From: Paragordius varius
Taxonomy: Eukaryota > Animalia > Nematomorpha
Assembly: GCA_964247055.1 (NCBI GenBank)
Contig: OZ176053.1
Span: 1,116,001 to 1,180,000 of the forward strand
Direction of reading: 5' to 3'
Length of the DNA: 64,000 nucleotides
The translations under genes and the position numbers were made by a program. How positions within the stretch are numbered: position 1 is the stretch's first letter; every line of letters begins with the position of its first letter. This document shows positions 1 through 64,000 of the stretch, in pieces. The notes below the pieces were generated by a model. That model was not told where the DNA came from and searched no databases. It worked only from the letters and a program-made list of their open reading frames with translations.

Positions 1-2017
1 TAGGTGCAGAAAGTGAACTCTTTACGGTTTAAAATATTGATAAAGGATATAAGCCCATGTATAAGCAAAATCAAGGCAATAGGGAACTCAAAAGGTGTGT
101 GGATAAAAAGTCGTTACGTAGTCATTTAGGATTTCGTTTCATCAATGTTTTATACCAAAATTACAACTGATAGGTCCCTTACAAACATTAACTAGTAAAA
201 ATACGAATCGGTCTTGGACCGAGAAAAATGAAAAACTAGCAGCTAAGAATTTGTTCGAAAAAGTGTTTTTAACACCATATAATTTTAATAGGAAATAGAT
301 AATAGAAACGGGTGCGTCAGATTTAGGATTTGGGTGCATTTTTAGTCATGAGGTTAATTGTGAAAGGGTGCAGATCGCTTATGCCTCGCAAATATGTAGC
401 AACGCCGAACGGAATTATTCCACTATCGAAAAATAATTAAAAGCAATATTGTTTGTAAAGTTTCATAGTTTCGTTAGAAAATTTGTAATATTAACTGATA
501 GTTTACCATTAGTAAAGTTAATTAATAAAGATCGAAACTTAAAAGAAATACATAATGCTTAAGTTCTAATTGGATTAATTAAATAAATGAAAACGATTTT
601 GAAATAAGTCACCAAAAAGGGGATCAAAATAAAACTGATCGAAATGGCGAATTGACGAGATCGATGCCTATGACAGATTATGCGGTCAATCGAGATTTTT
701 AAATTGTCATAACGTGCGGTTAAGCAGAGATGTAATTTGAAACCGCATTAGATCCGGTATTTTAAAAAGTAATAAAAGCGTTAAACATCCATAAAGTTTG
801 TAAACCGAAACACTTGTTGGCATATCAATATGGCTTGTTAATTTTAAATGATCTTATAATTCCAACACAGCGATCATAACAACGTAGAGACCATGAAAGC
901 AATGGCCAGAGTTGCGTGTTATTGGCCAGAATTAGAAAACGGCCTGGCAAAACCTAGAGTCAGTACGAATCGTGCCAACGCAGTAGGCTAAATGTATCTC
1001 AGAATTCCACTTAGTGGGAATATAATTTGGTGTGTAAGAGCATTTGCCTATTGATATAGCTGGACCAGTAGACGGTTATTCTTGATTGTTGATAATCAAT
1101 AACGCCTATAAATGTGCAGAAGGGTTTTAAGATAAGGTAACTGGAGTGAATGTAATCCACAAACTAGAAGAAACTTTTGCAAAGTTTGGTTTTAATAGTT
1201 AGCGATAACGCATCGTATTTTAATAATGAGTAATTTACGTCAAGTAGGTAAAGTTACCCCTTACCGCATAAAAAGTAATGGAATGGTAGAACGATTAGGA
1301 GGTACGATTAAAAATAAATACAAGATAATAAAAAATAGTGTATCCACCCACGAAATTTTAACAATAGCCTATGGGTGTATGGAAATTCAATACACTCCAC
1401 GACTAATGAAATACCGGCTCAATTAATGCTCAAACCAAACCTTTTAAACTGGTTAAATAGTAGAGCAAGATTATTATATGCATCCCCCCACCTCAGTTTG
1501 CGATTAAAGAACCAGTAAGGATCAAAAATGAACTAAGTCCAGGTTGGCACGACGGAAAGATTACGGACCGTACAGTATTCATACAAGGTGTGAGACAAAG
1601 ACCGGAAGAAATTGTGAGAAAGCATATCGATCAAATCTTACACCAGCATCAAGCAACACAATAGTTTAGCCACAACATCAACCAACCACATCAAGCAACA
1701 CAAGTGATGATGTAATCACTGTCAGGGTTGATGTTATAAGAGCCGAATCTCAACCAAATAGCCCGAATACCCCCAATGACGAAACGGAATCGATTACCCA
1801 GACAACCACAAGTCTAAACAGTAATGATACCCAGAAACCTAGGACGACCGATCCCCCACAAAATATAGGAACGGTAGCCAGCGAGAATCTGTCAGAAATT
1901 CGTCCGCTTCCGTTAAGGTGGAATGATGTTATAGTTGTAACTTTCATTGTTACCACCTCGTTTCGAAATAGACTAATAGCTCATTTGTATAAACGTTTTT
2001 GCATCTTTTATATAACA
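1..2017 (+). mobile_element. Degenerate Ty3/gypsy LTR retrotransposon, 3' part of pol (end of RT, RNase H, integrase), with stops and frameshifts; truncated by the window start
   Basis: Hand translation gives RNase H-like ETGASDLGFGCIFSHE...IAYASQICSNAERNYSTIEK*LKAIL...KFVILTD (~305-510). Integrase-like motifs follow: MARVACYWPELE (~902), DIAGPVDGY (~1052), SDNASYF (~1202) and PYRIKSNGMVER (~1259). Confidence 0.85.
1927..2017 (+). repeat. Candidate short or deleted 3' LTR of the gypsy element
   Basis: A purine-rich tract AAGGTGGAATGA (1915-1926) is followed directly by TGTTATA...TATAACA, a 7-bp terminal inverted repeat with TG...CA ends. It lies just after the integrase tail. Confidence 0.45.
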
Positions 2018-2724
2018 TCGATTCATCGAAATATAAAAAAAATTCATTTAAAAAACTTGACATTTCTTATTTTTTAAATAAACCTCATGGTAAAAAATTA
2101 ATCAACATGACATAGGTGCATAGTATAAAAATAATGACCACTTTTTCTGTATATTTATATTGGATGAGATTAAATAAACATTAGATTTAATTTTACTTTC
2201 AAAACTTAATTTAATTTTGATATCTTGTCATATTGATATTATAGGATTAAGGCATAAATTTTGATAAAAACCGTTCATTCAGTACTTCTTTTATAAATAT
2301 CAACTTAAACATGGTCTGGGGTCCCTAGATACTCGATTTGAATTGTTGGAAACAAATTAAAACAGTTTTTTATAAATAATTCAATGATGAACATTTACGT
2401 AAAGCGCCACATCCAAAAATACTAAAATTCAATACAAATATTATTTTTTAATATATTTTAGTGATATATTTTACGATAGAGAAAAAAATTATTTAGTTAA
2501 TGTGCGTTACTTTCAATATGGAGTAATTGGCACAAAAGTGGGATGAATTTACCCAAATGATTTGTAAGGTCCAAATCAAAATACCATCATAATCGTGATG
2601 GATGACACATTTTTTTATTTAAATTTTATTTGATCAATATTTTCTTACTCCCATCTTCGTCCACTGAGTAAATTAATATAGATCTGAAATTAATCTATTA
2701 TAAACATAATTTATGCGCCAATAT

Positions 2725-3008
2725 TACAGAAAAATTTAAATACGGGCAAAACGGATATATATAAAGACAAAAAATTTTTTCAAAAGACAACTACCATACT
2801 ATTTCAAACCTTAATTTATTTTATGAAAACAATTTAATAAAAATCGTAAAATATGTCATTGATTGTGTTACGTATATCTCTATTTTAATTTTAAAGGGTA
2901 AAACAATGAGTTATTTTAAAAAATAACGGATTAAGTATATTTTTTTTAGAAAATAATATTTGTCTTTATATTTTTACATTATGTCCATATAATATCAATT
3001 TTTACATA
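2725..3008. mobile_element. MITE family copy 1 (~280 bp, long TIRs, Tc1/mariner-like TA-CAG ends)
   Basis: Left arm TACAGAAAAATTTAAATACGGGCAAAACG...AAAGACAAAAAATTTTTTCAAAAGACAAC with a degenerate inverted right arm (TTTGTCTTTATATTTTTAC). Shared with the other copies listed. Confidence 0.7.
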
Positions 3009-3454
3009 AGTTAGCTAGCTAGTTGATACCGTTCCATATTTTAAAAATGTTGAACTTTAACACATCAAAAGATTTAATTTAAATCGTATTATTAGTAGAT
3101 TAGAGGCAAAATGTTGAAATGTATTAACGGGCCAAATATTTATATGTTTTTTGTGTCTTTAATTAGTTACAATGAAATTTTTGATATTTTTTATTTTTAA
3201 TCGGTAGTTTTCACTAGGCAAAGTTACTCGACTACTAAGACAAATTATGGAAGATTGTGACACAAAAATGTCTCTTAAATATAAATATCTTTAATATGCC
3301 TAATTTCAAAAATCTTACAAATTAATAAATTTAATCCGTTTTTGATTCTACGAAACTGGTTTCAGTTTGTTACACTCAATCAAGCAATATAATGATAAAT
3401 CATTTATTTAATAGCCGTTTAATCAATGAAAACAGATTTTTTATTATTTCATTT

Positions 3455-4151
3455 TCAATTCCTTCTTGGTGAAACCACAGTAGGGATGAATAATCGATCC
3501 CTGGTATACTATACGAAATATAAAATACATTATAAAAATATCGATTTAAAGAGCATTAATATATTATTCAAAATAACGAAAAATCTTTTATAAAGAAAAT
3601 ATTTACAAAAACCTACCGTTACAGTTATGGGGCCAGCATAGCCAGGGGCCACTCTATATTCAATAGCTTGGTCAGTCATAGTGACGGGCGAGCCACCAGA
3701 ACTTGGAATTTCAGTCGAGATACGATCTGTGCGTGTGTTTGTGCTTATTTCATTAATCACTAATATTATTAAACATTTATTTTATTAAATATAATGCGAC
3801 ATTCATATAGGTATTATTTTTAATTTTTTGAAAAAACTCTTGTTTACCGTTAAATCGAGATGGAATGTTGAATTTTATTGTCATATCCGCACACTCCGTG
3901 AAAACATGTCTCTTCAATCTATCTGATATTAAAGTGATGGATCTGTCTGGTCGAATTTTCCGATTGTTAAATTTGCATGCCATCGACAAACCTTCATATT
4001 CGTAAAAGAAAAGTAAATTTAAAGAATAAAAAATATAGTATGCCAATATATATGTAATACTGGTTAAGTATAAATATATTATAGTTATAATGGTTTTACT
4101 TGCAAATATGGCGATGCAAAGCGTTAAGATAATATGGATTTGTTTGTACAT
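3455..4151 (-). CDS. Secreted 130-aa protein, copy A (tentatively CUB-like); exons 4151-4100, 3991-3848, 3759-3617, 3508-3455
   Basis: Phase-compatible GT-AG introns give MYKQIHIILTLCIAIFASLSMACKFNNRKIRPDRSITLISDRLKRHVFTECADMTIKFNIPSRFNVINEISTNTRTDRISTEIPSSGGSPVTMTDQAIEYRVAPGYAGPITVTYTRDRLFIPTVVSPRRN*. The N-terminus is a hydrophobic signal peptide. Exon lengths and splice sites match copy B exactly. Confidence 0.85.
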
Positions 4152-4245
4152 TGTAGACAGGGTTAGTAGTTTTAGGAATTCGGTTGTGTTTATTTCACAG
4201 AAAAGGCGATAAAAAATGCTTATGAATTTCGTGGAAAAACCCGCT

Positions 4246-4253
4246 CTTTTATA
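4246..4253 (-). promoter_or_regulatory. Candidate TATA box of copy A
   Basis: TATAAAAG ~95 nt upstream of the ATG; conserved at the same relative position in copy B (6922-6929). Confidence 0.5.
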
Positions 4254-6145
4254 GCCTTCATATAAGGACCGGATATAAACCGGTTTGATTGATTTGTTTT
4301 TGGTAAGCTTAACCTCTTGTCATTGTTTATTTAACCGAATGGCGTCAATTACTCAAAACAACCAAAGTAAATAAACAAGTAAAATTCATAGTTAAAATAA
4401 TGAGCCCCAACTATGCTACCCATAAAAAATCAAGGTATAATAGTTTGTTTAATATGTATTATTGGCTAGAATGTCGTAAATATTTGATCTTTAACGGATA
4501 AAACAAATATATTTTGAAATTCACCCAAATTTTAAAAAGCGTTTAATTTTTTATTTTAATCTCTGCATAAAACTTCGAAAAAACCTATCAAAGATTAATT
4601 TTCAATTCCTTTAATTTTTTAGTGAATCGCGTATGAAAATTTTTAAATTATAATTATATTATCTATATTCAATTCTTTTTATCAATCATGCAGTGGTCAT
4701 TTATATGGGCGCAAAAAAATGAGCCAACTTTAATATAAATTCTATTCAAATAATAAATGAAAAAATAGCTCGATAAAATATTAGCTGCTTGTTAATGTGT
4801 AACCACAAATAGACTTAAAATTATAGCTAGTAGTTTAACTATAACACAATTTCGTTTTCGAAATCAATTAATATTAATTGTTTTATGAATCGTTTTATAA
4901 TTATATTTGATATGCGCCTGGAAATCTTTGTAAATTATAAAGGCTATTTGTAATTCTTCAAATACCATATATTATCATCTTTGCCGTTTAAAAATTTTAA
5001 CTCCCAATTTTTGTTTTAATCAAAAACGATAATTAATATTTTGTCATGATTCTTTCCTAAGCAAACATTAATATTTGGTATGCAACTCGGTGCGTGCTAA
5101 GTTTAATGTTCCCTAAATCACACATTCGATACATTCATAACGCTTAATTTATTTCACATGGTTATGAAAGATCAAGAATGCTCTAACTTTATTTCTAGTC
5201 GTTGGAATTTAAAATTGCAACCTTTTAAAGATATCGATGAGATGGTATTTAAAAAAACTAAAAATGCCTGTTTGAATGACATAAACGCAATAAATAAGCG
5301 GTTTTAAGAAAAACTTTTTGTGTTATTTTTAGACACTCCGGCCATCCTTACAAAGTTTGGGCTATTTTGATCCATTGGTTTTAAAAATATATTTATTGAC
5401 AAGAATGCTCTCGCTTCGCGGGTTTGTCGTTTCTATCTCCAATAAGAGCTATCGATGTAAATATATTAGTATGCATTTATTAGAGTTTTTATTACTCTTT
5501 CGAAAATTACAAATGGGCATTTGTTGTATATTTTCCAAAAAAAAATAATTTTTAGAAAAATTTTGATAAGGAGGGTGCATAATCGTAAAAAATCACATAA
5601 AATCCTAGTAAGTATCATAATTTTTAAGTCAGATTTACCGTTAAAATGATAGTAAACATTATAAAAGGCAAAAAACTCGAATGGTCGAGAGATTTGTTGT
5701 ATAGTGTAATATATAAATTCGGTTTAATTCCATAAAAATGTTTAAACACTTTATTAAATTTTTATTTTTTTGTACACAATGACATTTTTCGAGACATAAT
5801 TTTTTAAATAAACAACTGTTTTAGTTGTTTTAGTTAATTTTTAAATTATCATACATGTTAATTCATTAAATAGAGTATAAAATTGGGATAAGCTCCAAAA
5901 CACGACTGAAATAAACAGCTGATTTTGACATAAATGAACATCGAATGCTGGCTGGTAAAATGTAGCGTTAAAGCTTTCCAAGATTATTTTTATTTTCTAA
6001 GCATTATTTATTTGCTTGTATCTGAAATCATCTCATCCAAATATCAATGATAAAATATATAATAAATAATTTATTTTTAATTTATAATCAAAATATATAC
6101 ATGAGAATATATAGATTAATATAAACAGATTTTTCATTATATCAT

Positions 6146-6827
6146 TTAATTCCTTGTTGGCGAAACCACAGTAGGGATGAATAATCGATCCTGGGAATAC
6201 TATACGAAACATAAAATACATTATAAAAATATCGAAATTAAGTGAGTGCATTAATGTATTATTCAAAATAACGAAAAATCTATTTATAAAGAAAACTTTT
6301 ACAAAAACTTACCGCAACAGTAATTGGGCCAGTATAGCCAGGGGCCACTCTATATTCAATAGCTTGGGCACTCATAATGACTGGCGAGCCACCAGAACTT
6401 GGAATTTCTGTCGAGATGCGATCTGTGCGTGTATTTGTGCTTATTTGTCTTATTACTAAAGTATTATAAAGCAACATTTTAGTTAATGTAATGCGACATT
6501 CTATGGGTATTATTTTTGTTTTTTGAAAAAAATCTTATTTACCATTTAATTTAGGTTGAATGTTGAATTTTATTGTCATATCCGCACAATCCGTGAAAAC
6601 ATGTTTGTTCGATATTTCTGATCGTAGAATGATGGATCTGTCAACCCGAATATTTTGATTGTTAAATTTGCATGCCATTGACAAACCTTCATATTCATAA
6701 AAGAAAAATAAATTTATTGAATAAATAATATAGTATGCAATTATATTGGGTATATTATGGTTATAAATTATTTACTTGCAAATAAGGCAATGCAAAGCGT
6801 TAAGATAATATGGATTTGTTTGTACAT
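6146..6827 (-). CDS. Secreted 130-aa protein, copy B (tentatively CUB-like); exons 6827-6776, 6686-6543, 6455-6313, 6199-6146
   Basis: Spliced product MYKQIHIILTLCIALFASLSMACKFNNQNIRVDRSIILRSEISNKHVFTDCADMTIKFNIQPKLNVIRQISTNTRTDRISTEIPSSGGSPVIMSAQAIEYRVAPGYTGPITVAYSQDRLFIPTVVSPTRN*. Exons are 52/144/143/54 nt as in copy A, the stop is at the same codon (TAA vs TGA), and length differences fall only in introns. Confidence 0.85.
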
Positions 6828-6921
6828 TTGGGCAGGGTTAGTAGTTTTAGGAATTGGGTGGTGTTTATTTCACAGAAAAGGCAATAAAAAATGTTTATGA
6901 ATTTCGTGGAAAAAACCCGAC

Positions 6922-6929
6922 CTTTTATA
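6922..6929 (-). promoter_or_regulatory. Candidate TATA box of copy B
   Basis: TATAAAAG conserved with copy A inside a duplicated ~300-bp upstream block. Confidence 0.5.
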
Positions 6930-8321
6930 GCATTTAAATAAGGACCGGATATTAACAGGTTTGATTTGCTTTTGGTGAGCTAAACCCTTTGTCATTGTTT
7001 AGTTGATTAAATTGCGTCAATTAGTGCAAATAAACCAAAGTAAATAAACAAGCGAATTTCATAGTAAAAATAATAAGCCCCAACTATGCTAAATTGTTGT
7101 AAATATTTGATTTTCATGAATACAACTAAATGTTTAACCTAAAAAACAAGTATGAATGACTTACCCATTATTTACTTACCTAACCTCTGATATTCATATT
7201 ATTATTATTGAGGAGAATTATTAGTTTAAATGGTTTTGAATTAAATTCAACACAATCGCTAATTTAATCCGTAAAAAAGTTCTTTGCTAAATATAATTTG
7301 ATTTTGTTGTGCACAAAACGAGTAAAATCGTCCATTGCTTTATATGTAGCATGGTAGTTATCATTAACACTTCATTACCTTTTAACTTTTTTGTCTTAAT
7401 TTACCTTTGGGAGTGTTTTATATCTCAAAGCGCAATTTTATATATACACTATGTTTTTTTTAAAAGTTATTTTAGTTCAAATATTGTCATCTAAAGTCAA
7501 TCGAATACCTCTATAGCACGATTGAGAAAAGCTGATATTATAATCAAAATATATCACGTTTTTACTGGTAAATTGTAGTCTGCAAGGATCTTAAAGTTAA
7601 TTATATTTTCTTTGCATTTGGGATTCAAAAAATTATAAAAAATTGGTTGCAAAAAAGTTAGAAGGGCGGATTTTGTTAGAATTTTATGTTTTTTTTAAAA
7701 AAAAATGTATAATGCGCCGCCAAAACGGCTAAAGAAAGCATATGTAAAGTTCGGCCTAATACTTTTTGAATTCAAATTATAAATCGCTCTGGGATATAAA
7801 ATACTACCCCAAAAAGTAATGGAGTGTTAATGGTATAAAAATATGGGGTAATTTAAACAGAAATATATTTAATGTAATAAAACTTAATTGAGTGCACACA
7901 TTTATATTCATTAATAAAGAATTTGATAACAAATTAAATTTTCATTGCTGCATTAAGAGTTTAATTTTATGATTATATATTTGCTTAACAACAATTGTAA
8001 AATGCTTTCCTAAACATATTTAAGTGCAAATAATGCACCTAAAATGCCATGGTATGCATATTTTTGATCCTGGTTAAATATTAGCGGCATTTTTATAGAT
8101 ATTTATAATTGAATAGATTTGAGTTCGACCTAATATCGAAATCAATATATTTTCAACTTTTGAGGAGCTAACTAGTTTAGGGAAAATGGAAAGCAAGTAA
8201 TGTAACTAGTAAGAAAAATTAAAAAATAACTATTAAATCGCAATTGAATATTAAATTTTTTATTACTAATAATTATAATTTTTGATCAGGCCATTCTTTT
8301 ATGAAATGCAAACGTTAAATA

Positions 8322-8603
8322 TTACATTAAAAAATCAAAATTAAACGGACAAAACGTAATTAAATAAAAACAAATATTTTTTTCTAAAACACAAACATAC
8401 TTTTTAAATGATTTTTTTTAAAAACTATTATTTAATATTGGAAAATGTGGTATTAGTAACAAAATCAATTTTATATTTTACAATCGAAATAAATAGCTTA
8501 ATATAGATAGAAATAAATTATGGTTTTAAAAAGTATGGTTGTCTTCTGAAAAAAAATTTGTCTTACATTTTTATTTCTTCGTATTATTTCAATATTTACT
8601 GCA
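8322..8603. mobile_element. MITE family copy 2
   Basis: AATTAAACGGACAAAACGTAA... left arm and ...AAAAAGTATGGTTGTCTTCTGAAAAAAAATTTGTCTTACATTTTT...TTTACTGCA right arm. Confidence 0.65.
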
Positions 8604-10065
8604 TATCTTAAAAAGAATGGTGGACAAAGTTTGTAAAGATTTTTTACTCAGCCTAACCATAGATATGCATACATAATTTAATAAAATCAACTTATATAAT
8701 TTGAAATTGATAAATATTACAATATCGATATCAGTAAAATCACTTATCAAGATTTACTTTATTCAAAAGGCGCATTTCACAACGAACACATTTAAAAGGT
8801 AGTATGATAATATGTTATAGAAAGAAATACACTGCATAGTCGATGAGAATTTCTTTTAAATCTTTTTGGACGGTCGCCGCCGAAAATGTTATCGGGCGTA
8901 TTTTTGTAACGCCCTAATGCAAAAATATATGTTTGCTTAATAAACAAAACAAAAAATATTTGTGTAACATTCAGTTTTCAGCCAAAAAACAGGTCGGTAT
9001 TGCTGTTTTTGTGCAAATTTGGAAAATTTAAGGAAATCAAAAATGGTAAAATGTATTTAAAAATTGGCATGTTAACACATTTTAAATACAAACTATGCAA
9101 TGCAATTATGTCAATAACAATTCAACTCAAATTGGGGTATCTTAATACGTCCTATATTTAAGTCGATATTTTTTAAAAACTACTGAAAGAAACGGCCTCA
9201 ATTTAAATTTATGCTTCTATCGTAATAAAAATTATATAAATAAGCCGAAATATTTGAATAAAATTTAGTTTTGAAAAAGTTCACATCAAACTACTTCGAC
9301 GCCATTTTTATTTTACAACATTTTTGCAAAATATCTTAATTTTAAACCTAAAATTAAAGCTTATTTTTTATTTATCTAACATTGAAAAAAACATAAAAGG
9401 TGATTTATTTTGTATTATTTTAAATTTAGCTGATGACACATGTTCTGATTTTTACCATGGTTTCAATTCATTCCATATCTTTTGAATTATTTAATTTTAA
9501 ACAGGCCTAAGGTACCCACCTACTCCAATTTTAATCAAGGGACCTAAATGAATGTGTTGTATCCAGGTGTTAATGTATAATTCATGCGGTCTAAAAATTT
9601 AGCAAGTATGTTATCATAGGTAATTTAGTTATTTACACCAAATCGGTTAATCTCTAATTTAAGCGGTTCAAATTAAATAGAATTACAATAAAAATTGAAA
9701 TTATAATGTGCAATTAAATATTTTATATGGGTAGAATTTAATTTTTAAAAAGTCTTAATTTCTTTGAAAAAAGGGTGTTTATATTTTTACGTTTTAGCTG
9801 TATATAATTTCAATTTTGACTGTAAGTAGAGGGTCAATGTTACGGTAAATATATGTAAATTGTTCACTGGAAGTTCATTTTTGGGTAGAAAAACCAGTTA
9901 TTATTTAAAAAATCAAGGCTTTCATGCATTATATATTTTTAATCGTCCCCCTCCCCGTACTATAAAAAAAATTAAAGTCATATTGCAAAATAATTCAGAA
10001 TGTAAAAATTAAAGGCATATCCCATAACGCAATCAGGTGGTCGTGCTACATGATATCAAAAAAAA

Positions 10066-10350
10066 TTATAATAGAAATTATACGAACAAAACAAATATAA
10101 AGACAAATATATTTTTTTAAAAGACAACCATACTTTTTAAACTTAATATTACTTATAAACACATTTACCCACCACTGCAAAATATAAAATTGATGGGGTT
10201 TCCTATTTACATCTGTATTATTTGATACATTTTCGATTAAAATAATGAGTTAGAATGAAATTAATTAAGATTTAAAAAAGATGGTTGTCTGAAAAAAAAA
10301 TTGTCTGTATATTTTTACGTTTTGTCTGTATAAATTTAATTTTTACTGTA
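10066..10350. mobile_element. MITE family copy 3 (a half copy also lies at ~9736-9826)
   Basis: TATAAAGACAAATATATTTTTTTAAAAGACAACCATACTTTTTAAAC left arm; TTTAAAAAAGATGGTTGTCTG...TTTTTACGTTTTGTCTGTATAAATTTAATTTTTACTGTA right arm. Confidence 0.7.
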
Positions 10351-11403
10351 ATTTGCAAAAGGTTTCCATCATTTGAAACCAGACTCAAAACTATTTGATG
10401 TCATACGGTATTTTGTGGAGAAAGAAACAAAATATTAACGGTCTCAATTTAAAAATTTTTTTTGCACAATGGATTGGTGTGGCCATCGTTTATAGTTAAA
10501 TGGTTCTAAATTCGGATGCACTCTATTAATATAGATATATCATTTTGATTTGTGAAACACAAAATATACAGCCCAACCACAAATTTAATTTATATCTTTA
10601 ACTCAATTAATATAAATATTTTACAATTCGTATAAAACATAAAAGCAATATTATAAAAAAGGTAGCATTTAATATGAGATAATCATTTTTAACCGAGAAC
10701 CGCCTTCAATCCAACTTTTTATCGTTTTGGCTCTCAAAAAAGCTGATAGTTTTCGTTCTAATCCTTTTTCTTGATTAAAATTAAAATAAATGACTTTTAA
10801 CTGAAAGTTTGTAGATTAACTGTCAAAGTTTGTTGGCGCAATATAGTGCCCACTTTTTGAAAAGCCAATCATATATTTGTATCCCAATACGATAAAGTTT
10901 ACCAATAGTGGTGAATTAAGCTCACTTAAACTTGAATCCTAGTTAATAGAGAAATTAAGAAGCTGTAAATATAGTAAATTAATAAAATTATCGGCATTCT
11001 TTTATTTTTCCGATTGCGGCATATATTAAACACTTTTTACATATTTTATGCCTCGTATTTTAAAATTTATTTAGAGCTCCTAGTAGTAGATCTTCATTTT
11101 TTCTTTTTAGATTATTATTATTATATAATATTCAGATGTGCTAAAACAAAAACGCGTTGAATTTCGTACATTTTTTCGGAAAAATAACCATATGCGCTTT
11201 TATTTCACATAGTAAAATTCGAAAAAGTGCTAACTAATAAAAAAATTTAGCATGAAATTTTATCATTTAAAATATATTTTATTTTGGTATTTTTTAAAAT
11301 TATTCATCATATCGAATCCGTTAGAAATTCCAAAACTATGGAAAAGAAAGGTAAAATATTATTAATTTTGGAAATTTAAACCTTAATAATTGTGAAATAA
11401 ATT

Positions 11404-11407
<4 letters not shown>

Positions 11408-11440
<33 letters not shown>
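11408..11440. repeat. (TA)n microsatellite; similar tracts at ~19794-19817, 26597-26624, 53150-53184, 56645-56672, 62617-62641 and 63307-63338
   Basis: Perfect TA dinucleotide runs read directly from the sequence. Confidence 0.95.
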
Positions 11441-11444
<4 letters not shown>

Positions 11445-12339
11445 TTTTATATAACCAGTATTTTAGTGTACAGCCAAACTTTTACGCGGTCCCACAATAA
11501 GATATAAAAAAATATGTTAAATTTAAAATTTTTTCACATATAAATTCGTGAAAAAAACGGCTAAAATTTTAAATAACAGATTAAAAAGTTTGACTGTGCG
11601 CCATTTTGATATAAATAATCAAGAGACTCAATTTCTAATATAATTATATCAGCTCCACAACCCAGAATACATATATAAATACAGGTGTTAAAAATTTTAA
11701 GATATTCTAATAAATTATTTTTTACTCAATCCGGGACACTGCAATTTATGGAGTTAAGAATTTATTCCATGACTTTGCTCAAATTTTTGATTATAATTTA
11801 TTATAGAATAGTGTAGGAATCAGACTAAACACACTTTATTTATAATAAAATATTCTTTTTTCGTGTGAAACCCCTTTAAACTGCTTTTCAGTAATTCTTT
11901 TTATAATTCATTATTTTGTTAAGATCAAAAATATATTTTGCTGGAATACATTAAGCAATATGAAAGAACTATGTTTTTTTATATGTGCATCATCTAATAC
12001 TGTATGAAGCAAATACAATTAATTAAGTTTCAAATAATCAGTTTTTTATAGTCCCGGCAAGAAAGAGGTTTTAAATTCTAAATAAAACCATTTTAGGCCC
12101 CATGTTGGCCCTCTTATGTGTAGCCCGCGAAAAATCTTATCCATAATTTGTAACATGCTGATAAAATCTTAGTAAAATCAATGTTTCTTAGACAATTTTT
12201 CTAATTTTGTCTATTAAATTGGCAAGAACTAGAAATTGTTATATTTGTTTGCATTTTACAATTTTATACATTTCAAATCTAATAAATTTATGAATGCCCA
12301 TATATTTATTCCAAATGCCGTTCGCCGTTTTTTTGAATT

Positions 12340-12380
12340 TAAAATGCGGTCCGCGAAGCCATTTGTGTTGGGCATGCCTG
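12340..12380. mobile_element. Right end of a degenerate hAT-like element (left end uncertain, possibly ~11464)
   Basis: ATGCGGTCCGCGAAGCCATTTGTGTTGGGCATGCCTG resembles hAT termini (subterminal GGCCCGCG-like motif plus ...CCTG end). No matching TSD was found. Confidence 0.4.
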
Positions 12381-12510
12381 ATATAGACAAAACATATTTG
12401 ATTTTGTATTACAGGAAATAAACATGACATCCTTAGGATCCTAATAACATATACTACATTCGCTCAACGTGTTTTCATTTTTTACTTAAGGGCTTGTAAA
12501 CTTGTTATAG

Positions 12511-13531
12511 ATTGAAAATTTAGCTTTGTACCCGGACAAATATTCATGGTGCGAAGTTCGAGAAATCAAACAAGTCGTAAATTACCCAGGATGTAAGTCA
12601 AAGGTTATTGCTATTTCATATTTGTGTATAATTTTGTAGAACATCTCGTATCATAAGTTTTAATAATTTTTACCATATTATGTAGATAATTTCAAATAAG
12701 GTATGCGTCGGTCAATGCTTTTCTTATTCTATTCCGCGCACGATTCCTGAAATACCAGGCGATCGCATTCTGCATTATTGCGACAGTTGTCGACCATCCA
12801 ATTTTACTTGGGAAAAGGTTTTTTTACAACTAATTCACATTTTAATATATTGAATAAATTTAAGTTTTTTTAGCAAGAACTATATACAGAGATTACTAAT
12901 TATGATTTATTTCAAACTTTATATGCTATTCAATATGTTGAAAACTTAAGAAAAAATAATATTTTTTTGGTATTAAAATCATATAATTACTCTATTCCAA
13001 GAGCCAAAATTTTTAACTATGCACAAAAAGCGGTTTAATACAGAAAAGAATTATTAGATTCAAATGGTCTTTTGATTGAGAACCAACAGATATAAGGCAT
13101 ATAGTCTAAATTAATAAGGGATATTCAAAAAGTACAGACCATCATTTTTTACTAAACTTACATTTCTAATTTTATATTATATTGTACTTTAAATGAGGCA
13201 TCGAGGGATTGTACAATAGTTGATATCCCTAAATGTCATATTAAAAACTATTATTATATGCTGATAAGTATTCGACACCATATCAAAAGCCATTACTTTT
13301 ACATCAAAGATTTAACGCCTTATCATTTATAACTTCACATAGATTTCCCTGGAAATATTGGATCCGACTGAAGAACAAAAGTCTATGGATATGTTAATCG
13401 AACTAATTCACCAATGTTCGTGTCGCAATTGTCAACAACCTTTGCAAACTTTCAAGGAAAGCAGAGATAATCGATACAATTCCGATATGGAGATTGAAAC
13501 AATACCACAAGACATAATATTTGAATTATAA
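12511..13531 (+). CDS. NBL1: NBL1/DAN-family cystine-knot BMP antagonist; exons 12511-12603, 12686-12817, 13343-13531; signal-peptide exon not located
   Basis: Phase-0 splicing gives IENLALYPDKYSWCEVREIKQVVNYPGCKSK|IISNKVCVGQCFSYSIPRTIPEIPGDRILHYCDSCRPSNFTWEK|ISLEILDPTEEQKSMDMLIELIHQCSCRNCQQ...FEL*. This closely follows vertebrate NBL1 motifs (L-PDK--WC, GC, C-GQCFSYS-P, CDSC-P, CSC--C). AATAAA occurs at ~13574. Confidence 0.85.
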
Positions 13532-13839
13532 ATGTTATATTATAGAATTTGCTATAATCCCGAAATTTTAAAAAATAAAATATAAAACTTATGGTCTCTC
13601 TTACCGTTATTTATTTATGTAAGTCAGCTGAATGGTGGTTTACCTGGTTAGTGGCTTTTGACTTGCTGCTAGTACTAACTGGCTAAATTTTGCACGTCTG
13701 TTTTGAATATCATGCATACATTATCGATATGATCAAAACAGCGAATAGTCAAATATCAAGTGCTATATCTAATACTAATAACATCTTTGAATTCTGTAAA
13801 AAAATAAGGTTAAATTAATAAACAATTCATAGTTTAAAT

Positions 13840-15653
13840 CAGTGATACTCAAACCGCGGCCCGCGGGCCGCATGCGGCCCTAAGAGTGCTTAAAAATTGC
13901 CCTGTGACAAAATTGATACATAAATTATTTTTGATAAATTTTTAAAATACACATAAGCGAATTTTCGCGTATTTTAATTTTAATTTATTTTCTTTAAAGT
14001 TAATTTTGGTAATTTTTATTTTTTACCCAATTTGAAAAGTAGAAAAATTTTCCTACATTAGAATGATTTCAAAATTTTGGCACACGTTGTTTCTGTTTCT
14101 GTATTTTATTTTATTTTCTATTTAAATTTATTGCATTCCTTTTTTGTAAAGCAAGCCTTTCACCCAAACTTGCATATCTTTTCATTGCTATCTTACATCA
14201 TTTTCTGATACTCATTTCCATAAAATATTTATCAAATCTACATCATTAAATTTCGTCCTGTTTTTTTATAGCATATTCAAATTATATTCCTATTTTTTTG
14301 AAAAAATAATATTTAAACATAAATTAAAAGGATGACATATGCTAAAAAACGTAAATTATCCGATGAAAATCGCTCCTTTAAAAAGAATGGGAAAAAAAAT
14401 TCTTTGTCGTTATAAATAAAATATTGTTACCTGCCTTATATGTAAGGACCACATAATTATAAAAAATACAAGAGGAAAGACATCTCAATGTGCGCTCTTC
14501 ATGAGATTTTGCAACGACAACATAATCAACGAGTATTTATTTTTACCAATGAATAATGCCACGAAAAGAAGTAATTTCCTAGAAAAAATTAGCATTTTTT
14601 TAGATAATAATGGCATATCTATGAAAAAATTGGTATTGTGCACTGATGGCTGTCCCTCTATCATTGGAATAAACAAAGGATTTATTCCCCTCTTGAAAAA
14701 CAAATATAATTTGCAAAATATTTTATCCTTTTACTGCTTTATTCATCAGCAACTTGGTTTCGCGTATAAAAGATGAATCACTCAATTCAGTAGTAAAAAC
14801 GTTTGTGGATATAGTAAACCACATCCGTGGCAAAAAATTCAACGGCCGTAAATTCAAAAACCTTCTGAAAATATCCACGGTGAATTTGACAATACTCATA
14901 CACCGCTGTGCGATGGCTTAGCCTTACCAAAGTATTAAATAGATTTTTTGTTTTAAGGCATAAAATTCTATTATTTATAAATGATAACAGAAGGTTTAAC
15001 GAGGAAAATAATAGTGACAAACAATGGGTTTTATTAGCCTACCTTTGCGACATTACCGCGGAGGTTATCATTTAACATTTTTATCTAATGAGATGAAATT
15101 CAGAATTAATAATTGCTTAAAACTCCATGGCATATGGATATATCCAATATTAAGCAACTTGAGGATTTCGGTTTTGGCAGGCGCATATCATTGAAGAATT
15201 CGTAGATCTTAAATGATTTAAGGAGGCTATATTAGGAGAATCGTGGGGAAGAAAGATATGTAGAGTTTTGGCAAGATGTGCCAAATACTGTTTTTTCTTC
15301 CACTTAGTGAGGCGGCATATTCAAAAATGAAGTATGTCAAGAATACATAGAGAAATCGCTTAACCGATGATCATATGGACGATGTATAAGATTGGCCTGT
15401 CATGAGGCGAAACGTCAAAAAAATTTGTTTAATATCAAAATAAATGTTAACGAAATATTTTAATTTTAAATGGTGCAAAACGAGTTTTTACCTGGATTTA
15501 CATGCGATCCGCAAAAAATTCATTGTGCTGATTTAGAGTATAAATATGTACAATGTGTCAAGCTATGGAATATTTGCCAATATAAGGTTCATGGCCCTCG
15601 AAAAAATAATATATTTTATTTGGCCCGTCAATTTTTTTTGGTGAGTACCACTG
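13840..15653 (+). mobile_element. hAT superfamily (Buster/Charlie/SPIN-like) DNA transposon, internally deleted and frameshifted
   Basis: TIRs are CAGTGATACTCA and CAGTGGTACTCA (11/12 identical). A perfect 8-bp TSD GTTTAAAT sits at 13832-13839 and 15654-15661. Transposase remnants: KKRKLSDENRSFK (~14345), LCTDGCPSIIG...FYCFIHQQ (~14635-14750), RWLSLTKVLNRFF (~14911) and SKMKYVKNTYRNRLTDDHMD (~15320-15380). Confidence 0.93.
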
Positions 15654-16135
15654 GTTTAAATATTGGGTGGAATCTAACAGGCTACGAAAAAATTAAATTT
15701 TAAACTAAAAAACAAAAATCACAGTACTATGATAATTTAATTTGCCTATTAATTTATTTCATTCATTGATAACGATTTCATGTTTGACGTTTTAAAATAA
15801 TGAATAAATACCGTAGCAGTATACTTTTACTTGATATCATAAAAAAGTACATGTTTTTTTATTATGGACAACATTTGTCTAATGATGCTGAGAATTCTTG
15901 CCTTGGGGAGTGAACTTATCGGTAAAGATTGAATTTTGGGGAGAAATGCTTAGAACCTCCTCTCTGAAAGATAAAAAATTGTATCAAAATATGAAGCGTT
16001 AAAGAATATATTATAACTCTGTCCTCACAATCACCTACTCATTTAGAAAAATTGATTTATTAAAAATGAGACGGCGCTTGACATCAATTTTGTCGAAAAC
16101 CGTTATACTAGTCTTCATAAGTTTGGTATATTAAA

Positions 16136-17826
16136 CAGTGTGCAACAAATTTTCTCAATGTATCATACCTAGCTTAATAGACCGTTGAGACATATACATT
16201 TCAAAAATAAAAGGAAAAAAAATTGTCAATGTATAAAAAATTTATTTTCTCTTTTTCCATATATGGTTATAATCGGTAAATAACAATTTATTTGCATAAT
16301 TAATCAATTATAAAACTTTTTATATAATATAAATAATATTGAATAAATATTATTTGCAAATTTCGGCTTAATTTGAACGGATAGATTTAGAATAAACTCA
16401 ATTTAGTAAATCCAACTAAATTTAGATTTTATATAAGTAACATTAAATTTTTTTATGATTTTTCATTTGATCATGTCTCGTGATATAATTAGTCATATGT
16501 AATGAGATATTGAAGCGTGCAGATACTGTCAAGGATAAAAGGTTTAACACTGACACTGATAATAGTATAATTAATAATAATTTTAGGTAGAAACATTTTT
16601 TAATTCACAAAGCAAACTTTCAAACCCAATGAATATTGAAATTATATATATACACTAATCATAATAATAAAATGTTTTTTACAGTTACATGTTTTAATGG
16701 CTTTTTAGGTGCATTCCTTAAATTAGAAATGTGAAATTAAAAAAACTTCAGATTCCCCATTTTTTTTTGAATTATTAAAAAGACAGTTTATGGCTATGGA
16801 AATATTTAAACTTTAATCATTTAGTAAAACACTAAAAGTGTATTTATGCTGATTTATAAATTTAATGATATACTTTTTTTGTATAAATATCTGCAAGTTT
16901 TTATAGCTATAATACGTTGCACGGTTCTTAGGATAATATATTTTTTGCGGCCTTTTTAATATATTGTTTACCATTTTTTTAAATGCTTATATTTGAATCT
17001 ATTATAAAGTGTTGATATACATTTTATGATAAACTATTTGATCAGGTATTTTATGTTATTAAAATTTTGGCAAAAAAGACTTTCTCAATATCAAGAACTC
17101 TTCCAATGAGTTGAATTTAAATGTCCTAAGTAAGATGTTTACGATGACATAAGAAAAGAATGGATAATCTAACAGAAACCAATGGATCGTAGGTAGAACT
17201 CAACATTAAAACTAAAAATAGCAATCTATTGAGGAGTTTTTTTAAATATTAAAAGGCGACCTCATTTCTAAAACATTCAACGAAAAACATAATATTAGAT
17301 TGAGAAAAATGAATATAATATATGTATGGCAATAAATTTATTATACAACGAACATAATGTAAATTTTCAATTTGATTAGACGTAAATTGCATTTTTATGA
17401 ATTTTACCACAGACTAGCTTAATATTTCTCGTGACAACTTGCAGTTTCTTGTTGTACCTTAAATAATTAAAAAATTATACTTCAAACGAAAATTTATATT
17501 AAATAATTTTAATTTTACTTTAGTTAAAAAAAATCAAAAAAATTATTGAGGTTTATATTAAATCAAAAACCATACAATTTGAGCCAAAATTTGCAAATAA
17601 TATTTATTCAATTTTATTTATATTATATATATTAGTTTTATAATTTTTGATCAAGTATTATGCAAAAAAATTGATTTTTACCGATTATAACCATATATGG
17701 AAAAGTGGAAAAAAAATTCTTCATTAACAATTTTTTATCCTTATATTTTTGAGATGTATATACAACGGTCATATTAAGCTAGGTATGATATCCTGAGAAA
17801 AAATTTATCCCCATTTTTGCCCTCTG
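16136..17826. mobile_element. ~1.7 kb element with ~270-bp terminal inverted repeats, probably a decayed Tc1/mariner-type transposon
   Basis: Arms at ~16136-16405 and ~17545-17826 are inverted copies, including an exact 24-mer CCATATATGGTTATAATCGGTAAA and TATCATACCTAGCTTAAT. Faint MDN (~17160) and SIEEFF*ILK (~17224) remnants on the plus strand resemble the DDE C-terminus. Exact ends and TSD are unresolved. Confidence 0.6.
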
Positions 17827-18966
17827 TGTTGTATATAAATTTTTTTCCTACTTTACAGGGTTATTATAAATATAGGAGACTTTGGCTGTAACATTTAAGT
17901 AAAACTCTCGCTAGTTTTAGAAGTGGTGAAATTATGCTCTCTCAGCAACCTGGAGATAAATGTATTTTTGAAATGTTTACTGATCTCCTATCAATGCCTA
18001 TATTTTAATCATATTTTGCTGCTGAACAAATCTCATCAAAATTTAACTGTTTTCTGATTTAAAATTTAATTTTTAGGTGATTAAAATCAGCTTCACACAA
18101 GTAAACGATAAATTTATGCCCTATAATGGCTAGACCTAAAAATTAGGAGCCAGTTTACTTATTTTTCGTCAAAGCATATACAGCTCTCTTTAAATTGATG
18201 ACTAAATGTTTTTTAAAAGAGGCCGAAAATTCCACCAAATATATTTATTTAAATCTTAACCTTATTTTTTATCTCACCTTTTACAGAATTCTAAATTACA
18301 TAGTTTTTAGATATAGCACTTAAAACTTTTTGCAAGACAGCTATTAGCTGCCGTGACGCATCGTAAATATATGCTGTTAGCAAAATTTAGCCATCAAACC
18401 ACTAGTCAGCTTAGAATCACATAGCCCATGAATGAATATAACTTAATTCAAGATTTAACGCTCTACGTTGTGTTGTGTAGACTCACTATAACTTAAGAAA
18501 TATTATATCATAAAAAAGCAATTTTATATGATTTAAAAAAATATATTTATTTATTCTGCTTAAATATTAATTCTCGTTATATTAAACCCTATTTAGAAAG
18601 TGAGAGTTAGATGATCACAGAAAAAAAGATATGAGTATATAATATCCTTATAAATTGTTGCGGTTAAATGTGGATTGCTTGATTGATTCTTATATCATAT
18701 TGGGCAGTCAATTAATACAGTACCCTTTTATTGTTGACCACTTCACATTATATTTGACCGATTGACAGTAGCGCATGGTTTAAAATAAAAAATGGTAGAT
18801 AAACGAATTTTCCTTATCTAATAACGTTAATTTGTTTATTTTAGACAAAATTTGTTCCAAATCATACGCTGCTACATTGCCTGGCCAACAGTAATGTTGA
18901 TTGCCAAACAATAAAATGGGTACTGTTTACTAATTTAAAGGGGTATATCTTTTTATTTTATCGTTT

Positions 18967-19643
18967 TTAAGATTCATAGCCTTCCTTCATTTTCATAATC
19001 ATTAGAGTGAGTATCAAATCCCAGGCATCTCGGGCCTCAGGTGTAAATTCTTCACCCATTTCGGTGGCCCAAACGCGCAGAATGCAATCTTTGAAACTAA
19101 TCCAATATGACATTTTGAAACCGGGAAATCTATTGTGCATTCGACCAAGAGCGACCATAATAGAGGCAACATTGTTGAGATCCTGCAAATTATCTACAAA
19201 CGATTTTATGCTAAATATGAATCGCTTTGAATGGGCCCGAAATAAATGATCCTTGATAAGGTCATCGTGAGATTTGTGCCCAAACGTGGGGAATATAGCT
19301 TTGATTTCGGGACGTCTTTTAAAAATAAGGAGAAACACTTCTATTCCAACCCTCTGTGGACTAATGATGACATGTCTCCATGTACTTTTGATTAATTTGC
19401 ATTCAAGCGGTGTAAGCGAAATAACTCCGCTATGTAAAGTATTTAATATATTTTGCTGGTGACTTGTAAACTGCTGTTTTCCATCATTTGGAATATTTTC
19501 TGACGAATTAATCAAAGAATTGAATTTGCTTTTTCTTCGTTCCGTTTGTAAGGCCTTCTCATCTGGATTTTTCAAACCCATATAAACCAACATGTTATTT
19601 ATCTTGGACAATGGTAATCCATAACTCCACGAAGGATTAGCTT
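18967..19643 (-). CDS. Globin (neuroglobin/globin-X-like), main exon containing the whole globin domain
   Basis: Canonical globin residues are present: A12 Trp (KSTW), B10 Phe (GIEVF), C2 Pro, CD1 Phe (AIF), distal E7 His (FRAHSKRF), proximal F8 His (LGRMH) and the H-helix AW. A phase-1 acceptor TTTAG|AA GCT lies at 19643 in the same open frame. Confidence 0.92.
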
Positions 19644-20899
19644 CTAAACATAATATTGTTAATATTCAAAAAGTTAATTAAAATATAACCTATAAATCTC
19701 ATATAAACGTGATATGTTATGGCGACTACATATTTAGTAAAAGATATAATGCAGTTAAATAACTCTTCAATATATTTCAGGTATTTAAGCACCATATATA
19801 TATATATATATATATATTATCATAGTATGTAATTTAGAGGTACTTCTTGTATGAAGACTTAATTTATTAGAAAGAGTCAAGGATATTTCAGAATCCGAAT
19901 AATATTAGGGGGTCAAGCGCTGTACAAGAGAAATAATTGCAAAATTCAAAAAAAATCTGTTTTTAGTATTTTGGCTATAAATTTTTATATAATATTAAAA
20001 ACAGTTGAAGTAGACGATTTAAAATTTTTGAATAAAACCGTATTGTGGTTTTTCTAAATTCTAACCTGATAAATCTTTTAAAAATCAGAATAAGTTTCAG
20101 AAGCTAAATCATAAAGCTTATGTATATTTTAAATTTTCCCATATTTAATTTAAACGCGTCAAAAATCGGAAAAAAAATATTCTTTGAAACATTGAACAAA
20201 TGTATCATTATCTCATGGTGCTTTTGGTTTTGGCATTTACGAGTATAAAAATTTACATTTTTGTTGCAATAGTTGGATCTAAAAAATAAAATTTTATCAA
20301 ATGATATTTTTGGTAAAAGCTTTCTGCTTTATTTCAAAATTAGTATTAAAATATAAAATATATTATATTAAAAAAGCAAATTAATATTTTTGTAAAACAT
20401 TAATCTTTAGATGGGGGCTTCGAAGCCCCAAATTTTTTCGCCCTTTTTAGAATTAACCTAGTTTTAAAATTGCGAAAATGCCGAGGCGCTATAAATATTT
20501 TAATATATGATAGTTAATGGCAAAATTTTTTTGAAAAAACATATTTGGTTTAAAAATTAATCCTTAACAAAATTTTGTTATAGCGTTCATATTATTTTAA
20601 GGCATGATTGAAACGATATAACAAAGCTTAAAGATATTATAAAAACACTTTTCTATAAAATTCGATAATGTTGAACATTTCAATCTCATCACAATTTTAA
20701 AAAGCTATTATTGAATAATTGTTTTTTTCACAAAAACTCACTCAAGTTCAAAAGGCAAAATGAAACCAAAAATTTAAAAGCATAATATTTAAATGTATAG
20801 CAAAATTTTAATGAACCGAGTTTTATGGTGATTTGCAGCATGGTAGACTCTATTATATAAACAATATTTCTATATTTCGATGAGGCTGATAGCCCTTTG

Positions 20900-22700
20900 T
20901 TTTAAAAGAACTTGGCGATTCCGGACAAGAAGGCACCCTAAATTACCTTGATGCAAAAATATATTTTATGCATTTTCCTCTCTTATAGCCTTTCATCCTA
21001 GTCGAGATATTACTATAAGACAGAAAAGTAATACAAAAAACCGATTTAGATCCAACATGACTAAAACCATAAAGTTGTTAGGGTTAGTTACCTGGTTTCT
21101 TAATTTGTTTTTTTTAATATTTTTAAAGCGTGTGTTAAAAGTATAATCGATATATAGTACGAACATTCTAACTGACTTACCTTTTTTTATAAAGGGAAAA
21201 TGCTTTCATCCCCGGCGGTATTGTTTAATATCAAATTATAAGATTAAAAAGATTATTGAGGTATTATATTCCGATTTTTCCTGATTTTTTATTAATCAGA
21301 AGAGGGTTGTGTGGGTCCACTTGATATATTTTGTTTCCTTTTTTCGCGCATTTTCCACGTGAGCAAACGAAAATTTTAAAACTGATTGGGTCTTGGTATT
21401 AATGGAAGTGATACAATATGGATTTGTTGAATTTAAAGTATCTTTCTTATAGTCTTCCCAAATTCTTATAACCTGGATATGATTTGTTTTGAAAATTGGC
21501 ATTATTTTATATAATTCGTTTTGGAAATATCCTTTTTGTTATTTGATTTTATTTGGTTAAATATTTTAATATTTTTCGCATCCTTCTCTGCGACTCTGCA
21601 ATTTTGATGCTATTTTCTTGTTTGCGGTTGATGATTGATTTTGTAACTTTGATACGTAATTGGAGGTATTATTTTATATCTTCCTCTTTGTGGGTTTTTT
21701 CCAAGAATCGGAAGGCACGGTTTCCTAATTTTAATTTGAGATTTGATCTCATCGCTTCACCACCAATTTTTCCTAGCGCCCTTTGTTACACCACATTTTG
21801 TCTCGGTTTTCATGAATTTCTTTTTTAAAAACCCAAATTTGACCCAGGTTGTTATCAGCTGCCCAATTTTCTCATTGACAGTTTCCATAAACTTGTCAGC
21901 ATATATAGGTTTTTGAAACATTTTGATGTTGGTTTGGGTTTGTTGTGTCTTATTGGTATGAAAAATGTTTTAGTAGTATGGTAGATACTACTAGCCTGTG
22001 TGTGGTGTCAGTAACATTTCGTATCATTGCATATTTTTCTTTTCTCTCTGGAATCAGTAGTAATTGATTTGAGATTTTACATTTCGTGAGGAACATGTAT
22101 CTGACTTTGATCTGGTTTGGTAAAATTTGTATTTAATATGCATAAATTAAACATTGCACAGAAATTGACGGATTCTCCTTCCTTGTTTAGCTATCCCAAT
22201 CCAAACCACCATGGATACCAGTATAATCAATTCCTTGTTTGCCCATATGTCCATTCATGTAACCGGCTAACATTATTAGGCCCAACTTTACGTGTTATTT
22301 TAAAAAGTTAATCCCAAAGTTATATTTTAGACTTGCGAGTCCTAATTGCGGGGCATACATACATATATATTTATTATGGAATTACTACTAATTTTGGTTA
22401 TGCCTCAGATTAAGAATATTTTCAGAATGTTTTTTGTAAAGATTCCGGCACCTTCTATCGCCTAATCTCCCTAATAAAAACATTTTAGTGTATTTACCGG
22501 TTCCTGTTTACCTTGTTCTTGTTTCTATGCAACATACATACACTTGTAATCATTTAGTTTTCCCACAACATCAATAGTTCTACTTTTTAAAGATCTTCCG
22601 AGTAAAATTTGCAGTTTTAAAATCATTTTAATTCTGTTTTTAAAATGAGGCAAAGTTTTACATTTAATGCCCTTAAAATACACCTCAACACTCTGAGGAG
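20900..22700 (-). mobile_element. Degenerate RTE-like non-LTR retrotransposon (APE endonuclease, linker, start of RT)
   Basis: Remnants: LAGYMNGHMGKQGIDYTGIHGG (~22270-22205, endonuclease GDxNGHVG...HGG motif), IRIWEDYKKDTLNSTNP (~21470-21420), TIPPGMKAFSLYKKK...ECSYYISIILLTHALKI (~21220-21120) and FLHQGNL (~20960-20940). Many stops. Confidence 0.72.
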
Positions 22701-24064
22701 TAAATGCAATCCTAACATTTAACGGGGAAATTTATTTGGTTTTCAAACCTAGGCTCACGAAGTTTCCTCTCCGCATTCAGATATCGATTGTATACCATAC
22801 GTTTGCATCATTTTTGTATCGTTGTATGGGCACTAATAGCTCCAGTTCCCGCTTTATTGATTGTATGACTGGCATTGTTGATTTATATATAGAGCATAAG
22901 AAGCTCTTTCCCATGCTCACCACGCCTCACACCGCATCAGACCATACAAGCCTTCCCATGTTCCGTTCTCGTTAGTTGGATATCCAGGGTGCACCGGTGA
23001 TAGTCGTAATATTAATTTCGTGCTGCATTTTATGAAAAATCAAGGCATTTTTTTCTACAAATATATCTTTACAGAAGAAAAATTATCATTACAATTAAAA
23101 GATCTGAAATCGCTTCTTGATCTTGCTTTTTAAGGCCTCAGAAAAATTTCACATTCCAAATCAATTAAAAAACAGTAATGCAAACATTTTTTGACGTTTC
23201 AAATATTGCTTTTGTAAAGAAGTAATATATCGGTAAGATTCTGATAAAGATCCTCACCTCTCCGCATAATTGTGCTTCTAGATAGGAAAAAGCTTTTTAT
23301 TGATTTCACGAAATTCTTTTTGTATTTATAATTTCAAACAGCACTTTAGAAGCTATAAAAAAAGTTTTTTTCGAAATTTCTCCGTCCTGAAAAGATTTGT
23401 TGTTATTAGGATTTCTGATATTTTATATGTTGCAATCATGAATTATTTTGATTTTTGCTGTATGCAGTGTTTCTGAGCATTTAGATATTTTTTAGCTTGA
23501 TTTTTGATTTGCGAATATCTGAATTTATTTTTGATACTTCATGTGAGGCGTAGTAAAATATCTTTGAACAATTGCTTTTTCAGACAAAACCACGGTGGAT
23601 TTGGATGTCAAACTAGAATGTTTATCTTTATTCATTAAAAAATAATCTTCTTTCTATTCATTTCTCTAACAATATATTTTAGCATTTTTCTGGCTTAAAT
23701 TTTTAGTCATATTAATATAAATTTATCTGCTTCTGTTTTTTTTGCTAAAATTTAAATTATTTATAAGGAAACGAATGATTTAAAGTTCGAATAATATACA
23801 TCTGATACAAATATATAAATAAAAAATAAATTAACTTATTAATCAAAATTTGTTAAAAAATAATTAAGCAATAAATTATAATTTTTTGGGAAAAAAAATT
23901 ACGCAAAAATATTTTTTTATTTTTCCAAAATTTTCAGGCGTCACGTTTTTAAATCTCGCGGTCATGAAGTCGATCGCGCTCGACCGTCCCTTTATTTTAT
24001 ATTACAAATATGCTTATTAATGTCTTAAGGTAAATTATAGATCAACTATTGAAAACAATAAAAC

Positions 24065-24311
24065 CTGTTGAGGTATTTAAGGTATTAGAATGTGGAATAG
24101 CTCTATGTTTTTTCATTTCTTGACAATCCTTAATGAAGCTATCGTCTTGTATCGATAGAGTTCGTTGTGATTTTCTCTGGAACCCTTTTTTGCCTTTAAG
24201 CGTTTCAGGCGAAGGGCTAATTGCCTTATTTTCTTCAGTCTTAGGTGTTGCGTTACCTTTGAAAAAGGCGAAAATATTTGAACTAATTGATTTTTCCCTT
24301 TTCTGTTCCAT
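24065..24311 (-). CDS. Putative first coding exon of the globin gene (82-aa Lys/Ser-rich N-terminal extension)
   Basis: ATG-initiated MEQKREKSISSNIFAFF...NTLNTST ends in a phase-1 donor (ACA G|GTTTAT) compatible with the acceptor at 19643, giving a 307-aa model. The linkage is inferred only. Confidence 0.4.
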
Positions 24312-26301
24312 AATCGAAAAGGATTGGCTCCACAAAATACGTTAGATTGATTAAGATTGATCAACTTTTTTAAAAATGGATAAATTTCGAATTTTGAGAT
24401 GGAAATATTTAAATTAATTCCGCGAAATATATGTAAAATATATTTAACAATAATTAAATTAACCCAAAATCAGGATATCTTTTTCTATGATGATTAATGC
24501 GTAAAAGGATTACTTTTATAATTTTTAATATTTCAAATATTGTTTTAAGACAAAATATTATTGATTAATAATTTTTAATGACTTGTCTATAATTATTCAT
24601 AATGACGAAATTAATATCGTTCTTTTCAAAATATTAAATAACCTGTTCAAAAATTTATATATATATATTCCGATATAATAGACAACTCCGAGTGTTAGGT
24701 TCATTTTAATTTTCAACCATTTTAGCTATGCTAGGATTTAAAATTATATGTTTAAATCTCCTCTTAAATGGCAATTAAAGGTAAACATATAGGGATGAAA
24801 CAACTTGCATAATCTCGTTATTAAATGACAAGAACCATGCTGTGTAAATATCAACTGGTATATTACTACCAATAAACACAATATTTTTGTCTTTGACAAT
24901 TAATAAAATATTAGTTAAAAATAATTATGATCAAAATTGCCGATCAATAATTAAACTGATAAATGAAATAAACTTAAAAAACAAATTTAAAGCAAAAATT
25001 AACAGTAATTTGGATTAAGATTTAATAGAAACTCAGCAATTTTGCCAAATAAAGAATTAGAATGCCTAGTATTTTTGGCTGGTAAATGTAATTATGGGTA
25101 CAATAGGTTTACTAATCAAAATTTATTAATTGTATATATAATTTAATAATGCCATACATAGTGTATAAATTCTTGATTATTTCATAATAATAATAATAAT
25201 AATATAAATGGTATGTATGCCAAGTTAAATATCCCAAAAACACATAAAATATTATTACAAAAAGATTTGAAAAAAAATCAAAAAACGGAATATATAATAT
25301 ATAAATTTACTTGGATAAAATTTTCTAGAATGTAAATAAATACATATATATGAAATTAAATTGATCTAAATGTCACAGAAAACCATTTTTATTAATTAGC
25401 TATGAAATTATTTTGCACAAATTATTAAAAGATAATATGAATTAAGAAATGCACTAAAGGTGTGTTTTAAATTATATCTTTAAATACGAGAAGAAAAAAT
25501 TAATAGATTGAATATAAAACATTCATCATTGCAACACTAATTGTAATTAAAGTAAAAGTTAAAGAATTAATTGAAGATATAAATTATTTCTAGCCTCCTT
25601 TTCCATAGGAAATATCCAAGTAGGTGTGTTGTGAGTGTTAAATGTTTTAAAACTAAATGTTGGATTATTAATTAATAGGTCATGTTAATTTGGGCGAAAT
25701 TGCGACACAAAAATCATTTTATTGCTGTGTGTACTACAACCAATAACATCAAATATATATTTTAATATAACATCCAATTTACATTATTGATATATATATT
25801 ATATTTATAATCAAAAACGTGTAATTAATATAGGGAAAGATGGGACACAAATATATGACTTTATAGATTTATAAAAACATAAGTAGGGGATCGCAGTTAA
25901 GTGACTATAAATGTTGAAGAATTAAAGATAAGTGGAGAGTATCAATTCGAACAACCAAGATTCGTATTTTCCAATTTTAAAATCACAGTTTGAATTTCAC
26001 TAATTTTCTTCCATGAAAATAAATGAGTAGATTTATTTGGAACAAAGAATCAGTTTGCCATTTTGCCTTCTTGAGATACTTTATGATAACAGTATCGAAT
26101 TCTTAAACGCATTTTGGGTCCAAAAAGAAATTCCATATAAATTTGATCCTCAAATACATCTTTATGGCTGACAGAATATCAAAATCTATAAATTAATTGA
26201 AATTATATTGTAGTTTAGCTTTAATGTTAATATATGTGAGTCATTGATTAAAATTTTATTTAAAATACAAACATACTTCTTTGCATTGCCAATTTCAAGG
26301 A

Positions 26302-26596
26302 TTACAGATTTTGACATTTACGCTTTGAACATTGTTGAGTAATAGCTACATCATTGAATTTTTTGAAATCATCTACACTCGTAGTGTTGGACAAATTTGT
26401 CGGTGAATTGCGATTAATTGATAAAGAAAGCAAATTGTTGTTATATGATGTTTCACAAATGGCAGATGCATAAGGACTCTCCAAATCCTGCCAATCGATG
26501 TCACATCGTTTCGGATCGTCTCCGCATAAAATTAGTTTGATGGCTTGAATGTGTTCATCTGAGAATATGTGATTCTAAAGGCGAGCATAAATTAGT

Positions 26597-26628
<32 letters not shown>

Positions 26629-29600
26629 TGTAATAATAAATAAAGGAGAGCAAAGTATAAATTGGTTTTTAAATCAAGTTAAATAAAAAATTTTACACTC
26701 ATTCAGATAATCCGTTGGAAACTATACCATGACAATTAGATATGTTGCTCAAGCAATTAAAGAAGAAAAAGTTAAAATTTTGGGTAGATTTTAACAAATT
26801 TCAAGGGTGATATAATTTAAATTGGTAAGGCTTTTGAAAATGAGTAATTTATATAATATTTTATAAAAAAATTTGGTTTCAAAGATATAAATTTTTTGAC
26901 TAATGCATTGTACAGGATACATCCCACACTAAATAGGTGGACCAATTATTCATTTAGAAAATAAGTGAATAACCAATGAAAGACAATAGCGCGTTTTAAA
27001 GAAAATAATTTTTAATTAAAAATTAATCTTATATTATTTTTATAACGTTTTTCATAAAATGGAAATGAAATTATCCAATAGTTTTTGCAAAGCATGACTT
27101 TTCAAATTGCGCATTGCATTTTGTTTTGTCACGGTGCCTTATGAGATTATACCAGAAAAAATAATTATCAATTAATGACGTTATTTAAACATTGGTCCAA
27201 AGGCTAATATTTTAATTGATAAACAAAAGTAAGTATGTTCAACGATTGATTAAAACCTGAATCGGGAGATCCGAACCATATGAAATGGAGCATAAGGCAC
27301 ACGAATCGGCATTTTTCCATTCACCATTCTCTTTGAATAAAGTTGTGTGGCTATTTTTGTGCTTTTTCTCTTTAGCGCGAGCATTTTGGAACCAAACTTG
27401 GACAACGCGTTTGGAAAGGCCAATTTTCGAGCCTAAACGGTACACATAAAATTGACTAATGCTTCAAAGATTTTAAAAAATAATATTAAAAAACGATTTC
27501 ACATTAAAAATTTTATCGCAAAACAATTATTACCCAATAATTCGCATTCAATCATGGTCGGGGCTTTGTAGTCATTGAAAATGTACTTCATACATGCGAC
27601 CTGCGAATTATTCATTTGAGTTCGGTAACGTTTGTTGGCCGTTAAACAGCTTATATCGCCACCATGGGTTTCAGCTATCGCGGACAGCGTTGATAAAACA
27701 AATTTGTTTTCCGGTGTTGAAAACGTGGTTCCTGGCATATCGGTGGTTTTTCTTTTTAAACTTTCGTCTCTCTCATTGCTATGTATATTATTATTGAGGA
27801 GGTTACTTTTATATTTCATGTAGCCATTCAAGGGGCCTTGGTTATATATGGTTTGGTGATCATTTGATTCGAAAGCTTCATTTGAAACATCTGAGTATTG
27901 AGAATGAGGTATTGAGTTGCAAGGTGAATCCATCCCATTACTATTTTTCAGGTTCTGTGTGATTAACTGTTTAAGCAAATGGTTACTATTATTATTAACA
28001 TCATTTTTTGCCAATTTTGAGTTTGAAGGAGATTTTTGTATGTTTAAAGGATTAGGTATGATTTTTGGAAAAGAAACACCTTTTTTATTATGAGTTTTGG
28101 TTAAGTCTAAGGGAAACAAGCCTGTATAGTTAAATGTGTAGTTGGTATCTGTGAATTGATTTAATTTATCATTTGCTTCTCCAAAGTTATCGGTATTATT
28201 TGTTTGGTGATCGACATGTAAAGATGATTTTGTAGACTTTTTCTTGGTTGAATTGTGTGATTTGCGTTCATTGCTGGCTTCCTCGGGATTAGATGTGGAG
28301 GGTGGAAGTATTTTCAAGAATTCTTCATAACTCTCTTCATGCTTTATTTTTACGTGCAAATCTAACAATGATCGCGCCCGAAAAAACATATTGCAAAAAG
28401 GACAACGTTTTGGAGACTTGGGAGGCCCGAGGCCCAAACAATTGCTTGATCCTCGCTTGTTTCCCAATTTAGTTTTTGCGGGTATGGAATTTATGCTACT
28501 GAGATTGGAATTACTTTGGGTATTATGCGAACTTAAATTATTATTTTCGGTGTTACAGTTTAACAAATTGATATTGTTGAAAGAAGATTGGGTAGAATTA
28601 TTTTCATCATTAGCGTTGCCAGTGTAATTGCTGGCATTATGGTGGAAATCAAAACAATTTTTAACCTGATTATAATAATTGAAGCACACGGTCGATTTTT
28701 TGTCACGGGCCCGGGCATTCTGAAACCAAACCTGGACGACCCTTTTCTTGAGTCCAATGTCGCGTGCAATTTTTTCCATAACTATTTTGGAGGGGTTGCT
28801 TTCCGTTTGATAATGTCTGTGTAGGTACAATAACTGCTCCGGTGATATGTTTGTCCTCAACCTTTTTTTGGTGGTACTAGCAGTAGCCAATTCCCCATTT
28901 TCGATCCCATTATTATTGTCAACATCGTCCAACGTATCTCTGTGAGGTGTCATACCAAGTAGCGTTGTGGTTGAAATGCGTTCTTCATCCATCATGCACT
29001 TACTTTTGTTATCTACTGGATGGCACATTTGAGTGGATTCACTTTTGGGTGTATCCGATCTTGGCGACAAGTCGTTTCCATTCATCCCATCATTTTTAGC
29101 GTTAAAATTTGGTGACAATTTCGGAGTACACATATTTTGTAAAGCATAAGCATTAACAAAGTTTTCATTGAATGCCAATGGGTTATTGTTGTGAGTGTAA
29201 TTGTTGTGATCTATTAGTGTAGGTAGTTTATTTCCCGCAGAAAAGGGAGAATATAGATTTTCTTTTATCAACTCCTCCACGGCTCCTGCATTTCGTTGGG
29301 CAAGACTCGATTGTAACAATAATTGGTGCATTAACATAATGTTACGTTCGATAGCGGATAAATTTTTATTACTATGTTCAATATCATTATTACTGCTTTG
29401 CATTGGAAAATTATTGGCAAATATAGATTCTGGTGTGAAAGGAAAATAAGTTCCAGGATTTTGCTTCTGAAAATAGCCTTTCATAACCGCAAGATAATCA
29501 TTCCAATATTTTTTTCGTTGTTGTTCTACAAACGATAATGGGTCGGGGACATTAACAGAATTTTTTTCAACAGTCGGTGATGAGTCTGATACGGTACTGT

Positions 29601-32600
29601 CAGAATTAGTAGAAGATGAAAGTGAATGTTGTATTACATGTTGAGGCTCATCATTAAGGCTATTTATGGCGGAATTTGTAAAATTTCTACTTGCTTTAGT
29701 TGTATCATTATTAAGTTTAGAATCATACTTCTTAAACCTAGGCGATATATTATTGCTATCCTCACTTGGATTAGCGGTTGTACGACAATGGTTCGAATAT
29801 TGAGTTATAAAAGAATTTTTATGATCATATTGGCGATCTGAGGTTGAAGCGATAATAGATTTGTTTGTTTCATTAGAAACACCCAATTGTTTATTGGTTT
29901 GACCACCCTTAAAATATCTGGAATAGTAGGTCTCATAATACTTGTTAATGACATCGTTATCAGGGTGGGACACAGTGTGACAACCATTGGGAGCTTTGAT
30001 GACTGAAGCATGGGGAGAAGTGTCAAATTGTCTATCAGAATTTTTCTTTTTTTCCATCAAATTATTTTCTTCAAATTGAATATTTTTGGAGAAATCGTTT
30101 GCCATATTGCAATTCCTATTAGTATCTTTTTCATTGATGACGAGAGTTGGGGTAAAGTCATCTCGAGAACTAGCTCTCTCACAGTTATTGCTGTAAGAAC
30201 TACTTTGTGGTGACTGATGTTTCCTTTCGAGGTTTGACTGATGATTGGTTGATAAAAATTCCTGATTTATTTGGGATGACTGTTCATTATCTTTATCATT
30301 GGGCGATAACTCCGAAGAAGACTTTGCGAGCGTTAACAAATGTGCTGGATAGGACTCATAATGCTTACGAGCCTTCTGACGGGCATTCTGAAACCAAACG
30401 ACAATTACACGCGGACTCAGCCCAAGAATTTGTGAAATGGAGTCCAACTCATCATCTTTGGGATAGGCGTTTTTATCAAAATATTCCTGGAGAACACGGA
30501 TCTGAGCATCATTGAAGCGGGTACGATTTGCACGGCGCTGTGCGGCATTATTTAGTAGCGTATTATTGTGGTATGAGTAACCCAGGGGAAATTGCGTTGT
30601 AGAGCTAATTTCATCTGGAGATGCGTTCAATGTATTACGCAACTCATCAGGCGAAGTACAATTTGTTTGTTGAATGTTCACATCATTACCCAACAGTATT
30701 GGTGAATTTTTATTGTAATTTATATTATTATTTTGAATGTTTTTAAAATAATTGGATAAATTGTAATTATAATCGTCATGGTGATTATCATACTGTGAGT
30801 TATGAGGGTTATGGGGCCCATTTTCAGTTGATTGAAAATTTTTATCCTTATTAGGAGTATCTGGTTGCGAATGGCCATTAAACAGAGCATTTTTGGATTC
30901 GTTATTATTATTATTATATGATTTTTTGTCAGTTTGATTCAAATCTTTGATAGATGCGGATGTAGAAACACAACTTTCCTCATTTGCTATAGAATGGTAT
31001 TCAATTTGATTTGAAGTGCCGTTTGGATTTTCTGTAAAATCAGAGGATTCTTGATTCCCTCCTCCAGCAGGATCCATATCATCATTATCGGTTTGGAAAT
31101 CATTTTCTGAATCTGGGTTCAGTTTTGTCAATGGCGGGTTATTGAAATTGTAGGGAGAATCTTTATTCCTTTGACGTTCTTTAAAGAGCGTATTCCTGAA
31201 CCAATGCTTGATAACTTTTTGTGGCAAACCAGATTTATCAGACATGTATCTAATTTGTTCTTCAGTCGGACTATTGTTTATATCGAAATGTGCACGAAGC
31301 ACTTTAAGTTGATCATCATTAATGCGGGTTCTGGCTCGCTTAACCCCGCCTACATTTGCGAAGGTTATATTATTAATATTTTCATGAGTTGTGTTGTTGG
31401 ACTCAATCAAGGAATATTTATTATTACATTGATCATTTTGTTGTTTATTATTATGTTTTCCCTGAGTTTTGGTAGGAATAAGCGATGGAAACCGGGAATC
31501 AGTGTCATTTGGGGATTCTTCTTGTCGCCTAAGAGACAAGTCTTCGTCTCCCATATTTTTTTCATCACTGACACCAGATTTTGATTGTTGAGACGTGGTA
31601 ATAGTACAGGATTCAATTAGCCGGCTATCTTCTGCATTTGGAGGTATTTGAAAAGGCCCCATACAACCATAATAATTATTTGTGACTTGTGCCATAAAAT
31701 GATGAATTTGTTCTTGAAAACTTACAGTATTAGGATAATATTGGGAAGCGGCCATAAGATAGTAAGGCGCTAAAGGGTGTTGTAACATTTGTGTCATATC
31801 AAATTGGGGATTTGCGCTATTATGATTAAGATTTTGAGTGAAAGCTGAGGAATTTATGTCGCCCAACTTACAATTATTATTAGGTCTCATATCATTTTGG
31901 TAGCCGTTTAAACCATTTTTTCCAGCCGCTAACTGTTTAAGCATGGTTGCTGCCATTAAATCGTTCTGGAGATGAATTGGTAAAGCATTATCTAACGTGG
32001 GCATTGCTTCTTTTTGTGAGTCCTGTTGGCCATTTGAAATTTGTAAGGGATCTTTAAATAGGGATTGAAAAACATCAGTTGAGTTGTGTTCTAAATGGGG
32101 TGACAAAAGGGTGCTCTCATCAGTTTGTCCGTTTTTGTGGGTTTTAGCTGAATTAAAAGCTGGTGTGCTTTTACCAAATTGATCCATGTTTTTAGTTTTA
32201 CTATTATCATTGTCGGTGACCGAGTCATTGACAGATATGGAAGAATCCAATGTAGAGGTCGAAACATTTTGTGACACACTTTCTATACATCTTTCCTCCC
32301 GTATTTTATAATTTTTGGATGGGTTATCATCTAAGGGTGCAATCGAAGATTTTAGGACACGGGAAGCATGTGGGCCGGTAGAGTTAATGTTTGCATCTTT
32401 TTCAAAAGCTTCGATCCAGGCATACATTGAGGAATACAATTCGCCAGGTTCAACTTTGTTGCAATTATCGTTCATCTCTATAATTAGAAATGATTTAACA
32501 GTTCTAATTTTGAAATGCAAATGGCTACGAAAAAAACATTATAAAATTGTTAAAATATGTAAATTTATATAGAATTACCGTTTGGGGATGAATCAAGTTT

Positions 32601-35600
32601 CCGTTTCAACGGGTTCGAATTAAGACATTTTGTTATGGCATTTTGCGTAACGATTTGCGAATCCGGACTACGCATTTGATTCAAATGGGTAGACTCTTTG
32701 TTGTGGTCATTTCCATAACCCACTTGAATCAATTCTCGGGCAATGTTGGCGAGCGCACTGTCAAATCTCGATGTAATGTGATTTTGTTTTGTTGTAATTG
32801 TCCCGCTTATATCGGCATTAGGCATCAACATAATAGGTTCCTGGACATTATTTTGTTGGACCTCTTCTGTTGTATTGATATTCTGTGTTTTAGCATTATG
32901 GGAAGAAAGAGTGCGTTTCAAACGATGTAAATGGGAAACGGAATTGAAATGAACCAACAAAATATTTTTTTGCGTAAATGATTCAAGACACAAGGGACAC
33001 TTGAAGGGTCTCTGTGGATCCCAAAACTTTTCAAGAGTCGAAAAACGAGGATTGGAAGGCATATTTGTTTGACAATTGCCATTATTACTAATATTAATAG
33101 TGGTAGTGTTTTGATTTAAGCTACCCAACATTCCAGACTGTTGTGCGCCCATATTCAATAATAAATTTGTTGGTGCGTTAGGGTTGAATGATGTCATATC
33201 CCTTAAATCGCTCCCTGTTTCCGGCTACATTCATAGATAAAAAAAAATATGGGATAGTCACATCTTATGAACCAAAAGAGATAATTTTAATGGTTTCCAA
33301 TAAATTACGTGCCTTCAACACAAAAGTAATGAAATGACAATAAAGCGGTTAACTTCCCTTATTTATGTCCTATAATACATAAAATTGGATGCGACGCACA
33401 AATTTTACAAAAGAAGATTTTTTGTGTATTTATTAATGCCCTTTTTCGGCTACTATTTCCTATGAAATGTTTTAAGAAAAAGCCAAAATCTCAATGTATT
33501 AATGAATAATTTCACATTATTTTGTAAAACTATTAGTTTCAATTTTATTTTAGGCATCCCAGATATTCAAATATATATATGGCTGTATATTATTTAAAAT
33601 TCATAATGACTTTTTTATTAGTTATTCTCTACCATCACACCATATATCATTAGGAAAAAAAACTATCCTTTATAGCTAAAGAGAATATTTAAATTTGTAA
33701 TTACCTAATTTATTATCCTTAGATGATATCCTTAGAAATACAATGCATAATGATTATTATAAGCCTTATTATGACTTTTGATATTTGTCGTGTGTTTTTT
33801 TTCGCACATAATTAAAAAATCTTAAAAAAGTTTTTTATACGTTGCAACTATATATGATTATTTTTATAGTTAAAGAGGTCCTTCCTAATTCTCCCGCACA
33901 CCAAGATGCAGACACCAAAGGAAAAATTAATATTACGACACACATTAATTTATAAAAACAAAATTTTTTTAATGCATAAATATTTCGACTTACTGTCATT
34001 ATTATTATTAGAACAGTAAGCGATCAAAGAAAGACAAAAAAATTACCCTTTTTGATGATTAAAGTTTAAGTTTAAGTGGAATAGCAAAAAAGTCAACTAT
34101 GTGTACTTTTGATTCATCCAAAAATTTTTCTGTTTTGTAATGAATTTAAAAGTAAAACTAAGTTCGTATATGATAATTATCTACCATAATAGCATTTGCG
34201 GTATTTTTTGTGGCTAAAATATTTTCTCGAGCGGTTGGGTGCATACGAAGCATATGAGTCTTCAGAATAGAAACTTTATTGAAAGTCATGGAACACAGTT
34301 TGCATTTAGCATAATTCCTATCAATTCCGATATCAATTGAAATGAATTAGTTAGGCGTAAAAAAATATTAGGTTGACCACAATCGATATTATTTTAAATT
34401 AGAAATGTGTATAACACTAAATGTTAAATACAGGCAAAACTATATGGGATAATTGTAGTGAAAATCTAATTAATCAAAATAATTTGTTTCTATAACGCAA
34501 AAAACTAATTTTATTCCCATTTTTCTAACATGATTTTAAAAGTAAAGTAAGTACCATTAGAATTGTTAATGAACGGAAAATATTTTGGAATTAAAAAGTA
34601 AAATAATCTAAAAATTGAATAAAATTTATATAATTTAAAGCTTACCGCATGCGATAGTTCTTTCGCTTTAGACCGAGTAATGAATTATTGTCACTCAAAG
34701 TTTGGGAAGATATCGTTGAAACCTGATTAGAATCTCCATTTATCTGCAAAATTTTGTATATTTACAATTTTTAAAGTACTCCAATGTTTTTATATAAATA
34801 ATTCTCATATTCATCAAACTTTTAATAAAAAAATAGGTTATTTTGTAAAATAGCTGGCTCAATTGGTACAAGATTTAAGAAATATTTTGACAAAAAAACA
34901 GGTTTTAAAACAATGGACCCCCTCTGTCGTAAGACAAAAATTATATAAGTATCAAAGTGTATTATCTTTTTTTTTCTTGAAATATATTTTTAAAAAATAA
35001 TTACGGGAATAAAAAAAACATTTTAGAATAGTTTGAATCTAAAAAATACCTGAGCGGATCCAATATTTTGAGCCCCGATTTTTATTTGAAAATCTCCTCC
35101 AGAATGTTTAAAAGATTCAGAATGCTCATTCTCAAATACAGAATTTTTCGTTTCTTTATTTTTCAAGTTATAATCATCATGACCGATATTATCCATATTT
35201 CTGGAATTTTCGTTTTCAGTTTTGTTGAATGTCAAGGACTTATTATCACGTAGATAATTTTTACCTTTTTCAAGTTCATCATTGTCAACTTTTTTGTCGT
35301 CAATTAAAGTGTGTTCTCCATTTGATAACAACAGATTGTTAATGGTATTCTTATTAATGTTAGCTTGTTGGTAATTATGGCTTAGGGCAGCGGATAATGG
35401 TCTTTTAACTACTACGTTATTCGTAGTTTCATTATTCGACTTTTTTTTCTTCAAATTTGGCATTAGGACGAGAAGTGATTTCGACATTTCTTTCGTAGTT
35501 GTTGTGAGGGCTAATTCCAGCATAGAAGTGGTGGAATCATCGCCAAGCGTTTCAGAAAAAGATTTTTTTGATCCAATGTGTTGTTTAGAGCAATTTGGCG

Positions 35601-38600
35601 CTAAATTAGTTTTTTTGGTTTTATTTTGTCCGCATGTATGAGAATTAGTATCATCTATTGTGAATATAAAAGAGTTAATAAAATTTGGTTTAACTTAAAT
35701 TCGGAATTTCACCCAAAATTTGCATTAAGTATCTGGGTTATTAAAATTTCAAGGCATACCATTTCAAGGGACTGAATATTTCCCGGAAAATTTAAGAATT
35801 TGAGAAATCAATGGGCATATAATCAAATACAGTAAAATTATATATTTAGTAGAAAATATATTAAAATGTAAGCAATTCTTTTTTTGTACAAAAAACAACA
35901 CGACGGTTATGATGATAAATAATGATATTTCATTTTACAATTTTTTTGGAGAAGACTGTATGATATAACATATCTCACTAACAAAAACATGATAACAAAA
36001 AAAAAGATAATTAATTAATATTTAATTAATTTTCAACTTTTGATTAATATAATAAGAAATAATAATAATAATAATATTTATATGAGAGGATATAGAAACA
36101 GAAAATAGAAAAAAAGATGCCAGTCAGGTCTCATTTTTTTAATTAATTAGAATTATCTATCTTTCTTTCTTTCTTAATTAATTTTTTGTCAAAATATCGA
36201 TGATTATATAATATCTATCTCTATACCAGGGCATTAATATACTTAAAATAAAATAGGCATTTTTTATTTTTACTAATTCATTTTTCCATTTTTAATAAGG
36301 GGGGAAATGGTTTTATTATGAATTCTACTTACTGTATGTATTCTCCGTTCTTTGGGATTTTTTATCTGTATATAAAATAATAATTTTTTTAATTAAAAAT
36401 AATTAAAATTATTTTATTTTATGTTTTTTTTTTGATTAAAATTAAAATTAAAAAAAATGATAATTAAAAAGATGCAGCAATACAGTATTGTATAATTATT
36501 ATTAATACCACTATGTGAAATTATAATTAAAAAAATTAATAATGAACGAACAGAACACATCAGTAAAAATACCAGAGAATATGTGATACATAAAATCCCA
36601 ACCTATGATTTAGATTACATATAAGTAACAATTTTAATTAAATAGAAACGTTTTAAGATTCCATATTGATCATTATTCAAGAAAGAGTATTAAAAAACAG
36701 CAGACTGACCCTCTTAAAATGGACATTTAAACAAAATTTATATATATTTTCCACACTTATGCTAGGAATTCAATTATTTAAGAATGGTATATTAAAATTC
36801 TGTTTATTAAGTTAAAAAAAGTCCCTTAAAAGCTAAATGTTGGCACCATCATCAATAAATGGGACTAAAAAATATTGAAATGGATATTCATTTATTACAC
36901 ATAGAAATTTAATAATAATTATCGATCGACCTGTTAAATTTTTTATCATATATGTGGAAATTAAAATTTAGTGGACAAAATACCATTAAAATACTTGTTT
37001 TTCCTAATTAAAAGTAAAACAATTAATTCTATTTTACCATCAGATTGAAGTTTAATTAATTTAAAATACATTTTCCTCAAATTATCCTTAAGAAAAAAAA
37101 ACACCAAAATAACCCATCCTAACTCACTCATTATCAAAAATCAATATTATACTCTAATGAAATTTTTGGCGTTTATTTCTAATTTTCTATTTTTTATATT
37201 AATAATTTATTAGTTATGTAATAATATAAGATAAGATAATTAATTAAAGTATAAATTGATTAATTCTCTCTCCTATATACTATACTTTTTACCAAAACTG
37301 TATATATTATGAGACTGATTCTGTCTAAAAATGAAATTCCCCTTCGTTCTATTTCTCTATTTAATTGGCTAATCTAGAAAAATATTTTTTAGAAAACGAA
37401 CGCCAAAAAAGGGACGCCATTTAATTAATTTTCACAATAACAATAATAATCACCAAAGCAAAACAGACAGCAATAAAAAATATATATATCTATATATGGT
37501 GACAATAAATATTTTATTAAATAATCATATTTTTTCATTGTCGTTTAAAGAGAAAAATGGCCTAAATTATGTATTATAAATTAATAAAAATCTTGATATT
37601 TACTATAATTATTCACTCAAAAAAACAATTTGGAAATATTTTAATGAAACGTTTAAAACGAACGCTATTAGCTGGATTATATTTTTTGTTTTTAAAAAAT
37701 ATTAATATTAATAATAATTATTAAAACTGCTTAATAGCAAAAATTAATTAAATATGTAATCAATACATAATCATAATAATATAAAAAGCACACATTAAGG
37801 AAAAAAACATATGGAAGGGATTAAATTACGTGCGGTGTGCATCATGAAAGAAACATGGTAAGTTTTTTCTATTTTTTTAAAAAAATTATTTTTAAGAAAA
37901 TTTCATAAAATTAATTAATTAATCTAATTAATTTTTTTAAAAATTTTAAATAATAATTATTATTTTTTATGCAATTCGGTATAAAAAATTCACACTTTGG
38001 TATGTGAAATCGTGTGAGTGTATTCATTTTTCTCAAGGATATTATAGAAAAGATTATAAAATCATTAGTGAGTAGTGTGATAATATTGATTAATTGTTTT
38101 TAAATCATATAAAACATATAAAAACATATTTTTTTCAAAATATTATTAATATTCTATTAACAATAATTGCGAATAAAATATCCAATTTCAATCAAGCCTG
38201 CGAATTAGATCAAAAAATAAAGCGGGAAAAATATAAAGTAAATTTTTTAATAACTCAAAAATTTAATATATATGGCAAAATATTGACAATAGCATATTTT
38301 TGGACAATTAAAAAGTTAAGATCTGCAAATTTAAAAGTAACCATTATTTCTATATGACGGAATAAAAATTAAAAAAAAATTAAAAAAAGCGTTTTGATAT
38401 AAAAGATATGTTTTCACTTCCAAATTGGCTCCCTAGGCAAACCGTTTTTAAGAAAGATGATTAATAAACCAAAGCTATTTTAAACTATACTTTTGAAATG
38501 AAAGTGATTAAATCAAATTTCAAATCGGTTTAATACAAATCCATCAAAAAAATTATATATTTTACCATTTTTCTCCATAGAATTTAAGGTGTTATTAGAA

Positions 38601-41600
38601 TTGTCCAGAAAAACCGTTTCAGAATCACTGTGCATTTCAACACAAGTTGATAAAGTTGAATAGTTTCGGGTGAAAGTTTCCAAAATAGTTTTCAAAGATG
38701 TGTGTAATGTTTCAAACGAAAATAATTCATGGATCCGATCAGTGCAATCATGGTTTGCTGCTGAATTGATTAAAATTCCTAGATTTTTGGTTACAATGAA
38801 AATATCGGCGAATGTTGAAATATTTTGACATGCTCCACAAATAATTATGGGTATTAAACTGGCCCATGAATTAGCATTAGGAATAAAATTATTTCCAACA
38901 TTTAAAGTTTTTAGTTCAACATTTTTTTGTTTTTCTAAACTCGACAAGTTTTTTTTCGTTTGATTGGTAAAGGTTAGTTGTAATTGTGTTGTGTTGGACT
39001 CATTAAAAGATTTAATTTGAGGTTCTGATACTGCTGATTGCAGAATGTATTCATCACAATTTTCGCGTGCTAAATTGATTACATGATATAACTATGTAAT
39101 TATTTATAGATAAAAAATTAAATAGAAATTAGAAAAAATGGCATGGTTCTGTCTTCTGTTTAAAGTGCATGCAATCTTTTCTTTCATAATCAAGGGATAA
39201 TGGTTGGTGGAGGACAGATATTAAAAAAAACAATATTTAATTATATAATTAATGAAATTTTTGCGTTATAGCAATAGCAGTAATAATAAAATTGATAATT
39301 AATTTGCAATCTCAAAATTTTATTTACGCATATATGTTTGTAAAAAAATTTTGGTTAATAATTATTTTGTCATTTTTTGCGACACAATAAAAGTAAAAAT
39401 AAGGGTGCACACACAGTTTCAAAGGTATAAACATGATTACACGTCAGAGAATTTTAGCAGAAGAATTAGTTATATATCAAGGTTCTGTAAGGATAAAATA
39501 AATGTTTTTTGGGGACAGGTGTAAATTCTTAGCTTAATTTCTTTTACCATTTCGTTTCATGCAAAAAAAACATTCACTTTTTTATTTTAGTTTGTAGTTT
39601 TATTTTTTCGTATTAATTACCATCAACTTATATTTCTGTGTGTTACTCGTTGCTCTTCTTAATGAAAATCATTATTATAATAATTATTTCATGCGATAAT
39701 ATAAATTTGTTTTACTTTATTATTATATAATTTTGATGCGGATTGATAATCATTATTAAATAATTGCTTTGTTTACCATTTAATATTAAAATAATGATTA
39801 TTGTAATAATTATTGGAAATATCTTTCTTTAAAATAAACACAGTCTATCATCTTTAATTTGTTGGTTTTGTTAGCAAAGTTTATTATTAATCTCAATTCA
39901 TATTTTCGTTTAGTCTTAGTATCGACGTACTAGTTAGACCATTTCCATACCTTAGTTTTACCACTCAATATTTTATAAGTAATAAATGTTATGGTTTATA
40001 GTTTTTTTAATAAAGTTCTCAGTCGGCTCTTAAAATATCTGAGGTTGGGTTTTTTTCGAGAGGCGAGATTTAAAAAAATCGAAATTTTATAAGGCCTTAT
40101 TTTAAAATTATTTGCAACTTAAGATACACCGCCAAATATCTTAACCGATAACTAATTTAACAATAAAAAATATTTAAAATGCAATATTATCATTTTTTCG
40201 CTTATTGAAAGAAGCCATATCCTGTTCGCTAAACATAATAAAAAGGGAATATACAATTTGTAATTAATAATGATGGTAATCAACAACAACATAAGCTTGC
40301 TTGCTTAAAAATCTATGAAATTCCCAAGTATTGCAATTAATTACATACATTAATTTCATTTCCCTATATCGTCCCCGTCCTTCCTTGCACACAAAATAAA
40401 TTAAATTAAAATTATTATTGCTATTACTAATGAATGTGTTGTTTATGCTTTTCTTTTTAGTGGACAAAATTAAAAGAGTGCAGGCACAATGCAATGCTAT
40501 GCAATTCTCTGCAATGGTATGCGTGTCTAATTAGCTCATTTTTAGTTTTTAACAGGCAAAAAGGATTCTTTTATAGATATATGTATTCTCCCTTAATGGA
40601 TTTTATTATTGTGATTATTTATAATGAAAATATATTTATTATTAATTGCTTATATTATGTGGTGTCTTTCCAGTTTTAGGAATACTATCGTTATAAAATA
40701 TCTTTTTAATGTAGGGATTTTGGTCCAAATTAATATGTTAAATTTAGTTTGGATAATTGATTAATTGTGCGCACCCTTTGAATCTTTTACAAATAAATAT
40801 GATAAAATTAATTTTTACTCTCCTAAGAGTTTTAGAAGTCACCAATTACTAATATAAAAATTTTGTTTTTCAAATCATCATTTCTGATCATGTATAACCA
40901 CCCCCCCCTTGCATGCGAATGATATAATTGTTGTGAAAAATTGCGGCCTTTAAAACTACTTGACCCTTTTCTTTTCTAGTAAATAATTAATATTCTAAAA
41001 AATCTTTAAATTTTTAAATTGTAACAATTTTTTTTGATTTTTATCAAAATTATTTACATCTAACCTATTTCACATGTGTAGCATGCACTCATTGACTGTA
41101 ACGTGAAGTGTTTTCAAATCAGTAAAAACATAATAAAATAAAGAATTACTATAAATAATATTTGATTCAATAAAACCTATCGTTTTGGATTAATATAAAT
41201 ATAAATAAGGGAGACAGATGTGAGTTGGTCACACAGTTAATATTTCAAAATTAATTCATTTATGATAACTATACACAATATCAAGGATCAAAAAATTGGT
41301 AATTCTAATAAAAAATATTAGCCCTTACTTTTAATTTTATTTTATGCATTAAAAATATATATATTATACCAGAGTTTTCATGTATGTGCTTCACCAATTC
41401 CTGAATCAATTGAATGTTTTCCAAATCACATTTTCCGTCTAAAAAGTTGTTGTTAAAATAATTTATTAATTTAAATTTATGCCTCCAGTAAATATTAAGT
41501 CGGTAACTTATAAAGACCACCGCAAATGGCTTAAATAAAAATTAAAATTTTGTCCTGATTGTAGTGTAGTATGTTTAATTATCTTTGCATTGCGTGATTA

Positions 41601-44600
41601 ATTTATAAAATTGTTTTTTTCCATTGGATTTGTAATTAATATTACAAGCGCAATGTTTAAATAGCTGAATTTTTGTAATATGGTTGGAAACAATTTCCTG
41701 ATGTACATATTTTTATATAATATTTAAAGCTAAGATTTAAAAATCCAAAAGAGATTTCACGCATAAAATTATTCAATGCTATCATTATTAACGCTAATTT
41801 ATATGCCCACATCCTGACCCTACGAATAAAGTGCAATATGCTAATAATTTTATGGGTGCTTAAAAAAGCTCATTGTAAAATAAGTTAAACCTATATTAGC
41901 GGTTCTTTATTTCAATTTTAGCATAACGGGAAAACATACATTTATACCTTTACCGTCTTATCAATTATATACAATATCATAGAAATGGAAACCGAGCTTA
42001 ATATGATAAAACTACCAGAAGCATTTGACTATAAAATAAAAATTTTATCTATAAGAAGACTTATGATAATAATCCAAAATATAACTATTTGTTAAACACA
42101 AATGCCAAAAAGATTAGTTAAAAATTTTTGCATCTATCAAAAGTGTAAATTCAGTTTTCGATAAATTTTGTCCGAAACTAAAGTGTTATAAAAGATTTAA
42201 TAGATTTCTCCAACACTTTAAAATATTAATTTATAAAAATTTATATTTATTTAGGAAAATCAGTTAAATTTCTCACAAAAACGGAATCTTAATTTCTGCC
42301 TACCTGAATATTTTCAAAATTATTAAACTTTATTTCACCAACACAAAGACAATTATAAAATTTATGGCAAAAGAGCTTTCGAATTCGCTTAGACCACAGA
42401 ACATAGCAGAACAGAAGAGCTAAGAAATGAAATATTAATTAAAGTTTAATTGTTTTTGGCACCTTTTCACCATTTTAATTACACCTGTGCTCGCTTGCTT
42501 GCTTAACTTACCTTAAGTGGACTTGCCTTAGATTTATATTTAGCAAATTTTAAGGTTTTAGAATTTAGAGTGTAACTTGCAATTAATTTTTTTTCTACAA
42601 CCATTAATTATTTTAATTAACAACAATTAAAAACTGTTTAAGGTGCATTTGTTAATGCAAAGAAAATATGGATATTTCAAATTTATTTATATTTTCATGA
42701 CAATATTATAATATTATTTTGAAAAGGCTTTTATAAACTTATTGAAGAAGTCAAAGTATTTTTAGATATAATAGGTGATTTGCAAACTTTTCGAAAACTA
42801 TTTGGACTTAAAAATGTAATGGACAACTGGTTGATTGGTTAAATTGCGAAAATATTTTATGGTTATTTTTATTTTTAAAATAATTTAATGAAGCCAAATT
42901 AATCTGAAATAATAAAATTATGGAATTGAAACTTTAAATTTAACGATAATTTTTCCTGTTCCTTTGTTAAAATTATAAAAAAAATCTCTAAAACTTAATA
43001 ACTTGAAAAAATAATCATCATAAAAAATATTTTATGGATTCACGCGAGAATCCAAATTTTTATTGTTAAATTTATCCCAAAAAATTGTTTCAACACAACT
43101 AAATTGTTGCCATTAAAACGGAACTCATTGTTGGTTTAGGGTCTGAACTGGAATTTTTTTAGAATATTAATAACCGGTTTAATATTCGATGATCGATTAC
43201 TAATTATTAGAAAATATTTTGCCCGATTTTATGAAATTTGATAATTTAATAATTAGAATTTAAAAGTGTGTCTAATTACATTTTTTTAATTTTCTACTTT
43301 TAAATAAATTACTTTTACAAATTAAAAATAAATCCTTTTTTTGCAACAATCGAACAATCAAATGTAGTTTGTAATTGTTGTCACAAATAAAATCAATTAA
43401 TTTATATGATGGGATGGCTTTAATATTATTACTTAACATTATTAATATAATTCATTAATTTTGATTAAAAAAAAGTTAAAATATAAATATATATATGAAA
43501 ATAAACTAGAAAAACCAATCTGAAAAACAAAAAAATTAATCCATTATATTGGCCATTTTGTATTTTGGTGTCTCTTCTGTCCTCTGAATTGTCGCAAAAA
43601 ATGCAAACAATTAATTTTTTAAAGTCGTTACCAATACTATTTATTAAGCTTTTAGTTAACTAACTATTTCTAGTTTTTTTTTGGAAAAAAAACGAAAGTG
43701 AAAGGATTATCGGTTTAAATTAAAATTTAGAGCGGAGACGAAAGCGAATTTAATTAAGTTGATTGTTTTGGTGTTGTAGCAAATTGTATTAAAGTTTGAG
43801 AATAACTTTATTCATTCTTTAGTATATTAAATAATTTTATGGAAAAAAAATTCTTCATATATATAAGATGCTGAGATTGGTTGAGTGTTTATAAAATTTT
43901 CCATATTCATTCAATTTTTTGGGTTAGATTAGTGTAAATAATCAGAATGTTGGAACATATTTGTTTTTATGTGGATTTTATTATAACTAACGACAATGGA
44001 TGCAAAATATTAAATTTTATGCTTTCTACTTTATTTGAGCAACCTTAATACGCTCTTTTTATGAGTAAACCCAAATCTTGGAGAGCTGACCATCGATATG
44101 GTATCAATAAAGATACCATAATATAGGCTCAAGGTTATTTTGATATTACTAAATGGGTTTATTTGGTTCATCAACATGTCAAATATTTTTTGTGATAATC
44201 AAACAAATGACGAAGGACATATTCTCTGTAGTCAGTTAGATTGTTTTCAGTTGAAATTGGTCGGGCTCTGGTTTATAAGGCCAAGTGTGAGTTTTTTGTT
44301 TAAACTAAACATTATTAAGTCAATATTTTTATGAATACGCACACACTGGCAAAGAATGATCAAAACATGTTTTTATAAATAGATATTTGGCCATCGCCAA
44401 AATTTGCGTTTTTGAAGGTCCATTTAATATTTCATCATTTAATGGCAACAATTACAATTTCGGGGATATTATTGCATAAATTAATGTATTTTTTTTACAG
44501 CTTTTTCAGATTTCCAGCCAGACTCATAATTTAATCATAAAGGAAGTATTTTAAGAAATAAGAAAAAACAACCCTAAATATTGCATTAACTTTGTACCCA

Positions 44601-47600
44601 AAATATGTTAATATTCCCATTTCCCAAAATATGAATGAAAGTGTGCACAAAAATGTTTTTAGTTTCTGAATTAATTATGATTTGATTTTTAATTTGTGCA
44701 ATATTCCATACCATACTAAGCCTTATCTTTTGACAAAAAATAAATATTAATCCAAGTATATGGAAACATGTCACTTTAACTCCCAAAATATATTTTAATT
44801 TATATTACGATTTTAAAACCTTCACTACAAACCATGCATTCATGTCCTGCGATAAAAAATGGGGTAATTACCGAATGAAAAATTGTAATAAAAATGGAAA
44901 AATTCATAATTAAAATAAAGGGATGTTACAACAATGTTATGGTTTGGAAATTATAACTAAAGTATCGTTAAACAAAATAGAGCATATAATCTAAAGATTT
45001 AAGGCGTGAAAAAGTTTGATTCGAAATGGATAAAAATTAAATATTATTTATATAGAAGCTTAATTTAAAAATAGATTTTGTTCAACGTTAGTTTGGGCTT
45101 GTTAACTACCCTAAAATTAAAAAAACATATATAATACCCATAGAACAATCTAAGGATTCCCGAGGCTCTACTGTTTCCAAAAGATCTCCAAAATGTTTTT
45201 CAAGATTATCGGTTTGAGTGAAACAAAGCAAGCATATAAAACTTGGGGATTTAGCTGTATGAGTAATTTTTAGTTTTTCAGTCAGCTTTGTGGTAGATAT
45301 GTTTGCGATTATTTTTTGTACAAATTTCATCAACAAATAATTTAAGTGATAACTTTGTGTACTTTCTGTGTCTTTAATCGTGTTTTGAGGGTATTGACCA
45401 TTCTAATTAAACGAGTAAATCAATATTTATTCACAACTAACGCTAAACAGTTTGAATTAGTTTGGTTTACGATATGATTTCCAAAAAAAGTTAAATAATA
45501 CCTTTTGCCCCTTAATATTAAAACATTTAAACATTTTATCCAATAATTATAACACACACTTAATGACATTCAAGGCAAGCTGAATGATCATGGCATACCT
45601 TTTAATAGCTAAAAATTATAATATTCCTTCATAAACTAATTTTTCCATTAAAAACTAAACTTTTACTTGTTTTATGAGTTGAGTATTTGTTGAATCTAGC
45701 TTAGCCACCATAGATTTAGTTGAATAACTAAATGAGTGATCTTTATTGCGCTTATCTTTTGCCATTAACTCGGTTTGTTCGGAATGAGAGGTTTGATTTG
45801 CAATCGATTTTGGCGAGCTTTTATCCTCGTCGTTGGGGGAAAGTGTGGTTTGACACGAAAGCGAAGACGTCGAAGAGCCTGAATATAATGGATCGCTTTC
45901 AGAATTGTTGGTTACAGGAGTTTTATTAATTTTATTGGTTGGAGTGATATTTAAACTATTATTTTTATCCAAATTGGTTGGATTACTAGCAACTTTGCTA
46001 TCACTTCCGCCATTAAGAAGATTGAGTTCGTGAACATTGTTGGCATGTTTGTCGCTTTGCATGTGAATACTCAAATTGCCTTTCGTCGTTGTGCTGTAAT
46101 TGCAAATTTGACATTTGTAGGGTTTGTAACCACAAACGTAATTCTCGCCCCGTGCTAATCGGGGATGCGCTTCGCCATTCAAACAAAACGTGCAAGTGGA
46201 CGCAGCCTTGGCATCAGAACCATTCAGCGGATGTTTTTCCTTCATATGGATTTCGAGTGTTTCCTTGTACTTGTAATGCCAATTGCATTTGGGACATTTA
46301 AGCGTTTTACAGGAGTTTCGGGAATGCATCATAGTCATGTGTCCTCCCAGCGATCGCGAGGACCCAAGAACTAAATCACATTTGGGACATTCAACTGAAC
46401 CATTGGCAGAAGCCAGATTGATAGAATCAATGCAAGTCTTTGAATTTGGTGTCACCTCAACATTTGAAGAATTAACGCAAGATTTGGGTGAGGCAGCCAT
46501 ACCAATATTCTTAGACAACTTACTGGATGAAAGTGTCAAATCTAAAGCGGAATGTTCGCTTTGTCCATTTTCTACTGAAGAAGATAAGGGCAAGCTTCGT
46601 GGTTTGCAATTTCGTTTGGTCAGCGTTTTCGATTTCTTTCCCACTTTAACCTTACGCATTTTCATATTGTTATTGATATTACCATTATATATGTGATTGA
46701 TTAAACATGACTTAGAATCATTTTGAATGGTTTCACTCATACTGTCCCTTTCATTATCTGATGCCGTAGAATTGAGCTCATTTGCCTCTTCGGTAGAGTC
46801 CGAGTTTTCTCGTTTAATTTCTGGCAAAAATATTTGGGTAGCAGAATCTGAATTCTGATTATGGTTGTAAGTTGAATGATCGGAGCCAATGAAAGAGGAT
46901 TGAAACCATGAATACATTTTGGACATGGCAAACGGATCTTGAAACAGTGTTTGAAAGTACGGATAATTAGCGGTTAAATATTTAATCAGTTCCATATGGG
47001 GATGTGACAGGTTTGAGGACATACAATTTGATTTAATACTTGTTTCTTTCAAAAACTCAGCCATATTTGCAGAGGTTGGAGTAAATCCGTTAAAATGTGC
47101 AAATTCATTATTAACTTTTTTTAAAGGGTTAGTATCGCTGAGATTTTTGAAACCGTCAGGTGTAATTTTATCAGCATCTATACTTTGTTCCATATTATTT
47201 GAAGAGTAAAAATTTTTATAATAATTATCATTATGGTTAATTGGTTCTTTAAGTTTTTTAATAACACTCCTTTTTAAAACACTGCTCGTAGTATTTACAT
47301 CATCATCATTATTATTAATTGTTTTGTTTATGCTGATGTCGGTGTCATTGTTTGGCCTACTGAGCTCTGATTTAATATCTAAACTTTGGCGAAACTCCTT
47401 TGTACTGCCATAATTGGTTTGCGACAACTCATCAAAATTAGGGCGGTTACCATGCGTATCGTAATTGAATTTATAAGATAAGCCTTTCTTCGCAAGAGGA
47501 GAGGTCTCATTACTTTTTTCGAATGAGGTTTCAGGAAATTCCACAATTTTTTTGGCAAACGTGGTAATTAACAGTGCCGAAAATGGTTTTAAGGTGTTAT

Positions 47601-49053
47601 CGCCCAAATCTGTTTTTTGTTGACGACCGTCAACGAAAAATATGAAAATTTGATCCGATACATTAGATATTGTGTCTAGCTCCTTTTTTATATCAGTCCA
47701 AATTCCGTGCAATATGGGATCAAAATCTGAATCGTATTTTGAATTACTTCCATTTATATTGAAATTTTTGACTTCTGGAGATTTGTGATTCAACAAATTG
47801 TTGTGGGGACGATAGAAGTTTTTTTGGTACAACAACGCTTCAACATTATTTTTGTCTGGTGAACATTTGTTTGTTGTATTGTTCTCACTTGTGTGATAAA
47901 TTTCATATAAACTATTATCATTATTACAACTAATATTAATTTTGTCAAAATGTAACTTTAAATGTTGGCTTAATTGGATTGGAATATCAGCATTAAACTT
48001 ATTATTAATTGTTGGATTAGGGGAGCAATGGACATCAAACAGTTGAAAACCGATTTTACAAAACGTACAATAAAAATAGAGCGAAATATTTTTCAATTTT
48101 TTTGGTTCAAAATGGTTGTCGCTTTTTGCGACATTTACACACTTTTTATTATCGTTTCGATTCCGTTGTAACACATTTTTTGTTTTAACATTCAGAAATT
48201 TATCCAAAATCAATTGAGAAGTATCTAAACTATATGACCGCAATACTGATTTTTGATATTCAATATTATTTGTTTCATATCGTATAATAATCTCATGGGC
48301 AATGTTAAAACATGCAAATATGTTGATTGGCTTGCATGTTTCCGTTTTTGGAAAAGTTTCAAATACTTCAGTCCCTGTAAGTGATAACTCTTCTGTGGAA
48401 TCAATGTTTAGTTTTGACCAATGACATGGAATCAATATACTTGATGGTGTTAAATGATTAGAGGTGGTTGTTGTTTGATTCAAAATATCTGACCAATCTA
48501 GTTGTTTTACAAAATGGGATTGTAGCTTTGGAATGAATAATAATAAGCTATCAGATAAGATTAATATGGAATGGTGCTGATGGGAATATGTTTCAATATC
48601 AACATGGGTTTCATCAGCGTTGTTGTTTTCTATCACAGAATCGAGTTTGGACTCCGCTAAGCCCAAAACGGTTAAATGTAAAGGTTTGTGTAAAATATTC
48701 ATTTCTATAGCTTCATTCATACCATTGTGTTGAGAATCAGTGTTTTCATTAATTGTTGTTTTGGGTAGTAAATTAAGTATTATCGCCGTAGTTTTTTCAG
48801 GTAGATGATGGCATAATTGTTTATCAGATATGATATTATGAGGGTCATTTAAATGTAATTTTTCGTATTTGGTTTTATCATTATTGTGACATTTGTCAAG
48901 CTTATTGCATGAATTAATTGTCGTAAAGTTAACCGCGTTTCGTTGATCACAACCAAATTTGTCGTTCAAATCTGTCGGTTTATTGATAGAAATATATGGG
49001 ATAGTATTACAATTAAAACGGGGAACTAAAACATTTGAATTACATGATGACAT
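26302..49053 (-). CDS. zfh2: Zinc finger homeobox protein zfh2 / ZFHX3-4 orthologue, ~3,700 aa; exons 49053-45667, 45402-45138, 41438-41370, 39069-38566, 35654-35050, 34743-34646, 34317-34185, 33224-32579, 32477-27534, 27432-27257, 26574-26302
   Basis: Diagnostic motifs: [77 protein letters not shown] and [27 protein letters not shown]. Four homeodomains: [40 protein letters not shown] and [11 protein letters not shown] (the last split by a phase-1 intron). All junctions are GT-AG and frame-compatible (11,100 nt in total). Small extra exons could have been missed. Confidence 0.95.
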
Positions 49054-51548
49054 GGTAAATATAAATAAGATATTTTTAGCTTTAAAAAAGATTTTAACTC
49101 ATATAAATAAGAAGGGAATCTTATAAATTTAAAGCAAATAGTAATATTGATCTCTGGACTCTAAACTAAAATTAACCCACAAAAATTAAAACAACACAAC
49201 CAACATTTGTAATTGATGTTTGAAATTTTTTGTCAAAAACAATTTGATTGAAAAAAATAGGTCTAAAAAGTAAATATTATTGATCATAAAGTTAATTTAA
49301 TAATATATATTGATGGACAGAAGACGACATCGTTTAACTTTAAATAAATAAATAAGTTAGTAATATTATGTAATATTTTATGTAATATATTATAACTAAC
49401 TGTTTTATAATATCTTTTGTGACAATTAATAATGCGACTTTGACCTTTTTATGTATGTATTATTTCTGATTTTTTTTTATAAAATTAAAAAAAAGCTTTC
49501 ATTTTCACAAAAAATTAGTTTATTTTTCTTTACTTTCTCTGCCAGGGAATAAATTTTTTCTTTAAAAGCTAACGTTGTTTTTATAAAATTAATTTTTATT
49601 TTATCAAATTAAAATTTTTTTTTTGAGTTTAAAATTAATTCAAGTACAAAGACAGGGATTTCTATTCTATTCTATTCTACTCAAATAACCAACTAGTGGT
49701 TTTATTTAAAGGGAAAGGTTAAATAAGATGGACTTTAGCTTTTAAATATTATATAATTGATGTATTAAAATACATGAAGACGAATACAATAGATAATAAA
49801 AGTATTTCTCTCATAAATTAAAAAAAACTAAATTACTGTTAATTGTAATAACAGAGAAAAGGGGGACTTTAAATATTTTAATATTAACATTTTTACCTTT
49901 TTAAAAGGTATTATATATCTATATATGTAATTAGCAAAGTTTAATATTATCAAAAATTAAATACTGTTAGTCCCTCCCTTCTTTATATATTGAAAAGTTT
50001 TATCCGCAGAGAAACGTTATATAAGATTATAGATCTATAATCATTATAATACTTTAGAATATATTTTAGGTTAAAAAATAAGTAAAAATAAATTTTCAAA
50101 CCTAATGTTCAGTCCTATTTCGTTTATAAAATTTAGTGTTTAAATATTTTTTCTCCATATTACAAAATCACCCTAAAATTTTTTAAATAAACCGTTAAGG
50201 AGTGTCAAATTGTATAGTGCGCGGTGATATTAATTGTTTTTTATTTGCTTTAATCATAATAATAATAATATGTTTTTTTGCCGACTAGCTTATGTCAATA
50301 AACACATCAATGCGCAAACCATATTAGAAGCTAAAATATTTCATTTTATAATTTTTATTTATTTGACTAAAAAAAATATTGTAATTTTTCGAATACCCAA
50401 GGATGTTTGTTCCCAATTAAAAATATGTTTTATTTTTTTTAAACAGCAATTAGAAACCGTAATATTATAATAAAAAAAAATTAGATAGTTTTAATATGAT
50501 TATGAGCCTAAAAACGAAATAGGATGTATAAAAATATGCGACACACAAATAAAGCCTATTACATATATAATATATAATATAACAGGTAATTTAACCTTAA
50601 CCCCTGACATTAATTATTTTTTAGAGAGGACAGAACAGGAGAGAATTAAACTTTTTTAACAAAGATATATTTTCAAAAAAAAAACGAAATTTTAATTGAA
50701 TACAAAATAAGGTTTCCATTTTTATAGGTCGGTCAAATTCATTAAGATTAATGCTTTTTTTTCGCCGTTTAAGGTTAAAAATTTAAATAATTTTAAATAT
50801 CATATACAATGGTAATACCTGATCTTTTTAAGTTTGCCACCCTTTTTAATTTAAGAAAATTTGGGCTAATTTATAAATGAGAGTATCCTTATAAAAATTA
50901 TTAGAGATAAAGGCAAATATTACAAATATAATAATTTTTAGATATATTTTTTTGTTGCACTCCAGGATATTTTTCTATAACTTATATATGGACAAAGTAG
51001 TCAAAAAAATATGTAATTATTGTCAAAAAATGTGTAATTATATCGGAAAAAAGATGTGTGTAATAATTAGACAATTAAAAGAATGATTTTACGTAAAAAA
51101 AGAGAATATGTTTGCCCATATATAATACTTTGTAATATTATTATTATATCAACACCTCCTGGAGGGCTTTGTCTGACTTATGACTTGTAATCTAAAGAAA
51201 CAATTAAATTTTAACGAAATCATAATAACCCTGACCAAAAAGTTAGTATCTTTAGTTTTCTTTATTAAGGACAAAAATATTTTTATTTAACGTCCTCCTT
51301 TAATTATTACCTTTTGACTTTTTTTTACAAATAATAATTAATTCATAAAAACAAGTTAGAGTTTGCTTTTAAATTCGTCCCCTTGTTTAGATTCGCAACA
51401 AAATATTTTTTTAGATAGACAAAATAGTACTAAAAAACAGTGGGGGTCTACAAATATAAAAATAAAATAATTAGTAACTTGGGATATTTACGAGCCAAAT
51501 TCTTTAAACAATTACCGGAAATATCAGAATTTTTTAGGATTTTTATAT

Positions 51549-51824
51549 ATAGTATAAAAATTTTTAAAATTATACGGGCAAAATATAAAGACAAAATTTT
51601 TATTACCTCAAAAGACAACCTCATAATTTCCTAAACCTTAATTTATTTTATTTATATAATTTAATCACAATCGTAAAATACATAATTGATTGTGTTTATT
51701 TCCAATATACATTTCTATTATATACTTAAGTTTAAAACAATCATTTATTTTATAATGAATTAAGATTTAAAATATTTATCTTTATATTAACAAGTTTTGT
51801 CCGTATACTTTCAACGTATATTGT
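51549..51824. mobile_element. MITE family copy 4
   Basis: TTATACGGGCAAAATATAAAGACAAAATT...AAAAGACAACC...AAACCTTAATTTATTTTA left arm; TTTTGTCCGTATA right arm. Confidence 0.65.
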
Positions 51825-53143
51825 ATTTTCCATGATCAACACCAAATGTCCATATAAATAATTTGTTTAATCACTTTTTTGTATGATATGGGAAAATCAC
51901 TTTGTAGTTTACTTTTTATTTTATTTTAAAGCGTTTTTTAATTAGTTTTGATCACGAGAACAGCAAAGCAACGTAATTCCACATAATTAGGTCTGATATT
52001 ATATAGTTAGATATATACATCAATAAATAATTATTCACAAAGGGAATAATTAAAAGAAAATTATTTTGAGTTAAAATAGCCAAGGAAACTCATTTTTGTG
52101 GTGTTTTATGATAACAAATTCCAGTTAGGAACTGCTGCGCACATATAAACCTTAACATCCAATTAATATATAATTAATTTATAATATTCACAAATATATA
52201 GTGCGTTTCGTGACAATATAATATAATTTAATTCTAATGGACAAATATCTGCATATTAATACAAATAAAGTAAAAAACGAAAAATCTAGAAGTTTAATTG
52301 CTAACTTAAAAACTTGGAATTTTAATTTCAATTCTATATAAATTTTGTTGGAAATATTATTATCGAAACTTTAAAAACTAAAACTAAGCCAACAATACGT
52401 AATTGATAAGTCCTATTACATGATAAATTAATGAATTGGAAAACTTTTAAGAGATAATTTTTTCTTTTCAAAAATTGAAACATACAAATTCTTTCATTTA
52501 AAATATAATTATTATCGTAAATTAAGACATTTTTTTTTAATTCAGATAAGAATCAAAACTCAGGGATTTGAAAAGGGAAAAAATCCGCAATTCTGTTCTC
52601 TTCTCATGAATATGCATTTATGCACCATCAATTGATAATTTCTAAATTAAATATATAATATAATCTGTCCAACATAAAATAAATGGTTCATTGTGAAATA
52701 TATATATATATATATATAATAAGGCTGATATAATTATAAAGATATTTATAACCAAAAGTACTATATAATATGAATATGAATATATTTCAATACGAAAATA
52801 ATGACTTAATTTTATCAGAATAAAAAAGCTCATTTGACATAAAATATGCACAGGGAATGATCCGAATTCTGTCCATTACAACTAATTCACTAGAGAAATA
52901 TTCATTATAAATCCTAATATTAATAAACCATCAAATTAATTATTATTTTTTAGTAAACATTTTTGAAATATAACTTTTATGCTTAAGTATTAATTGAAAA
53001 TTGGTGGTTATTTTATCGAAACTGCTATATTAAATTAGTAATATGGGATTTTCGTAAAACTTTGAAAACGAGTCTGATATACATAAGCCAAAATCAAGCA
53101 AGAGTATTTAATATCAATAATCATGATTATTATTTAATGAAAC

Positions 53144-53185
<42 letters not shown>

Positions 53186-56100
53186 TGGAGAAATGGAATA
53201 AATTAATACAATTATTTATAATTTTTATTTTTTTTGTCTTTGCCTTTTTTTGAAAAGTATAATACGTAAAATATGCATTTTATTATAACGATAAAAATCA
53301 TTTTTTGAAGCCATTTTTTCGGCCTATCAGGTCTTTCGTGCTTTGCCTTCAAAGCTGCTTGAATTTATTCTCAAAGGAATAATTAGATATTTATACATAG
53401 TGTGTTTAATCATAATTATATCTTTATTAGATTATTAATTTTGCAAACAATTATTTTATTATTATTATCATGAATGTCCAAAAATTTTGCTTATCATTAA
53501 AATGAAATATTAATATGATTTACGAAAATATGAATCTATATATTTCGGAGACGAAATTAATTTATACAGGAAAAATAGCATGCATACTTTCCTCAAACCA
53601 AATAATAAATGATATAGAAATTCTTGTAATTTAGCGCGCAAAAAATTTTTGGTATTTAAAAAAAGTTAACTTAAAATTTTTAATTTAGAAAAGAAGATGG
53701 CATCGGAACCAGTAGGATATTTTGTCAAAAAGAGTAAAATAATTCATAAATTTAATAATATTTATCCTTTCTAAAAAAATTATGACAGTATTGCTTCAAT
53801 TTCTTCAATTTAGTATACTTGAGCAAGTCTATAAATTATAAAGCTGAAATTATCAAACTTCAAAAATTGGATATTAAATTGTTTCTATTTATTAAAATAT
53901 TATTTTAGTAAAAGCAATTTAATCAAACTAAAAGCGTGATAATAGACTATAAATAATGGATAAGCGCGCAATGCAATTATATTGAAATGTCGAAGGAATT
54001 TAGAAATTATTTCACCCATTAGAAGCGCCAGATATCATAATTTGTATTAATTGTGCTTCACAAATGATATTAAAAAGTTTTGTCATCAAAGAGAATATAT
54101 ATTCGCTTCGAATTACTAAGCATTAATAAATATCATTTGATTGCATTATATCTATATCGGTATTAAATGGGCATATTGTCCATTTTATTTTGAAATTTAA
54201 ATTTTTTTCCCTAATATCTCTTGTTATTAAAGAAGGTTAATAAGTCAAATCTGTAGTATATTAAATGAAATATTACCATTATATATAACGGGTAAATTTT
54301 TCAGAATATGAACGTAAAAACTTGAATTAAATTTAATTGTAATAAATATTAGATTATGCTGTGTAGTTAAAAAAAATGAATACTAAATGGAATTTGACGT
54401 ATCTAACGAGTTTAACAACGATCTAGCGAATATTCGTTTTTTAGATACTTTAATAATTTTTATAACACTTAATTACCCGAAGATATAGCCAAAAAATTCT
54501 ATACCTTTTAGGCGCATTATTTAAAAAAATTAAGATGTAAAATTGCAAAAAATCCTCATCTCAAACTTTTTGCCGCCTAACCATTTAAAGTGGTAAAATG
54601 TTTAATTACGTTTTTATATATCGTAATTACGATAAATGATTCTATTATAGGTAAATTACAACGTTAATTTTAGTGACAATAAAGATTGGTTAAAATTTCA
54701 AAATTAATTTATACTAAAGGCAATTAATATTTAGGGTATTAAATAAAAATAATATAAAGATCTACCATATACAGTCCATTTCGCCTATTTTATATTTAAA
54801 CATATTTTAGATGACTGATTCACTAATAAATAATAGGTTACATTCCCTAAAAGGGTCATAAAACTTTTTTTTGGCATTCATTTAGTATAAAAGACAAAGA
54901 GCAAAAATGCAATTAGACCATTTAATCAACATAACATAATATATTAATGTTAACAAAATATTATCGCTTCCCATTTCCGCGCAACACAAAAGAGGCCATT
55001 CCACATATATATTCCTGAAATATAATTATTAAAATTATTAATAGGGTCCCCTATTTCCTTTCGGGTGTCTTTATGATGTTTAAAATCTAAAAAGCAAAAA
55101 TTAGCTGGTAAAAAAACGTATATTCTCAGAGGTAGAATAATGCATTTTCAGTGCATTAATTATACCAGCTAATTTATAATTTTATTTTATTAATAATTCT
55201 GGTGGTAATTAAAGTTTGTATGACAATTATATTAGATTATATTATGGTATGTTATGTAATAATGTTATGTTAATTGAAAGAATGAACCACTATTTTTTCA
55301 TTAATTTTCGTTTTTTTTACTAATAGCTATTAATTGATTTCCTTTATAATTATTGTGTGTCCATTAAAATAATCAAACACTTTATATTATTAGTGGTATT
55401 AATATATAATGCGTATTGTTCACTCTTTTCAAATTTTCGCTCGATATCTCTAATGATATAATCCAAAAAAAGTTAGATAGTTAGTTATTTGCTAATATAA
55501 ATTAATGGTAGATGGCTATAATTCTAGCCTCCTTCATTAATAAAATGCAATTTTATACTCTATTGTCATTCCCACTGACCACAGAGATAAAAAAACAATT
55601 AACATTTAGATATTGGATGATACCATGTGACAAATTACATTGAAATTAAAAATGCATCAAATAATTTGATATAAAACTAAATATATATAGCCTTTTTTCA
55701 TAAAAGTTATTCAATTTCACACCTTAGTTTGAGTGTAAATGATGAGATTAAATCTTTTAAAAGCAGAAAATACCATTAATTAATAATTTCCCAGAGAATC
55801 CCTTCTCTCCCCTAACACTAATTATAAAAATTTATTTATACCTGAAAATATTAACAGGTAAATCAATTGACCCACTTAAGTCAAGGGTGATTTAAACAAT
55901 ATAATTTTAATATAAATATGTTATTGAGATGTATAAAAGAAAATAAGTATTATATTATTAGAAACATTAAAAAACTTTAAGAAAGATTTTATACTAAAAC
56001 TTTTTTAATGATTAAAATTGTAAAAAAGCAATCTAAATCAGTGATTACAATCAATTAAATGGATCTTGTGTTGAATTTTAACACTATTTTCTCACGAATT

Positions 56101-56640
56101 CCCCCCTTCACACTTTCTTTGTATGGACACAGAAGAGAAAAACTACATATAACTAGTATATATTTTTATTCGACTAAAATAATTAATACTTGGATTATAT
56201 GATTATAATATTGAGTGATTTCTTATTAAAGTGTCAAGTTTTTCTTTTTAAATGACAATATTGACCTATTTTGTAAGTATATATAAGGCTAATGTTATCT
56301 CTACCGGTTTAATTAATAACTGCTGATATAATCAGTGTTGACCTCAAAATTAATCATTTTATTATATGTGATCGTTGTAAGGTGTTGTATTGTGTCACAA
56401 ATATTGACATTACTATGCAAATTCAGTAAATAAGGAAGTAGGTATAACTTTTAAGTAAAACATGATTAGATATTTAGAAATATATTATATTACGTAAAAT
56501 TAAATCTTAATAATTTTCATGTAAAAATTTAATTATCATTAAAATATAAAAACTTGATTTAAAGCATTATTAACGATAACAAGATAATCAATATTACCCA
56601 AAAACTTTTAAAATTTTAAATTATAGGACATTTTATAAAA

Positions 56641-56676
<36 letters not shown>

Positions 56677-59600
56677 CAATAATCTCAAAGCTAAATAAGA
56701 AATATTAAAGAGTAGAATTAAATTTATAAAATATCATTTTTAATTATTAAGCGATTTACCCTAAATCCAATTCATATATTTATATTTTAAAAATACCTTT
56801 GATAGGAATATCCAACAAGATTCATCAAATATTATTTGTAGAAAATATGGTTTCCTTCAGTCCCCAATTAATTGTGTTTGGCTTTTAATGCTAAAAAATG
56901 TAAATAAATTTAAAATCTCTGATAAAAAATGTTAAAAGATGCGTTGTAAAATATTACAGTCAATTAACCCAAAAATTAATTTTTTTTTTGGGGGGGGGGG
57001 AAGGAAAACAGAATGACAGCCACAAAAAATGTGTGACAATTAATTTAATTAATTAATTTTTATTCCCATTCTTCATCAATACATACGTAAAAAAAATATT
57101 TTTTATAATTAAAATTAATTAGTTTAATGTTATTATTACAAAGTGGTGGATTTATGCAAAATAAAGTTAGATTGACAATTAATTTTGTCGCACACAGAAA
57201 AAGCACCAAGAAAGTGGAGAAAGAAAGGTAAAGGGATTAATCCACATAATAACTTAACTTGTTACTTATAAAAATTGTGTAATCTAATTAAAAAATTAAA
57301 TATTTAATCAATAATAATATTTAACAGAAATTTTTATTTTTTTCCAAAAAGTGATAATTTTTAAAACCAACAAAAATATATGCTAAATCATTCGTCAGGA
57401 AATTAAAATCATCCATAATTAAAATTAAATTTGATTATGAATTAAAAAATTCTTACACAAAATATTCTAATATTAGAAATGAGAATAAGTCCATAAATAT
57501 AAAATTTTGGATAAAATTCAAAAAATTTTCCATAGAAAATAGGAATGATAAGGGGGGACCCTTGTCTGTAAAATAAAGGACTGGTCTAAAAATTATACAA
57601 AATTTTAAAATGTGGTTGCATAATGATAATATATAACAAAAAATTATCTTTTTCTTATTTTAATAATCGCAGGAAAAATTGTACAGAAATACAAGGTGCT
57701 TCCTTTACAATTATTTGGAAAAAATACCCCAAAGCTTTTCGTTACTCAAGAAAAAAAAATGTTTAATTGTGGATTTAATTAGCAAGCATACAATGAGAAA
57801 GATAGATAGCATGCAAAAAACATAAGTTTTTTAATTATTTTTTTTTATCTCTAAAATAGCCATGTGCCTCCCCCCCTTCTCTAAAACAACAACATATAAA
57901 ATCCCAAATTCCCAAAATTTTAATTCTTCACAATGGCACAAGGCACAAAAAATGGAAGCAATCTTAATTAATTAATATCCATCCATGCTATGTAAATATA
58001 ATATGAATCAGTAAAAAGATATGTAAAAATTTGCCTTTACATGTAATGTTTTGGGGTGGATTGCATTGCTCACATAGCACAGAATATGAATAGAATGGAA
58101 AATAAATTTGTTTTATAAAGCTAATTAGTTGTTTATGAAGGGTTAAAGTTATGGTTTCCTTTGATGAAACTAAAGATAAAGTATCTATCTCTCTCGTAAT
58201 TAGTAATTATATTAAAGAGGGGAATATACGTAAATTAAACGAAACGAATAACTTGGTAGATATCTAAAAAAAGAGTTTTAAAAATATGAGTGGGTTAGCC
58301 TAAATTTGATTGCTGTTTAGTTTAGCCATAATGTTTTATGATGAAGGTTATAACCATATCAATGTAATGCTTTTTATATATATTAAAGTTAGTTAGTTAG
58401 ATTGTTGTTAGGTAAATTAAAGTTGGTTTTATATATATAATTTCCCCAAAATTAACATTGCCCGGTCAGTTTACCTGTACGCTTTAGAAGTTATTTATAT
58501 CAAAAAAAATTTTGCATAAGCTTTTTTTTGTTAATATATATATGCTAAAGATAAAGTTAATTAGCTGGTCCACATTTCATAACTTTTAAGATTAAAGATG
58601 TTTTTATGTTTTGCTATTTTTCCAAATTATTTAAGATTTCCAAATATAATTTAATAGTATATACTAAAATTTGGACAATTACTAATTGTCTTGTTTAACA
58701 TAGCATAGCATAAAGGACATCTGACTATCTGATTAATTTAATATAAGATACTATGCTATGCTATGGTATGCTTGTATAATTTTAATTATTATGTGGAGAA
58801 TTTGGGTGTAATTATAAAGACTATCTTTGCAAAAAAATATAAATTGTTTATGTTCCCTTTATGAACTCAAGCTTGGTTCTTGATATATATTTCTAAGAGG
58901 GTTAGGACAGTCTATTTTTAATTTTCAGGGAATTTAATTAAAAAAGCACGAAAAAAAAGGACAAAATGAATACCCAACCAACTACAGTGGTGTTGGGGTA
59001 GAGAGCGACACACAAAAATTATAATTACAGCACAAAATAAATATTTTGTATTATATAAGATAAAAAACTCTCGTTTTTTTTTTCAAAGTAAAATTAATTA
59101 AAATATTTGTTTTAGGGCAAATAAGGAGGAGAAAGCATGCTATGTTTCTGAATATAAATTAGACTCTATTGTATAAGGATTGTAACCATATTTTCAAAAT
59201 TGAAAATCCAAAGGTTGCATAATATAGAATTCCCTTATTAGTGAATTAATTAATAATGTTCCACCTAATATAAATTGATTGCCAGTTTTTTTACCACTAC
59301 TAATTAAAATAATTATAATTACGGCGTAATTCCCCAATGATTAAACGAGTTAATGGCTTGTAAAATATTTGAATTTAAAACAAAAAAAGCATAGAACAAG
59401 TAGGATTTTTTTAGTTTTCAATAAATTCCCTCAAAAAAATTGATTGATCAAATGCTTAAAAACTTAAATTAAACGCCTAATCTTAAAGTCCAATATTTTT
59501 GTGCAAAATTTTGATGAAAAACATTTATACAAAACGGATATTTTGCTAGGAATATAATAATTGCTTAATATGCAAATAATACTGTTTAGATAGGCTAACG

Positions 59601-62600
59601 AAAAACGAACGCTTATGATAGAAGAACTTTAAATTTGAAAAACTAATCCCAAAACTAATTATTAAAAAATGTAAAATGATATTTTTGTTAGGGGTCCAAT
59701 TTATTTAAGCATTATCATTAAGGACTGTGATATTTTATGCTTTTTTAAAGACCAAAATCCTTCACTCCTAAATCGTTTTATTTTTGACTTTAAACAACTA
59801 ATTAATATGTAAATTATTATTCTTTCTTTAAATTATTATCCTTTTCGATTATAAAAGTTTAGTATAATAAAGCTTTTTAGCTAAAAATATATATTTTAAA
59901 AGTAATTTTACGACTAAGATTTTTAACTAATATCAGCATGTGTGAAACACACAAAATATTTGGTGTTTTTTGTTTTTGGGTTTATGATATTTACTTCATA
60001 TTTAGCCGAAATTGAAAAAGCGCAATCGCATGTATTTGATATTCTGAATATAAATTTATAAAAATATATTATAATATGTTCCAGTGGGCTTAAAAAGGGT
60101 TAAAAACATAAATGCTTTTTTTGATTCAGCCAAAAAGCTCCATTTAATATTAAATAGAGATCTCTCCTTATTACTGATTTTTACTAAATTAACTAAAGCG
60201 AACTGGAAAAGTATATCTATGGGCCTTTAGTGCTCGTTTGACTATTATCCCAAATAGCTAAAAAACTATATTTAGCTCAAGAATGTTAAAATTAATTAAT
60301 GCAACCATTCAAAATTAATAATCTTATATAAGGTTAAATTTTTATACCAATTTTTGATATATATAAATCGTGTTTTTAATCTCAATTTTTTTATAACCCT
60401 TCGGGGTTTTGTTTTTAAAATTGTAGATTTATTTGCCTCTTTTGGCAGTAAAAACGGTTTCAAATTGCCAAAAGATTCGGTTTTACAAAATAATTTCGAT
60501 TTTAATCGCTTTCGATATTATGTAACATAAGATAATCGGACGAATATCAAAATAGATTTTGGAAAACTTTTTAAATATTTAGGCTTTGATTAGAAGTCAT
60601 TTTCTTTGGTTTTATACGATATTTTTTAAGTACAATTTGAGAATATTATTGTCAATAATTAATGATGTTCCAATCTTTTAAACATAAACCTTAACTATTA
60701 TTAATGATTTCTGGAAATGGAAAATATTTTGAGATCCACATTGGATTAATTTCTGAGATTTTAGGCTTCAAATTATCTTTTTTTTAATTTAAAAAATATT
60801 ATATGTTTTATAAAAATAAATATATTAATATTATTTTTTGTGTTTGCAAAAACTTATAGATAGTTCTTATGAAAAAAAATGCATTAAAAGTATCCCCAGC
60901 AAGCTATATATTATATAATATATTAATACAAATAAATGATAATTTGACATTTAATTATTATTATTTTTTCTTATTATTTACAACCATTAGAAAGAAAAGT
61001 GATATGTTATTGCCATTAAAAATTTGAAAGTTTTAGCTTTTTTTTCAATTAATATCCAAAATCCATTTTATTCCAATAATATATTGTGATGAAAAAATAA
61101 TATTACGTATTTTAAGATGTTTTTCCTAAACACAAATGTAAAAAAGTATTTTATCTGTTTTTTTAATTAAAAAACTTACTAAAATCAAAACTTTATTTCA
61201 CCCTACTTTGAAAGAATGATAAAACTTAAAATTTTTTGATTTTAATATTGATGTTTTAATTTGATTGTTTTGAGTTAGTGTGTTGTTGAGTTGACACATG
61301 TCCTAATTAATATTTATTAAAATTTTGTTGATTATTACGGATAAATTCACAAAAATTTAATTAAGAAATTACCAAAGAAGAAACACAGGCAAAGAAAGAA
61401 AAAAACTTATCTATGCAAATCTTTTTTTTATGTCAAAAAAAATGTTTAAATGTTATGAGTCGATTCAAAATTCAGTTTTCTGTTAATTTTAATGGGAAAT
61501 TATATAGTAATAAATGTAACATTATTTCAAGCGCTTGGTCATGCAAATAAAATGCCATATTGCTTAACCTTTGACCATTTATTTGAATGTTATGCATATT
61601 GAGTCAAAAATAATTGAAATAATATATCCATTTGCGATGATCAAACCTTTACCTATAAGAATTATATTTGGTGACTCAAAAAGAAATAAGTGATAGTGAC
61701 AACCAAACTAGGTTGTTTTAAAATGTGTAAATTAGTAAATACCGGTTAGTTACTGTATAAGTACTCTGTAAGCTTCTAAAGTAATTAAAATTATAACTGG
61801 TTAAAACTCAATATCTAGACAAAAATGATAGTTAGATACTTAACGTAATCTTTTTTCGAAAATAAAATTACTATTATTTAATTTTTATATTTCGAGGTGG
61901 AACAGTTACATATTGTAATTCTGAGAAAAAGCCATATCGTTTTTCCTACAACTTATATTTCGTTTGGTAAATAAAATGTGCTTTCGTTAAAAAATTGAAT
62001 TCCCCCAAACACCCAATTAAATAACTGATCCAATCAAAATATTATCTTGGAACTTTTTAAAATGGAATAAAATAAATAAATGGGCGTAAATCAATCATTG
62101 TTATATTAAATAACTTAAATAAAACTAAAATACCGTTACAGCTCGTTGTTAGTCAAAAATACCGTGCTTTTTATAGCTTTTCCTGTGCGATTTTAGATCT
62201 TTCCCGCCTCTTATAAACAAATCCAAGAACCAGAGACCCCTAGAATTTTTTGTTAAAGCCTTATATAGTCGGGTTGGATTTTAAATGGTTTGAATACCGG
62301 TTCTAAATCAGTTTTCACAAATCAGTACCGATTTCGGTTATTGAATATTGGTGGTAACTATCGCCTAAAATTAAACGGGGTCTTGTGGACTTCAAAAATA
62401 TTATCATTCATTTTAGTTACTAAATATATGCTGATGGAATAATAAAATAAATATATGGAAGTTATGATTAATTTAATTTGTAGTCTTAAAAAAATTAATT
62501 ATTTTTCTCTTTTTTTTGCTTTTCTCCATAAATATTAATGAAATCAAACAAGAAATTCCAATATAAATTATAAATTATAAAAGTCTATTTTTCCTGATTA

Positions 62601-63304
62601 AAAATCAGTAAACTGCTATATATATATATATATATATATATGTAATTTGGCTTGTGTTGTCAATTGATAAGAAATATCACTAAGATAATTTCCATTCGTA
62701 TAAGACAAAAATATAAATTAATATACTACTGTGTGTTTGTCAAAAAAAACAACTCAGAATACAGCATTAAGGAAAATTTTTCTGTCCATTTTTAATCACT
62801 AACGTGATTTTTGCTTTTACTATACTGCAAAAGTTCTAGAAAATTAAATCAGAATATTAGTTTTTTTTTCTGTGATTTTTTGATTAAAAAAAATTCTATC
62901 AGTTTTTCGTATAAAAAAAATTAAGTTAATCGTAGACTTTTTTTTATAATTTTAATTATTTGTAAAACCAAAAAAAAACGTTTTCCCCTTATCCTATGAT
63001 AAGTTTTGATTTTATTTTATTATGATTATATTGTGTAAAGTAAGTTGAGTTAAGTTAATATTAAATGGTTGCTAAATTAATATTCATTCCGTGTATTTAT
63101 TATTAGCAAGCGATCGACTTAAAGTCCACACAACAATACTTTGAGACCTCTGAAATAGATAACAAAAAATATTTTTAATTTATTTATTGGTGGAAAATAA
63201 AATTAAAAAAAAATCCAATCAAATCCCACATATATAAAATATATGTTTTCCCTAAAAGTGTTATAATGTTTTAGATTGTTTTTGAACCGTAAATGAATTT
63301 CAAA

Positions 63305-63344
<40 letters not shown>

Positions 63345-63431
63345 CTATAAAATATTTTTATATTTAGAATTTTAGAACTAATAATGGCTTAAATCCTTCC
63401 TACATTAACCAGTATAATATTTTTGAGGTTT

Positions 63432-63715
63432 TGCAGTATAAAATGGAATTATACGGACAAAGAAATATTTTTATCTCAAAGAAACAACCATACTTTTAAA
63501 ACCTTAATTTTTCTCATAGGAGCTATTTAGTTACAATTGTTAAATATAGAATTGATTGTGTTAGTAATATATATCTCTATTTCACACTTTGCCATTTAAA
63601 ATAATGTGTTATACTTAAATTAAATCAAGGTTTAAAAAGTATGGGGTTGTCTTTTAAAAAAAAATTTGTCTTTACATTTTTACGTTTTGTCCGTTTAATT
63701 AAAGTTTTTACTGTA
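63432..63715. mobile_element. MITE family copy 5
   Basis: CAGTATAAAATGGAATTATACGGACAAAG...AAACAACCATACTTTTAAAACCTT left arm; AAGGTTTAAAAAGTATGGGGTTGTCTTTTAAAAAAAAATTTGTCTTTACATTTTTACGTTTTGTCCGTTTAATT...TTTTTACTGTA right arm. Confidence 0.75.
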
Positions 63716-64000
63716 AATTATATATTAGTCTAATCCTTTATTTTAATTTTGTGATTTTAATTGTTTTACAAAATATTATCATATAATAATAGTTGCGTTT
63801 GCATTTAGCTATGAATTATTAAGTCATAATTATTATAATCAAATTAAAAATAAATTAAAATTTCGAATAATAAAAATTAATTATTTTTGAGTTTTTGAGA
63901 TTTCCAAGATGTCTCTTTTTAACGCGCGCGCTTTCATAATTCCAATCACATAATAAAACTACAAACGAGGGAATTTAATTATTAAAAGCAAAATAATTTT

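Follow-up and report, generated by a model that had tools for sequence, protein, structure and literature searches.

A tandem pair of four-exon genes from a 13-gene family of predicted secreted proteins in Paragordius varius

Two genes, here called copy A and copy B, lie on the minus strand of the window, the 64,000-nucleotide stretch of DNA that was analysed, and in gene models made from the sequence each consists of four exons of 52, 144, 110 and 54 nt (Table 1). The span 3455-6827 runs exactly from the end of the copy A stop codon to the ATG of copy B. GT..AG borders are found in all six introns, which measure 108, 121 and 108 nt in copy A and 89, 120 and 113 nt in copy B, and the stop codon has an identical position in both genes. 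Only intron 1 of copy A is in frame and free of stops; introns 2 and 3 contain stop codons.

Table 1. Features of copy A and copy B, in window coordinates
Feature	Coordinates	Strand	Remarks
Copy A poly(A) signal	3403..3408	-	AATAAA, in conserved block 3' of the stop; second AATAAA at 3440-3445
Copy A exon 4	3455..3508	-	includes TGA stop, 3455-3457
Copy A exon 3	3617..3726	-	block of highest conservation (DRISTEIPSSGGSPV...YRVAPGYAGPITVT)
Copy A exon 2	3848..3991	-	end of signal peptide, predicted cleavage SMA|C, Cys23-Cys51 loop, most variable residues
Copy A exon 1	4100..4151	-	ATG 4151-4149; most of signal peptide; ends in phase 1; donor GTAAAA follows
Copy A TATA box	4246..4253	-	TATAAAAG; 102 nt upstream of ATG; invariant in 12/12 close copies
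Copy A palindrome	4268..4284	-	ACCGGTTTATATCCGGT; overlaps Grainyhead consensus octamer AACCGGTT at 4278-4285
Copy B poly(A) signal	6070..6075	-	AATAAA, in conserved downstream block
Copy B exon 4	6146..6199	-	includes TAA stop, 6146-6148
Copy B exon 3	6313..6422	-
Copy B exon 2	6543..6686	-
Copy B exon 1	6776..6827	-	ATG 6827-6825
Copy B TATA box	6922..6929	-	TATAAAAG
Copy B degenerate palindrome	6944..6960	-	ACCTGTTAATATCCGGT; first arm mutated, AACCGGTT octamer lost

A preliminary description of this DNA had proposed two four-exon genes with equal exon lengths, conserved splice sites and a shared stop position, and both models could be rebuilt as such, with the TATA box it had reported lying about 100 nt 5' of each ATG. 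Its figures for the protein need correction: the models encode 119 residues and not 130, and the differences between the copies number 24 in these 119 residues (43 in 360 nt) and not 26 in 130. Cys23, Cys51 and the D-R-I motif are all present in the translated models. The motif G-x-I-x-V-x-Y is also there, as G-P-I-T-V-T-Y, but it is not terminal as had been thought, since sixteen residues come after it.

The size of the family in this genome, a question raised by the preliminary description, was found by genome search to be 13 genes, all of them intact: 12 close copies and one distant paralogue. Ten of the close copies form a convergent tandem array on the contig that holds the window, and the other two are on another contig. 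Copies A and B do stand in tandem, but as members of this 10-gene array, and a tree of the copies did not resolve them as sisters. The tandem duplication units are about 4.8-5.5 kb long; a second gene was looked for within the unit and none was found. Transposon-like repeats occur between the array units. Six copies make up a young core at 94-97% identity, intergenic DNA counted. The four-exon structure and the intron phases are common to all 13 genes, whose precursors are 119-123 aa long. In all 12 close copies the 360-nt CDS is open and the splice sites are conserved, which bears out the earlier claim of intact genes, and the 12 proteins encoded are all different. The distant paralogue, at 35-40% identity, has the same intron positions and phases and retains both cysteines, with a signal-peptide sequence of its own.

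Purifying selection acts on the coding sequence. Among the 12 close copies gaps occupy 2 of 360 exon columns, which are artefacts of aligning the stop codon, versus 80 of 352 intron columns (Fisher p = 2.5e-24), and this gap pattern, taken with 12 open CDS out of 12, is far beyond chance. Whole-CDS dN/dS is 0.27-0.5 in most pairs and 0.73 in one, and the dN/dS comparison of copy A with the contig-2 copies gave a Fisher p of 0.0075. Between the contig-4 and contig-2 copies, identity is 0.75-0.85 in exons, 0.54-0.71 in introns and 0.77 in the promoter and 5'UTR; conservation of exons and promoter is well above that of introns 1 and 3, and the poly(A) blocks, like the promoter, are as well conserved as the exons. 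Purifying selection, indel-free exons, and conserved exons and promoter together mark these as real genes. Constraint is uneven along the protein: dN/dS is 0.6-0.9 in the Cys loop and the next 14 residues and 0.1-0.4 in the C-terminal half, and 16 of 29 sites vary in the loop versus 10 of 37 in exon 3. In copy A, exon 2 (85% identity) is slightly below its flanking introns (88-89%). GC3 of the family codons (0.33-0.39) is no different from that of neighbouring genes, so codon usage does not by itself point to very high expression.

By inspection, the N-terminus has the features of a signal peptide, with K3, a hydrophobic core from I5 to F16, and S20-M21-A22|C23 with small residues at -3 and -1. 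The C-terminus is not hydrophobic, and no later membrane anchor was seen. In the distant paralogue the signal peptide differs in sequence and is of the same type, MKILSLICIIGVAIISTFNVVMA|C, ending V-M-A|C, so that the earlier assignment of a signal peptide agrees with an n/h/c-type N-terminus in close copies and distant paralogue alike. We infer that a 22-residue signal peptide is cleaved at S-M-A|C. The mature chain would then be of 97 aa, basic (pI 9-10) and of roughly 11 kDa, with only two cysteines, C23 and C51; the N-terminal Cys would pair with the second conserved one, closing a 29-residue loop. Crude Chou-Fasman values suggest 6-8 short beta segments, and the chain is probably mostly beta and coil.

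All external searches were run exon by exon, in collections with few or no nematomorph, nematode or other ecdysozoan assemblies or transcriptomes. The exon peptides of all 13 copies gave a single Pfam match, a chance one to HTH_Tnp_ISL3 in one copy (E = 0.15). Searching 5.8 billion proteins by words from exons 2 and 3, with the window's own open frames as queries and a length range that admitted 119-aa proteins, yielded no candidates; even proteins of this genome were absent, and no predicted protein from any family copy was found in the protein collections searched. A profile HMM of exon 3 had six matches among 1.84 billion protein representatives, all of them multi-stretch, and no relative was found there. 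Three of the six were examined and are junk tandem-repeat ORFs, which were rejected because only a short 'CPGY/CPRY'-type motif is held in common. PDB sequence profiles, whether built narrowly or with the distant paralogue added, returned chance matches only (E 0.3-1.1), and no match was confirmed in metagenome contigs (two scans), viral contigs or prokaryotic genome contigs. In the ESM Atlas, exon 2 had no usable match, and the best score for exon 3, against Ig-like or cadherin-like clusters, was 0.78, at the tool's stated noise level. Four family peptide motifs retrieved no papers from the full-text literature. The Zfh-2 gene neighbouring the family had its best match in a nematode. The family had been called unrecognised, and every sequence search, from Pfam and PDB sequences to proteins, metagenome, viral and prokaryotic contigs, and papers, came back empty.

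A palindrome lies about 15 nt 5' of the TATA box. The exact octamer AACCGGTT is found in 11 of the 12 close copies; copy B alone is without a perfect element, having lost the octamer, and is still an intact gene. The distant paralogue keeps ACCGG-N6-CCGGT. There are only 27 ACCGG-N6/7-CCGGT sites in the 110.6 Mb genome, and 12 of these, the distant paralogue's included, are 117-133 nt upstream of family-gene ATGs. The palindrome is not enriched genome-wide over a reversed control (27 versus 25), and the excess of AACCGGTT in the window (2 sites where 0.61 would be expected) is not significant, so it is position and conservation alone that speak for Grainyhead. The octamer is the Grainyhead (Grh) consensus, and the CP2 motif is CNRG-N5/6-CNRG (PMC5829564); cuticle and epidermal-barrier genes are driven by Grh (PMC7471608). 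This genome has a single Grh/CP2-domain gene, whose DNA-binding domain is on contig 1 at 4,841,005-4,841,601. The palindrome suggests, as a motif match, epithelial or hypodermal transcription through a Grainyhead/CP2-type factor.

We consider it about an even chance that both genes work and belong to a taxon-restricted 13-gene family, with an exported basic chain, a Grainyhead-type promoter and epithelial expression. The family grew by tandem duplication of the units described above. Removal of the signal peptide would release the basic chain, in which a Cys23-Cys51 disulfide may close the loop that, with the residues just after it, appears to evolve fastest, and the palindrome just 5' of the TATA box may direct transcription in epithelium or hypodermis. 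Large amounts of the product could then be exported, to serve on the surface, in association with the cuticle or in barrier defence. A bolder version of this is quite improbable: that the family is a new extracellular fold or protein family limited to this ecdysozoan lineage, epidermal and Grainyhead-controlled, placed on the body surface, where the variable disulfide loop would contact host, mate or microbes.

One could suppose instead that the copies are non-functional, as decaying duplicates, transposon cargo or chance ORF fragments, since no family transcripts or annotated proteins are in the collections searched and transposon-like repeats separate the array units. However, all 13 copies are intact with conserved splice sites, their exons are indel-free with dN/dS below 1, conservation of the promoter and poly(A) blocks reaches that of the exons, and the copies are clustered and not dispersed; this reading is strongly disfavoured and, in our estimate, extremely unlikely to be right. 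A further reading is interaction with another organism. The proteins are small, basic and predicted to be secreted, each of the 12 close copies encodes a distinct one, variation clusters in the Cys loop, and copy A exon 2 has diverged slightly more than the introns beside it, all of which speak for host-directed effectors, if the animal is parasitic, or of antimicrobial or immune proteins, with the loop as recognition surface. Yet dN/dS is never above 1, and the near-identity of the six core copies is easier to reconcile with dosage than with diversification; we regard such a role as fairly unlikely.

The preliminary description had likened the mature chain to a minimal stand-alone CUB domain of spermadhesin type that had lost its second disulfide. 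CUB domains have four conserved cysteines in two disulfides (C1-C2 and C3-C4) and form a ten-stranded jelly-roll beta-sandwich of about 110 residues, and spermadhesins are secreted single CUB domains of 110-133 aa with two disulfides. The likenesses to CUB (PF00431) and spermadhesins are a predicted secreted module of about 100 residues, a Cys at its start predicted to pair 26-28 residues on (28 in the family versus 26 in a CUB exon of this genome), a pattern of short beta-type segments by crude propensities, and phase-1 introns on both sides of family exon 2, with this genome's CUB domains likewise split near the middle. Against this, Pfam CUB (curated cut-off 21.4 bits) finds no match, even at E<=10, when exons 2 and 3 of all 13 copies are scanned one by one. 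A six-frame scan of the genome located 36 CUB exon pieces, none in the 13 family loci, and those above the cut-off are half-domains of 21-69 bits. In hhalign, A2 and A3 align to the N- and C-halves of this genome's CUB domains with a probability of 0.1-0.4%, and the family lacks the hallmark motifs of those pieces (CGG, SPnYP, the C3-C4 pair, GF.a.Y). The spacing of C23 and C51 resembles C1-C2, and an equivalent of C3-C4 is absent from family exons 3 and 4. The family differs from CUB and spermadhesins in having no HMM or profile-profile similarity, one Cys pair, and 97 versus about 110 aa. With Pfam, six-frame scan and hhalign all against it, a CUB relationship is not supported and seems to us very unlikely; the apparent resemblance is first Cys-pair spacing and a beta-type residue pattern only, and with spermadhesins the sole trait in common would be a secreted single-domain architecture.

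Returning to the reading of a taxon-restricted secreted family, such families are where animals, especially parasites, tend to keep lineage-specific surface, defence and host-contact biology. They are present in most animal genomes, and the finding by itself is unsurprising. The present one is clean and well delimited: its 13 genes are all intact, the map of constraint is clear, and a candidate cis-element would have survived an old duplication. It may be a convenient handle on epidermal export in a poorly known, very AT-rich ecdysozoan. Its genes are of a kind that ORF-based or prokaryote-style annotation misses.

Among known systems, the promoters resemble those of Grainyhead/CP2 targets such as Drosophila Ddc (site TGAACCGGTCC) in having an AACCGGT(T/C) core near the core promoter. 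The CCGG-N6/7-CCGG dyad of the family is similar to the CP2 motif CNRG-N5/6-CNRG, with the octamer core as one arm, whereas its spacing in the 12 close copies is 7 nt versus 5-6 in that motif, the Grainyhead link being a motif match only. As a lineage-specific gene family it is of an ordinary kind and matches nothing known. With other tandem families of this sort, taxon-restricted and coding for small secreted proteins, it has in common short multi-exon genes, no homologue found outside its own genome, a predicted signal peptide, tandem amplification and purifying selection.

Copies A and B, two minus-strand genes at 3455-6827 of the window that encode small proteins with a signal peptide, are best read as members of a taxon-restricted, co-regulated, tandem-amplified family of small basic secreted proteins. 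With exon borders set by script, the common four-exon layout was confirmed (52, 144, 110 and 54 nt in both), and all six introns start with GT and end with AG (108, 121 and 108 nt in A; 89, 120 and 113 nt in B), with a G+C content of 31-50% in exons versus 16-25% in introns. Each coding sequence is 360 nt long and encodes 119 aa, not the 130 aa of the preliminary description, and the two differ at 43 nucleotides and at 24 residues rather than 26. The motifs reported there, Cys23, Cys51, D-R-I (66-68) and G-x-I-x-V-x-Y, were all found, the last as G-P-I-T-V-T-Y (97-103), which is not terminal because 16 residues come after it. With its numbers corrected, the original observation is sound. A 124-aa open reading frame (3777-4151, minus) spans exon 1, intron 1 and exon 2 of copy A unspliced, because this 108-nt intron is in frame and by chance free of stops; no counterpart is present in the other copies. 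A copy A transcript retaining intron 1 would still give a long, hydrophobic N-terminal extension.

Locations of the family genes and their exons (copies A and B exon by exon in window coordinates; G000, the window's own assembly; L052, segment numbering at the distant-paralogue locus)
Feature	Position	Strand	Length	Basis
Copy A exon 1	4100-4151	minus	52 nt	boundaries located by script
Copy A exon 2	3848-3991	minus	144 nt	boundaries located by script
Copy A exon 3	3617-3726	minus	110 nt	boundaries located by script
Copy A exon 4	3455-3508	minus	54 nt	boundaries located by script
Copy B exon 1	6776-6827	minus	52 nt	boundaries located by script
Copy B exon 2	6543-6686	minus	144 nt	boundaries located by script
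Copy B exon 3	6313-6422	minus	110 nt	boundaries located by script
Copy B exon 4	6146-6199	minus	54 nt	boundaries located by script
Eight close copies	contig 4, 1,076,887-1,112,862	plus		six-frame search
Copies A and B	contig 4, 1,119,455-1,122,827	minus		six-frame search
Two close copies	contig 2, 12.855 and 12.860 Mb			six-frame search
Distant paralogue	G000 contig 4:4,181,230-4,183,180 (L052:350-2300)	plus		exon 2 profile and model
Distant paralogue exons	L052:350-398, 1490-1636, 1723-1856, 2259-2300	plus		model

Family size, which had been proposed for a search of this genome, was determined by searching the 110.6-Mb assembly to which the window belongs in all six frames, with exons 2 and 3 as queries, which yielded 12 close copies. 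All 12 could be modelled with an open 360-nt coding sequence, identical exon lengths and introns of the GT..AG type, and their proteins are all distinct (66-99% identity). Those on contig 4 form a convergent array of ten, eight on the plus and two on the minus strand, and self-comparison showed tandem units of about 4.8-5.5 kb with a young core of six copies that are 94-97% identical, intergenic DNA included. In a tree the contig-2 pair separates from the contig-4 ten, within which A and B fall among four older lineages without clear branching order and are therefore not a simple sister pair; the tandem arrangement described earlier stands, but as part of a ten-copy array in a 13-gene family. 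The array has one large gap, with 10.3 kb between adjacent copies (contig 4:1,097,200-1,106,700, upstream of the window), and segments of about 525 bp (e.g. contig 4:1,104,057-1,104,580) repeat between several units. The thirteenth member was found by the exon 2 profile (E = 1.8e-6); it encodes 123 aa, shares 35-40% identity with the others, and keeps both cysteines and the intron phases, with a first intron of 1,091 nt. Reciprocal searches gave no additional members.

The G+C content of the window is 20-36%, and GC3 of the family genes equals that of neighbouring genes. An open frame at 18967-19611 (minus; Pfam Globin E = 9e-22) probably represents a single exon of a globin gene. A Zfh-2-type gene (27499-33197, minus) has a 1,673-aa open frame with three homeodomains, its top match being Caenorhabditis briggsae ZFH-2 at 314 bits, with arthropods, molluscs and Priapulus at about 235 bits, a ranking that points to an ecdysozoan close in affinity to nematodes; G+C is raised (0.36) and AT skew strongly negative across the region, and an adjoining 210-aa frame has weak, below-threshold matches to C2H2 fingers. 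A 1,132-aa frame at 45655-49053 (minus), with C2H2 zinc fingers close to its C-terminus, also shows raised G+C and negative AT skew and has no sequence similarity to the Zfh-2 frame. Both large frames contain an antisense open reading frame of exactly 137 aa (31171-31584 and 46283-46696, respectively).

By inspection, the N-terminus runs from a single Lys through a hydrophobic stretch (I5-F16) to S-M-A|C. In the distant paralogue the signal peptide differs in sequence but is of the same type and the M-A-C junction is kept, which is good comparative evidence for the cleavage that had been proposed, judged here by eye. The predicted mature chain has 97 aa (10.8-11.1 kDa, pI 9.1-10.2) and contains neither an N-glycosylation sequon nor a hydrophobic tail; beta-branched or aromatic residues account for one third of it, Pro/Gly for 13% and strong helix formers for 20%. 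In a crude Chou-Fasman estimate the chain forms six to eight short beta segments without any long helix. In the exon-2 peptide alignments A2 and A4 the first codon, TTG, is rendered M; most column-1 residues are really Leu, which is harmless.

External homologues were sought one exon at a time. The exon peptides matched no Pfam family; a word search of 5.8 billion proteins with exons 2 and 3, full-length sizes being in range, returned none; and no relative was found with narrow and widened exon profiles in PDB sequences, or with exon searches of metagenome, viral and prokaryotic contigs. Exon searches of the ESM Atlas gave noise-level matches only, and the family is absent from a full-text literature search. 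For exon 2 the large library was covered by word search alone. An HMM profile built from exon 3 was run against 1.84 billion representatives and gave six matches, all multi-stretch; three of these were examined and rejected as tandem-repeat junk ORFs. The power of such a search is limited, a 36-aa profile requiring about 60% identity or above for significance in a library of this size. The family thus remains unrecognised, as first described, within collections that hold few genomes from this region of the animal tree.

Alignment of the upstream regions revealed an invariant block, TAATTGACGC...TAAACAATGA, in all 12 close copies, and the dyad ACCGGTTTATATCCGGT followed about 15 nt further on by TATAAAAG; the start region, the 5'UTR and an AATAAA 3' of the stop are also conserved. 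The first arm of the dyad is an exact Grainyhead consensus, AACCGGTT, and the dyad as a whole resembles the motif of CP2, CNRG-N5/6-CNRG (PMC5829564). Only 27 ACCGG-N6/7-CCGGT sites exist in the whole genome, 12 of them 117-133 nt upstream of family-gene ATGs. One of these 12 (ACCGG-N6-CCGGT, 129 nt 5' of the ATG) is that of the distant paralogue, in a promoter otherwise quite unlike the others; with about 15 unrelated dyads in 110 Mb, its chance occurrence there would be about 1 in 10,000. Copy B alone among the close copies has a mutated dyad, ACCTGTTAATATCCGGT (6944-6960, minus), with the change in the first arm and the octamer AACCGGTT lost, yet it keeps an intact coding sequence under constraint. 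The genome encodes one Grh/CP2-domain protein. Grainyhead factors switch on genes for the cuticle, the epidermal barrier and wound repair, in Drosophila as in other animals (PMC7471608). Genome-wide the dyad is no commoner than its reversed control (27 versus 25), and within the window the octamer shows no enrichment, so that the element is a putative Grainyhead site, hypothesized from position and conservation.

The case for real genes was built on selection. Gapped alignment columns number 2/360 in exons versus 80/352 in introns (Fisher p = 2.5e-24), the two in exons being artefacts of aligning the stop codon. When contig-4 copies are compared with contig-2 copies, identity is 75-85% in exons, 54-56% in introns 1 and 3, 68-71% in intron 2 and about 30-55% in distal flanks; the final 210 nt or so upstream of the ATG reach 77%, as conserved as the exons. 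By the Nei-Gojobori method dN/dS is 0.47 for A versus B and 0.22-0.5 for the remaining pairs, except A versus the contig-4 copy at 1,112,176 (0.73), and the substitution pattern of A versus the contig-2 copies is significant (Fisher p = 0.0075). It is therefore essentially excluded that the copies are non-functional, the least plausible of three rival explanations. Constraint is uneven: dN/dS is 0.6-0.9 for residues 23-65 versus 0.1-0.4 for residues 66-119, and variable sites make up 16/29 of the Cys loop versus 10/37 of exon 3. Exon 2 of copy A (85% identity) is slightly more diverged than its flanking introns (88-89%); selection on it is relaxed or adaptive, and positive selection is not demonstrable. 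The faster-evolving Cys loop is a likely interaction face, and the most plausible rival, that these proteins are effectors directed at a host or at microbes, is possible. For the co-regulated secreted family preferred here, the near-identity of the core copies is consistent with amplification for dosage, and the Grainyhead-type element suggests epithelial export to the surface or cuticle, or a role in barrier defence.

A cryptic CUB-like domain, the second rival in plausibility, is unlikely. The most informative test of this reading is a control in the same genome, in which the Pfam CUB model was run in six frames at E<=10. It recovered 36 exon pieces, those above the curated cut-off being half-domains of about 40-75 aa (21-69 bits), and therefore exon-level detection of true CUBs works in this genome; none of the 36 lies at a family locus. 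With hhalign, family exon profiles reached a probability of only 0.1-0.4% against alignments of the genome's own CUB halves. The CUB-like domain put forward earlier thus fails at the sequence level, and CUB membership is not supported, although the chain could still be a convergent or very remote beta-sandwich. Unlike the CUBs of its own genome the family lacks the second Cys pair and the CUB motifs that are visible in them, and like them it combines a beta-type pattern with a similar Cys-Cys spacing, 28 residues versus 26. The family is new, but of a familiar kind.
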